A stretch of 64,000 nucleotides of DNA from Dictyostelium discoideum (Eukaryota): assembly GCA_000004695.1 (NCBI GenBank), contig CM000152.2, forward strand, positions 3,296,001 to 3,360,000. Reading direction: 5' to 3'. Shown one piece after another: positions 1-64,000 of this stretch (the stretch's first letter is position 1; every line of letters starts with the position of its first letter). The notes beneath the pieces were generated by a model. That model ran no database searches. It had not been told where the DNA came from and saw only the letters and a program-made list of their open reading frames with translations. A program made the translations under genes and the position numbers.

Positions 1-1
1 T

Positions 2-736
2 GAATCTAAATGGTTACGTCAAAGTGGTATTGTCATTCTTTTACCTCACGGTTTCGACGGTGCCGGTCCAGAGCATTCAAGTTGTCGTATTGAACGTTTC
101 CTTCAATTGAGTGATACCGAAGCTGTAAATGTCAAAGACGATACATTAATCAATCAAGAGACAAACTTTTACTTTATCAATCCTTCAACTCCTGCAAATT
201 ATTTCCATGCACTTCGTAGACAAATGATTAGAAACTATCGTAAACCATTGATTGTCGCTGGTCCAAAAGTATTATTACGTCATCCAAATTGTTTCTCAAC
301 TTTAAATGAAATGGCACCAGGAACTCATTTCCAAACAGTTTTATCCGATCCTGATACCATCAATAACGCATCCACAATTAAACGTGTCATCTTTTGTAGT
401 GGTAAAGTATTCTATGACCTCCAAGAGGAAAGAAAAGCAAAGAATTTCAATGATGTAGCAATCATTCGTCTTGAACAAATCGCTCCATTCCCATATCAAC
501 GTATTCAAGAAGAAATCAATCGTTATTCAAACGCTACTAAATTCGCTTGGGTTCAAGAAGAACAACAAAATGGTGGTTGTTGGTCATTCGTTGAACCACG
601 TTTCAAACAACGTTATCCACAAACTTCTCAAATTAAATATATTGGTAGACCACCTTTAGCTGCTTCTGCAATTGGTATCTCTTCAATTCATAAAAAAGAA
701 GTTTCTCAATTATTAATTGATGCTTTTAATTTTTAA
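2..736 (+). CDS. ogdh: 2-oxoglutarate dehydrogenase E1 component, C-terminal ~244 aa (5'-partial; continues upstream of the window)
   Basis: Frame 2 is open from position 2 to the TAA at 734-736. The translation ESKWLRQSGIVILLPHGFDGAGPEHSSCRIERFLQL...APGTHFQTV...VIFCSGKVFYDL...IRLEQIAPFPY matches the conserved C-terminus of OGDH E1. Confidence 0.85.
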   Translation, partial: ESKWLRQSGIVILLPHGFDGAGPEHSSCRIERFLQLSDTEAVNVKDDTLINQETNFYFINPSTPANYFHALRRQMIRNYRKPLIVAGPKVLLRHPNCFSTLNEMAPGTHFQTVLSDPDTINNASTIKRVIFCSGKVFYDLQEERKAKNFNDVAIIRLEQIAPFPYQRIQEEINRYSNATKFAWVQEEQQNGGCWSFVEPRFKQRYPQTSQIKYIGRPPLAASAIGISSIHKKEVSQLLIDAFNF

Positions 737-1936
737 AAAATAAAAAAATAAAAAAATAAAAAAATAAAAATAAAAATAAATTATAAATCTTAAAAAAAAA
801 AAAAAGAAAAAAATTTAAATATCTTTTTTTATTTTTATTTTTATTTTTTTTTTTTTATAATTATTTTATTTTCCAGTAAAAAAAAAAAAAAAAAAATATT
901 TGATCCTTAAAATTACATAAAAGGATTTTTTCATGTTTTGTTTTTTATTTTTATTTATTTTTTTATATTTAATAAATAATATAAATTCAAAATACAATTT
1001 CTTCACTATAAATAGAAATGAGTTTTAATAAAACTACTCTTTTCTTACTGTTTAAAAAAATAAAAATTAATATAACCCCCACCACTTTATTTATTATTTT
1101 TTTTACGTATTCTTACTATTGTTTATTTTTTTTATTTTTAATTTTTTTTTTATTTTTTTTAAAAGATTGTGGGGTAACCTTTTTAAGGTTTTTTTTTTTT
1201 TATTTTTTCAAAATTAGTTTTTACAATCTTTCAATTATATAATATATAAAATTTATTTAAATAAAAATAAATAACCTTTTTTTAGAAATTAAAAGTAATA
1301 ATCCTTATATATATTTTTTTTTTAAAAAATAAATAGATTGATTAATTTATCTAATACAAATTTATTAAATTAATTTATTATTTTTTATTTTTTATTTTTT
1401 ATTATAATTAAACCTTATAAAATATAAAAACACATTTTTCTAAAAAATTTTATTTATTTTTTAATTTATTTATTTATTTATTTAATAGTAATAATATTTA
1501 TCAATAATATATTTCAATAAAAAAAAACATAATAATAATAATATTTATAATAATAACAATAATAATCATAATAATAATAAAAAAATAAAAATAAAAATAA
1601 TAATATTTAAATGTTTATAGTATCAATAATTATTAGTTTAAAAAACAATAACAACGAAAACGAGAAACATAATATATTTTAGCATTAAATTAAATTTAGT
1701 TTATTGGTAAGTAATAATAATATTTTGTTTTGTTTGTATGTGTAAGTGGGTGTGTGTTATTGTTATTTTTTTTATTTTTTTTATTTGATAATTTTAAAAA
1801 TCAATGGTGTAATAATTTAACTATCAATTTCATTTTGATTATATTTGTATAATTATTGGTTAATCTAATAAAAACGGAGACATCTAATCATCATCATTTT
1901 AGAAACATAAAATTAAAAATTAAAACATAAAAAATA

Positions 1937-1968
<32 letters not shown>

Positions 1969-2448
1969 CACACACATATACCACATATAACCACACCTAA
2001 TCTACACCACTTAATAATTTTAAATGGTATGGTTTTTTTAAATTCCATATAAAATATATATTTAATTATTATTAAATTTAAAAAATATAAATTAATAATC
2101 AATCATCACATTGTTTTTATTTTTTTTTTTTTTTTTTTTTTTTTTTTGATTTCTTGAATTAATTCTCCACGCATTTTTTATTTATAATAATAAAATCATA
2201 ATAATCACCAAAAATTAAAATTTCATATTAATATTTGGTAATGATGGGTTAAAATTATAAATACAAATAGTTTTTGTTAAAATATAAACCATATTTGTAT
2301 ATTGTGCAATCGGAAATTGGACGTCAGATGTCGTATTTCAAATCAATAATTAAATTAATTTCATTCACACAGCTCCAATTACATTATAGTGTTGTTTTTG
2401 TTTTACTATGGTCATTATTCTAGTTAAAACTTTAATTAATTAAAAAAT

Positions 2449-2512
2449 TTGTGTGTGTGTTTGTGGTTTTTGTTTGTGTTTTGTTTGTGTTTTGTTTGTG
2501 TTTTGTTTGTGT
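2449..2512. repeat. GT-rich tandem repeat: (TG)n followed by about four copies of tgttttgtttg
   Basis: Direct reading: gtgtgtgtgtttgtggtttttgtttgtgttttgtttgtgttttgtttgtgttttgtttgtgtc. Confidence 0.7.
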
Positions 2513-3439
2513 CTCATTGTAACTTTATTTTTGTGGGAAATAAATAATAAAAAACCAATAAAAATAATAATAATAACAACTTTCATAACATTGGGTCCAC
2601 TTTCAAAAGGATAATATTATTTCCATCTATAAAAACATGTTTGAATTTTATTATTTGTAATTAGTATTGTGAATTTTTATATTATTTTAATTTTATTTTA
2701 AATTTCTTTGTTTGATTTTTTTTTTTTTTTTTTTTTTTTAAAAAATATAAATATTTAATATATATTTTTTTATTTTATTTTATTTTATTTTTTTTTAAAA
2801 TCATATATTTTCAATATAATTAAAATAAGATTCAATTTTAAAAATTATCACCAGTCCATTTATTTATTTATAACAAAAAAAAATAAAATAAAAAAAAAAT
2901 TCACATATTATCTATACATTTCTTATTTTTTTAATTAATTTTTTATTTTTTATTTTATATTTTTTTTATTTTTTTTATTTTTTATAATTTCAACAAATAA
3001 AATAAACTCACATAAATTCAATTATTTATTTATTTCCATACCATATTTTTTCATTCAATAAATATTTTATTTAATTAGTATGTAAAAAAAAAAAAAATAA
3101 AAAAAAAATTAAAAAAAATAGAAACAAAATAAAAATTTAACAATAATAGCTAAAATTAAAAAAATTATACAATTGTAAAAAATAAATGTTTATATGTTTT
3201 TTAAGGAAAATAAAAAAAAATATAACAACATTATAATTTTTTTTTTTTTTTTTTTTTTTCAAAGAAGATTTAAAACTAACACTAATTTATTTCATTTAAT
3301 AATTATTATATAATAGAAAAATTAATTTTCAATAGCCATAAAAAAGTTTTACCATATTTATTTATTTCATTTTTAATTTATTAACACCATTATATTTAAA
3401 TATTATTTTTTTAAATTATTTAATTCCATTTTTTATATT

Positions 3440-3478
<39 letters not shown>

Positions 3479-3809
3479 CTTTATTTAATTTGTAAATCAA
3501 AAATTATTATTTTTAAAATTTCATAAAAAAAACATAGTTTAGAATAATAAAAATAATAATAATTAAAATAATAATAATAATAAAAATAATAATAATATAT
3601 AGTTTATAAGTTTTATTTTTTCATTAAAATTATTTAAAAATATAAATTTGTTTTATTATTCCAAAAAAAAAAAAAAACTTATTTATATAAATATTTTATA
3701 ATATAAAAGACAGATTAATTAATTTGATTATAAAAATCAAATTAATATAATCAATTAAAACATCTCTATTCATATAAATTTTTGTGCATTATTTTATAAT
3801 TTTTAAAAA

Positions 3810-4006
3810 ATGACAAAAATGTTTCTTTCTTCAAAGAAAAAGAAATCAACAATTGAAACTTCAGATAAGAAGTATGGAGATGTAAAGTGTCTTAATAATA
3901 ATAAAATAAATAATACTGGTGTTGATATTGATCAACCGATGAAAAAAATAAATCATCAAAATAGTTTTAATAATATAGTTGAAATTCAACAACAACAACA
4001 ACAATT

Positions 4007-4053
<47 letters not shown>

Positions 4054-4499
4054 ATCCAGGTTACTCAGTTGATCAATCAATAGTTTTACAAAATAAAAAT
4101 TTTAATTCAAAAAGTCAGTTTGCTGGAGCATCTGAAATATATGGTAATAATAATATGGATAAGTCACCACCTGTTGCCAATAAACCATTTGAACAAAAAC
4201 ATCATAGTTTAAAAAAAATGTTTAAAAGAGTTTTAGATTTCAATAAAAAGAAAGATGTTGACCCTAAATTGGATGAATTTTTGAAATTGGTCGATTATCA
4301 TAGAGAATTTTTCAAGAGAAGTCCAGAAATTGATAGATATGTTATGACATTGGCATTTATATATATTAAGAAAGCTTTTCCTAATGATACTTTAATTTCA
4401 AATGAATTATTTTTTTATTCTTTATATTTAGCTTGGGTAAGTTTTTAATTTATTATTATTATTATTATTATTGTTAATATTATTATTTTTTATTAATTA

Positions 4500-4538
<39 letters not shown>

Positions 4539-4837
4539 TTTCTAAAAAATAGGAAACTGAAGAAGATTCTACATTGGGTTTAGAAAGTATTATTCATTAT
4601 ATAATTGGAAGTTATCCGTCATCAAAGAATAAAGATAAAAATCAAAGAAAACAAGAAATTATTGAATGGAGAATGAGATTAAGACAGTTCCATACTGGAA
4701 AAGATATTTTATGGAGAGCATTAGATTATAAAACAGTTGTCGATTTTCCACATATTCAAAAAACAATTAAAGCTTTTCCAAATCACGATATTTTAAAAAG
4801 AGAAAGAACTTCAACAACTTCAATTAAATTCTTTTAA
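3810..4837 (+). CDS. Speedy/RINGO-family cell-cycle regulator with a poly-Q N-terminus. Exons 3810..4436 and 4553..4837; intron 4437..4552, GTAAGT...AG.
   Basis: ATG at 3810. Exon 1 ends in phase 0 before a GTAAGT donor at 4437. The (T)n-rich intron ends at AG 4551-4552. The joined protein carries a RINGO-box signature: DRYVMTLAFIYIKKA...LYLAWETEED...EIIEWRMRL...DILWRALDYKTVV (compare SPDYA DRYLLAMTFVYF...MYLAHDMEED...DQLWARMKYRAAV). Confidence 0.65.
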
Positions 4838-5386
4838 AACATAATTTGATAATAATAATAATAATAATAATAATAATATAAAAAAATATATATATTTTTA
4901 TAATAAAGATTAAAAAAAAAAAAAAAAAAAAAAAAAAATAATAATAATGATAATAATAATAATAATACATAAACAATAATTAACAGAAACATAATATGGT
5001 AAAAATATTTGTATTTATAATAATAAAAATAATTCTTATTTATTAAAATGTATTTATTGTTTAGAAAAATTAAAAAATTGTAAATTATCAATTAAATTGA
5101 TTGTATAATTTCAAAACAAAAAAAAAATAGAAAAAAAAAAAATAATAAAAAAAATTTATATACATTCATTTGTATAAATAAAAAAAAAAAAGAAAAAAAG
5201 TTTTGTTTTCAAAAGGTTTTTTTTTTTTTTATTATTATTATTAAAGTTAAACTATTTTGAATTGGCGTAATATAATAAAAAATTATTTTTGTTTATTTAT
5301 TTATTTATTTTTTATTTATATAAATTAAATTTACAATAATGATGGTTTATAATAAACGTATTTACAATAGCATGTGATGCAGTTGT

Positions 5387-5565
5387 ATAGAGTATTTATA
5401 AATGACTTTAATAATATGTCGAACCAAGAGAAAAGGAAATCCTTATTTGGCTTTGATGTTGTGAGGCCATAGTAACGCAGAAGTAACATATCTATCTATC
5501 TGAATCTGAATTGGTTACCAATTCAATTGAATCTTTAAGCTATATTTCCTAATTTTTTTCTATAA

Positions 5566-5596
<31 letters not shown>

Positions 5597-5626
5597 AGAA
5601 AAAAATAAGTGTGATGAAAAGTAATT
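5387..5626. repeat. Left arm of a ~240-bp inverted repeat, paired with 7255..7496 (~90% identity)
   Basis: The reverse complement of 5387-5626 aligns with 7255-7496. For example, atagagtatttataaatgactttaataatatgtcgaaccaagagaaaaggaaa on the plus strand at 5387 matches the complement of 7443-7496. The arm contains a 31-codon pseudo-ORF, MQLYRVFINDFNNMSNQEKRKSLFGFDVVRP*, that copies the PRP6-like C-terminus. Confidence 0.8.
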
Positions 5627-5793
5627 TTTATGGGTCGTTAAAAAAATATACTGAAGTTATTAATTATTAATATGAAATAACAACACATTGAAATAATAAA
5701 TTTAATAGTTTTTTTATTTAGAAAAAGCCATTGATGATTATTATTATTATTATTATTAATCAATAAATTCAAAAGGAATAAAATTAAAAGTGA

Positions 5794-5824
<31 letters not shown>

Positions 5825-5989
5825 AAATAAAGGTAATAATTTGGATAATATAGAAACAGATTTTAAAAGGTAATTAATTTTTTAATATAGAAAAACCTAT
5901 TTTAGATAATATAAAAACTACAACTTATTGTTTAAACAAAAAAGCTCACAATATTAATTTTTTTTTTATTTTTTTTTTTTTAATATTAC

Positions 5990-6355
5990 AAAAAATTTAT
6001 AAAAGGTATCTTGATCTGGATCATCTGTGTCATCAGTATCATCAGTGTCATCTACCTTATCAACTTTATAATTTTCAAGATCTTGAGGACCAGTGCATGC
6101 TACAGTATAACGATGTGGACAAAGAATTTGACCATCAATATACTCATTATACTAACCAAAAAAGTGACAGTACTTTCTTGATTCATTTCTTTCTTTAGAC
6201 TCATGAACGCATTCAATAATTGAACGATTGTAATCTAAATGTGAGAGCGGTTGTTCAGTTAGAAGTCTCCCTTCGTTCTTGTGCACGCCATCTACACCTC
6301 TTGAAGTATTTTGTAAATATAGTTTCTTTAATTTTCCAAATCTTGTATTAAACAT
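5990..6355 (-). pseudogene. Minus-strand ORF interrupted by an in-frame TAG (6152-6154). It encodes a Cys/His-containing small protein with an acidic DDTDDTDD tail, of unknown family.
   Basis: The ORF-track ORF 6152..6355 (MFNTRFGKLKKLYLQNTSRGVDGVHKNEGRLLTEQPLSHLDYNRSIIECVHESKERNESRKYCHFFG*) continues in the same frame after the TAG as YNEYIDGQILCPHRYTVACTGPQDLENYKVDKVDDTDDTDDTDDPDQDTF. There is no Dictyostelium-size intron around the stop. Its GC content is clearly above the intergenic background. Confidence 0.35.
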
Positions 6356-7254
6356 AAAGCCTATTATTTAATTTAATTTCTTGTATGATATGTGCACATA
6401 TTACCTCACCCAATTACCAACCTTCAAACTAAAGTACAAGATTTTTGTGATGATATTCATTATGGAGAGGATAATAAGAGGTATTACAACACAATCAAAA
6501 ATGGGAAGCCATTTGTTTTTCCTTAAATTAAAAATAGTATTGTCATTAATCAACACATTGAAAATGTTTATGAATACCATTTATTGGATCATCAGTTGTA
6601 TTCTTGCAAGAATATTTCTCCAAAACTAGTAAAACTCTCCTACAGGAAAAAGTAGGACAGCCACTTTAAATAATTTTAAGTTTGTACAGGCAGGAGACAT
6701 TTTATTTACTAATGTATGCCCCATTATTCATTCTTATGAAAATAATTATCAAGAGCCACAATCAGAAGCTCAAAATTTAGTCTTCTTTTCAATTTTGAAT
6801 ATTCTATAAGCAAATCCATCTGTAATCATTATTTCAGGTTCAATATCTTTATATCATTTCAAAGAAGCTCTATATAAAATCGAAAATATCCAGTGGGACA
6901 ATGATTCAATCACTATCAATTGTAAGAAAATTATGTAGTTAAAGATTAAACACCTATGTATGCAAGAATCTATAAATCAATTAGATAATAAGCTAAAAAT
7001 ATTTTTTCAATTATACTAATAGTTTATTTAAAAAATTATATTATTTTTGTTAAATCATAATAATAATAATAATAATAATAATAATATTGAAAAGTTGATA
7101 TTTTAAAAAAAATAATTGTATTTAAAAAATTAAAACTCATAAATATGCCTTTTATTTCTTCTGAAGGATAAACCAATTGGTTAATCAGTATTAAAAAAAA
7201 AAAAAAAAAAAGATAATAATATTAATAACTTAAATATATTTTTTTAGCAACTCA

Positions 7255-7278
7255 CGAAAATTACTTTTCATCACACTT

Positions 7279-7310
<32 letters not shown>

Positions 7311-7496
7311 TTTATTGAAAAATATTAGGAAATATAACTAACTTAAAGATCTAATTGAATTGGTAACCAATTCAAATTAAGATAGATAGATATGTTACTT
7401 CTGAGGTTACTATGGCTTCACAACATCAGAGCCAAAGAGGGCTTTCCTTTTCTCTTGGTTCGACATATTATTAAAGTCATTTCTAAATACTCTATT
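7255..7496. repeat. Right arm of the inverted repeat. It overlaps the last 87 nt of the PRP6-like CDS and about 155 nt of its 3' flank.
   Basis: See the left arm at 5387..5626. This copy sits in the intact gene context and is continuous with CDS exon 7410..7886. Confidence 0.8.
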
Positions 7497-7891
7497 CAAT
7501 GATAAAACACCATCTGAACCAACCCAACATGAACCATATTCAGGTTTTTTTTCTTCAAGATATTGTTCTTTTGGTTGTGTCATTTCGAGTAATAATTTTT
7601 TAGCATTTCTCAATACTTGTCTACTGCTATCTAAAACGCAAACTGTACAATGAAGCCACATAAATCCATAATTTGGATCAGCATTGATACAAAGTTGTTC
7701 CAATTTTGAAATATCACAATTTGGACCTTTCTCCATAATCTCTAAACGAAGTAGTTCAATAAATGAATCTCCAAATTGTGGTGTAAATTGAATTGCAAAT
7801 TCTAAAAATCTTCTGGCTTCTCTTAGTTCATTATTATTTAATGCAATTCTAGCGCCTTCACACCAAACCTCACCAGATTTTGGTACCTAAT

Positions 7892-7934
<43 letters not shown>

Positions 7935-10111
7935 ATGTTAATTCATTTATATATTTTATTATAAATTTGATTTTTTTTAAAACAATGGTGGTTGATATTG
8001 TTATATTATTTTTAAACTTACAAATTGTAAAGCTTTCTTAAAAACATTTAATTGTGATTTAACACCTTTTAATTGATTTAATTGAATAAGAGCAGCCCAT
8101 AGTCTACCAGCACCACTATGAATTTTTAAAGATTCTTTTGCTTCTTTAATTGCTGCTTCATAATTGTTTGCTCTCATTTCAAGTAATACACTTTCTAAAA
8201 ATACTTTCCAATCTAAACGTGCTTCTACATGAGCCATCTTTAAAATTCTACGTGATTTATTAATGTTACCTGCATATTCCTCTAATCTTGAATATTCCAA
8301 TAATACCAATGATCTTAATTTGGATGGTACCTCCTCTAGAGCACGGAAAACCAATTTTCTAGCTATACAAATATTATCAGCATTTAATTCTGTTCTGCTA
8401 CCACCTAACCAAACTTTCCATAATAAATTCTCTGGACAAAGCTCGACACTCTTTACATAGGCAGCTCTAGAGAGTGTTAAATTTTTTGAACGTTCTTCAA
8501 TTTGAGCTGCTTCGAAATAGATTTTCCAAGTTACTTCACGTGATACAGCTTGTCTAGCACGTTCAACGGTATTACGAGTTGATTGAAGGAAACCATGACT
8601 AGTTTTCTCATATAGACGTAATGCACTAAACCAAAGTGGACCATATTTTGGATCTTCAAATAAACCTTTCTCTACAATGTTAATGGCACGTTCATACTCT
8701 TCACATCTCTCTTCAAGTTTATAAGCTTCTTGATAGATTGGACCATACCAAGGTACATGTTTCATGAGATATTTAAAGATCTTTCTAGCAACATCAATAT
8801 TACCAGCACGAGCCTCCAATAAACCACCCTCCATTACAGCTCTCCAAGTTTTATAGATTGATTGATCACGTAGTTGAGAAAGTAATGCTCTTGCTCCCTC
8901 TAAATTATCCATTTTCTCTTCATGACGAATACCTTTAATCAATAAACTCTCATTGAATGGACAATGTTTAAGACCCAATTGAAGTATCTTTTGACATTTC
9001 TCAAGACGACCATAATCTTCCTCCATTTTAGCATACTCTAACCAACCTTGACTAATATAGGGTTGAGTACTTGTAACCTTTCTATAGAATTTACGAGCCA
9101 ACTTAAGGTTATTTTGACGGTTAGCCAAATCTGCCAATTCTAAATAAACTCTCCAATGAACTTTTTCTGGTAAAACACTTAATGATTGAAAAGCAAATTC
9201 CATTGCAATCTCTAATCCTTCTTTTTCTTTTAATTTAAATTGTTTAATAAAGTGTTTATATTGTTGTTTAGAAACTGGACTCTCTACCAATTCACCTCTT
9301 TTAGATTCATTTGGTGGTGGTTTAGAATGATTAACTGTTGTTAATAACTCTTCATTATCTGAATCATTATTAATAATATTAATATTTGTTTGATTATTAA
9401 TTGTTGTAACATTATTTGTATTATTATTATGTTGTTGTTGTTGTCTTTGATTTGAAGTTGGTGGTTGTTGTTGTTGTGGTTGTTGTGATTGTTGTAGAAG
9501 AGGTGATTGAGTTGTTGATGTTTGTACATTTTGTTGTTGTTGTTGTTGTTGTTGTGTAGATTGTTGAGTTTGATTTTGTTTTTGATGTTGATTTTTGTGA
9601 TTTGGATGTGACTGATTATGGTGTTGGTTATGATGTTGGTTATGTTGATTATGTTGATGTTGGCCATGATGTTGGCTATGTTGATTGTGTTGATGTTGGC
9701 CATGGTGTTGATTATGTTGATGTTGACCATGATGTTGATTGTGTTGATGTTGACCATGGTGTTGATTATGTTGATGTTGACCATGGTGTTGCATTCANNN
9801 NNNNNNNNNNNNNNNNNNNNNNNNNNNNNNNNNNNNNNNNNNNNNNNNNNNNNNNNNNNNNNNNNNNNNNNNNNNNNNNNNNNNNNNNNNNNNNNNNGTG
9901 GTGATTGTTGTTGGTTATTGTTTAAAATCGGTTGATAGTAATACTTTGGATAGTGTTGTTGATTTTGTTGTTGATTTTGTTGTTGATTCTGTTGTTGGTT
10001 TTGTTGTTGATTTTGTTGTTGCTGTTGCTGTTGCTGTTGTTGCTGTTGCTGTTGCTGTTGCTGTTGTATTTGCATTTGCATTTGTAACATTTGTTGGTGT
10101 TGTAAGAGGCT

Positions 10112-10151
<40 letters not shown>

Positions 10152-10667
10152 ATTGGGTTTTGTTGCATTGAGTTTTGTTGTAATTGAATAGGTGGTGGTT
10201 TTACAACACTTGACCAATGATCTCTATTTGATGTTACAGTTGATTTAATTTGTTGATTATTTAAATATACAAGGTTTTGTGTTTGTTGTTGTTGTTGTTG
10301 TTGTCTTTGTTGTTGTTGTTGTAACATTGCTTGGGTGTGATTTGTTGAGGTTGATTGATCAGGTTGTAAAGATGGACTCCAATTGAATCCATTAACACCA
10401 GCATCAAATGACATATTTTGATAACTACCAGTGCTAGTATTTAATTTTTGTTGTTGTCTATAATTATTTGTGTTAATATTATTGTTATTATTGTTGCCAC
10501 TATAAATATCACCCAAAACTGGTGATGAAATTGGTGCATTTAATGGTGAAACTGATGGATTGGCAATATATTGAGGTGTTGGTGGTGTTTGATCAATTTT
10601 AATAATACCATTGATTGACGTATTTTGTTGTTGCTGTTGTTGCTGTTGCTGTTGTTGCTGTTGTTGC

Positions 10668-10729
<62 letters not shown>

Positions 10730-11151
10730 TTGTGTATAGAAAAATGGTGAAATTGGTGAAGGGGAAGATTTTAATTTTAATTTTTGTTGTTGTTGTTGTA
10801 ATTGTTGTTGTCTTGAAACTATTGAAGAATTTGTACTTGGTAAACCATTTATATTTCTCTCAGAGAATGGATGAAAGAAGTAATTTGGATTTCCAAATGA
10901 AATCTCTTCACCATCACTTAATCTCTCTAAAGATCTTTGAAGTAATTGTTGTTGTTCATCCAATAGTTTATCATCTTCCTCATCTATATCACCACTTCCA
11001 TTATTTATACTGATTCCATTGATGCTACTAATACCATTCATACCAAAACTAACATCATTAATCATCATATTACTACCACTACTACTTGTCATACCATTTA
11101 CTATTGGACTCACGATTCTCTGTGCATGATGACTATTTGTTATTAAACTAC

Positions 11152-11250
<99 letters not shown>

Positions 11251-11307
11251 TATTATTATTGTTGTTGATATTAAAATGTTGTTGTTGTTGTTCATGATAA
11301 TATTGTT

Positions 11308-11338
<31 letters not shown>

Positions 11339-11483
11339 GTTATAATATCCTCTATTTCCACCTCTAATAATATTAACATTATCTATTTGGTTATCATCTA
11401 TATCATATAAATTACCATGGGTAATACTGGTGTTGCTATTGTTATGAACATAGCTAAATGTTGGGGATATATATTGTTGTGGG

Positions 11484-11529
<46 letters not shown>

Positions 11530-11728
11530 GATGATGTTGTTGTTGATGATGTTGTTGTTGTTGATGTTGTTGATGATAATTGCCACCAAATCTAACTTGA
11601 TTGAACTGTGTTGTATGTTGCTGTTGTTGTTGTTGTACTTGAGTATTATTTTGTTGTTGGTGGTGATGCTGTTGTTGATTTAACATCATCCTACCAAAAG
11701 AATAGGATAGAGAGTCTTCGTTATTCAT
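7410..11728 (-). CDS. PRP6-like HAT/TPR-repeat protein with a very long Q/N/H-rich low-complexity N-terminus. Exons 11728..(gap)..8022 and 7886..7410; intron 8021..7887.
   Basis: ATG at 11728 (MNNEDSLSYSFGRMM...). After the N-gap the frame of ORF 8001..9794 carries (HGQHQHNQH)n and then HAT repeats (VHWRVYLELADLANRQNNLKLARKFYRKV...). A GTAAGT donor at 8021-8016 and an AG at 7888-7887 join in phase 0 to give VPKSGEVWCEGARIALNN...CINADPNYGFMWLHC. The C-terminal architecture parallels PRPF6 (LESVLLE..., ALQFVPKSG, ...AEPRHGELWC). The true frame across the gap cannot be verified. Confidence 0.6.
9600..9786 (-). repeat. 27-nt in-frame tandem repeat (about 7 copies) encoding HGQHQHNQH
   Basis: Direct reading shows repeating caccatggtcaacatcaacataatcaa units (seen as their plus-strand complement). 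The repeat runs into the N-gap. Confidence 0.85.
9787..9897. other. Assembly gap of 111 N inside the coding tandem repeats of the PRP6-like gene
   Basis: Literal run of N. It is flanked on the left by a 27-nt tandem repeat encoding HGQHQHNQH (9600-9786) and on the right by (CAA/CAG)n. Confidence 0.99.
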
Positions 11729-12305
11729 TCTTTTTTTTTTTTTTTTTTTCTTATCTGTTTTTGGTTGTATTGATATATTTATATTGATAATTGATACTGA
11801 TATTGTTGATAATTGATAGTTGATAATTGATTATTGATTATTGATTATTGATTATTGATTATTGATTATTGATTATTGATATTTGACTTTGTTTTTTAAA
11901 AATTTTAAAAAAAAACAATAAAAAAAAAAAATAATAATTAAATTTAAAATTAAAATAAAGTCTTGAAACTGGAAAAAAAAAAAATAAACTTGATGGTTGT
12001 GTTTTTTAAATATTCTTGTAGATCTTATTCTAAAGAACACTAAAATTTCACTGTTTATATTTATTTCTTTTCTTTTCTCTTCTCTTCTCTTTTTTTTAAT
12101 TATATTATATTATATAAAATAAAAAAAATAAAAAAACAAAATAAAATAATATAAAAAAACTATTAAATTAGTATATATATTTATATATAAATATATTGTT
12201 ACTGGTATTTTAAATAAAATAAAATTTTAAAATAAAATAAAATATATAAAATAAAATAAAATAAAAAAAAAAAAAAAAAAAATCTTAATTGTTTTTTTTT
12301 TATTA

Positions 12306-12364
<59 letters not shown>

Positions 12365-12681
12365 TTTTTATTTTTTTTAAAATTAAATTTTTATGCTGGT
12401 TTTTGAATTTATTATATTACTTTCCAAACCAATTATAGGTTTTATAGTGTGGCGTATTGATGTGTTTTTTTATTTATTTTTTTTTATTTTTTATTTTTTT
12501 TTGCTTTTTTTGTTTTTTTATTTTTTTTTTTTATTTTTTTTTTTTTTTGTGTGATAAAAATACAATAAAATAATATGATGTTGTTTGTTGTTGGATGACG
12601 GTTACATATAAAAAAAATTTAAAAAAAAATTGAAAAAAATTAAAAAAAAAAAAAATTCAAAAAATTAAAAAATAAAAAAAA

Positions 12682-12715
<34 letters not shown>

Positions 12716-13263
12716 TTGAAAAAATTAACAGTCAGTTGAAATGGAGGCGCCAAAATTCAAAATTTAAATTTAAATTAATGGAGGGGGCAAATTAAAAAAT
12801 AAAAAAAAAAAAATAAAAAAAAAAATAAAAAAAAAAAATAAAAATAAAAGACTTTTTTTGGAAAATCTGATTAATTCTTGAGCATAAAAAAAAAAAAAAA
12901 AAAAAAAAATTTAGATTTTAAAATTTTTTTTATTTTTTTTGGCTTTGCAATTTAAAATTTTTTTCTTTTTCTTTTTTTTTTTTATTTTCTTTTTTTTTTT
13001 TTTATATCAATTTTTTTATTTTTTTTATTTTTATTTTTTTTTTTTTTTATTTTTATTTTTTTTTTTTTTTTTTTTTGTCCCCCTGTAATATCTTTGGGAT
13101 GTAAAAAAATAAAAAAAAAAATAACATAAAAAAATAAAATAAAATAAAAAAATAAATAAAAACATGACTGTAAAATTTTTTGATTTTTTGATTTTTTGAT
13201 TTTTTTTTTTTTTTGATTTTTTTTTTTTTTTTTTTAATTTTTCATTAATTTAAATTTTTTACA

Positions 13264-13619
13264 ATGACAGAACCAAATAATAATACAAGTTCACTAGCAG
13301 CACAACCTGTTGCAGCAACATCATCAACAGCAGCCACAATCAATAACACAACAGCAACAACAATAACAACAACAGCACCAGCATCAGCAGCAACAACAAC
13401 GATTTCACCAGGAACAGCATTTTCCTTAATAAACTCAAACCCATTATTAAATTCAGTTGAAGATAATGATTTATTAGTTAAATCTATTGCAGAAGGATAC
13501 TCAAATTATCTTGGTTTTTCACAAAGTACAAATGACCAAGCTAAAAATATTGATGATACAATTGAATATATGTTAGCAAGATTAGATGAGTTTGGTGCTT
13601 TTGTTGAAACTGTATGTAG

Positions 13620-13685
<66 letters not shown>

Positions 13686-14014
13686 TAGTATTAAAAAAAA
13701 AAAAAACCAATCAAACATATTAATTAACTTATTATTATTGTTATTATTATTGTAATATAGATAAAAACAGATACAGATAAAACTGATTCAAAACTTATAC
13801 CATTATTATTTGAAAAAACAAAAGAAGTTCAACAATTTTTCCCAATTATCGATAAACTAACTGAATTATCATCAGATATTAATAAAAATATTTCAATATT
13901 AGAGGATAGATTAAATCAAGCTGATAGACATGTTTCAAATTTAACTGGAAAGAGCAACCCATTAAAATGGGTTTTATCTCATATTGTAAGTATTTTATTT
14001 TAATTTTGTTTTTG

Positions 14015-14057
<43 letters not shown>

Positions 14058-14324
14058 AATTAAAAATAATAAATGTATATTAATTATCAAAATTATATAT
14101 ATATTTAGCAAAAAGAAGAAGATATTTTGCAACAAATTAAAAATTCACAAGAATCAAATAATAATAATAATAATCCTCAACTCAGATTTGAACCACTCAA
14201 AATTCATAATACAACTGAATTCTTTAAACAAGTTAGAAGTCAAGCACAACCATCTAGTACTAATGCTACTACTACTACTACTACTTCTAATATAACGCAA
14301 AATGAAACATTAAAAAAAGAATAA
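13264..14324 (+). CDS. Small T/S-rich coiled-coil protein of unknown function. Exons 13264..13611, 13761..13985, 14109..14324.
   Basis: ATG at 13264. A GTATGT donor at 13612 precedes an intron containing (TTA)n, with AG at 13759-13760. A GTAAGT donor at 13986 precedes AG 14107-14108. All junctions are phase 0, and the stop TAA is at 14322-14324. The encoded protein reads ...EYMLARLDEFGAFVET|IKTDTDKTDSKLIPLLFEKTKEVQQFF...KWVLSHI|QKEEDILQQIKNSQ... Confidence 0.55.
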
Positions 14325-14608
14325 ATATATTTATAAATAAAAACTCTTGTAAATTAAATAATATGGTATGATAATAAATTAAAATTATTACCTTTACTTG
14401 TAGATAAATAACCCGATATTTATACAAGTTTAAAAACAAAAACAAAAAATAAAAAAAAAAAAAAAAATAGAATTCGCCTATAATTAAAAGAAATTGTTTT
14501 AAATATAATTTTAAAAATCTATTATGATATATAATCGGACTTTTTTTTTATTTTTTTTTATTTTTATTTATTTATGTTAGTTTATTGATTTAAATTTATA
14601 ATTTATTG

Positions 14609-15235
14609 TTATACTGATTCTTCACCCATATTATTTGTTGTAGCGGTCGTTGTGGTAGTAGTGGTCAAATCATTTCTGGAATCAGTTGATACAGATATAC
14701 TAATTAATAAAGGTTTTGATTCTTGAGTTTGAAATAAATCTAAAACCAATTTTATACTAAAAAACATAAATAAACTCCATATTATGAATAAAACTGTAAA
14801 TAATATTCTAAAAGGGTATGATATATTAAATTTATTATTATTACCAATTTCTAAAAATTGGCAAATATCGTATGAAGACATAAAAAATGATACTTCTGAT
14901 AAGGTGCAATACTTTTTTTTTTTTTTTTTTTTATTATTTACATAAAAAAAAAATAATAATTTTAATAGTTTTAATAATTTTAATAATAATAAATAAATGA
15001 TATTTACCAATACTAGAAATGATTTTTTTAAAGTTTTAATTCCAAATAATCCAATTATAATTGTTACTATTTCTATAGCCATATTACATATTGATAAAAA
15101 TGAAAAGAAACACCAAGGTATCCTTAATAGTATCATTATTAAAAATAACCATTTTAATTTGTATATTACTTTTTCTAATTCTGTTAATTCATTATAATTT
15201 TCACATTCAAATAATGATAAATCACCACCAATCAT
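14609..15235 (-). CDS. Small multi-pass (about 4 TM) membrane protein. Exons 15235..15008 and 14911..14609.
   Basis: ORF with four hydrophobic segments. A 96-nt low-complexity stretch (15007..14912, GTAAAT...AG) is in-frame but intron-like, coding only LLLKLLKLLK-FFF-KKKKKKK. The model is equally consistent with that stretch being retained. Confidence 0.4.
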   Translation of the reverse strand: MIGGDLSLFECENYNELTELEKVIYKLKWLFLIMILLRIPWCFFSFLSICNMAIEIVTIIIGLFGIKTLKKSFLVLVNIIYLLLLKLLKLLKLLFFFYVNNKKKKKKKYCTLSEVSFFMSSYDICQFLEIGNNNKFNISYPFRILFTVLFIIWSLFMFFSIKLVLDLFQTQESKPLLISISVSTDSRNDLTTTTTTTATTNNMGEESV

Positions 15236-15877
15236 TATAAATATATTATTATTATTATTATTATTTTTATTTTATTTTATTTTTTATTTTTTATTTTTTT
15301 TTTATTTTATTTTATTTTATTTTATTTATTTATTTATTTTATAAACGGAAAAATTTAGTTTTCATCATATATATAGTTTTATTTTTCATTATATAATTTA
15401 ATATATTTTTTTTTGTTCTTTTTTAAATTACTTAATATTATTATTGACTTGGAATGTGTAAAAAAAAAAAAAAAAATAAAAAAAAAAAAAAAAATATAAT
15501 ATAATTTTTTTTTAAAAATTGAATGAAATAAATAAATAAATATTTTTTTTTCTTGTTATTTTAAATACTCATCGTTCATTAGAAAAAAATTATTACAATA
15601 ATAACCAAAACAGATGGTTATAGATTTTATATTGCCTTTTTTTTATTTAGATTTTTATTATTATTTTATTTTATATTTTTTTAATTTTATTTTTTTTAAA
15701 GATTTAGTTGGTGTAAAAAAAAAAAAAATAAAAAAAAAATAATAATAAAAATAATAAAAAGGATGGATTAAAAAAAGGAATTGGTGTTTTTGATTTGGCC
15801 AAATCAAATAATCAAAAATCATAAATTTAAAAAAAAAAAAAAAAATTAAAATAAAAAATTAAAAATAAATCTTTTTT

Positions 15878-15916
<39 letters not shown>

Positions 15917-15956
15917 CAAAAACAGTGAAAAAAAACGAGTCGGTTTTGGAATTTTT

Positions 15957-15989
<33 letters not shown>

Positions 15990-16081
15990 TTTTTATTTTT
16001 TTATTAATATTATTATTATTATTATTTTTTTTTGACGAAAACATTTAAATAGATTTTTTTGTCTATAAAAAAAAAATTAAA

Positions 16082-16387
16082 ATGAATTTAAATAAAAATA
16101 ATAACAGTGTTGAAGATAGTGTTAGTAGTGATTTAATTGATTTAGAATGTACATTCGAATCAATGGGTTTGGATAATAGAATCCTTAGAGCATTAAAAAA
16201 GATGGGATTCCAAAATCCAAGTCTTGTACAATCAAAATCAATTCCACTCTCATTACAAGGTAAAGATATTTTAGCAAAAGCTAGAACTGGTTCTGGTAAA
16301 ACTGCTGCATATTCAATCCCAATTATTCAAAAAGTTTTAATGGCAAAAGAAGTAAGTGTTTAATTTAATAAATTAATAAATTAATAA

Positions 16388-16480
<93 letters not shown>

Positions 16481-18385
16481 AATTTTTATTTTTTATTTTT
16501 ATTATTTCATTTTTAGAAATCAAATATTAAAGGTGTTAAAGCAGTTGTATTAGTACCAACTAGAGAATTATGTGAACAAGTTAAGAATCATTTTAATCAA
16601 GTTTCATATTATTGTCAACAATTAGTATCAGTAGTACAATTAGGTAATGATAAGACATTGGATGAACAAAAAGGTTTACTTCGTGATATTCCAGATGTTA
16701 TAGTTAGTACACCAACAAGATTAGTACAACATTTAGAGAATAAAACCATTCAATTACAATCAACATTAGATATATTAGTAATTGATGAAGCTGATTTAGT
16801 TTTAAATTATGGTCATCAAAATGATATTAACATAATTAAATCATTTTTACCAAAAGTTTGTCAATGCTTTTTAATGTCTGCAACATTAACTAAAGAAGTT
16901 GAAGAATTAAAAAAATTAGTATTACATACTCCAGCCGTTTTAAAATTAGAAGAAGATAAAGCAATTCAAACTAATTTATCAGAATATTCAATTAAGTAAG
17001 TAATAATTAAAATTAATATTAATATTAATATATATTAATATATATTAATATTATTTTTAATTTTTTATTTATTTAGATGTGCAGAAGTTGATAAATTCTT
17101 ATTAGTATTTTCATTATTAAGATTAAGATTAATGCAAGGAAAAATTTTATTCTTTGTAAATGATACAAATAATTGTTATAAATTGAAATTATTCTTTGAA
17201 AGATTTCATATTAAATGTGCAGTTTTAAATTCAGAATTACCAATTAACTCTAGACATGATATCATTTTACAATTTAATAAAGGTTTATTCGATTATTTAA
17301 TTGCAACTGATGAATCTTTTAAATCTGATTCAAATAAAAAAGAAGAACAAGAATTAGAAGATAATGAAAATGAGGATGATGATGATGATGATGATGAAAT
17401 GACTGATGTTAAAAAAGAAGATGATGAAGAAAATGAAGATGAAGAAGAAAATGATGAAGAAAATGAAGAAGATGAAGAAAATGAAGAAGATGAAGAAGAT
17501 GAAGAAAATGAAGAAGATGATGATGAAGAAGAAAATGAAGAAGATGATGATAAAAAAAATAAAAATAAAAAAATAAATAATTCAAAAGGTGATAAAGAAT
17601 ATGGTGTAGCAAGAGGTATTGATTTTAGAAATGTTGATATTGTTGTAAATTTCGATTTTCCAAGAACAATTAAAAATTATATTCATCGTATTGGTAGAAC
17701 CGCTAGAGGTACAAATAAGGGTATTGCATTATCATTTGTAACTTATCATAATGAAGAACTCTTAAAAAAAGTATCAAAGACTAGAGGCGATGCAGGATAC
17801 AATCTTAAACCATTCGAATTTAAAATGAATGCAATTGAAGGTTTCAGATATAGAGTTGAAGATGTACTTAGAACTATTGGTATTCGTGCAATTAAAGAAG
17901 CCAAGAAAACTGAATTAAAACAAGAACTTTTAAATAACGAGAAATTAAAATCTCACTTTTCAGAGAATCCACAAGATCTTTTAGCTTTAAAACATGATAC
18001 TACCTTAATTAAAAAACAAGTCCCACTTCATTTACGTGTTGTTCCAGAGTACCTCTTACCAACACAATTCAAAAATCATGCCGATCAAAAATTGGAAATC
18101 ATTCCATCAAGACCACAATCTGGTCATCATGGTACAACCGGTAGAAGTTTAGGTGTTAATAAAAAACTTGAGCAAAAGAAAAGAAAGAAAGATATCTTAA
18201 AAACTTTATCAATTAAAAAGAATACAACTCTCACTGGTGAAGAATTGGCTCAAGCTCGTTCTAAATCACTCATTAAAAGATTAAAAATTAAAGAAGGTAA
18301 TATCTCTGCTGATGGTTCTTATAAAACTGTTAAAGTTCAAAAGAAAGGTGCAAATAATAATAGAAGAAAACTTATTGTTGATTAA
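16082..18385 (+). CDS. ddx56: ATP-dependent RNA helicase DDX56/Dbp9-type (DEAD box). Exons 16082..16351, 16517..16995, 17077..18385.
   Basis: Q-motif, motif I and Ia ([19 protein letters not shown]), DEAD (VIDEADLVL), SAT (MSATL), and ...HRIGRTARG...[10 protein letters not shown]... are all present, with collinear similarity to DDX56 including the acidic D/E insert. GTAAGT donors at 16352 and 16996; AG acceptors at 16515-16516 and 17075-17076. Phases 0, 2, 1 are consistent. Confidence 0.8.
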
Positions 18386-18420
<35 letters not shown>

Positions 18421-18521
18421 TAATAATAATTTTTTAAAAAAAAAACACACTCCCACATACACACACACTCTCTCTCAATATATATTATTTTTCTCATATT
18501 AAATTTTACAAATAAATAAAT

Positions 18522-18570
<49 letters not shown>

Positions 18571-18621
18571 ACACATATATGATATAGAGTTTATTATTAT
18601 TATTTATTTGTTATTTATTTA

Positions 18622-19553
18622 TTATTTAATTATAAATTTTGGTTCACCAGAATTAATTGAAATTTGAAATGATTTTACATGATTAAATTGATTTAATTTA
18701 AATAATTGTATAATTGAAGATTCAAATTCTTTAAAATTATAAGAATCAGTTGTTTCATCAATTTCAAAGTAATCACCATTTAAAAAGATGAAATAATGAT
18801 TAATTCTTTTATTATTTTCCAATAAATATTTAATTAGTTGTATTGATTTTATATCTTGTAAGAAAATTCTAGTTATTGATTCATTTTCAATAATCATTGA
18901 AAATAAAACTTCTAATAGTTGTGGAATTTCATTTAATACCCAATTTACATTTTCATTCATTTGTGTTACAATTGAAATTGATTTCAAACTTTTACTAATT
19001 TTAATTAATTCTTTATATTTATTCCAATGTTTAATAAATAATTCTATTTTTTCATTTGTTAATAAATTATTATTAAATTCTTTAATTTTACTATTAAATT
19101 CTATTTCTTTATTATTATTATTATTATAATTTAATAATAAATTTGGAAACATTTGAAAAAACTTTGAAATAAATGATTGAAAATTCATTGAAATAATTAA
19201 ACTTTTTAAATTTGGAAATAATTTTAAAGAATAATATAATGTAGTAATTGTTGAATCTTCTAATATAAAAATATTAACTTTTGAAAAACCAATACTTTTA
19301 TTATTATTATTATTATTATTATTAATATTATTATTTGATTTTAATAATTTAAAAGTTTTATAAAAATTTAAAATAATTTTTGAAAATCCAATTTCAATTA
19401 CTTTAATTGGTCTATTTAAATTATATAATGATTTTATTAAATATTGGAAATCAGTTGAATTATTTTGATAACTAAATGTGAAATCATAAATTGAGGTAAT
19501 ATTACTATCATCTCCTATTAAATATTCTTTTTTATTATTATTATAATTACTAC

Positions 19554-19641
<88 letters not shown>

Positions 19642-20241
19642 TAAGGTTTCATTATTAATTCTTTGAACAATATGTTTAAATAATGATATATTTTTAAATT
19701 TAATTCCTTTAATTATAATTTTATCCATTTTTGAGAATGATAAATTATTAATTATTATTCTTTTTAAATTCTTAAATAAACTAATATCAATAATTAATTG
19801 ATTTAATAAATTAACTAACTTTACTAAGTCATCTTCTGTAATTAATGGTTTATTATATCCATTTTTAAATTTTTCTGTATTTAATTTTAAATATTTTATT
19901 GAATCATTATTAATTATTGAATAATTATTATTTTTATTATTATTATTAATTAATTCATTTAATTTAATTATTAATGATTTATAATCTAAATTTGGATTAT
20001 TTTTATAATAGAAATCAATTGATACATTTAGATTTAATTTCATATATTTAAACCATTCCCAACATACTAATGAAATTTTATCAATATCAATTGGTTGTGT
20101 TGGTTTACGTGAAAATAGATCATTTGGTATTGGTGGTGTTGGATATGATGATGTATATGATTTAATTTTTTTATTATGATAATTAATATCTATTATTAAA
20201 AAATTTAATATCTTTTTTTGAACATAAATTGGAATTATCAT
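18622..20241 (-). CDS. Hypothetical poly-N-containing protein, 539 aa, single exon
   Basis: Long ORF with a Dictyostelium-typical N-rich composition and non-repetitive flanks. I do not recognise any domain. Confidence 0.45.
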
Positions 20242-20496
20242 TTTTGCTTTTTTTTTTTATTGGAAAAAAAAAAAAAAGAAAAAAAAAGAAAAAAAAAATT
20301 AAATTAGAAAAAAAATAATAAAAATTAAATTATAAAAAAAAAAAAAAAAAAAAAAATTAAAAAATAAAAAAAAAGATATTAAAAAAAAATAGATTTTAAA
20401 TTGTAAAAAAAAAAAAAAATTAAAAGTAGAAAAAAAATTAGTCATTCTTTTTTTTTTTTTTTATTTTTTTATTTTTTTATTTTTAATAATAATAAT

Positions 20497-20645
20497 ACCC
20501 ACTGTGGAGTTTCACCAATGCTCTAAAATTTTCAGCTGTCTTTGGTATAATATCGTTATATAATTCAAATACAACTCTACCTAATTCTTTTCACCTTGTT
20601 TTATATCAAAAAAAAAAAAAAAAAACCTTAACTCTACTATTTGCC
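20497..20645 (-). pseudogene. Truncated or frameshifted 5' fragment of a cyclophilin gene
   Basis: The minus strand reads ATGGCAAATAGTAGAGTTAAGG(T)n...GATATAAAACAAGGTGAAAAGAAT...GTTGTATTTGAATTATATAACGATATTATACCAAAGACAGCTGAAAATTTTAGAGCATTG, which gives [38 protein letters not shown]. About 75 nt (20521-20597) are ~90% identical to 21226-21300 of the intact gene. It ends in Y-Y-Y-Y-stop. Confidence 0.6.
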
Positions 20646-20820
20646 ATTTTTTTAATTTTAAACAAAAAAAAAAAAAATAAAACCAAAAAAAAAAAAAAAA
20701 AAAATTTAGTGGACCTGTTAAAAAAAAAGAGAGAAAAAGTTAAAGATTTAAAAGTAAAATAATCTTTTTCTTATTTTTATTTTTTATTTGTTATTATTAT
20801 TATTATTATTTAAAAAGTTT

Positions 20821-21345
20821 TTAAAGTTGACCACAATCTTCAATGACACATGCAGCTTTTGGACGATCACTTCTATCAGTTTCAGCATTTTCAACTTTTT
20901 TGACTATATCAAAGCCTTCAACTACTTCACCAAATACAGTATGACCACCATTTAAATGTGGAGTTTCAGCAGTGGTAATAAAGAATTGAGAACCATTTGT
21001 ATTTTTACCAGCATTTGCCATTGATAAACAACCGATTTTATGTTTAACGAGGAAATTTTCATCATTAAAAGTACGACCATAAATTGATTCACCACCAATA
21101 CCAGTACCATGAGTGAAATCACCACCTTGAACCATAAAGTTTTTAATGACTCTGTGAAATGATGAACCTTTGTAATGTAATGGTTTACCTGATTTACCAA
21201 TACCTTTTTCACCAGTACATAATGCTCTAAAATTCTCTGCTGTCTTTGGTACGATATCGTTATATAATTCAAATACAACTCTACCTAATGGTGTATTACC
21301 TTGTTTAATTTGAAAAAAAACTTTATTTCTAATAATTCCTGTCAT
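20821..21345 (-). CDS. Cyclophilin-type peptidyl-prolyl cis-trans isomerase, 174 aa
   Basis: [28 protein letters not shown]...[15 protein letters not shown]...GGESIYG...[18 protein letters not shown]...[11 protein letters not shown] is the canonical cyclophilin A fold signature. Confidence 0.9.
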
Positions 21346-21500
21346 TTTTTTAGTTAATATTAAAAAACGAAAATGAAAATAAAAAAAAAAAATTTTTTTA
21401 AAAAAAAAAAAATAAAATTTAAAGATTTCGTTTTTACGCGAAAGAGAAAAAAAAAAAAAAAAAAGATTAATTTAAAGATTTGTAAAAAAAAAAAAAAAAA

Positions 21501-22841
21501 ATGATAAATAAAATTGTAAAAAATGTTATAGAAAATCAATTTAAAGGATATAATAAATTAAAAGATTTACCAATTTCATTATTTGTTTATTGGCCATATT
21601 GTAGTAAAATATGTCCATATTGTAATTTTAATAAATATAGAGATTCAGATAAGGTTGATCATGAAAGAATGTCAAAAAGTTTATCAAGAGAATTAGAATC
21701 ATTTGTAAAGAATATATATTTAAATAGTAATGAAAATAGTTTTATAAGAGAAAGACCAATAACATCGATTTATTTTGGCGGTGGTACGCCATCGTTAGCA
21801 AAGATTTCAACATTTGTAGAAACCATTGAAACAATGAAAAAACTATTCCCATCGTCATTGAGTATTGAAGATATTGAAATCACATTGGAGGTAAATCCAG
21901 ATCAAAAAGATTTAAAAAATTTATTAAAAGATTTTAAAAAATATGTTGGTGTTAATAGAGTTTCATTGGGTGTTCAATCATTGGTTGATAAAGATCTCCA
22001 TTTTTTAGGTAGAACTCATAATAGAATTCAAGCTGAAGAAAGTATAAAAATTGCAAGAGATTTATTTGACCATGTTACATTTGATTTGATTTATTCTAGA
22101 ACTATAGATCAAACTTTGGAACAATGGAGAAATGAATTGAGATATGCTTTGAATTTAGCAGATGGTAATGGTCATGTTTCATTATACACACTAACCTTTG
22201 AACAAGGTACATCATTCTATAGAAGATTGTCTTCAAAAGGTAATAAATTTAAAATCATTCCACCTGATGATCAAAAATCATCAGACCTTTATGATTTAAC
22301 GGTTTGTGAAGCTGAAGCTATGGGTTTCCAACAATATGAAATTAGTAGTTTTGCATCTTCACATAATCAAAAAGGTAAACATAATTTAAATTATTGGAGA
22401 TCTGGTGATTTCATTGGTATTGGTCCTGGTGCTTCTTCAAGATTGACAACTTTAAATAATAATAATAATAATAATAATCAAATTTCAAGATATTCTTTCA
22501 AAAATATATTACACCCAAAAGAGTGGATGGAAAAGTTAAATTCAAAAGAAATATTATGCAATGCATTCATTGAAGATGAATTTAATCCAACCATACCTTT
22601 AACAAATTTTGAAGTGGCTGAAGAAATGTTACTCAATGGTTTGCGTACTATTGAAGGTGTTCAGCTTTCAACTTTTACTTTTCAAACTAATGGTTTAACT
22701 TTTGATCAATTTTTAAATATGAAACAAGTTGAAATATTACAAGAACAAGGATTTTTAATATTAGAACCAACTTGTTTAAAATTAACTGGAAATGGTAGAA
22801 AATTATTAGATACTATAATTCCAAAGATTTTAAAATATTAA
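21501..22841 (+). CDS. Radical-SAM heme chaperone HemW / RSAD1 (coproporphyrinogen-III oxidase-like), 446 aa
   Basis: CxxxCxxC radical-SAM motif (YWPYCSKICPYCNF), a glycine-rich SAM-binding segment (IYFGGGTPS), and HemN-like C-terminal domain length. It is divergent from the cyclophilin gene across a 155-bp shared upstream region. Confidence 0.75.
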   Translation: MINKIVKNVIENQFKGYNKLKDLPISLFVYWPYCSKICPYCNFNKYRDSDKVDHERMSKSLSRELESFVKNIYLNSNENSFIRERPITSIYFGGGTPSLAKISTFVETIETMKKLFPSSLSIEDIEITLEVNPDQKDLKNLLKDFKKYVGVNRVSLGVQSLVDKDLHFLGRTHNRIQAEESIKIARDLFDHVTFDLIYSRTIDQTLEQWRNELRYALNLADGNGHVSLYTLTFEQGTSFYRRLSSKGNKFKIIPPDDQKSSDLYDLTVCEAEAMGFQQYEISSFASSHNQKGKHNLNYWRSGDFIGIGPGASSRLTTLNNNNNNNNQISRYSFKNILHPKEWMEKLNSKEILCNAFIEDEFNPTIPLTNFEVAEEMLLNGLRTIEGVQLSTFTFQTNGLTFDQFLNMKQVEILQEQGFLILEPTCLKLTGNGRKLLDTIIPKILKY

Positions 22842-23388
22842 TATAAAAAAAAAAAAAAAAAAAAAAATAATATTAATATTTGTGAATTTTTATAATCAAA
22901 ATTTCTGTGAATTTTTTGATCAAATCTGAGATTTCTTTTTAATTTAATTTTAATTTTTTTTTAATTTTTTTTTTTTTTAAATTTAATTTTTTTTTTTTTA
23001 ATTATTATTTTTTATTTTTTTTATTTTTTTTATTTTTTTTTTTTTTTGATTAAAAAAACTCAATCATAGCTTCAAATTAGACTACTCAATAAAATTAATT
23101 ATTATTTTTTTTTTATTTTTTTATTATTAATCTTTTTTAGATAAAATCCGTCCCAAATAAACTTTTTTTAATTTAATCTTTTTTTTTTTATTTTATTTTA
23201 TTTTTTTATTTTTTTTTTTAATTTTTATTTTTTTTTTTTTTTTTTACACGGAGCCAAAGAAAATTAAAATTATTTTTTATTTTTTTTATTTTATTTTTTT
23301 TAATTTAAAATCTTGTAAAGGAAGAAACAAAGAAAACACGCACACACACACACAATATAAATATACAAGTTGTATATATATTGTTTTA

Positions 23389-26888
<3,500 letters not shown>

Positions 26889-27156
26889 TTGATAAAAATA
26901 AAAAAATAAAAAAATAAAAAAAAATAAAAAATAAAATAAAAGAAAATAAAAAGAAAATAAAAAGAAAATAAAAAAAAAAAGTAGTAAATAAAACAATATA
27001 AAAACAATATAATGTGTTCAAAAGCAGTATTTTTTTATTTTATTAAAAAAAAAAAAAAAAATTATTAATATAGAGAGGTTGGTAGGTTTTTTTTTTTTTT
27101 TGTGGTTATATAAATAAATTATTTTTATTTTGGAAAGGTGTTATAATAATAATGTT

Positions 27157-27190
<34 letters not shown>

Positions 27191-27793
27191 CCCAAAAATA
27201 AAAAAATGATTGCTTAAAAAATAAGGAAAAATAATAAATGTTAATTAAATTGAAACAGTAAATCTGATCGTTTTTTTTTTTTTTTAAAACAAAAATATTA
27301 AATAAAAAAAAAAAAAAAATTTTATTACTTTACTTCTAATTAACTTTTAACTAATTTTTTATTGTAATAACCACTTTTTTTTTTTTAAAAAAAAAAAAAA
27401 CAACACTTGGATGAAAATACACTTGGATGAAAATACTAATTTTTCAATTTAATTTCCCAATATATTTAATGTTTGTTTAAATCTATAATAAAAAATTGAT
27501 GATTTAATTAACTCTTTTCTGTCCATTATTCTCTAATAGGAAATAAAAAAGATTTTTTTTTTTTTTTATAATATAAAAATAATTCAAATCTAATTATAAA
27601 TCTTAAATAGTACTATAATAATATATAGAAATTTTTTTTTTTTTTTTTTTTTTAAAAAAAATACCCCTTTGACTTCTTTTTAATTTTTATAAAAAATAAA
27701 AAAATTAAATTTATCTTTTTTATTTTTTTTATTTTTATTTAATTTAATTTTTTTATTTTTTTTTTTATTGCTTAATTTTGTTCACTTATTTGG

Positions 27794-27837
<44 letters not shown>

Positions 27838-27964
27838 TAAAGACAAAACAAAAAAAAAAAAAATCTTATTATTATTTCTCAATAATTTTAAAATATATAA
27901 AAATTAACAAATATTATAAAATAAAATAAATAAAATAAATAAAATAAAATAAAATAAAATAAAA

Positions 27965-28460
27965 ATGGTAGCAATAAATGAAGAATTTATTAAAAAAAAT
28001 ATATTGGATGAAAATGCTAATATATTTGGAGCATGTATAATTGGTGCACCAGAATGTATGGTACTTTCAAAATTAAATTTTGAAATTTCAAATGAAGAAG
28101 TTAAAAGATTAACAGAAGTTTTCACACTTTTCCGTGAAAATCCATTAGTAATTGGTGGTAAAATTTATACAAGAACAAAAACAACATCAAGTTATATTCT
28201 TGCAAAAAATGTAAATCTATTAAATTTTAATATTTAATATTTTTTTTTTAATTATTAATATTTTTTTTTTTTTTTTTTTTTTTTCTCTCTCTCTCCCTCT
28301 CTCTCACCTCTCATACTCACAAAAAAAGGATACAACTGGTATTGCATTATTTCAAAATAATATGGGTTTGATAGCGGTAGCAAAATTTTTAGATAACTCA
28401 ATAGAACCAGAAAGATTATTAAAAATTTTACAAAGTGCAATTTTAAAAGCTTTATTATAA
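27965..28460 (+). CDS. Profilin-like small protein (~126 aa). Exons 27965..28210 and 28329..28460.
   Basis: Exon 1 ends ...LVIGGKIYTRTKTTSSYILAKN|GTAAAT. The intron contains a (CT)n tract, with AG at 28327-28328. Exon 2 reads DTTGIALFQNNMGLIAVAKFLDNSIEPERLLKILQSAILKALL*. The pattern IIGAPE...NPLVIGGKIY...TGIAL...IAVAKF fits the profilin fold (AAIIG...GLFLGGxKY...GGITIKKT...). This is weak, recognition-only similarity. Confidence 0.4.
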
Positions 28461-28589
28461 TAATAAAATTTTTTACAAATAATATCAATTAAAAAAATAA
28501 ATAAAATTATATTAATTTTTTTTAAAATTTTAAATTTCTTTTTTTTTTTGGTGTGAAAATGGAATATTTATTTTTTTTATTTTTTTATT

Positions 28590-29577
28590 CTATAGTTTTT
28601 TACCAGTTAATTGTTCATACTCTGCTTTAAAAGTATCTAAATTATTTGATAATTCATTATCAATATCAGTCATTGCTTGATTATATTCTCTTCTCATTCT
28701 TTTATATCTTTCTAAAGCGACTTGAGCAATTGTATTCATTTCTTCAGTTCTATCAATTGATACATCATTTAAAATGAATTTCCATGCAGGATCTAAATTT
28801 TTAAAATCTGTGTGAAATGAAATACATGCTTTTAAAAATGTTGGAAAATTAATTGTATTATTTTCATTATTATTTTCATTATTATTTTGATTATTATTAG
28901 TATTTTTATTAATAAATTTTTGAATATAATTATCAGTATATTCAGATCCTTTCGAATTTTGAAGAAATGATTTCAATTCATTGAAATCCAATAAATGATT
29001 TAAATCTTTGTCTAATTCATCCCTATAAAAAATTTTATATTGTGATATAAATTCTTGAGAAAGGAATTTCCTTGAATTTAATTCCTCATCACTAAAAAAG
29101 ATATCATAATAATCAATTTTCTTTGAATCATAACCTTTTAATTGTTTAATTAAATTTTGATAATCCTCTAAAAAACTCTCTTCTCTATTTAATTTATTAA
29201 TGATTTCATTTTTAAAAATTCCTTTAATTTTCTCTTGTTGCTTATTTTTTAAATTGATTTTTAATTTTTATTATTATTATAATTGAAAAAAAAATAAAAA
29301 AAGAAATAAATTCAATTCAATTAAATTAAATTATAAAAATTTAATATAAAATTGAATTATTAATTGGATTATTATAAAAAGTGTATTGAAAAAAACAAAA
29401 AAAAATAAAATTAAAAAAAAAAGAGTGAGATTAGTTTGAGATTTAAAAAAAAAAAAAGAAAAAATGAATGAAATGGTGGGGGTGTGAAAAAAATAGTATT
29501 TAAAAACTTACTCCATGTGCGATTTTATTTAAAAATAGAATCAAAAAAATTGAATATAGAATAATTTTTTTTTTCAT
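28590..29577 (-). CDS. Secreted N-rich protein of unknown function (signal peptide). Exons 29577..29512 and 29240..28590.
   Basis: The long ORF is open upstream with no Met. Exon 1 reads ATG...MKKKIILYSIFLILFLNKIAHG|GTAAGT, a textbook signal peptide, with a phase-0 donor at 29511. The acceptor ...aaaaaataAG at 29242-29241 restores the frame into QQEKIKGIF... Confidence 0.5.
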
Positions 29578-30247
29578 GATATTTGTTTTTAATATTAACT
29601 AAAACCAAACAAACCCCCCTTTGCAAAAATAAAAAATAATTATTTTTAAAAAAAAATAAAAAAAAATTAAAAAAAATTAAAAAAAAAAATAATTATAAAA
29701 ATAAAAAAATAACATTGTTTTTAATATTTAATTATTTTATTATAATTTTTAATTTATTTTTAATTTTTTTTGTGTTTATTATGATTTTTTTTTTTTTTTT
29801 TAAACATTTAAATTTATTATCCTAAAATCATTTTTTTAATTAAAAACAATCGATTAAAATACATTATTAATAAATCAACGAAATCTTGGATATTTTTTTT
29901 TTTTTTTATTTTTTAATTCGTGTATTATATTTTATTTAATTAAATAAATTCAAAATATATGTGTTTCTTTTTTTTTTTTTTTTTTTTTTTTTTAGTTTTA
30001 AGATTAATTTTTTGTTGTTACTATTAATATTTTACAAAGAATTGAGGTTTGTTTGTGCATCACCTGACGATTAAAAATTAATACTTGAAATACAAAAGAT
30101 CTAATTACATTCACAATTATTATATTAAAAAAATAAAAAATAAAAAAATAAAAAAAAAAAATTAAAAAATTTGAAAAATGAAAATCATAAATTTCAGATT
30201 TGAGATGTGGTGTTATAATTAGATTTTTTTAATTTTGATTATAAAAA

Positions 30248-30299
<52 letters not shown>

Positions 30300-30558
30300 T
30301 ATTTTTTTTTTTTTTCATTAAATATTATTTTTTTTTTTTTTTTAATTTAATTTTTCAAACCTATTCCAAAAAATAATTTTTGGATAATTAACTTTAAGTG
30401 AAATAAATCTCTTTAATTTTAATAAAAATAAAAATAAATATTAATAAAAAATAATAACAAACAATAATTTAAATAATAATTTTTAAATTTATTATTTTAA
30501 ATTTAATAATTTAATTTAAAAAAAAAAATTAAAAAAATTAAAAAAAAAAAAAAAAAAA

Positions 30559-32056
30559 ATGCCAAGTGATGAAGATTTTTTTAATAATTTACCAATAAAT
30601 TTACAAAAACAAATTTTAAGTAATTTATTTTTAAATAATTTTCAAATTTATAATAAAACAATATCAAAATCAACATTTACAAATGACTGTTATATTGAAA
30701 ATAATTTACAATTAGAATTTAAAAATAATGAATGTTTTAATAATAGTATTTATATAATTTCATTATCATTAGTTTGCAAATTATGGGCAATTTCATTAAT
30801 ACCAGGTGCATTTGATACAAATGGATACCAATTTGTAATTAATAATAGAAAAGATTATTTATACTTTTTAAAATGGAGTCAACATGGAATAATTGAAAGA
30901 ACAAAAAAATGGTATGGTAAATTAAAATTAAATTTTAGTAGTAAAAAAAAGAAACCAAAATATCCACCAATTAAATTCGATTGGAATAATGTTATAATTA
31001 ATTATATTAATCCACCTGAATTAACAATTCCAAAAGATATTCAAAATATTTCAATGATAAATAGTCAATTATTAATTAATCAATCATCATCAACCTCATC
31101 ACCATCAACATCATTTTTGTCATCAATTTATTCTGACACAAATTCAGATTCAAGTTCTGATTTTGATATTGGTAATTCAACAACTACTGTAATAACAAGT
31201 TCAATTACATGTCAATCATTATCAAATTCAGCAGTGATTGGTAATGGAAGTGGTACCGCAACAACTATTCATCATAGTATTAGTAATGGTAATTTATCAG
31301 CATGTTCAAACTCAACTTTATCAACACCAACATCATCACCAAAATTAACAAATCATAATAAACATCGTAATCCAAGTAATGGTAATATAATAAACCATTT
31401 ACAACAACAACAAAATTTACAAACATTAAAAATAAAAATGAATTCTAATAATGCTAAAGAAACCGATACATTTATTGATTTAGTTAATAAGAATGCAAAT
31501 TTAAAACATTTAGAAATTGATAGATCTGAAATTTCATATTTTAGTAATATCGGTGGTGGTAGTTCAAGTATTGCTTTATATGATACACTTTCAAATCTTT
31601 TGCATTTACAAGTTTTAAAAATTCAAATGACACTTAATGGTGGTACACCAATTCATCATTTAGGTCTATTAACTAATATAAAGAAATTATATGTTGAATT
31701 TATACCATCACCAACAAGTGAAGGACGTTGTGATTGGAATAATTTAGAATATTTATTAAAAAATGCACCTGAAATTGAAACACTTTCAATTAAAGATTGC
31801 AATCGTATTCCATTTTCAAACATATTCACTGTCTTAACCAATAATAGAAGTTTAACAGAATTAGATATTCAAGAATGTATTTCACCATTATCAATAATTA
31901 ATAATAGTAGTGGTAATTTATTAAATTTATTAACAACAAATAATAATAATACAAATAATACAAATAATACAAATAATACAACCAATAATTGTAATAATAG
32001 TAATGGTAGCAATATATCAATATCAATAAATGGTAATACTTTAAACCAAAGTACAA

Positions 32057-32101
<45 letters not shown>

Positions 32102-33126
32102 TAGGTGGTGGTGGTGGTGGTACAATTAATACTAGTACTAGAGTTTTAGCAAGTCATATTGATGAATTTCCATATTTAGGGTTAAAAGAATTTTTAATTA
32201 CAAATAATTTTATACAAAGTTTATCATTAAGATTTACAGGTATTGCATCACCAACTTTATTAAATTCACAAAATGAATTTACATTATCATCAAGTTCATT
32301 AGAGAAATTATCATTATTTAAATTAAATGATAAAGATAAATTAAATATTTCAATTAATATACCAACTTTAAAAGAATTGGTATTACTTCCATATAGAAAT
32401 AGAGGTTTGATAAAGTTTATTAAATCTTCTAAAAAGATATCAAGATTATCATTATATAGACAACCTTTTTCAAATAATAGTACCAATTCTACAACAACAA
32501 CAACAACATGTCTACCAAGTAAACAATGTTTTGAAATGGATGAACTTTTAAGAGCGATAAATAGGAATTACAATTTACAAGCATTTTACAATCATAATTA
32601 TATACCACAAATTAATGCAATTGATTTCATAAAATCAAATCATCCATCAGTTACAAGTTTTATTCATTTTAATGAGAATATTAAACATTTGGAAAATGAT
32701 TTAATTGAATCGATTTGTATAAATTCTAGAATAGAATCACTGACTTTAATGTTTAACAGTTCAACATCTATCATGTTTGGTGTTGATGATGGTGAGCCTA
32801 TATCAGAACTATGTGTAATAATGATCATTTTCAAATTGATCACTTCTGTGCTTGCTAGAAATCATACTTTAAAATCTTTGAAAATCATTGATTGTTCAAA
32901 TGATGTTCAAGAGAATTTAAATTCTTGTTCAACTGGTTTCGGTTGTCCACATTTTGGTTACTGTAAACTTTACCAAAATCAATTATCTCAATTATTTAAA
33001 TCAACTAGTATCCTTCAATTTTATTTCCCATTTTATATGAAAAAATATTTTGAAAAATATTTAATTCATTCTTCAAAATTATATTCTTTCATTTTAAAAG
33101 ATAATGAATTATTACCATTTTCTTAA
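30559..33126 (+). CDS. F-box-like/LRR-like protein, 855 aa, single exon
   Basis: An N-terminal F-box-like motif (FNNLPINLQKQILSNLF) is followed by leucine-rich repeat-like segments (LKHLEIDRSEI..., LHLQVLKIQ..., IETLSIKDCNRI..., LTELDIQEC...). There are poly-N/S/T tracts. Confidence 0.5.
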
Positions 33127-33288
33127 AATATATATTTTTATTCTTTTTTTTTCTTCTCTTTCTCTTTTATTTAAAATAAATATGTATAATTGTATAATAA
33201 ATAATAAATAATAAATAATAAATAATAAATAATAAATAAAAAATTGTAAACAAAAATATTTTTTTTTTTTTTTTTTTTATTTGTTTAA

Positions 33289-34048
33289 TTAAATGAATAT
33301 TGGATTCGAAGAATCTAATGATTTTGGAATAATATCAATTGAATCTTTTGTATATAAAAATATTTTTAAAGAATTATCATCATTGATATGTTGCCATCTT
33401 TCAAATGGATAAACTATAGTTGCAATTCTAATTGATTTATGATTTGTTGATTCACTATCATTGTCTCTAATTAATTTCTTTACTTTTGATTCAATTACTT
33501 TTAATGCTCTTGGTATTAAATAACATGTTAAAATGGTTGGATAAATTAATTTATTATTATTATCATTATTATTATTATTATTATATAATCCAATTGAACT
33601 TAATTTAAAATCAAATGATTCATTTGCAAAATCTTGTACTTTAAATAAAACTAAATGGTCAACACCTTCTTTTTTTGCATTTTCATTTGCAGATTTAATT
33701 AATTCTGGGTTAATATCTAATCCAATACCTCTGATTCCATAGTGTTTTGCTGCGTATATTACAATTCTACCGTCTCCACAACCTAAATCTAATACAACGT
33801 CATCACTATCTATTGATGATATTTCTAACATACTTTTAATTGATATTTCTGATGATGTTGCATATGGGCACTATTAAAAATAAAATAAAAAAAATAAAAA
33901 AAGTATTAGTATGTGATTTTAATTAAAGAAAAAAAAAAATAAAATAAAAATAATTTATAAAAAAAAAGATAATTACAATTTGGTTTGGGAGTGGATCTTC
34001 TTCATCTAAAAATGGTTGAGTCCATTCTTCATCGGAATCACATTGCAT
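33289..34048 (-). CDS. Class I SAM-dependent methyltransferase. Exons 34048..33977 and 33870..33289.
   Basis: Motif I is VLDLGCGDGRIVIYAAK and a post-I acidic residue is at GLDINPE. The ORF is open upstream of the internal Met back to a stop. An upstream exon MQCDSDEEWTQPFLDEEDPLPNQI|GTAATT joins at the acceptor tttttaatAG|TGCCCA... in phase 0. Alternative model: the start is the internal ATG at 33831. Confidence 0.55.
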
Positions 34049-34092
34049 TATATATATTTATATAAAACACGACAATGTTTTTTCGTCAGTCG

Positions 34093-34145
<53 letters not shown>

Positions 34146-34747
34146 AAAAATAAAAATGAAAAAAAAATAAAAAAATATGTTTGGAAAAAAAAAAAAAAAA
34201 AAAAAAAAAAGAAAATAAAAAAAATTAAAAAAAAAAATATTGTTTAAATAAGTAATATTTAGAAAATTATGTTTTGATCTATTTTTGTTATTTTTTGTTT
34301 TTAAATTTATCCATAATAAGTTATTTTTTTTTTAAAACTATTATTTAATAAAGTTCCAAAAAAAGTCATCATAACTTTAATTAAAAACAATTTCAAAAAA
34401 AAAAAATAAAAAATATAAAAAAAAAAAATTTAATTTGGTTTTTACATTTCAAAAAATTAATAAAAATTTTTTTTTTTTTTTTTTTTTTCTTTTTACACAC
34501 TTACACAAACATAAATAAAAAAAAAAAAATACCTGTACAATTAGTTTAACAATAAATAAAAAGTTAAACTTTTTGAATCAGTGTATTAATAATAAAATAA
34601 AAAACGACACGTCCAAACAATCATTTTTCACACCTCTTCATTATCTCAAAGAGTCTTTTTAAGGGTCATAGGCCATCATTAATTGTTGCGAACACCTTTG
34701 GGATTGGTTTTGTTTTATTTTGTTACTACAAATTAAGATTATTAAAA

Positions 34748-34943
34748 ATGAATTCTCCATCTTCATCATCATCATCTACATCAACTACTACAACTACTAC
34801 AACAACACCAAATTCAAATTTATCAATATGGAGTTTAAGTTATTATATTAATTTATGGAGTAAGAATTTTATTTTATTTATTTATTTTTAAATGATGATG
34901 AAAAGAAGATAGATATTAATATTTTAAAAATAATATTAATATT

Positions 34944-35025
<82 letters not shown>

Positions 35026-36198
35026 TAAACTATCAACAACAATAAATAAACAATAGATAAACAATTTACAGAACCAGATTCAAGCGAAGAAACTAGAAAA
35101 ACGGTGTTACGTTTAACAGAAAGATTCGGAGAGACTCATCCAGCATTTAGGATGGCTTCTTATAATGAAGCCGTTTCATTTGCAAAGAGTAAATTCAAAT
35201 TTTTAATAGTTTATATACATTCATCACAACATCCTTCTTCGAATAGTTTTTGCAAGTATGTTTTATCTTTATTTATTATTATCATTTGTTTTTGATTTTA
35301 TACTTACCAAAAATAAAATAATAAAGAGAGGTGTTATTTACAAAAGAAATTAAAGAATTTATTGAAGCAAATTATATATTTTGGGTATGTGATGTTTCAA
35401 CATCGATTGGTTTGAGAATGTGTAATTTATTAGAAGTTACAACTTTTCCAGCATTATCATTAATTTGTTGTAACAATGTACCAGGTTTAACAACATCATC
35501 ACAACCAGTGAGATTGGAATTATTCCAAGGTAATCAACTATCAACAAAGCAATCTGCAATGACAATTATTAGAACTTCAGCTTCACATTATGAACCTTCT
35601 TTAATTGCTGCTAAAGCTGATCAGTAAGTAAAATAAATAAATTAATAAATAAATATTAATAAATAAATATTTATAAAAATTCTAATAATCATTATGTGTA
35701 TACATATATATATATAGCGATTTAAGAGAACAAGATAGATTTATTAGACAAGAACAAGATGAAGCATTTTATCAATCACTTAAAGAGGATCAAGAAAAAG
35801 AAAGAATTAGATTAGAAAAAGAGGAACTAGAAAGATTAGAGAAAGAAAGAGAAGAAAAAGAAGAACAAGATAGAATAGATTTCCAAAGAGAATTGGAAGA
35901 AAGAAAACAAAGAAAACAAAAATTATTTATTAATGAGCCAAAACAAAAACAACAAAATGGTGTGGATGTCACTAAATTAGTCATTAGATTACATGATGGT
36001 TCAAAATTACAAAGAAACTTTTTAATCACTGATACAATCGAATTTGTAATGGATTTCATAGATACTCATATCCAAGAACCAATTGAAAACTATGTACTAT
36101 CAACTCATTATCCAAAGAAACAACTCTCAAATTTAAAATCCACCTTAAAAGATGAAGGTTTATATCCAGACTCTGTTTTATTTTTATCAGAATTATAA
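34748..36198 (+). CDS. UAS (thioredoxin-like) + UBX domain protein, FAF2/UBXD8-like, with an N-terminal hydrophobic hairpin. Exons 34748..34859, 35072..35255, 35327..35623, 35718..36198.
   Basis: Four exons with GTAAGA/GTATGT/GTAAGT donors and AG acceptors, with phases 1, 2, 2 consistent. The UAS region reads KFKFLIVYIHSSQHPSSNSFCK|KEVLFTKEIKEFIEANYIFWVCDV... The coiled-coil linker is E/R/K-rich. The C-terminal UBX reads TKLVIRLHDGSKLQRNFLITDTIEFVMDFI...LSTHYPKKQL...LYPDSVLFLSEL*. Confidence 0.7.
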
Positions 36199-36318
36199 AA
36201 AAAAAAAAAAAATATAGCTTTTTTAAAAGAGAATTTTAAATAAATAAATTGGAGAGTTTATTACTATTTTAAAATAACTTCTTTTTTTTTAAAAAAAAAA
36301 ATAAAAAAAAAGTATGTT

Positions 36319-36349
<31 letters not shown>

Positions 36350-36450
36350 ATAAAAGAAAAAAAAAAAGAATTAAGAAAAAAAAAAAAAAAAAAAAGATAT
36401 ATACATTGTCTTAATACAAACTTTTTTTTTTTTCTTTTTTTTAGGTAATT

Positions 36451-36493
<43 letters not shown>

Positions 36494-36499
<6 letters not shown>

Positions 36500-37027
36500 A
36501 ATACATTTTGGAAGAATAAATTGAGTTTGAGGTTGTTGTGTTATTGATTTTCTTCTTGTAGATGTTACCATACTTGGAGAATTATTATCATTAATTGGAT
36601 TTATTATTTTTGAAATATTTGATCTTGAATCTCTTTGTGGTGATTGAATTTGTTGATATTGTTGTTGTTGGGCATGTTGTTGATATTGTTGTTGTTGCAT
36701 TTGTTGTTGCATTTGTTGTTGTTGCTGCATTTGCATTTGTTGTTGTTGTTGATATTGTTGATTTACAGAATGGTGATGAATTTTAATGACAGAGTCTTTT
36801 TTATTTTGTCTTCTTAATTTACTAACAAATGAATCCAATTTTGAGAAATAATCCAAGTAATCCGGTAATGGACATGAAAGATCGAATTGTAGTAAATTTA
36901 AAAATGAAATTTCTAATCTATTTAATTCATCTCTGGTAACACCACCAATATGACTATAGTATTCATTATTATAAAAGATATCTATATTAAAAAAAATAAT
37001 ATATATAAGTATATGTTTTTATTAATT

Positions 37028-37075
<48 letters not shown>

Positions 37076-37365
37076 TTACCATCTATATATTTAGAAGCAA
37101 CCATAATTGCAGTTATTAATAATCTATGAATATTAAAACTATTTATAATAAAATTTGTTTTTGAAATAATTCTATCAATATAAACTATAATCATAATGAA
37201 ACATTCTTTGGAACATGGTGAGAATTTTACAAGTCTAGTTAAATATTCAGTTATTGATATTTTTGGTACTTCGCTTGTAGGAGAAACGAATAGATTTGAA
37301 TGATATTGTGTACCAGCTTTTAATAATATCTATTAATTTTAAAAAATATAAGAAAAAATTGATTA

Positions 37366-37397
<32 letters not shown>

Positions 37398-37718
37398 TTT
37401 ATATTAAAATTTTTTAATTTAATAATAAAATTTAAAATATTAATTAAATCTTACATTATCACCGATTATTGGTAACTCTGTCAAAACATGACATAAACTG
37501 TAAAACAATGGTGTTTGATCTTCCTTTAATTCAACATTTTTGACATTCTCCAAACTATCTTGTATTATATCTAAAACTGTTGGTAATTTATATGGTAATA
37601 CTATATGATGAAAAGGGTGATTATTTAAACTACTATCTGGATACTTTTGTGAATAGTATGGGTCAGATTTCATCAATAAATATTTAGCATTTAATCTTTT
37701 TTGGAATTGGCTTGTCAT
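36494..37718 (-). CDS. PHO80-like (Pcl-type) cyclin. Exons 37718..37455, 37329..37080, 36981..36494.
   Basis: Cyclin box: EYLTRLVKFSPCSKECFIMIIVYIDRI...FNIHRLLITAIMVASKYID|DIFYNNEYYSHIGGVTRDELNRLEISFLNLLQFDL. Donors GTAAGA at 37454 and GTAATT at 37079. Acceptors AG 37331-37330 and 36983-36982. Phases 0 and 1 are consistent. The tail is Q-rich. Confidence 0.65.
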
Positions 37719-39351
37719 TTTTTTTTTTTTTTTATTATTTTATTTTATTTTATTTTATTATTTTATTTTTTTATTTTATTTTATTTTATTTTATTTTATT
37801 TTGTTTATTTATTTAATTTATTTAAATTACTTTATATTTAAAAAAAATTTAAAAATAATTTTTTTAAAAAATAATAAAAAAAAATAAAAATAATTAAAAA
37901 ATTATATGGTATTTTATTACTTGTATTTTTTTTAAACTTATTATTATTATTATTATTATTTCTAATATAAATTTTTATTATAATTATAAAAAATTATAAA
38001 GAAAAATAAAAAAGAAATTATTTAAATAAAAAAAAACTATCTAATGTCGAAAAGTTAATTAATATATTATTTATATTTATATAATTTTTTTATTATTTTT
38101 ATTTTTTTTTTTATTTTTTTTTATTTTTTTTTATTTTTTTTTATTTTTTTTTATTTTTTTTTTATTCTATATTATTAAATTATTTTGTTGTTATATTATA
38201 TTATTTTTTTTTTTTTTTTTTTTTTTTAAATGTTATATCTTATAAAAAACAATTGAAATCGATATTTTAATTTTCTTTTTTTTTATTTTTATTTTTTATT
38301 TTTTATTTTTTATTTTTTATTTTTTATTTTACTTTATTATTTTATTATTTTTTTTAAAATTTTAGATTTGAAATTAAATTGTTAAAATATTAAAAATATT
38401 AATTAAAATTATTTTATTATTTAAATATTAAAAAAAAAAAAAATAAAAAAAAAAAAAAAAATGAAATTTAATAATGTTTTTTGTTTGTTGGTGTGTGTCA
38501 GGGTGTGTTTGTGTGTGTGAAAAATTTTGAGTGTTTTGTTTGGGTATTTGGGAAATTATTATAAAATCATATGAGATAGTTGGTAGTAGAAAAACAACCA
38601 TTAAAATGTACAAATTTAGTAATTTTATCAAGGAGCCCTAAATTTATAAATAATAATTATAATGGAAAAATAATAGGTGGGAATTTTAAAATGTGGTCAT
38701 AGTTTCACTATCACTATCAGTGTTTATTAATTTAAAGTTTATTTAAATTTTTTTTTTTTTTTTTTTTCTGGTTCTTAAAAAATTAAAAAAAATTAATTTT
38801 ATTTTATTTTTAGGTCTATAATTTTAGTGGGTGGGGGTAGTGTTTGGAAATAAAATTAAATTGTTTTTTTTTTTGTTTTTTTTTTTTTGAGATATTATTA
38901 ATTTTTTCAAATTTATTTAATTAATAAAAAAGTAACCCAATCTTTATATAGAAAAAAAAAAAAAAACCAAAAAATTAAATAATTCGTTTTTTTTACAATT
39001 TTTTTAAAAAAAAGGTGCATTATATCTAAAATTTTGTTGGTTTCTAGAATTTTATTTAGATTTAACAAACGAGAACTTTTTTTTTGAATTTTATTTTTTT
39101 TAATTTTTTTTTTAAAATAAACAAGACCAAATTTGGAATAAAATATTAATGGGGATAAAAAAAAGTTATATCGTGTTATATTGTGTTTGTGTTTGTGTGC
39201 ACAATTTTAAATATTAATACATATTTATATTGTGGGTGGTGTAAATAGTTTGAAAAAAAAAAAAAAAAAAAAAAAAAAAACCAATTTATTAATTTTTTTT
39301 CTTTGTCTGGATTTTTTTTTTTTTTTCAAAATTATTCTTTTAATTATTCTT

Positions 39352-39516
39352 TTAATTTTTATTTAATTCTTCAAGATCGTCTCCTAGTAAATTACCATTT
39401 ATATTTTTTGTAGTGTTTTCATCTAAATTTAAATTTATTAACTCAGAATTACCACTACTACAACTACTATTTTTAACTTCTTTTTGTTCATCTCCTTCGA
39501 CATCAACCAATAATAA

Positions 39517-39594
<78 letters not shown>

Positions 39595-39900
39595 GTTACT
39601 ATTATTGGTAATATTAATATTTGAAATTAGATTTGGTGATAAATCTATTAATTCTTCTAAATATGATTCCTTCTTATTATTATTAATATTATTTTCGTTA
39701 TTTGATTTTTTATTTTGTAATTTTGATGTAATTCCAACATTATTTTGGTTATTATCAGTATTATTACTATTTTCATTTCTATTATTATTTTCTGAGAATC
39801 CACCAAATAATTGTTTGGCCAATTTCTCCTTTTCTGGATCTATATTATTATGAGTTTGTTGATGTTTTTGAATTTGTTGTTGTGATAAAGTATTTTGAGT

Positions 39901-39931
<31 letters not shown>

Positions 39932-40397
39932 GGTGTGGCATTTTGTGGTGGAGTTTGTTTATTTCCAACAAATCCTTTTTTAGTCCATAATACCTTTGAT
40001 GGTTTTGGTAAACTAATTTTAGAAAATAAAAAAAAAAATAAAATAATTTTAGTAAATGTCTTTAATGATATTTTTAGATATTTAAAAGTAAAATAAAAAT
40101 AGTAGCAAAATAAAAAATTATAGATTCTAAAAATAAATACCCTATTGGTTTTGGAGCATTTTGATCAGGAACTGTTACTAATTGATTATTTGGATATTGT
40201 GGGTTTTGCTGTTGTTGTTGTTGTTGATTTTGTTGTTGTTGTTGTTGATTTTGTTGTTGTTGTTGATGTTGATGTGGTTGTAATTGTTGATCATTATTGA
40301 CAGGAACTAATGAATTGTTATTTAAATTAATTGTATCATCTTCACCCAAAAGTAATAGTTGTTGTGGTTGTTGAGGTTGTTGAGGGAATAATTGAAG

Positions 40398-40438
<41 letters not shown>

Positions 40439-40693
40439 GATGATTTGATGGAGGTTGATGTTGATGAACTGGGTATAATTGTTGTTGGTTATGATGAGGA
40501 TTAAATGGATCAGGTGGTGGAGGATATTGAAAGTTCAAACCCTTTTCATTTGAATGTGATGAACTACCATCAGATATATCAACCAATGGTGTATTCTTTC
40601 TTTTTTCATATGGAATATATTGTTTTCCTCCAACCTTATTTGAGTAATCATTAAATTTATTAAATATTTTATTAAACTAAAAAAATATAAAAA

Positions 40694-40776
<83 letters not shown>

Positions 40777-42884
40777 TTAGTAGGTATATATTAATACTTA
40801 TAAATAAATAAATAAATAATATAAATATTAATATTTACATCAATATCTTCACAATAAGCATCTAATGGTAAAATTAAAGACATTGATTTTGGATTTTTTA
40901 AGATTTCATTTAATTCAGAAGAACGTTGTTGACAAATTAAAGATTTTGAAGATTTAAATTTCTTTGTCATTAATTCTAACATTGGTAATGATTTACCTAA
41001 TTGAGCAACCAATTTACCAATACCAATGATGATCCAAGATTTAGTCTCACCTTGATAATCTTTCTCTAAAAGGTCACATAGATAACTAATGATATCACTT
41101 TCAATAACACCATTATTTGATACTATTAAATTTGAATATTCTGAAATTACCCAACTCATAATCTTTATATAAATATCTGAAAATTGTTGTAAATTATTTT
41201 GATTCTCTTGTTGTTGTTGTTGTTGTTGTTCATTTGAAATCATAATATTATTTAAATAAATTTCTGAAATATGTTGTTTAACTTTAATATCGTCTTCTTC
41301 TGAAACTAATCTAATTAAATTATATGCAAATTGATAATTATTATTATTATTATTATTATTATTGTTATTGTTATTATTATCTTTATTATTTTCATTTGGT
41401 AATATTGATAAAACAGTTGAAATTGTATCAATATACCAAATATCATTTGGTGAATATTTTTCAGCGATATTTGTAATTTGAGAGATTAATTCTGATTTAA
41501 AGTTTTGATCTTTTGAGAGTACTAATTGTTCAATTAATTTTGAACAAACTGGTACTACATTAGTTTGATTTGTCATTTTATAGAGTAAATCAAAACTTTT
41601 ACGTTTTAAAGTTTCATCTGGTGATTCTAATGATTCAATGACTTCAACTTGATAAGGTAATACTAGTTTTGGTGAAACTTTAACAATTGATGCCAATGCT
41701 TTGATACCGAAATAACGAAGATTATGATGTTTACCTTTTAAAAATATTGCAATATTCTTTGAACATTGTTCAATCAATTGTAAATTTGGGTGAATTAAAG
41801 TTAGAGTTTTAATAGTTTCATAGAGTATAGCGAAACCAACATTATTTTTAAACTTTTGAGATTGTTGCATTGTAAACAATAATACTGTATACATATGATT
41901 GGAGGAATCTTTATCTTGGTATCCTAAATTTGATAATAATTTCAATAGATTAATTTGTAACCATGGATGATGAATACCATGATAAATATAACTATTTGGT
42001 AATCTACCTTCTGCAACTTGTTTTAAAATTCCAACAAAACTTGGTACTAATTCTTTCAACATTGAAATTAAATTTTTTGATCTATTAATTTCTTCATTAT
42101 TTTTTTTTTTAATTTGATTACTATTATTGTTGTTGTTGTTGTTATTAATTTGATTGTTATTATCTTTTAAAGTTGAATGTTTTTCAGAAATATCTAAAAA
42201 GATACAAATTGAAGCAGACATTACTGAAGGGTCACGATCACATAATGATTGTCTGAGTTTATCAATGATTTGATCGTCATCCAAGAAAGAGTCGCCAACT
42301 AATCTATAGAATCTGTGTAAGACAGTAACGGATTTCTTTCTGACTATTGGTTTTTGATGATTTAATAATTGCAATACCTTTTGAAGGAAAGCCGGTATTG
42401 TATCGTTATCAATTAATTTACACATTGCTGTTAGTGCTGAGCAGACTTCTAAATAATTTGAAGAATTTAAACCTTTTAATATTGAATTAACTGCCATAAT
42501 TAATAGTTCATGTCTCTCTGGTAAACATAATGATAGTGTAAGATAACCAGTTCTCTTATTTAATATCTCTGAATCTTGTGTCATATTCAATGCTTGAATA
42601 TGTCCAAATGGTACATCGTAACCTAACATATGGCAATAGATCATTCTAATTAGGCATTCCCTTTTCTTATCTTTGCTTTGTTCTTTTGAGAAGCAACTTT
42701 TCAATTTAATGATTTCATTTTGAATTATATGAACTTCCTCTTCTCTTGATGTTGATTCACCAATATTCTTTACTAAATCATAAAAATCAAAATCTAAAAT
42801 ACCTTTAACTGATTTAAGTCCACCAGGTACTTGAATCTTTGAACTCTCTAAAAATTGAATTAAATTTAATGCTGAAGAGTTCAT
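39352..42884 (-). CDS. ap4e1: AP-4 adaptor complex epsilon subunit. Exons 42884..40839, 40676..40141, 40012..39352.
   Basis: The N-terminal adaptin trunk is collinear with AP4E1 (CLIRMIYCHMLGYDVPFGHIQALNM...KRTGYLTLSLCL...LEVCSALTAM...IVRKKSVTVLHRFY...LCDRDPSVMSASICIFLDI; ...LPLDAYCEDID matching human LPLDASCEDIE). Donor GAT|GTAAAT at 40838. The downstream ORFs are open with no Met and join at AG 40678-40677 (phase 0) and GG|GTATTT 40140 / AG 40014-40013 (phase 2/1). The tail is Q/N-rich. Confidence 0.75.
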
Positions 42885-43455
42885 TTATTTGTATAGGTGC
42901 TTTGAAAAGTTTTTTTTTTTTTTTTTTTTTTTTTTATGAAAAAGTTTTTTTTTTTTTATGAAAAAGTTTTTTTTTTTTTTTTTTTTTTTTTACAAAATTG
43001 TATACAAATAAATGTACATGTACAGTTGATGTTAACTTTTTCGGGTTAAAAGTAAAATAATATTAAAAAAAAAAAAAAAATAAAGATGATGTATTATGTA
43101 AAAAAAAAAAAAAAAATAAAAAAAAAAAAAAAAAAAAAAATTTTTTAAAAAAAAAAAAATAATTTAAGATATTTTTTTTGCGAGGTACCTCGCTGTTTGC
43201 TTTCGATTTTTTTTTTTTTTATTATTTATTTCATAAACCACAGATGGATTATTTGGAAAAAAAAAAAATAAAAAAATAAAATAAAATAAAATAAAATAAA
43301 ATAAAATAAAATAAAAGTGGTCTGTTCACCAATTCAATAAAAGTCTATTTAAGTTACTTTACACAAATTAGTTTCTAATTCCAACCCTAAAAATCTCATA
43401 CCTTTTTAAAAATTAATTAAAAATAAAAAAAAAATAAAAAACCCAAATAATTTCA

Positions 43456-43512
43456 TTTTTTAAGAAACCAGATTTTTTATAATTTATTAATAAAAATCTG
43501 GTTTCTTAAAAA
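43456..43512. other. Perfect inverted repeat / hairpin: a 22-bp stem and a 13-nt loop
   Basis: ttttttaagaaaccagatttttt (43456-43478) and aaaaatctggtttcttaaaaa (43492-43511) are exact reverse complements. It lies about 80-135 nt beyond the stop codon of the minus-strand EGF/IPT gene (43591), so it is in its likely 3' UTR. Confidence 0.8.
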
Positions 43513-43590
43513 TAATTAATTAATTTTTTATATATCTAAATTAAAAACTTGGAAATTGTTAATTTTTATTTTATTTTATTTTTCATTTTT

Positions 43591-47659
<4,069 letters not shown>

Positions 47660-47733
47660 TTTTTCATATGATTATTTATTTTTTTTTTTTATTATTATTC
47701 CAAAAAAAAAAAAAAAAATGTGCTCGGCTAAAT

Positions 47734-47776
<43 letters not shown>

Positions 47777-47919
47777 GAAAATTTCAAGGTCTTGTATAAA
47801 AAAAAATTCTGTGAAAATAATAATATTTTTTTCACTCGATTTTTTGAGTCTCAAGTAAATTTTGGACTAGCCACCACAATAAGATTAAAAATTAAAAAAA
47901 TTAGAAAATAAGCAAATGT

Positions 47920-47951
<32 letters not shown>

Positions 47952-48180
47952 TTTTAATGTTAAATTAAATAAATAATAAGAGTTTAAAAAAAAAAAAATA
48001 TAAAAAAAATAAAAAAAATGAGTTTTTGTTAAATAAATAGACCTTGGAAAAGAAAATTAAAAAACTAGGGTGAGACTAATCAATTATTGATTTTAAGTTT
48101 TGAAATTTTTGTTGAAATTTATCTAAAATTTTAGATTTGTTAATTTAATACTATTTTTTAAAATTTTTTTATTTTATATT

Positions 48181-48306
48181 TTATTTCTTTTTACCAAATT
48201 TCTCTGCTTTTCTCTTTTTAGTTAATTTTTTAATATGTTTTGGTATTTTTGTTTTTCTTCTTTCTTTATTCATTTCTTTTACAAATTTCTTACGATCCTA
48301 TGAAAG

Positions 48307-48338
<32 letters not shown>

Positions 48339-49900
48339 ATAAACATTTTAAAATACTAAATATTTTAATGATAATAATACTTTTTTAGGCATATCTTCTA
48401 ATCTAATTTCCATTTTAGTAATTGGATCAATTACAACTAATTTACGAATTTTTTCATCATCTTCATTTAATTGATCAGAATCGGAATCATCATCAGAATC
48501 TTCAGAAGAATCAGAAGAAGAATCATCAGAATCCTTATTTTCATTTGAATCATTAATTAAATCATTTTTTGATTTAATATTTTGTAAATCTTTACTTAAA
48601 CCTGTTAAATTTTGATAGAAAATATCACGACCTTCACCTCTTTCAATTTTTTCCATATCTCTATCTAAATCTATAATTTGATCTAAAGTACGTGGAATAT
48701 AAGCATTTCTAAAGACTTCCTCTTGAATTTTTTGTTCATCTGTTGTTTCACCACGTGATTGAATTTTCTCTAACATTTTCTCTAAATATTGATCGATATT
48801 ATCCTCGGTAATTGTTAAATCTGTGATGAATTCGAATAACTCTTGAATGAACATTGTGTTCACTTCTTTCTTTCTAAAGAAATCTGTAACGTTTGAACAA
48901 TCCATACGAAGGAAATCCAATGAATGAGGGTGATCATGTTCAACCGATTGAGAAACATCGATGATGTAGAGTTGATTCTTGTAGTATAACATATTGTATT
49001 CAGAGAGATCGGCATGTACTAAACGACATTTATGAAACAATGTTCTCATCATTTTTATACAATCCAAATAGATTACACCAAACTTCTCTTGTGATACAGT
49101 GGCATCTTTTAAACGTGGTGCGGCATAGCCGTCCTTGCCGATGAATGTCATCACTAGAATATGGTTACGTAGAATCAATGGTGTTGGACACGGTATGCCA
49201 GCATTCTTTAAACGTGTGAGATTTCTAAACTCCTTCTCTGCCCACACTTTCACCATCTTTCTTGGATTATGTTTACTATAACCACGACGAAAACGAAATT
49301 CACCAGTTACATAACGATCACGATCTTTGAATACCAGAATACTGGTTTTATACACTTTTACAGCACGTTCTTCCTCATTGGGTGTGAATGCATGGTACAC
49401 ATTGGCTTCTTTACCCGTTGAGATACAACCATTAATCTCTGAGAATGCACCCTTATTAATCATTTTAAATAACATTAAACGTGTACGTGGATCCAACACT
49501 TGCTCAGTGGTTGCTCTATCCTCTTTATCTACAATACGTACACCTTGTTTATCATCTTTCTTTTTAATCTCTTTAATTGAATTTTGTACAGAATTTGGTA
49601 ATGCTCTATGTGAATCATCATCAATCACCCTCTTACTCGAAATACTATTAGCAATTGAATTTACATTAATTTTATTTTGATATTTTTGTTCCAATGCTTG
49701 TGCTTTTGGTTGTAAAGTTTTATTTAATGGTATTGATGATCTAATTCCTAAAATTCTATCTTCATTCTCTTCATCTGATAAATCTGAATCATATTCAATT
49801 TCTTCATAATCATCATCATAATAATATTCTTCATCTGAATCTGAAAATTCTATAAGATCACCATTTCTTCTTAATGGTACTTCTAAAGTTTGAATTTTTT

Positions 49901-49935
<35 letters not shown>

Positions 49936-49988
49936 ACTGTTTGTTGTTCTTTATTTTCAATGGTTAAATTTTTGAATGAATCTTCCAT
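48181..49988 (-). CDS. rio1: RIO1 atypical serine/threonine kinase. Exons 49988..48381 and 48297..48181.
   Basis: RIO domain: VYKTSILVFKDRDRYV...VKVWAEKEFRNLTRL...LVHADLSEYNMLY...IIDVSQSVEHDHP, with an acidic N-terminus. Donor AAA|GTATTA at 48380. AG at 48299-48298 adds the lysine-rich tail DRKKFVKEMNKERRKTKIPKHIKKLTKKRKAEKFGKKK*. Confidence 0.8.
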
Positions 49989-50304
49989 TTTTTTTTTTTT
50001 TTTATTTTTATGTACTTTTTTTTTTTTCTTTTTATTCTTGTTCTCTATTGTCTCACAGAAAATATTATATTTTCAAAAAAATAAATTAAATGGGAAAAAA
50101 AAAAATAAAAAATAAAAAAAACGAAAAAATAATTTTTTCGTTTTTTTTGAGAAATTTAAAATAAAAAAAATAGATTTATTTAAAAATTTTATACCAATCT
50201 ATAATTAAATTTTTTTTATTTTTTTCCATATTAAGATTTTTTTTAATTCTTTTTTATTATTTTATATTTTTTTTTTATTTTTTTTTATTTTAAATTTATT
50301 TTAT

Positions 50305-50335
<31 letters not shown>

Positions 50336-50532
50336 TTCATTTTTTTTATTGTAAAACAATTTAGTAACTATTGATTCTTTAGAATTAGCTTTATTTACAG
50401 TATACAAAAAATGAAATTAAATTCTTAAATGCAATAACTTTTTTTTTATTTTTTTTATTTAATTACTTGAAAATTTTAGCCTCAATAATGAATTATAAAT
50501 AAATGATCATTAAAAATACACTAAAATAATAT

Positions 50533-50566
50533 GGGAAGGAAATTTCCTTAATTAAGAAATTCCCTG
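50533..50566. promoter_or_regulatory. 34-bp near-palindrome centred on TTAATTAA, containing GGAAATTTCC and GAAATTCCC half-sites
   Basis: gggaaggaaatttccttaattaagaaattccctg. AAGGAAATTTCCTT is a perfect 14-bp palindrome. It lies in the intergenic DNA between the rio1 start and the dynactin 3' end. It is a GC-containing island in an AT desert. Confidence 0.35.
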
Positions 50567-51311
50567 TTATTTTCTCCATTTTTTTTTTTTCCAATTTTTA
50601 AATCAAAAAAAATTAAAAAAAAAAAAAAAAAAAAAAACATATTGGTAATTCCCAACAGTAAACTTATTTATTTTCTCAGTCCCTAAAATTAGACTGTATT
50701 GAATAGTAATTTAAATAGGTCTTTTTTTTATTAATTTCAAATACATCAAATTATTATTAAAAAAAATTAAATTGGATTGTCAAATTTTAAAAAATGAATT
50801 ATTATACTATTTTAAATTTTTTAAATTTTTTTTTTTCTTAAAAAAAGTCAAATATCAGATCGAATGAATGGTTTGAGATTATTTTAATAATATATTTTAA
50901 TCTATTGGAAAGAGATTCTTTTTAAAATATTGATAATAATTTTCATATATTACATTGGTTTCTTTTGTTTTATCAATTTTAATATGCTGAATTGTAAAGT
51001 CAACAATATTTAATAATTGACAGGTCATACAGGAAAGATATAAAAGGAAATTTCATTTTTAGTAAATTTAATTTTTTTAAAAAAAAAAGATTAAAAACCA
51101 CTGTTTTTTATTTTTTTTAATTTTTTTATTTTTTTATTTTTTTATTTTTTTGTTTGTGGTTAACGTGAAAAATGTAAAATGGAATTTAAAATACAAAATA
51201 ATTGTAATATTTTTCAATTGTTTAAATTGGTTTTAAAAATACAAGAAATGTTAATACTAATACTAAATAATTCTAGATGATCTTAAAAATATTTATTTTT
51301 TTTAGAAAACA

Positions 51312-51355
<44 letters not shown>

Positions 51356-51834
51356 AAAAAAAGAAAACTATAAATAAGTCATTTAATTTTTTTTTTTTTA
51401 ATCAATTCAAATCAAATCAATTAGACTTATTAATACTTTTTGTACCTTTAAAAATGTTATTCAGTAAGTTTCAAATTTAAAAAAAGAATATCTTTTTATT
51501 ACACAAAAAAAAAAAAAAAAAAAAAAAAAATAATAATAATAATAATTCTAATATTTTTAATTATTATTTTTATATATTATTTAGAATCATTACAATCAAT
51601 TGTCTCAAGTTCATCATCAACAAACTCAAAAGTCCAAATTGAAAATCAAACTTCATTGGGAATGAAAAGTTTTAATAAAGTTTCATTATTGGATCACCTT
51701 AGTATATTTAATGGAAACAAAAATAACTCCCTTGATCTTTTATAAAATTTAGTTGAAAACTAATAATAAATATCCAATTATCATTAATAGATATTTAATT
51801 TTCCAAAAAAAATCATATTAAAATAATTCCAATT

Positions 51835-51875
<41 letters not shown>

Positions 51876-51901
51876 ATACTATTTTTTTATTTTATTTTAA
51901 T

Positions 51902-54900
51902 TTATTTTACAAAAACTTGATGAATTTCTTTAAATGTTTGAGGGTTTGTAAATAATTGAATTGATAAAGTTTTTGAATTTAAAGCTTCTTGAATATCTTT
52001 ATCCAACATTAAGGAATTTGTATTGTTATTATTATTATTGATATTATTAATATTTAAATTTGGAATTGTAATATTTGCAATTTTTAAAGGTATTGATTCT
52101 TTTAACATTCTGGATTGATTTGCATCAGCATAATTATTTAAACCAAATTGACAAGTTGAACTTGAGATGAAATTTGTCATCTTTGATTGAAGTTGTTTAA
52201 CTTTTCTTTCTTGTTGTTTAATTAATAATTTTTGTTTTTCAATTTCATTTGCACTAGTTCTATCATTTGAGGAAGATGATGATGATGAGGAGGATGAAAT
52301 TGATTTATTACTTAAATCTAAAACCTTTGGAGTTGCAGTACTTTCTAAAATTGAACTCATCATATGATTAACTTGTTTTGAATATTCAACAATTTCATTA
52401 AATTTAATTTGTTGTTTCTTTGCTTGTTGTTCTAATAAAGTTGGAGTAGATGATGAAGTTGAAGATGTTGATGAATTATTTGATTGTTGTTGTTGTTGTT
52501 GTTTTATTTGTTGTTGATGTCTATAATTTTGAATTAAATTTAATTCACATAATTCTTTAATAGATTTTTGAGATTTTAATTTCAAATTTTCATTTCTTAA
52601 GAATCTAATAGCTTTTTTAAGGGATAATACATTGATATCATCAACAGAACGAAGTAACTCTTGATTGGCAATCATTGGAGATAATGGAGTATTTAATTTC
52701 TTTTGTAATTCTTGTTGAAGAGCAAGTATTTTATTTTGCATATTCTTTGAATCATGCTCTAGTGAGTTCTTTTCATTACGTAATAGATTGAGGGCTTGAC
52801 GGAAATTCTTTTCATTATCTTCACGTGATTTAATTTCTTTTGCCAATTTTTCAGTGACTTCATTCTCTGATTTTTGAAGTATACGAATTCTTTTATCAAA
52901 TGATTCCTCTTTACGCTTCTCTTCGATTAATTCAGCTTCTTTTGCTTTGATAGTTTTAAGATTCTCTAATAGTTCAGCATCTTTTGATTGAATGATATCA
53001 CGTAATTGACCCACTTCACCAAGGGATTGTTTTAATTGATTAGCTCTTTCAGCCCATGGACTTTGTTTGGTTAATGCTTGTTTATCCTTTTCAGAGAGAT
53101 TCAAATCACCAGCGATAATAGTTTCAACTACATCACTCAATTGTACATTCATACGATAGAATACTTTCTCCAATGAAGATGAAAGTTTAGATTCCTCTTG
53201 ATCTTGATAATCATCATTTGAGAATTCATCATTATTCTTATTTAAAGAATTTGAATTACTAATGATAAGATCTGATCTTGCTTGAATCTTTATTAATAAA
53301 TCATTTAAATTATTATTTAAATTACCACTACCACTACCACTACCACCACCACCACTATTAATTGATTCATCTTGAATTTTTGGTAAAGATTGTACCAACT
53401 CTAAAAGTATTGATTTACAAGTATGTTCAGAGGTTTTAAGTAAATCACGTACAATTGATGATTGTGAAAGGTATGGTTTAGTTAAAAGATTCTTTACAAC
53501 TTTACGACAAACTGATAAAACTTTTGACATTTCTTTATGTGGGAAAATAAATTGGTCATTATGAGTTATTGTAGTTGTAATATTAATATCATTTAACATA
53601 ATTTGTTTAATATTATATTGAATACCTAAAATATAATTTAAAAGTATTGACCATTCTGGTTTAAATATTTGATCAACATTATTATTATTATTATTATTAC
53701 TGGATGTATTATTTGAACCACTGTCATTTGTTGAATTTGTAATATTACCAAAAATATTTGTTAAAATTGAATCAATACGTTGACAAAGTTTTTCTAAATC
53801 AGTACTTGAATAAGATGAACCAAATTGTTCCAATTTAATTAATTGTAATAAATTATCTAAAATTCTTTCTTGATTTAACATATCCTTAATTGATCTACCA
53901 GATCTTAACCATTGATCAGAAGATGATCTTTCTAAAGTTTCAGTTAACCAAGTTGTAGAGATTGCTAAATGCTCTAAAATATGAATGATAGATAGGGAAT
54001 GAGCAACTTGACCACTTGTTAACAACATTTGATCACTATCTCCACCAGCAACTTTATTACCAATCTCTTCAACTTTATAAGTACGATTTAAATATTTTTG
54101 AGCTAATTCCGATTTCAATATGATTCTCTTTAAGAGTAATAACATTTTAATAGCATCATTATCCAATTGGAAGGTTTGTTCTGGTAAATATTCATAAACA
54201 AATGCTAAATGAACTTGAGATTCAACAGATTTAGATTGTTCCAATTGGTGATCGATTTCCAATGCGGTTGCTTTAATCATTTGATTTTGTAATTGAATGT
54301 TTTTACTTAACAATTGTTGTTGAATTGCTGACCATGAATGTTGATGTTCCGATTGTTCCTCTTCTTTTCTTCTCATCTCTTCCAATTTATGTTGAAGTCT
54401 ACCAACGAGATCACGGAATTGTAATATGGTTTTTTCATTCTCTTGGTTTTTAATTTGAAGATTGGTCATTTGGCTTTGAATATTCAAAATTTCAATATCC
54501 TTTGAATTGACCTCCAATCTTAATGATTTCTCCAGTGCAACTTGATTTTCACTCAACTCTTCACTAAGATCTCTAAATGATTCTAAATCTGCAATTGATA
54601 CTTTTAATTCCTCCAATTCTTCATTCAATGAAAGATTCTTATCTGTAAGATCGGTGATTAACGATTCACTGACTTCGGCATCCTCCAATGCTAACTTCAA
54701 TTCCAAGGTCTCTTCTATCTTTATTGATAACTCCATCTCCAATTTATTTGATTTCTCTGTTAGTGATTGAACTTGTTTTGAGAGAGTTTCCAATTCTTTG
54801 GTTTTCTTTGAGAGTTCATGTTTATCATTCATTGTGATATCACGTAGTTTAACCAATGCCTCTTTTAATTTATCGTTTTGTTCTTGTAATACCAATACAT

Positions 54901-56627
54901 CGGTTGGTAAACTTTCATCGATTGAACGAGTTGGTTTCTCATCCAATTGGATTTTCAAACTATCGTATTCGATACGCATCATCTCTAATTCCTCTTTGAC
55001 TTGTTCAAATTCCAATTCGGTCATTTCTAATTTCTCTTCGGTAACTTCTTTATCGAGTGTTAAAAGTTCGAGATTTTCATTGAGATTTGAAATTTGCTCC
55101 AATAGGGATTGTTTCTCCTTTTCAAACTCTGATTTCTCTTTATCCTCATTACGATGTTGAGTTTTCAAAAGATTTTCATTTTCTTTCTCTTTGATCGCTA
55201 TGGTTTTCTCTAATTGTTGAATTTGTTTTTCATTTTCTTTGATTTGTTTTTCATTCTCTTTGATTTGTTTATCCTTACTGGCTACTGCTTCCTTTAATCT
55301 ATCCTTTAAACTATTGATCTCCTCTTGTGATCTGTTTTTATCCTCTTTTAAGTCATTGATAGTTGTCATCATCTTATCAATATTCTCTTGAACTGCTTGA
55401 TTCATTCTTTCAGTTGCTAATGATTTATTTAATAAATCATTAATTTCTTCTTCTTCTTCTTCATCTTCACCTTGAATAATTTTTGATTGTTTCTTTTGTG
55501 TTGATGGTGGTGTTAATGTTATAGAATTTGATGTTGATGGTGGTAATGGTGTTGATGGTGTTGGTATTGGAGTTGTTGTTGTAGTTATAGTTGGATTTGG
55601 TGTTATTATTGGTGTTGGTGTTGGTGTTGGTGTTGGTGTTGGTGTTGGTGTTGGTGTTGGTGTTGGTGTTGGTGTTGGTGTTGGTGTTGGTGTTGGAGTT
55701 GGAGTTGGTTCTTTTAAACCTGATGGTTTTGGAATACCAGTTGGTCTTGAAGAAGCTGATGATGGTGGTCTTGAAATTTTAGATGGTGTTGGTTGTGGTT
55801 GTTCTATTGGTGTTGGTTCAACTACAGTTGGTGGTGGTGGTGAAATTGTAGTTGTAGTTGGTGGTGAGGGTTCAGATTTCTTTTCTGGTGGTGGTGATGT
55901 AAGTGGTGAGGTAGAAGTTGGTGAAGTTGAAGTAGTACTAGTTGTAGTTGTAGTTGATGATGGAATAGTGCTTGGTCTTCTAATACCAGATTCACTTGGT
56001 TTTTTAATTGATGAAGTTGGTGTTGTTGTTGTTGTTGTTGTTGATGATGATGATGATGATGATGAGGTTGTTGAAGAAGAACCAGTTAGTGATGGCCTAC
56101 CTTTACCCAATGATGATGGTGGTCTAATACCAGTTGATGATGGTGGTCTAATACCAGATGTTGCAGCTATTTTTGATGGTGTAGTGATTGGTGCTGGCAT
56201 AAGTTTAGAATCATCAATACCATCATCAATATTTGATGTTTGTTGTGGTTGTGGTTGTGTTTGTGTTTGTGGTTGTTCTTCTACAATTACTGCCATATTT
56301 GGTTTAACGAATAAACCATGTGCTGGTTTACAATCAAAATATCTTTCACCTTGAACTGTACCATCATTTTTACCAGCTATTTTTTTAAAAAAAAAAAATT
56401 TATTTAATATATTTTAAATTAATAATTATAAATGGGAGGGGGTATGATTGTGTGATTATTTTATAATAATAAATAATAACATACCAGCACTATCTAATTC
56501 AATACCAACCCAACGACCAGGACTGAATTTTGTCATACCACAATATTTAACAGTACCTAAACCTAATTCAGGTTTACCATTGATAGAAACACGTGTTCCT
56601 GGTGGAAGTGATTTTCCTTCTTCTGAC
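51902..56627 (-). CDS. Dynactin subunit 1 / p150Glued-type protein: N-terminal CAP-Gly, a Ser/Pro/Thr-rich basic region and a long coiled coil. Exons 56627..56483 and 56376..51902.
   Basis: Exon 1 reads MSEEGKSLPPGTRVSINGKPELGLGTVKYCGMTKFSPGRWVGIELDSA + G|GTATGT. AG at 56378-56377 restores ...AGKNDGTVQGERYFDCKPAHGLFVKPNMAVIV..., the canonical CAP-Gly GKNDG motif split by the intron. About 1,000 aa of heptad-repeat coiled coil follow. A single CAP-Gly plus this architecture favours p150Glued over CLIP-170. Confidence 0.65.
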
Positions 56628-57123
56628 ATTGTGTCTCTTGTAATGTTATTGTATTTCTTTTTTTTTTTTTTTTTTTTTTTTCTTATTTTTTTTTTTTTTC
56701 CTAAAAAATTTTATTTTATTTTATTTTAATATTTGCTTGTTTATTATTTCGATGTGTTGAATGTTATTTTTATTATTTATTATTATATTTTATGTAATAA
56801 AAAAAACAACCGATAATAATATGCATACAACACACCCATATGCTATTTTCAAATTAATTTAAAAAAAAAAAAAAAAAAAATCACAAGTTCAAAAAAAAAA
56901 AAAATAAAAAAAAAAAAATAAAAAAAAAAAAATAAAAAAAATAAAAAAAAAATTAAAAAAAAAAAAAAAAGAAAATGAGTGGACAAAATAATATGACAAT
57001 TGTCTCACCAAACAGTTAAATATTCTAACAGGATTTAATCCCCCCAATAATTTAAATAATTTAAAATAAAATAAATGAAACAATAATTATTTACAATTTT
57101 TTTTTTTTTTTTTATTATTATTT

Positions 57124-57929
57124 TTAACTATTTGTTCCACCATGTATACATGAAAAACTAGTAAAAATTTTTTGTTTAAAACTTTTTTTAGGTCCACATG
57201 CTTTTGAATTATTAATTTCTGATTTTTTCTTATCATTTCCACCTTTATTATTATTATTTTCATTATAGTCATCTTTATTATTATTATTATTATTTAAATC
57301 AAATTTTACTTTATTTTTTCTACCAATACTATTAAAACTATTTGTTCTATTTGAGTTATTATTATTATTATTGTTGTTGTTGTTGTTATTATTATTATTA
57401 TTTAAATTTTTTAATTTCTTTTTTTCTCTTTCAAGTTGTTTTTCTTTTTCAAATTGTTCAAAACGTTGAATTTCTCTAACTAATTGAAAAAATGAAGATT
57501 CAACATTTAATGTTGTTTTAGCAGAAGTTTCAAAGAATGGACAACCATAGAATTTTGAAAGATCATTACCTTCAGTTAATGAAACTTTTCTTTGACCTTC
57601 TGAATCTAAATCACATTTATTACCAATTAATACCATTGGAAATGATTCAACATCTTTAACCATTTTAATTTGATCAACTAACTCACTTGTTTTTTCAAAA
57701 CTAACTCTATCACTTATATCATAAACTATTAAAAATCCATCAGAGTTTTTTAAATATTGATCACGTATTGCAGTATAATCTTCATTTCCAGCTGAATCTA
57801 ATATATTCAATGAATAATTATCATTATCAATTCTACAATTCTTTGTATAAGAATCTTCAATTGTTGGATCATATTCATGAATAAAATATTGTTGATGAAA
57901 TTGAACTGTTAATGCTGTTTTTCTATATA

Positions 57930-57963
<34 letters not shown>

Positions 57964-58151
57964 ATAAAAAAAAAAAAAAATAATAAAAAAAAATAAATAA
58001 TAATTAGTTTGAGTAATTTATAAAAAAAATTAATTATTTAATTTATAAATTACCCAACAGCACCACTACCAAGAACAACCATATCAATTTTTATTATTTG
58101 ATTATTTGTATTTGCAAAATTACTTAATTTATTTTTTGTGAATGAACTCAT
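57124..58151 (-). CDS. Atypical Ras-family small GTPase. Exons 58151..58054 and 57922..57124.
   Basis: Exon 1 reads MSSFTKNKLSNFANTNNQIIKIDMVVLGSGAVG + G|GTAATT. After the (T)n-tatatatAG acceptor, exon 2 reads A|KTALTVQFHQQYFIHEYDPTIEDSY...LDSAGNEDY...LIGNKCDL...ETSAKT. G1-G5 are present, but switch II has N in place of the catalytic Gln (DSAGNE versus DTAGQE). The N-rich C-terminal tail ends ...FSCIHGGTNS without a CAAX box. Confidence 0.7.
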
Positions 58152-59001
58152 TTTTATTTCTATCTGTTTTAAAATTTATGAAAATTAATTTATATTTTTT
58201 TTTTTTTTGGTTTTGTTTTGTATTTTGAACAAAAGTATTCAATTAAATTAAAATAAAAATAACAACAATAATAAAAACAAAATAAACAAAAAATAAAATA
58301 ATTAAATAAATAATAATATTAATAAATTAAAAAAAAAAATAAAAAAAAAAAAAAAAAAAAACTAACAATATAAATAAAGATAAAATAATTTTTTTCAGAT
58401 TATAACAGTGAGATTGAGTTGTGGGTTGTGTGTTTGTGTTTGGGGTTATGTAATTATTTGAAAAAAAAAACACATATTTGAGCACACAGATATTAATCAA
58501 CCTTTTTTTTTTTCTCTTCACCACACCTTTTTGATTTTTATTATTGAATTTTTTTTTCATTTAATTTACATATTCCAAAATAAAAGTAATAATAATAATA
58601 ATAATTATAAAAATAAAAATAATAATAAAAAAATGAGATTTTTTTATTTGAATATTCAATAAAAATAATCTTTTGGTAATAATATTTTTTTTTAACTGAA
58701 TTTTCCATTTTTGAATTTGATTAAATATTATATATTTAAATCACTATCATCAAATTCAAACTTTTTTTTTTAAAATTAATCAATTTAATAATATATTAAT
58801 TTATTATTTTGATATTTGACATTTGATATTTTGATATTTTATATTTTATATTTTATATTATTACTCTTTATTGCAAAAAAAAAAAAAAAATAAAAAAATA
58901 AAAAGTATCCTTTGCAAATGTAATTATTAAAAAAATAAATTATACTATACCTTTTTTTTTTAAATCCAATAAATAAAAAATACATAATTTGTTGTGTGTA
59001 C

Positions 59002-59040
<39 letters not shown>

Positions 59041-59161
59041 TTTTTTTTAAGGAGAAATTTTATTATATACATATACTTTTATTTATTTATTTTTTTATTT
59101 ATTTATTTGTTTTCTTTTTTTTTGTATATTTTTTTATTACAATAAAATTGAATAAAAGTGA

Positions 59162-59449
59162 TTAAAAATAAGTAATTTCATCATCTTTTGCTTTACCATC
59201 TTGAACTGAAACTAAAGAAGCAGCACCAGAAAATGGTTTATAAATTCTAAGATGAGCATAACCATTTTCAGTTCTTACTTTAACAAAATAATTTGTACCA
59301 TTTACAAGTTGAGTTTTGTAGCTAATAACCTTTAGATTAGAAATATTGGTTCCAAGTTTACTTTGAATTGAAGGTTTAACAGCATTTACAATATCTTCAA
59401 CTGTTTTATCAGCTTGATGAGTAGCACCTAATCCTCCAACTTTTGTCAT
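59162..59449 (-). CDS. Cystatin A / stefin-type cysteine protease inhibitor, 95 aa (cpiA/cpiB family)
   Basis: N-terminal G (MTKVGGLGA), the QxVxG-type loop (QLVNG), a second hairpin loop, and the stefin family size. Confidence 0.8.
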   Translation of the reverse strand: MTKVGGLGATHQADKTVEDIVNAVKPSIQSKLGTNISNLKVISYKTQLVNGTNYFVKVRTENGYAHLRIYKPFSGAASLVSVQDGKAKDDEITYF

Positions 59450-60049
59450 TTTTTTTTGTTGCTTTTTTTGTTTATTTTTTTTAAAAAAAAAGAAATTATT
59501 TATATGTTAAAAATTGAATTAAATATTTTTTTATTAACAAAAAAAAAAAGAAATTAATAAAAAAAAAAAAAAAAAAATTAAAAAATTTAAAAATTTAAAA
59601 ATTAAAAAAAAAAAAAAAAAATAAAAAAAAAAAAATAAAATAAAATAAAATAAAATAAAAATTAATAATTGTTTTGAAACAACAAAAATTAAAAATAGAA
59701 TTTTTTTTTATTGGTACACACAACCCTAGTGTGTTTTAGTTTTCAAATTTTTAAAAAATTTTTTTTTTTTTTTTTTTTTTTTATGTCCCAAAAATTCAAT
59801 TTTAATAAATATCTTTTTTTTTGACCTTTTCTCTTCATTTTTTTTACCAGGGTCTATTCACCAAAATCTTTTTTTTAGTTTTATCATTTTTTCATTTTTT
59901 TTTTTTTTTTTTTTATTATAAATATTCAAAATGTAAGTTTTTTATTTTATTTTAAAAATAAATAACATTCACACACACACACACACACACTCACACACAC
60001 ATACATATCAAATAATCATATATCTCTCTATACATATATTCATATAACA

Positions 60050-60886
60050 ATGCCACACATTAGTGTTGCATCATCAGTTTTTCTTTTCACAATAATTTTT
60101 ATTTATTCAATTTCATTAATTTTTACAATACTAATACCTAATACTACTGCATCATATACAAAATTAAAATTATCAAATAGTTTATACGAAAATGATGAAG
60201 ATACAAAATATAGTTATTTTGCACAATTTTATAAAAATCAAATTAAAATTACAAAAGATGGTATAATACCAAAATATAATGAAGGTGTAGAATATATAAT
60301 AGATACATGTACATATGAAGAAATTGAAATTAGTGAATTTAAAAATTGTGGAAATTTAACAGGAATTAATAATACACAATTAATAATCAACAATATTAAT
60401 AAAATTAATAAAATTTCAAATTTAATTTATATTTTAACAGCAAGTTTAATTTTAATAAATATTTTAATATCTTTATCAGTTTATAAATTAATATTACCCT
60501 CAACTTCAAAACAAATAAATATAAATCAATTAAAATTTAGTTACCAAAAAAGGATATTTCTATTCAAATATTTTAGATTATCATTCTTACCATTACTAAT
60601 ACCAGCTGGTATTCTAATAAATTATTATACACAATTTGATAATTATTTTACAAATATTCCATTAAATGATGCAACAATATCTGATGGTAATTCATTTGGT
60701 TTTGCTGTAGTATCAATTGTTTTCAATTGTATGGGAGTTGTTTCAATTATAGGTTCAACTATTTTTTATTTAACTGAAATTTTAAATTCATCATCATCAT
60801 CATCATCGTCAAATATCCCATATGTAACTCCAAATGGTGGTGGTGAAAATATACCACTTAAAAATAATAATAATAATAAAGTATAA
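60050..60886 (+). CDS. Hypothetical multi-pass transmembrane protein, 278 aa
   Basis: ATG ORF with an N-terminal hydrophobic segment, three further TM-like segments, a Ser-run and an N-rich C-terminus. It is preceded by an (AC)n tract at 59970-60002. Confidence 0.45.
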   Translation: MPHISVASSVFLFTIIFIYSISLIFTILIPNTTASYTKLKLSNSLYENDEDTKYSYFAQFYKNQIKITKDGIIPKYNEGVEYIIDTCTYEEIEISEFKNCGNLTGINNTQLIINNINKINKISNLIYILTASLILINILISLSVYKLILPSTSKQININQLKFSYQKRIFLFKYFRLSFLPLLIPAGILINYYTQFDNYFTNIPLNDATISDGNSFGFAVVSIVFNCMGVVSIIGSTIFYLTEILNSSSSSSSSNIPYVTPNGGGENIPLKNNNNNKV

Positions 60887-60913
60887 AAATTTATTTATTT
60901 ATTTATTTTCTAA

Positions 60914-62497
60914 TTAATTATTAATTATAATTGTTTTTGGTGATTTATTATTTGAATATGTTACTTTTAAACCATTTGGTAATTGAGTGAAATCAATTGG
61001 ATTTTCATCTTGAGAATAAAAGTATTCTAAATGATTTAGTGTTGTTGAGATTGGTTGTAATAGTGAAGTATATTTATTGATTGTAGATGGTAAATAGGAT
61101 AGTATTAAATAAGTTACACTTGAAGGAATTGCTTTTATCATTGATTCATTTAATTTTACACTTGAGATTATTAATGTTTTAATTGATGATGGTAAATCAC
61201 CAGCTTTTAATTGTTGAGCAAAGTATTTACTTAATTTTAAAAAAGTTAGATTTGGTGGTAACACACCCTTTGCTAATGGTTTATTAAATTCATCACCAAA
61301 TTCTAAATGTTCTAAACTTGTTGGAAGGTCACCTACTTTAAGTGGTAAATTAAAATTAATTGACAAAATTAAGGTTTTCAATGTAGCTGATGTTGATGGT
61401 AGAATGAAATCTCTATTGAAATAGTGGCCTAAATTCAAAGATATTAAATTATCTGGTAAATGACCTTGTTTAATATCTTGGCTGAATGAACTACCAAATT
61501 GGATTTCAGTACAGGTTGATGGGAAACTACCAACTTCAAGTGGACAATTAAAATTCGAACCTTTGTTAAACAATACTTTAGTTACACCTGATGGAATGAT
61601 CCCACGTTTTAAAGGCTGATCAAAACCATTATTAAATCTAATCACTCTAACACAATTTGGTATATCACCAGCCTGTAGCCATTGATTATTCATACAATTA
61701 CCAATTTTAATATCAGTCAATGATGTAGAATCACGTGGTAAATAACCTTTGTCAAACACTCTTGCATGGCCACTTAAACCAATGTCAAGTGTGGTAAGTG
61801 ATTTTGGAATTTCGCCAAGTCTCGTACCGAAATAGGTGCTATTGATAACCAATGTTTTCACAGTCGATGGTATGAATGGTATAGTACTAACATATTTAGT
61901 TTTTGAATAAGTTCTTTGATTTTCAAAACCTTCTTCCAATACTAATTTTTTAATATGTTTTGGTATATCGGTTGGTTCAAGTATCACTTGTTTTGGATAT
62001 TTACCAATCTTTAGTGTTGATATTGATTTTGGTAATATTAATCCAAGATTTATATCTTTAAATGATTGTTTATCAAAACCAAATGATATTATTTCAATGG
62101 TTTTTGGAATTTTAATTTCATTTATTAAATCATTGAATCCTAAAAATGGATCAACTTTTTTAAAATTTAATTCCTTAATATAACAATTGATTTCTTTAAT
62201 TTCACTAAATTCTTTATAATCTTGTACTAAATATTTTTCATTTGAATATTGTTTATAAAGTTTACATTGTTTAAATATTTCATTCTTTATATATTGATTT
62301 TTTAATAATTTAAAAAATAATTCACTATTATCATTAATTTCTTGTTGTTGTTTATTATTATTAACTTTTTTTATAATTTTAAAAATAATACTATATTCTT
62401 CTTCTTCTTCTTCTTGCTCTTCAATTTCTTCGACTTTATCTTCTTTTAAGTTATTTGATGATTCTTTTGTTTTTTTTCCTTTTAAAAACGAAAACAT
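60914..62497 (-). CDS. FNIP-repeat-containing protein, 527 aa
   Basis: Repeated ~22-residue units of the form LP.SL..L.FG..FN.PL..G.LP..L (for example GDLPTSLEHLEFGDEFNKPLAKGVLPPNLTFLKL), characteristic of the Dictyostelium FNIP repeat family. Confidence 0.75.
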   Translation of the reverse strand: MFSFLKGKKTKESSNNLKEDKVEEIEEQEEEEEEYSIIFKIIKKVNNNKQQQEINDNSELFFKLLKNQYIKNEIFKQCKLYKQYSNEKYLVQDYKEFSEIKEINCYIKELNFKKVDPFLGFNDLINEIKIPKTIEIISFGFDKQSFKDINLGLILPKSISTLKIGKYPKQVILEPTDIPKHIKKLVLEEGFENQRTYSKTKYVSTIPFIPSTVKTLVINSTYFGTRLGEIPKSLTTLDIGLSGHARVFDKGYLPRDSTSLTDIKIGNCMNNQWLQAGDIPNCVRVIRFNNGFDQPLKRGIIPSGVTKVLFNKGSNFNCPLEVGSFPSTCTEIQFGSSFSQDIKQGHLPDNLISLNLGHYFNRDFILPSTSATLKTLILSINFNLPLKVGDLPTSLEHLEFGDEFNKPLAKGVLPPNLTFLKLSKYFAQQLKAGDLPSSIKTLIISSVKLNESMIKAIPSSVTYLILSYLPSTINKYTSLLQPISTTLNHLEYFYSQDENPIDFTQLPNGLKVTYSNNKSPKTIIINN

Positions 62498-63304
62498 TGT
62501 TTAAAAATTATTACAAAGATATGTTGATTTGTTGTGTAAAAAAAAAAAAAAAAATAAAAAAAAAAATTTAAAAATAAAAATAAAAAATGAAAAAAAAAAA
62601 AAAAAAGATATTTTCAAATATCCAATCAATCATTATTATAATAATAAAAAAGATATTTTTTAAATGGCTTATAGATTTGACTATGTGATGTTATGGGAAT
62701 ATAATTATTTTGAATTTTATACTTAAAATTAAATTTGATGATCTGGAATCAATTCATTGAAAAATATTTCCCCAAAAGTTTATGCCCAATTAAATTCAAA
62801 CTAATCCCTTTTTATTTAATTATGAAAAAAAATTGGTTTTTTGTGATAGTTGTAATCTATTCAAAAATATTAACAGTTATTCCTCAAAATGGTAGTTTTT
62901 TCTAGTATTCAAACTTTGAATGTAATAAAGTTACTCTATAAAATTAATAGATATTAAATATGCATATTACATTACTAATTATAGTTGACACACATTTAAA
63001 TAATATAATAATAATAATAATAATAATACTGTCAACTCATTATGAATAATATAAATACTAAAGAATAATTGTATAAACAATATTGAATATTATAAATATA
63101 AACTAATATTAAATAAAGATAACAAAGTATTATTCAATTATATAATTATTAATTATATATATTTATAAAGCTAACAAGCTTTATTACATTTGGCGACATC
63201 GTCTTTAAAAAAAAAAAAAAAAAAAAAAAAATATATTATAAATATAAAGTTATCAAATTATTCAATCAATTAAAATTTTACATTAGATTAAATTTAATTT
63301 AATA

Positions 63305-63341
<37 letters not shown>

Positions 63342-63344
<3 letters not shown>

Positions 63345-64000
63345 AGTAATAATGAAAACGTAATTTTTTCGGGTGATGGAAAAGGTTTATCATTTCGTAA
63401 ATTCAAACACTTACTCTTATTAATTCATGGCGAGGAAATATCGAAAGCTGATATTATTAGAAAACTAAGAAACAATGCATTGGAATATGCCGCAACATTG
63501 GATACAGACTTAACAGCAATGGAGATAATTGAAGATCTTAAAGATGCTTTTGATATTGGTGATAGTGATGATTTATCAGATTTAACAAAGTTGGGAGAAT
63601 ATAAATACAATACATTAGATATATTAGTTGGTAAATTTCTTTCAAAATGTTCAGCAGTTGATATTTCAGAAAAGTTTAAAATACAATTGTTTTATTCAGC
63701 TGTTGGTATTGAATTGGGTATTGAAATTACAAAATGTGCACCAAAATCATTAAAAAGAGCAATAGACATTGCAAAGTCTTGTGAAGATGGTTCAATTCGT
63801 ATGAGAGGTAGATCAATGTATACTGGTCAATTGGTTGCAAAAACATTACAAGAATTTGGAACTCAAAAGTATCTTGGTTCTGGATCTGGTTATACAACAT
63901 CACCACAGTACGTTACATCTCAAACTGAACAATCTACTGAAACTGAAGTATTAGCAACTCCAATTTATAAAAATCAAACATATTCACCACCACCATCACC
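63342..64000 (+). CDS. 5' part of an unknown protein-coding gene (3'-partial, runs off the window)
   Basis: ATG at 63342. The frame is open with no stop to 64000: MSNNENVIFSGDGKGLSFRKFKHLLLLIHGEEISKADIIRKLRNNALEYAATLDTDLTAMEIIEDLKDAFDIGD... The composition is non-repetitive and not biased, and the upstream A-run is typical of Dictyostelium 5' flanks. Confidence 0.5.

Follow-up and report, generated by a model that had tools for sequence, protein, structure and literature searches.

Genes and features at the locus

The locus described here lies within a window of 64 kb (the whole stretch of DNA analysed, with positions counted from its first nucleotide) from chromosome 3 of Dictyostelium discoideum AX4. 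It comprises the 3' end of the gene DDB_G0280363, the orphan locus DDB_G0280361 and an inverted repeat whose two arms stand about 1.54 kb apart, with DDB_G0280361 between them (Table 1). Literature searches on both gene names returned no papers. The protein encoded in the window is 100% identical to DDB_G0280363, and the term PRP6-like, first given to it from the letters alone, is a fair description of resemblance, the nearest solved structure in the PDB being the HAT repeats of human PRP6 (E 6e-28). The C-terminus of this protein carries a motif, ..LSLN..S.EERRKxIFGSDQ[VI]KP, that is conserved among its orthologues and is kept in Tieghemostelium lacteum, in Vannella and in others, including distant protists. 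The T. lacteum protein (P0123) clusters at 90% identity with P0004, and P0004 is itself 90% identical to the query.

Table 1. Coordinates of the features at the locus (window positions)
Feature	Position	Strand	Basis or remark
Left arm, apparent inverted and decaying copy of the DDB_G0280363 3' end	5383..5673	+	Alignment, polarisation, codon score
29 sense codons and TAG in the left arm	5383-5472	+	Followed by about 200 nt of copied 3' flank
17-nt perfect palindrome GAATTGGTTACCAATTC	5508..5524		In the left arm; apparent copy of the palindrome in the host 3' UTR
Orphan ORF, core of DDB_G0280361, split by TAG at 6152-6154	5969..6355	-	Codon usage; protein searches
GC-richer sequence (25-30%), no long ORF, no detectable homologues	6380..7000		Composition; protein, Pfam and Rfam searches
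Tiny first exon of the AX4 model	6708-6731	-	Inside 6380-7000
Right arm, apparent parent of the duplication	7213..7499	-	blastn, alignment
AATAAA hexamer, likely poly(A) signal	7311..7316	-	About 95 nt past the DDB_G0280363 stop codon
17-nt perfect palindrome GAATTGGTAACCAATTC	7357..7373		DDB_G0280363 3' UTR, about 40 nt past the stop codon
Native last 29 codons and stop of DDB_G0280363	7410-7499	-	Followed by about 197 nt of 3' flank within the right arm
Last exon of DDB_G0280363 (TPR/HAT repeat protein, PRP6-like repeats)	7410..7885	-	P0003 100% identical; Pfam; PDB

The inverted repeat and its reproducibility

The two arms align by blastn with 87.2% identity over 296 columns (E 8e-99), and they were likewise recovered by a repeat search of the window and by MAFFT alignment; the repeat is far beyond chance. 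A previous reading of the sequence alone had placed the arms at 5387-5626 and 7255-7496; the repeat itself stood, but its extent did not, the true arms being somewhat longer. In the alignment, 83 of 90 positions are identical in the coding part and 178 of the 205 ungapped positions in the non-coding part, with 42 gap columns that fall mostly within or beside A/T runs. Uninterrupted identical runs of 40, 24, 22 and 22 nt remain. The K2P distance between the arms is 0.082 for the coding and 0.146 for the non-coding portion, a contrast that would fit one constrained copy and one that is free to change. The outer boundary is sharp, in that identity between the flanks does not rise above that of shuffled sequences (p 0.2-0.6), and no homology at the DNA or translated level was found past the arms. 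Within the 64-kb window blastn detected no further arm copies. The 17-nt palindrome, for which no match would be expected by chance, occurs twice in the window.

An inverted repeat in an AT-rich genome, which assembles with difficulty, could be a product of assembly or cloning, and a gap of Ns (9798-9897) lies just 2.3 kb off. The AX4 reference was compared with a second D. discoideum assembly, GCA_054883475.1. This assembly is collinear with the window and, over positions 5000-8000, differs from it only in two homopolymer runs; therefore, both the repeat and the TAG that interrupts the interior ORF are reproduced. Absence from an independent assembly had been named by the sequence-only reading as an outcome that would speak against the repeat, and the repeat is present. 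Apart from those two homopolymer lengths, every base of both arms, of the interior and of the TAG recurs in the second assembly, which gives a chromosome length of 6.43 Mb against 6.36 Mb and closes the N gap with 644 bp. To judge from this gap filling and from the report describing de novo long-read assemblies of such kind (PMC12745789), GCA_054883475.1 appears to be an independent de novo long-read assembly. In addition, a mis-join would not yield arms that have diverged by 13%. The same structure in both assemblies thus indicates that the repeat is not an artefact, an explanation whose probability is close to nil and which is already refuted, provided that the second assembly was not guided by the reference.

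The interval between the arms

The presence of a stop-disrupted ORF on the minus strand between the arms was borne out, as was the richer GC content of this interval (26-36% from about 5990 to 7000, compared with 8-15% in the flanking spacers). Per codon, the usage score is 0.31 on one side of the TAG and 0.60 on the other, where coding sequence averages 0.42 and the null lies at -0.47, so that the ORF appears coding-like on each side of the stop. Bridged across the stop, it gives a polypeptide of 122 aa. A first protein search matched it to P0002 and P0001 only, and a search of 1.84 billion representative proteins, run with P0001 as the query, returned only self matches; no paralogue was found in two D. 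discoideum proteomes or elsewhere (5.8 and 1.84 billion proteins). Exact-protein look-ups for P0002, for a 67-aa ORF and for the 108-aa last-exon ORF found none on record, and a PDB sequence search with the interior ORF gave a chance-level match only. A Pfam hit to zf-CCCH_3 (E 0.042) was rejected, as it stays under the cut-off and the Cys/His spacing does not suit a CCCH finger.

Two conflicting gene models exist for DDB_G0280361. That of the newer annotation, P0001, ends in an exon (5492-5539) that falls within the left arm and is joined by a predicted splice from 5995 to 5539. It also contains an 'intron' of 66 nt with normal GC content that merely jumps the TAG, which gives the model the appearance of an ab initio device. 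The GC-richer segment at 6380-7000 would represent either coding sequence that has decayed or a promoter/UTR region; its plus-frame codon scores are borderline (0.13-0.23), and the plus-strand pseudo-ORF of the interior has no protein match. Neither an ncRNA nor a tRNA was found in or near the locus by Rfam, at the gathering threshold and at E<=1, or by ARAGORN. The interior is unique within the 64-kb window, with no second copy, and its descent, by decay, from a duplicate of DDB_G0280363 or of another gene in the window was discarded after the window comparison revealed no homology.

Direction of copying and fate of the copy

The right arm is, judging by its conservation, the native and anciently conserved 3' end of DDB_G0280363. 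It runs on unbroken into the remainder of the last exon, and the duplicated segment starts in the middle of this exon. Conservation of this C-terminus reaches T. lacteum and distant protists, and it is therefore the left arm that is to be regarded as the copy. The left arm also contains residues specific to D. discoideum, indicating that the copy arose after the split from T. lacteum. In the single outgroup locus compared, that of the distant T. lacteum, neither an inverted copy nor a homologue of the interior was found within 10 kb. Taken at the level of sequence, these comparisons identify the parent as ancestral and the left arm as a lineage-specific copy.

The pseudo-C-terminus that had been noticed in the left arm, ending in NDFNNMSNQEKRKSLFGFDVVRP followed by a stop, was confirmed on the plus strand at 5377-5472. 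It is opened by an incidental ATG at 5377, which yields a pseudo-ORF of 31 codons, MQLYRVFINDFNNMSNQEKRKSLFGFDVVRP, closed by the stop. When the differences between the arms were polarised with T. lacteum, four of the five polarisable coding changes fell on the left arm; all four are non-synonymous and hit residues that are conserved between the host gene and the outgroup. The codon-usage score of the left arm, -0.29 per codon, is null-like, and the AATAAA of the host 3' flank reads TATAAA in the aligned copy. The left arm would thus be a truncated, non-functional gene fragment that is decaying neutrally, the neutrality being deduced from its lost coding sense. This coding decay may still be compatible with selection on the complementarity of the arms, given the perfect runs that remain.

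An origin as a processed retrocopy was considered and rejected. The duplicated segment extends about 100 nt beyond the AATAAA of the parent, its inner end lacks an A-tail, and there is no target-site duplication (TSD). The A-run seen in the copied flank is internal and is also found in the parent arm. Homology that passes the AATAAA by some 100 nt, with no terminal poly(A), points to copying at the DNA level and not from an mRNA.

Comparison with terminal inverted repeat elements

The geometry of the locus had suggested a decayed DNA transposon, of the Tdd/DDT/thug type or otherwise, in which terminal inverted repeats (TIRs) with captured host sequence would enclose a degenerate gene. The stop-disrupted ORF in the interior is in keeping with this proposal, and so is the length of the arms, about 290 bp, which is similar to the 260- and 297-bp TIRs of TDD-4 and TDD-5. 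These elements (Ginger2/Tdd) measure about 3.8 kb, code for a transposase that is Gypsy-integrase-like, generate 5-bp TSDs and are multi-copy (PMC2836005). However, the likeness ends at TIR-like arms of about 260-300 bp flanking an internal region: here the arms are made of a host gene, and the structure has no transposase, no TSD and a single copy in the available data. Indeed, the 90 nt at the outer edge of the right 'TIR' encode a C-terminus that is conserved in an ancient protein of the host, and they are continuous with its exon. The flank to the left of the arms ends in GTGATGCAG and that to the right begins with TGATAAAAC, with no direct repeat of 5 bp or of any other size; homology between the outer flanks was not found either. 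No Pfam transposase or integrase domain was detected in any frame among interior fragments of at least 33 aa, the interior ORF lacks a paralogue in the protein sets described above, and nothing alike exists elsewhere in the 64-kb window. With arms that are host sequence from the outermost base, the transposon proposal did not hold, and it must be deemed highly improbable. Nor does the interior behave as the mobile 'cassette' it was taken for; it is most probably an ordinary downstream neighbour caught between parent and copy. The terminal inverted repeats evidently belong to the host gene and not to an element.

Folding potential and possible antisense RNA

A different possibility is that the copy was retained because it serves as a source of dsRNA, the locus acting as a functional hairpin or natural-antisense locus from which DrnA/Argonaute siRNAs would tune DDB_G0280363. 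The RNA involved could be a read-through transcript of DDB_G0280363 or a DDB_G0280361 RNA running into the left arm, and both genes are indeed arranged in tandem on the minus strand. The machinery for RNAi exists in D. discoideum. In silico, the cofolding of the arms yields -315.8 kcal/mol, compared with -87.9 +/- 4.2 for shuffled sequences, and 257 of the 287 arm bases are paired arm to arm in the MFE structure of a 2117-nt read-through RNA. Thus, the description of the locus as hairpin-forming stands as an in silico fold and goes no further than that. The survival of the perfect runs between the arms, the predicted P0001 terminal exon within the left arm and the lack of a minus-strand AATAAA in this arm would also favor such a role. 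However, the stretch that separates the DDB_G0280363 stop codon from the left arm contains seven minus-strand AATAAA hexamers, one of them about 95 nt past that stop and another just after the interior ORF; the arms, at 87% identity and with many indels, carry no sign of maintenance; and the P0001 model behind the left-arm exon has the ab initio look described above. No miRNA at the locus was found in the Liao 2018 supplement, whose text contains neither gene ID, and two of its three chromosome-3 occurrences map at 3.66 and 3.74 Mb, beside DDB_G0280709. Altogether, a retained regulatory function of this kind is considered unlikely.

There is a precedent in D. discoideum for an inverted repeat of comparable size. 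Hinas et al. (2007; PMC2175303) described one made of Skipper fragments, with a stem of about 320 bp and a loop of 900 nt, from which cloned small RNAs were proposed to originate. The stem length is comparable and the loop is in both cases of about a kilobase, but the loop here measures 1.54 kb, with a further gene and a number of poly(A) hexamers inside it, and the RNA is a predicted one. A parallel can also be drawn with the 'inverted duplication' model for young plant MIRNA genes (PMC3237417), in which, as here, a potential target gene is the source of the arms. By this route, the left arm would be an endogenous dsRNA trigger, that is, a young gene-derived siRNA or proto-miRNA locus of an amoebozoan; minus-strand transcripts of the left arm would pair with the 3' end of the DDB_G0280363 mRNA and so enter the DrnA/RdRP/Argonaute pathway. 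This scenario is regarded as a long shot.

Proposed origin of the duplication

The observations above are most readily integrated by assuming that a segment was duplicated in inverted orientation beside the gene, an option already contemplated by the sequence-only reading and now sustained by a right arm that is the conserved gene end and a left arm that is its decaying copy. In this model, about 290 bp of the end of DDB_G0280363, comprising 29 codons, the stop and about 200 nt of flank, would have been copied in reversed orientation about 1.54 kb downstream and inserted beyond the orphan locus DDB_G0280361, on the far side from the parent. The right arm would have remained under constraint at the protein level, while the left arm would decay neutrally. 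The event is likely to have been a partial duplication in inverted orientation, made at the DNA level, specific to the lineage and single-copy, with the left arm as a neutral relic and the interior as a bystander neighbour. The copy may have arisen by a template switch during replication or by templated 'filler' synthesis in the repair of a break at 5382/5674, for which the nearby gene end would have been the donor. After a divergence of about 13% no reliable microhomology is left at the junctions, from which the mechanism can accordingly not be read. As possible by-products, a minus-strand RNA over the left arm would be complementary to the 3' end of the host mRNA, and a read-through RNA containing both arms might form a long imperfect duplex with a stem of about 290 bp.

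The closest known parallels are small inverted insertional (templated) duplications and partial duplicate pseudogene fragments, products of template switching in replication or of filler synthesis in DSB repair. A short inverted copy of about 290 bp placed 1.5 kb from its donor, a start in the middle of an exon, the inclusion of non-transcribed flank, the lack of TSD and poly(A), and the decay of the copy while the parent is conserved are all shared with them. The present case differs from typical ones in that the diagnostic junction microhomologies have been erased, so the mechanism is arrived at indirectly.

The left arm could also be the relic of a larger inverted duplication, in which the gene, or a big 3' part of it, was copied head-to-head and then mostly deleted down to 290 bp. 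The palindrome-with-spacer geometry is the same as that of large fold-back duplications, and a deletion too would give the sharp mid-exon edge at 5383. However, the comparison of 3000-5382 with 7500-12500 left no residual homology at the DNA or translated level, the sequence to the left of 5383 is typical AT-rich spacer followed by an unrelated plus-strand gene, and two events are required where one is enough. A larger original duplication is, therefore, improbable, and the short templated copy is the preferred explanation.

Implications

The structure in the D. discoideum reference that had raised suspicion as a 'TIR cassette' would be a genuine and ordinary local inverted duplication, and the best reading of its cassette-like look is a coincidence of geometry. 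For the annotation of repeats and transposons, this means that the locus is not to be called a mobile element, and the two conflicting models of DDB_G0280361, one of them borrowing an exon from the duplicated arm, merit review. In a genome that is very rich in AT and mutates at a low rate, the locus would offer a clean, datable case of a short inverted insertion of templated origin. If small RNAs do arise from the arms, it would represent a natural amoebozoan example of regulation by a gene-derived hairpin or antisense RNA.

Inverted repeat at the 3' end of DDB_G0280363

The TPR/HAT gene of the window, whose product is 100% identical to that of DDB_G0280363 (P0003), is followed by an inverted repeat of its own 3' end. 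Alignment by blastn (87.2% identity over 296 columns, E 8e-99) confirmed this repeat and made it a little larger than the sequence-only reading had it; the pseudo-C-terminus described there was found on the plus strand. All other matches of the region within the 64 kb were poly-A/T or AAT-type low-complexity sequence. In a gapped alignment, the coding part of the arms retained 83/90 identities (K2P 0.082) and the non-coding part 178/205 ungapped identities (K2P 0.146), with 42 gap columns, most of them within or beside A/T runs. Coding divergence is thus about half of the non-coding one, a ratio that would be expected if constraint had acted on the parent's coding part alone. Perfect arm-to-arm runs of 40, 24, 22 and 22 nt are left. 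At the outer boundary homology ends sharply: identity over the next 15-90 nt does not exceed that of shuffles (p 0.2-0.6), and no direct repeat is common to the two outer flanks.

Positions of the features discussed, in window coordinates
Feature	Position	Strand	Remark
Left arm	5383-5673	+	copy
Right arm	7213-7499	-	parent
Pseudo-C-terminus	5377-5472	+
Last exon of DDB_G0280363	7410-7885	-	in-situ end is the right arm
DDB_G0280363, AX4 model	7410-9794	-
Host AATAAA	7311-7316	-	~95 nt past the stop codon
17-nt palindrome	7357-7373		~40 nt 3' of the host stop codon
17-nt palindrome, copy	5508-5524		intact
Interior	5674-7212
Interior ORF	5969-6355	-	in-frame TAG at 6152-6154
Conflicting interior models	5492-6731	-
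First exon, AX4 DDB_G0280361	6708-6731	-	tiny
'Intron', ACTFIT_010988	6143-6208		66 nt
Last exon, ACTFIT_010988	5492-5539		within the left arm
GC-richer non-ORF part	6380-7000		~600 bp
N gap	9798-9897		within the host gene
Q/H/N-rich ORF	9341-11728		long; part of the host gene
Gene upstream of left arm, exon 1	3810-4436	+
Gene upstream of left arm, exon 2	~4574-4837	+

The possibility of an assembly artefact was not borne out. A second D. discoideum assembly, which carries the newer model of the interior ORF (P0001; GCA_054883475.1, chromosome CM142509.1, 6.43 Mb), is collinear with window positions 1-9795 (99.67%) and 9898-15869 (99.3%), with 644 bp in place of the 100-N gap. Both arms are present there. 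The interval 5000-8000 differs solely in two homopolymer lengths (7285-7291 and 7897-7904), so that the repeat as well as the interior TAG is exactly reproduced. The assembly probably belongs to the de novo Nanopore and Illumina assemblies, AX2-214 among them, of Holland et al. 2025 (PMC12745789).

The duplicated segment also contains a perfect 17-nt palindrome, GAATTGGTWACCAATTC, with two matches in the window against none expected by chance; it may form a 3'-UTR hairpin or serve as a protein-binding site. In the second assembly, the gene to the left of the copy encodes a protein of 303 aa; its second exon gave a weak, sub-threshold Spy1/Speedy cell-cycle regulator match (E 5.7e-4; 20.7 bits, cut-off 25).

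Origin and polarity of the duplication

The coding part of the right arm is, judged by its conservation, ancient host sequence, because the orthologue of Tieghemostelium lacteum shares the C-terminal motif ...LSLN..(7-8 residues)..S.EERRKxIFGSDQ[VI]KP, and Vannella, like many other protists, has related forms of it. When the seven coding differences were polarised against T. lacteum, four fell on the left copy (N>Y, R>I, S>F and K>R, all non-synonymous) and one on the host, two being unpolarised. The left arm is therefore the copy of a native exon end, which supports the inverted duplication offered as one of two explanations in the sequence-only reading. The copy shares D. discoideum-specific residues with the host, so the duplication took place after the split from T. 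lacteum, at whose locus a syntaxin gene lies downstream and neither an inverted 3'-end copy nor a homologue of the interior was found within 10 kb.

A retrocopy was ruled out: the segment reaches ~100 nt past the host AATAAA, the A-rich run sits inside both arms, and no A-tail closes the copy on its inner side, all of which argues for copying at the DNA level. The other proposal, a decayed terminal inverted repeat (TIR) transposon, might be suggested by arm length, which is similar to that of the TIRs of TDD-4 and TDD-5 (260 and 297 bp, PMC2836005). The Tdd, DDT and thug DNA transposons together account for ~1.5% of the D. discoideum genome (PMC5633606). Nevertheless, the proposal was rejected, as none of the testable hallmarks is present: the supposed 'TIR' consists, right from the outermost base, of host coding sequence that runs unbroken into the exon; the arm boundaries show no target-site duplication; the interior holds no transposase remnant; and neither paralogues nor extra copies were found in the 64-kb window or in protein searches.

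Most likely, the end of the nearby gene was copied in inverted orientation (290 bp) and placed between present positions 5382 and 5674 in a single event, and the DDB_G0280361 locus would simply have been trapped between donor and copy. Such a geometry is known to arise by replication template switching or by templated filler synthesis where a break is repaired. A larger inverted duplication that later suffered a deletion is conceivable; however, it needs two events, and no residual trace of it was found.

The host gene

A single 1422-codon ORF (4102-8370 of the second-assembly locus, L001) spans the gap position, and the product called there (L001 4102-8953) has 1574 aa versus 749 aa in the AX4 model, whose 5' end was thus probably cut off by the N gap. 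The protein is a member of a TPR/HAT family widespread among protists (P0003-P0122), with a conserved extreme C-terminus, ...EERRKAIF[L/GSDQIKP], and inconsistent database names ('la-related protein 1', 'FPGS1'). Its nearest solved structure is that of the human PRP6 HAT repeats (E 6e-28); the protein showed no PRP1_N domain and may therefore be paralogous to PRP6, not the spliceosomal orthologue. EukProt EP01133 'Synstelium polycarpum' P015617 (P0004) forms one 90%-identity cluster with T. lacteum KYQ91705.1 (P0123); P0004 shares 90% identity with the D. discoideum query, and the next matches fall to ~60%. This may reflect unusually high conservation across dictyostelid groups, or a mislabelled or contaminated EukProt sample.

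The interior

The minus-strand ORF with an in-frame TAG noticed between the arms is present, and is 100% identical to AX4 DDB_G0280361 (P0002). Before and after the TAG alike, its codon usage resembles that of coding sequence, with scores of 0.31 and 0.60 log2-units per codon; the mean is 0.42 for true coding windows and -0.47 for a set of 195 short ORFs outside genes. This suggests an ORF of ~129 codons, once continuous, that a nonsense mutation has interrupted. As far as sequence searches reach, the ORF is an orphan: a word-indexed search of 5.8 billion proteins and an exhaustive HMMER search over 1.84 billion representatives both returned the same two D. discoideum models only. The AX4 model ends at the TAG, and the newer one, ACTFIT_010988, just excises it with a GC-normal, non-AT-rich 'intron'; at least one of these conflicting models is an artefact of annotation, and the locus itself is possibly a pseudogene.

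The interior is GC-richer, as had been described. Against spacers of 8-15% GC and exons of 26-38% in the window, its non-ORF part has 25-30%, with stops in every frame and only borderline plus-frame codon scores. This part gave no protein, Pfam, Rfam or tRNA match, and resembles no other part of the window, the host gene included.

A possible source of small RNA

DDB_G0280363 and DDB_G0280361 both lie on the minus strand, and a minus-strand RNA crossing the left arm would be complementary to the host mRNA 3' end, a possible, putative source of dsRNA or small RNAs. In silico, the arms cofold at -315.8 kcal/mol, versus -87.9 +/- 4.2 for shuffled controls, and in the predicted minimum-energy fold of the full 2117-nt read-through RNA 257 of the 287 arm bases pair arm-to-arm. 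There is also a precedent in D. discoideum, where a genomic hairpin with a 320-bp stem and a 900-nt loop was proposed as a small-RNA source (PMC2175303). However, seven minus-strand AATAAA hexamers separate the host stop codon from the left arm, and the Liao 2018 supplement lists no miRNA at the locus. The hairpin of the sequence-only reading stands as a predicted duplex, but its arms are drifting rather than being maintained. The arms are an ordinary structural relic, and the locus is of little interest unless small-RNA data prove otherwise.
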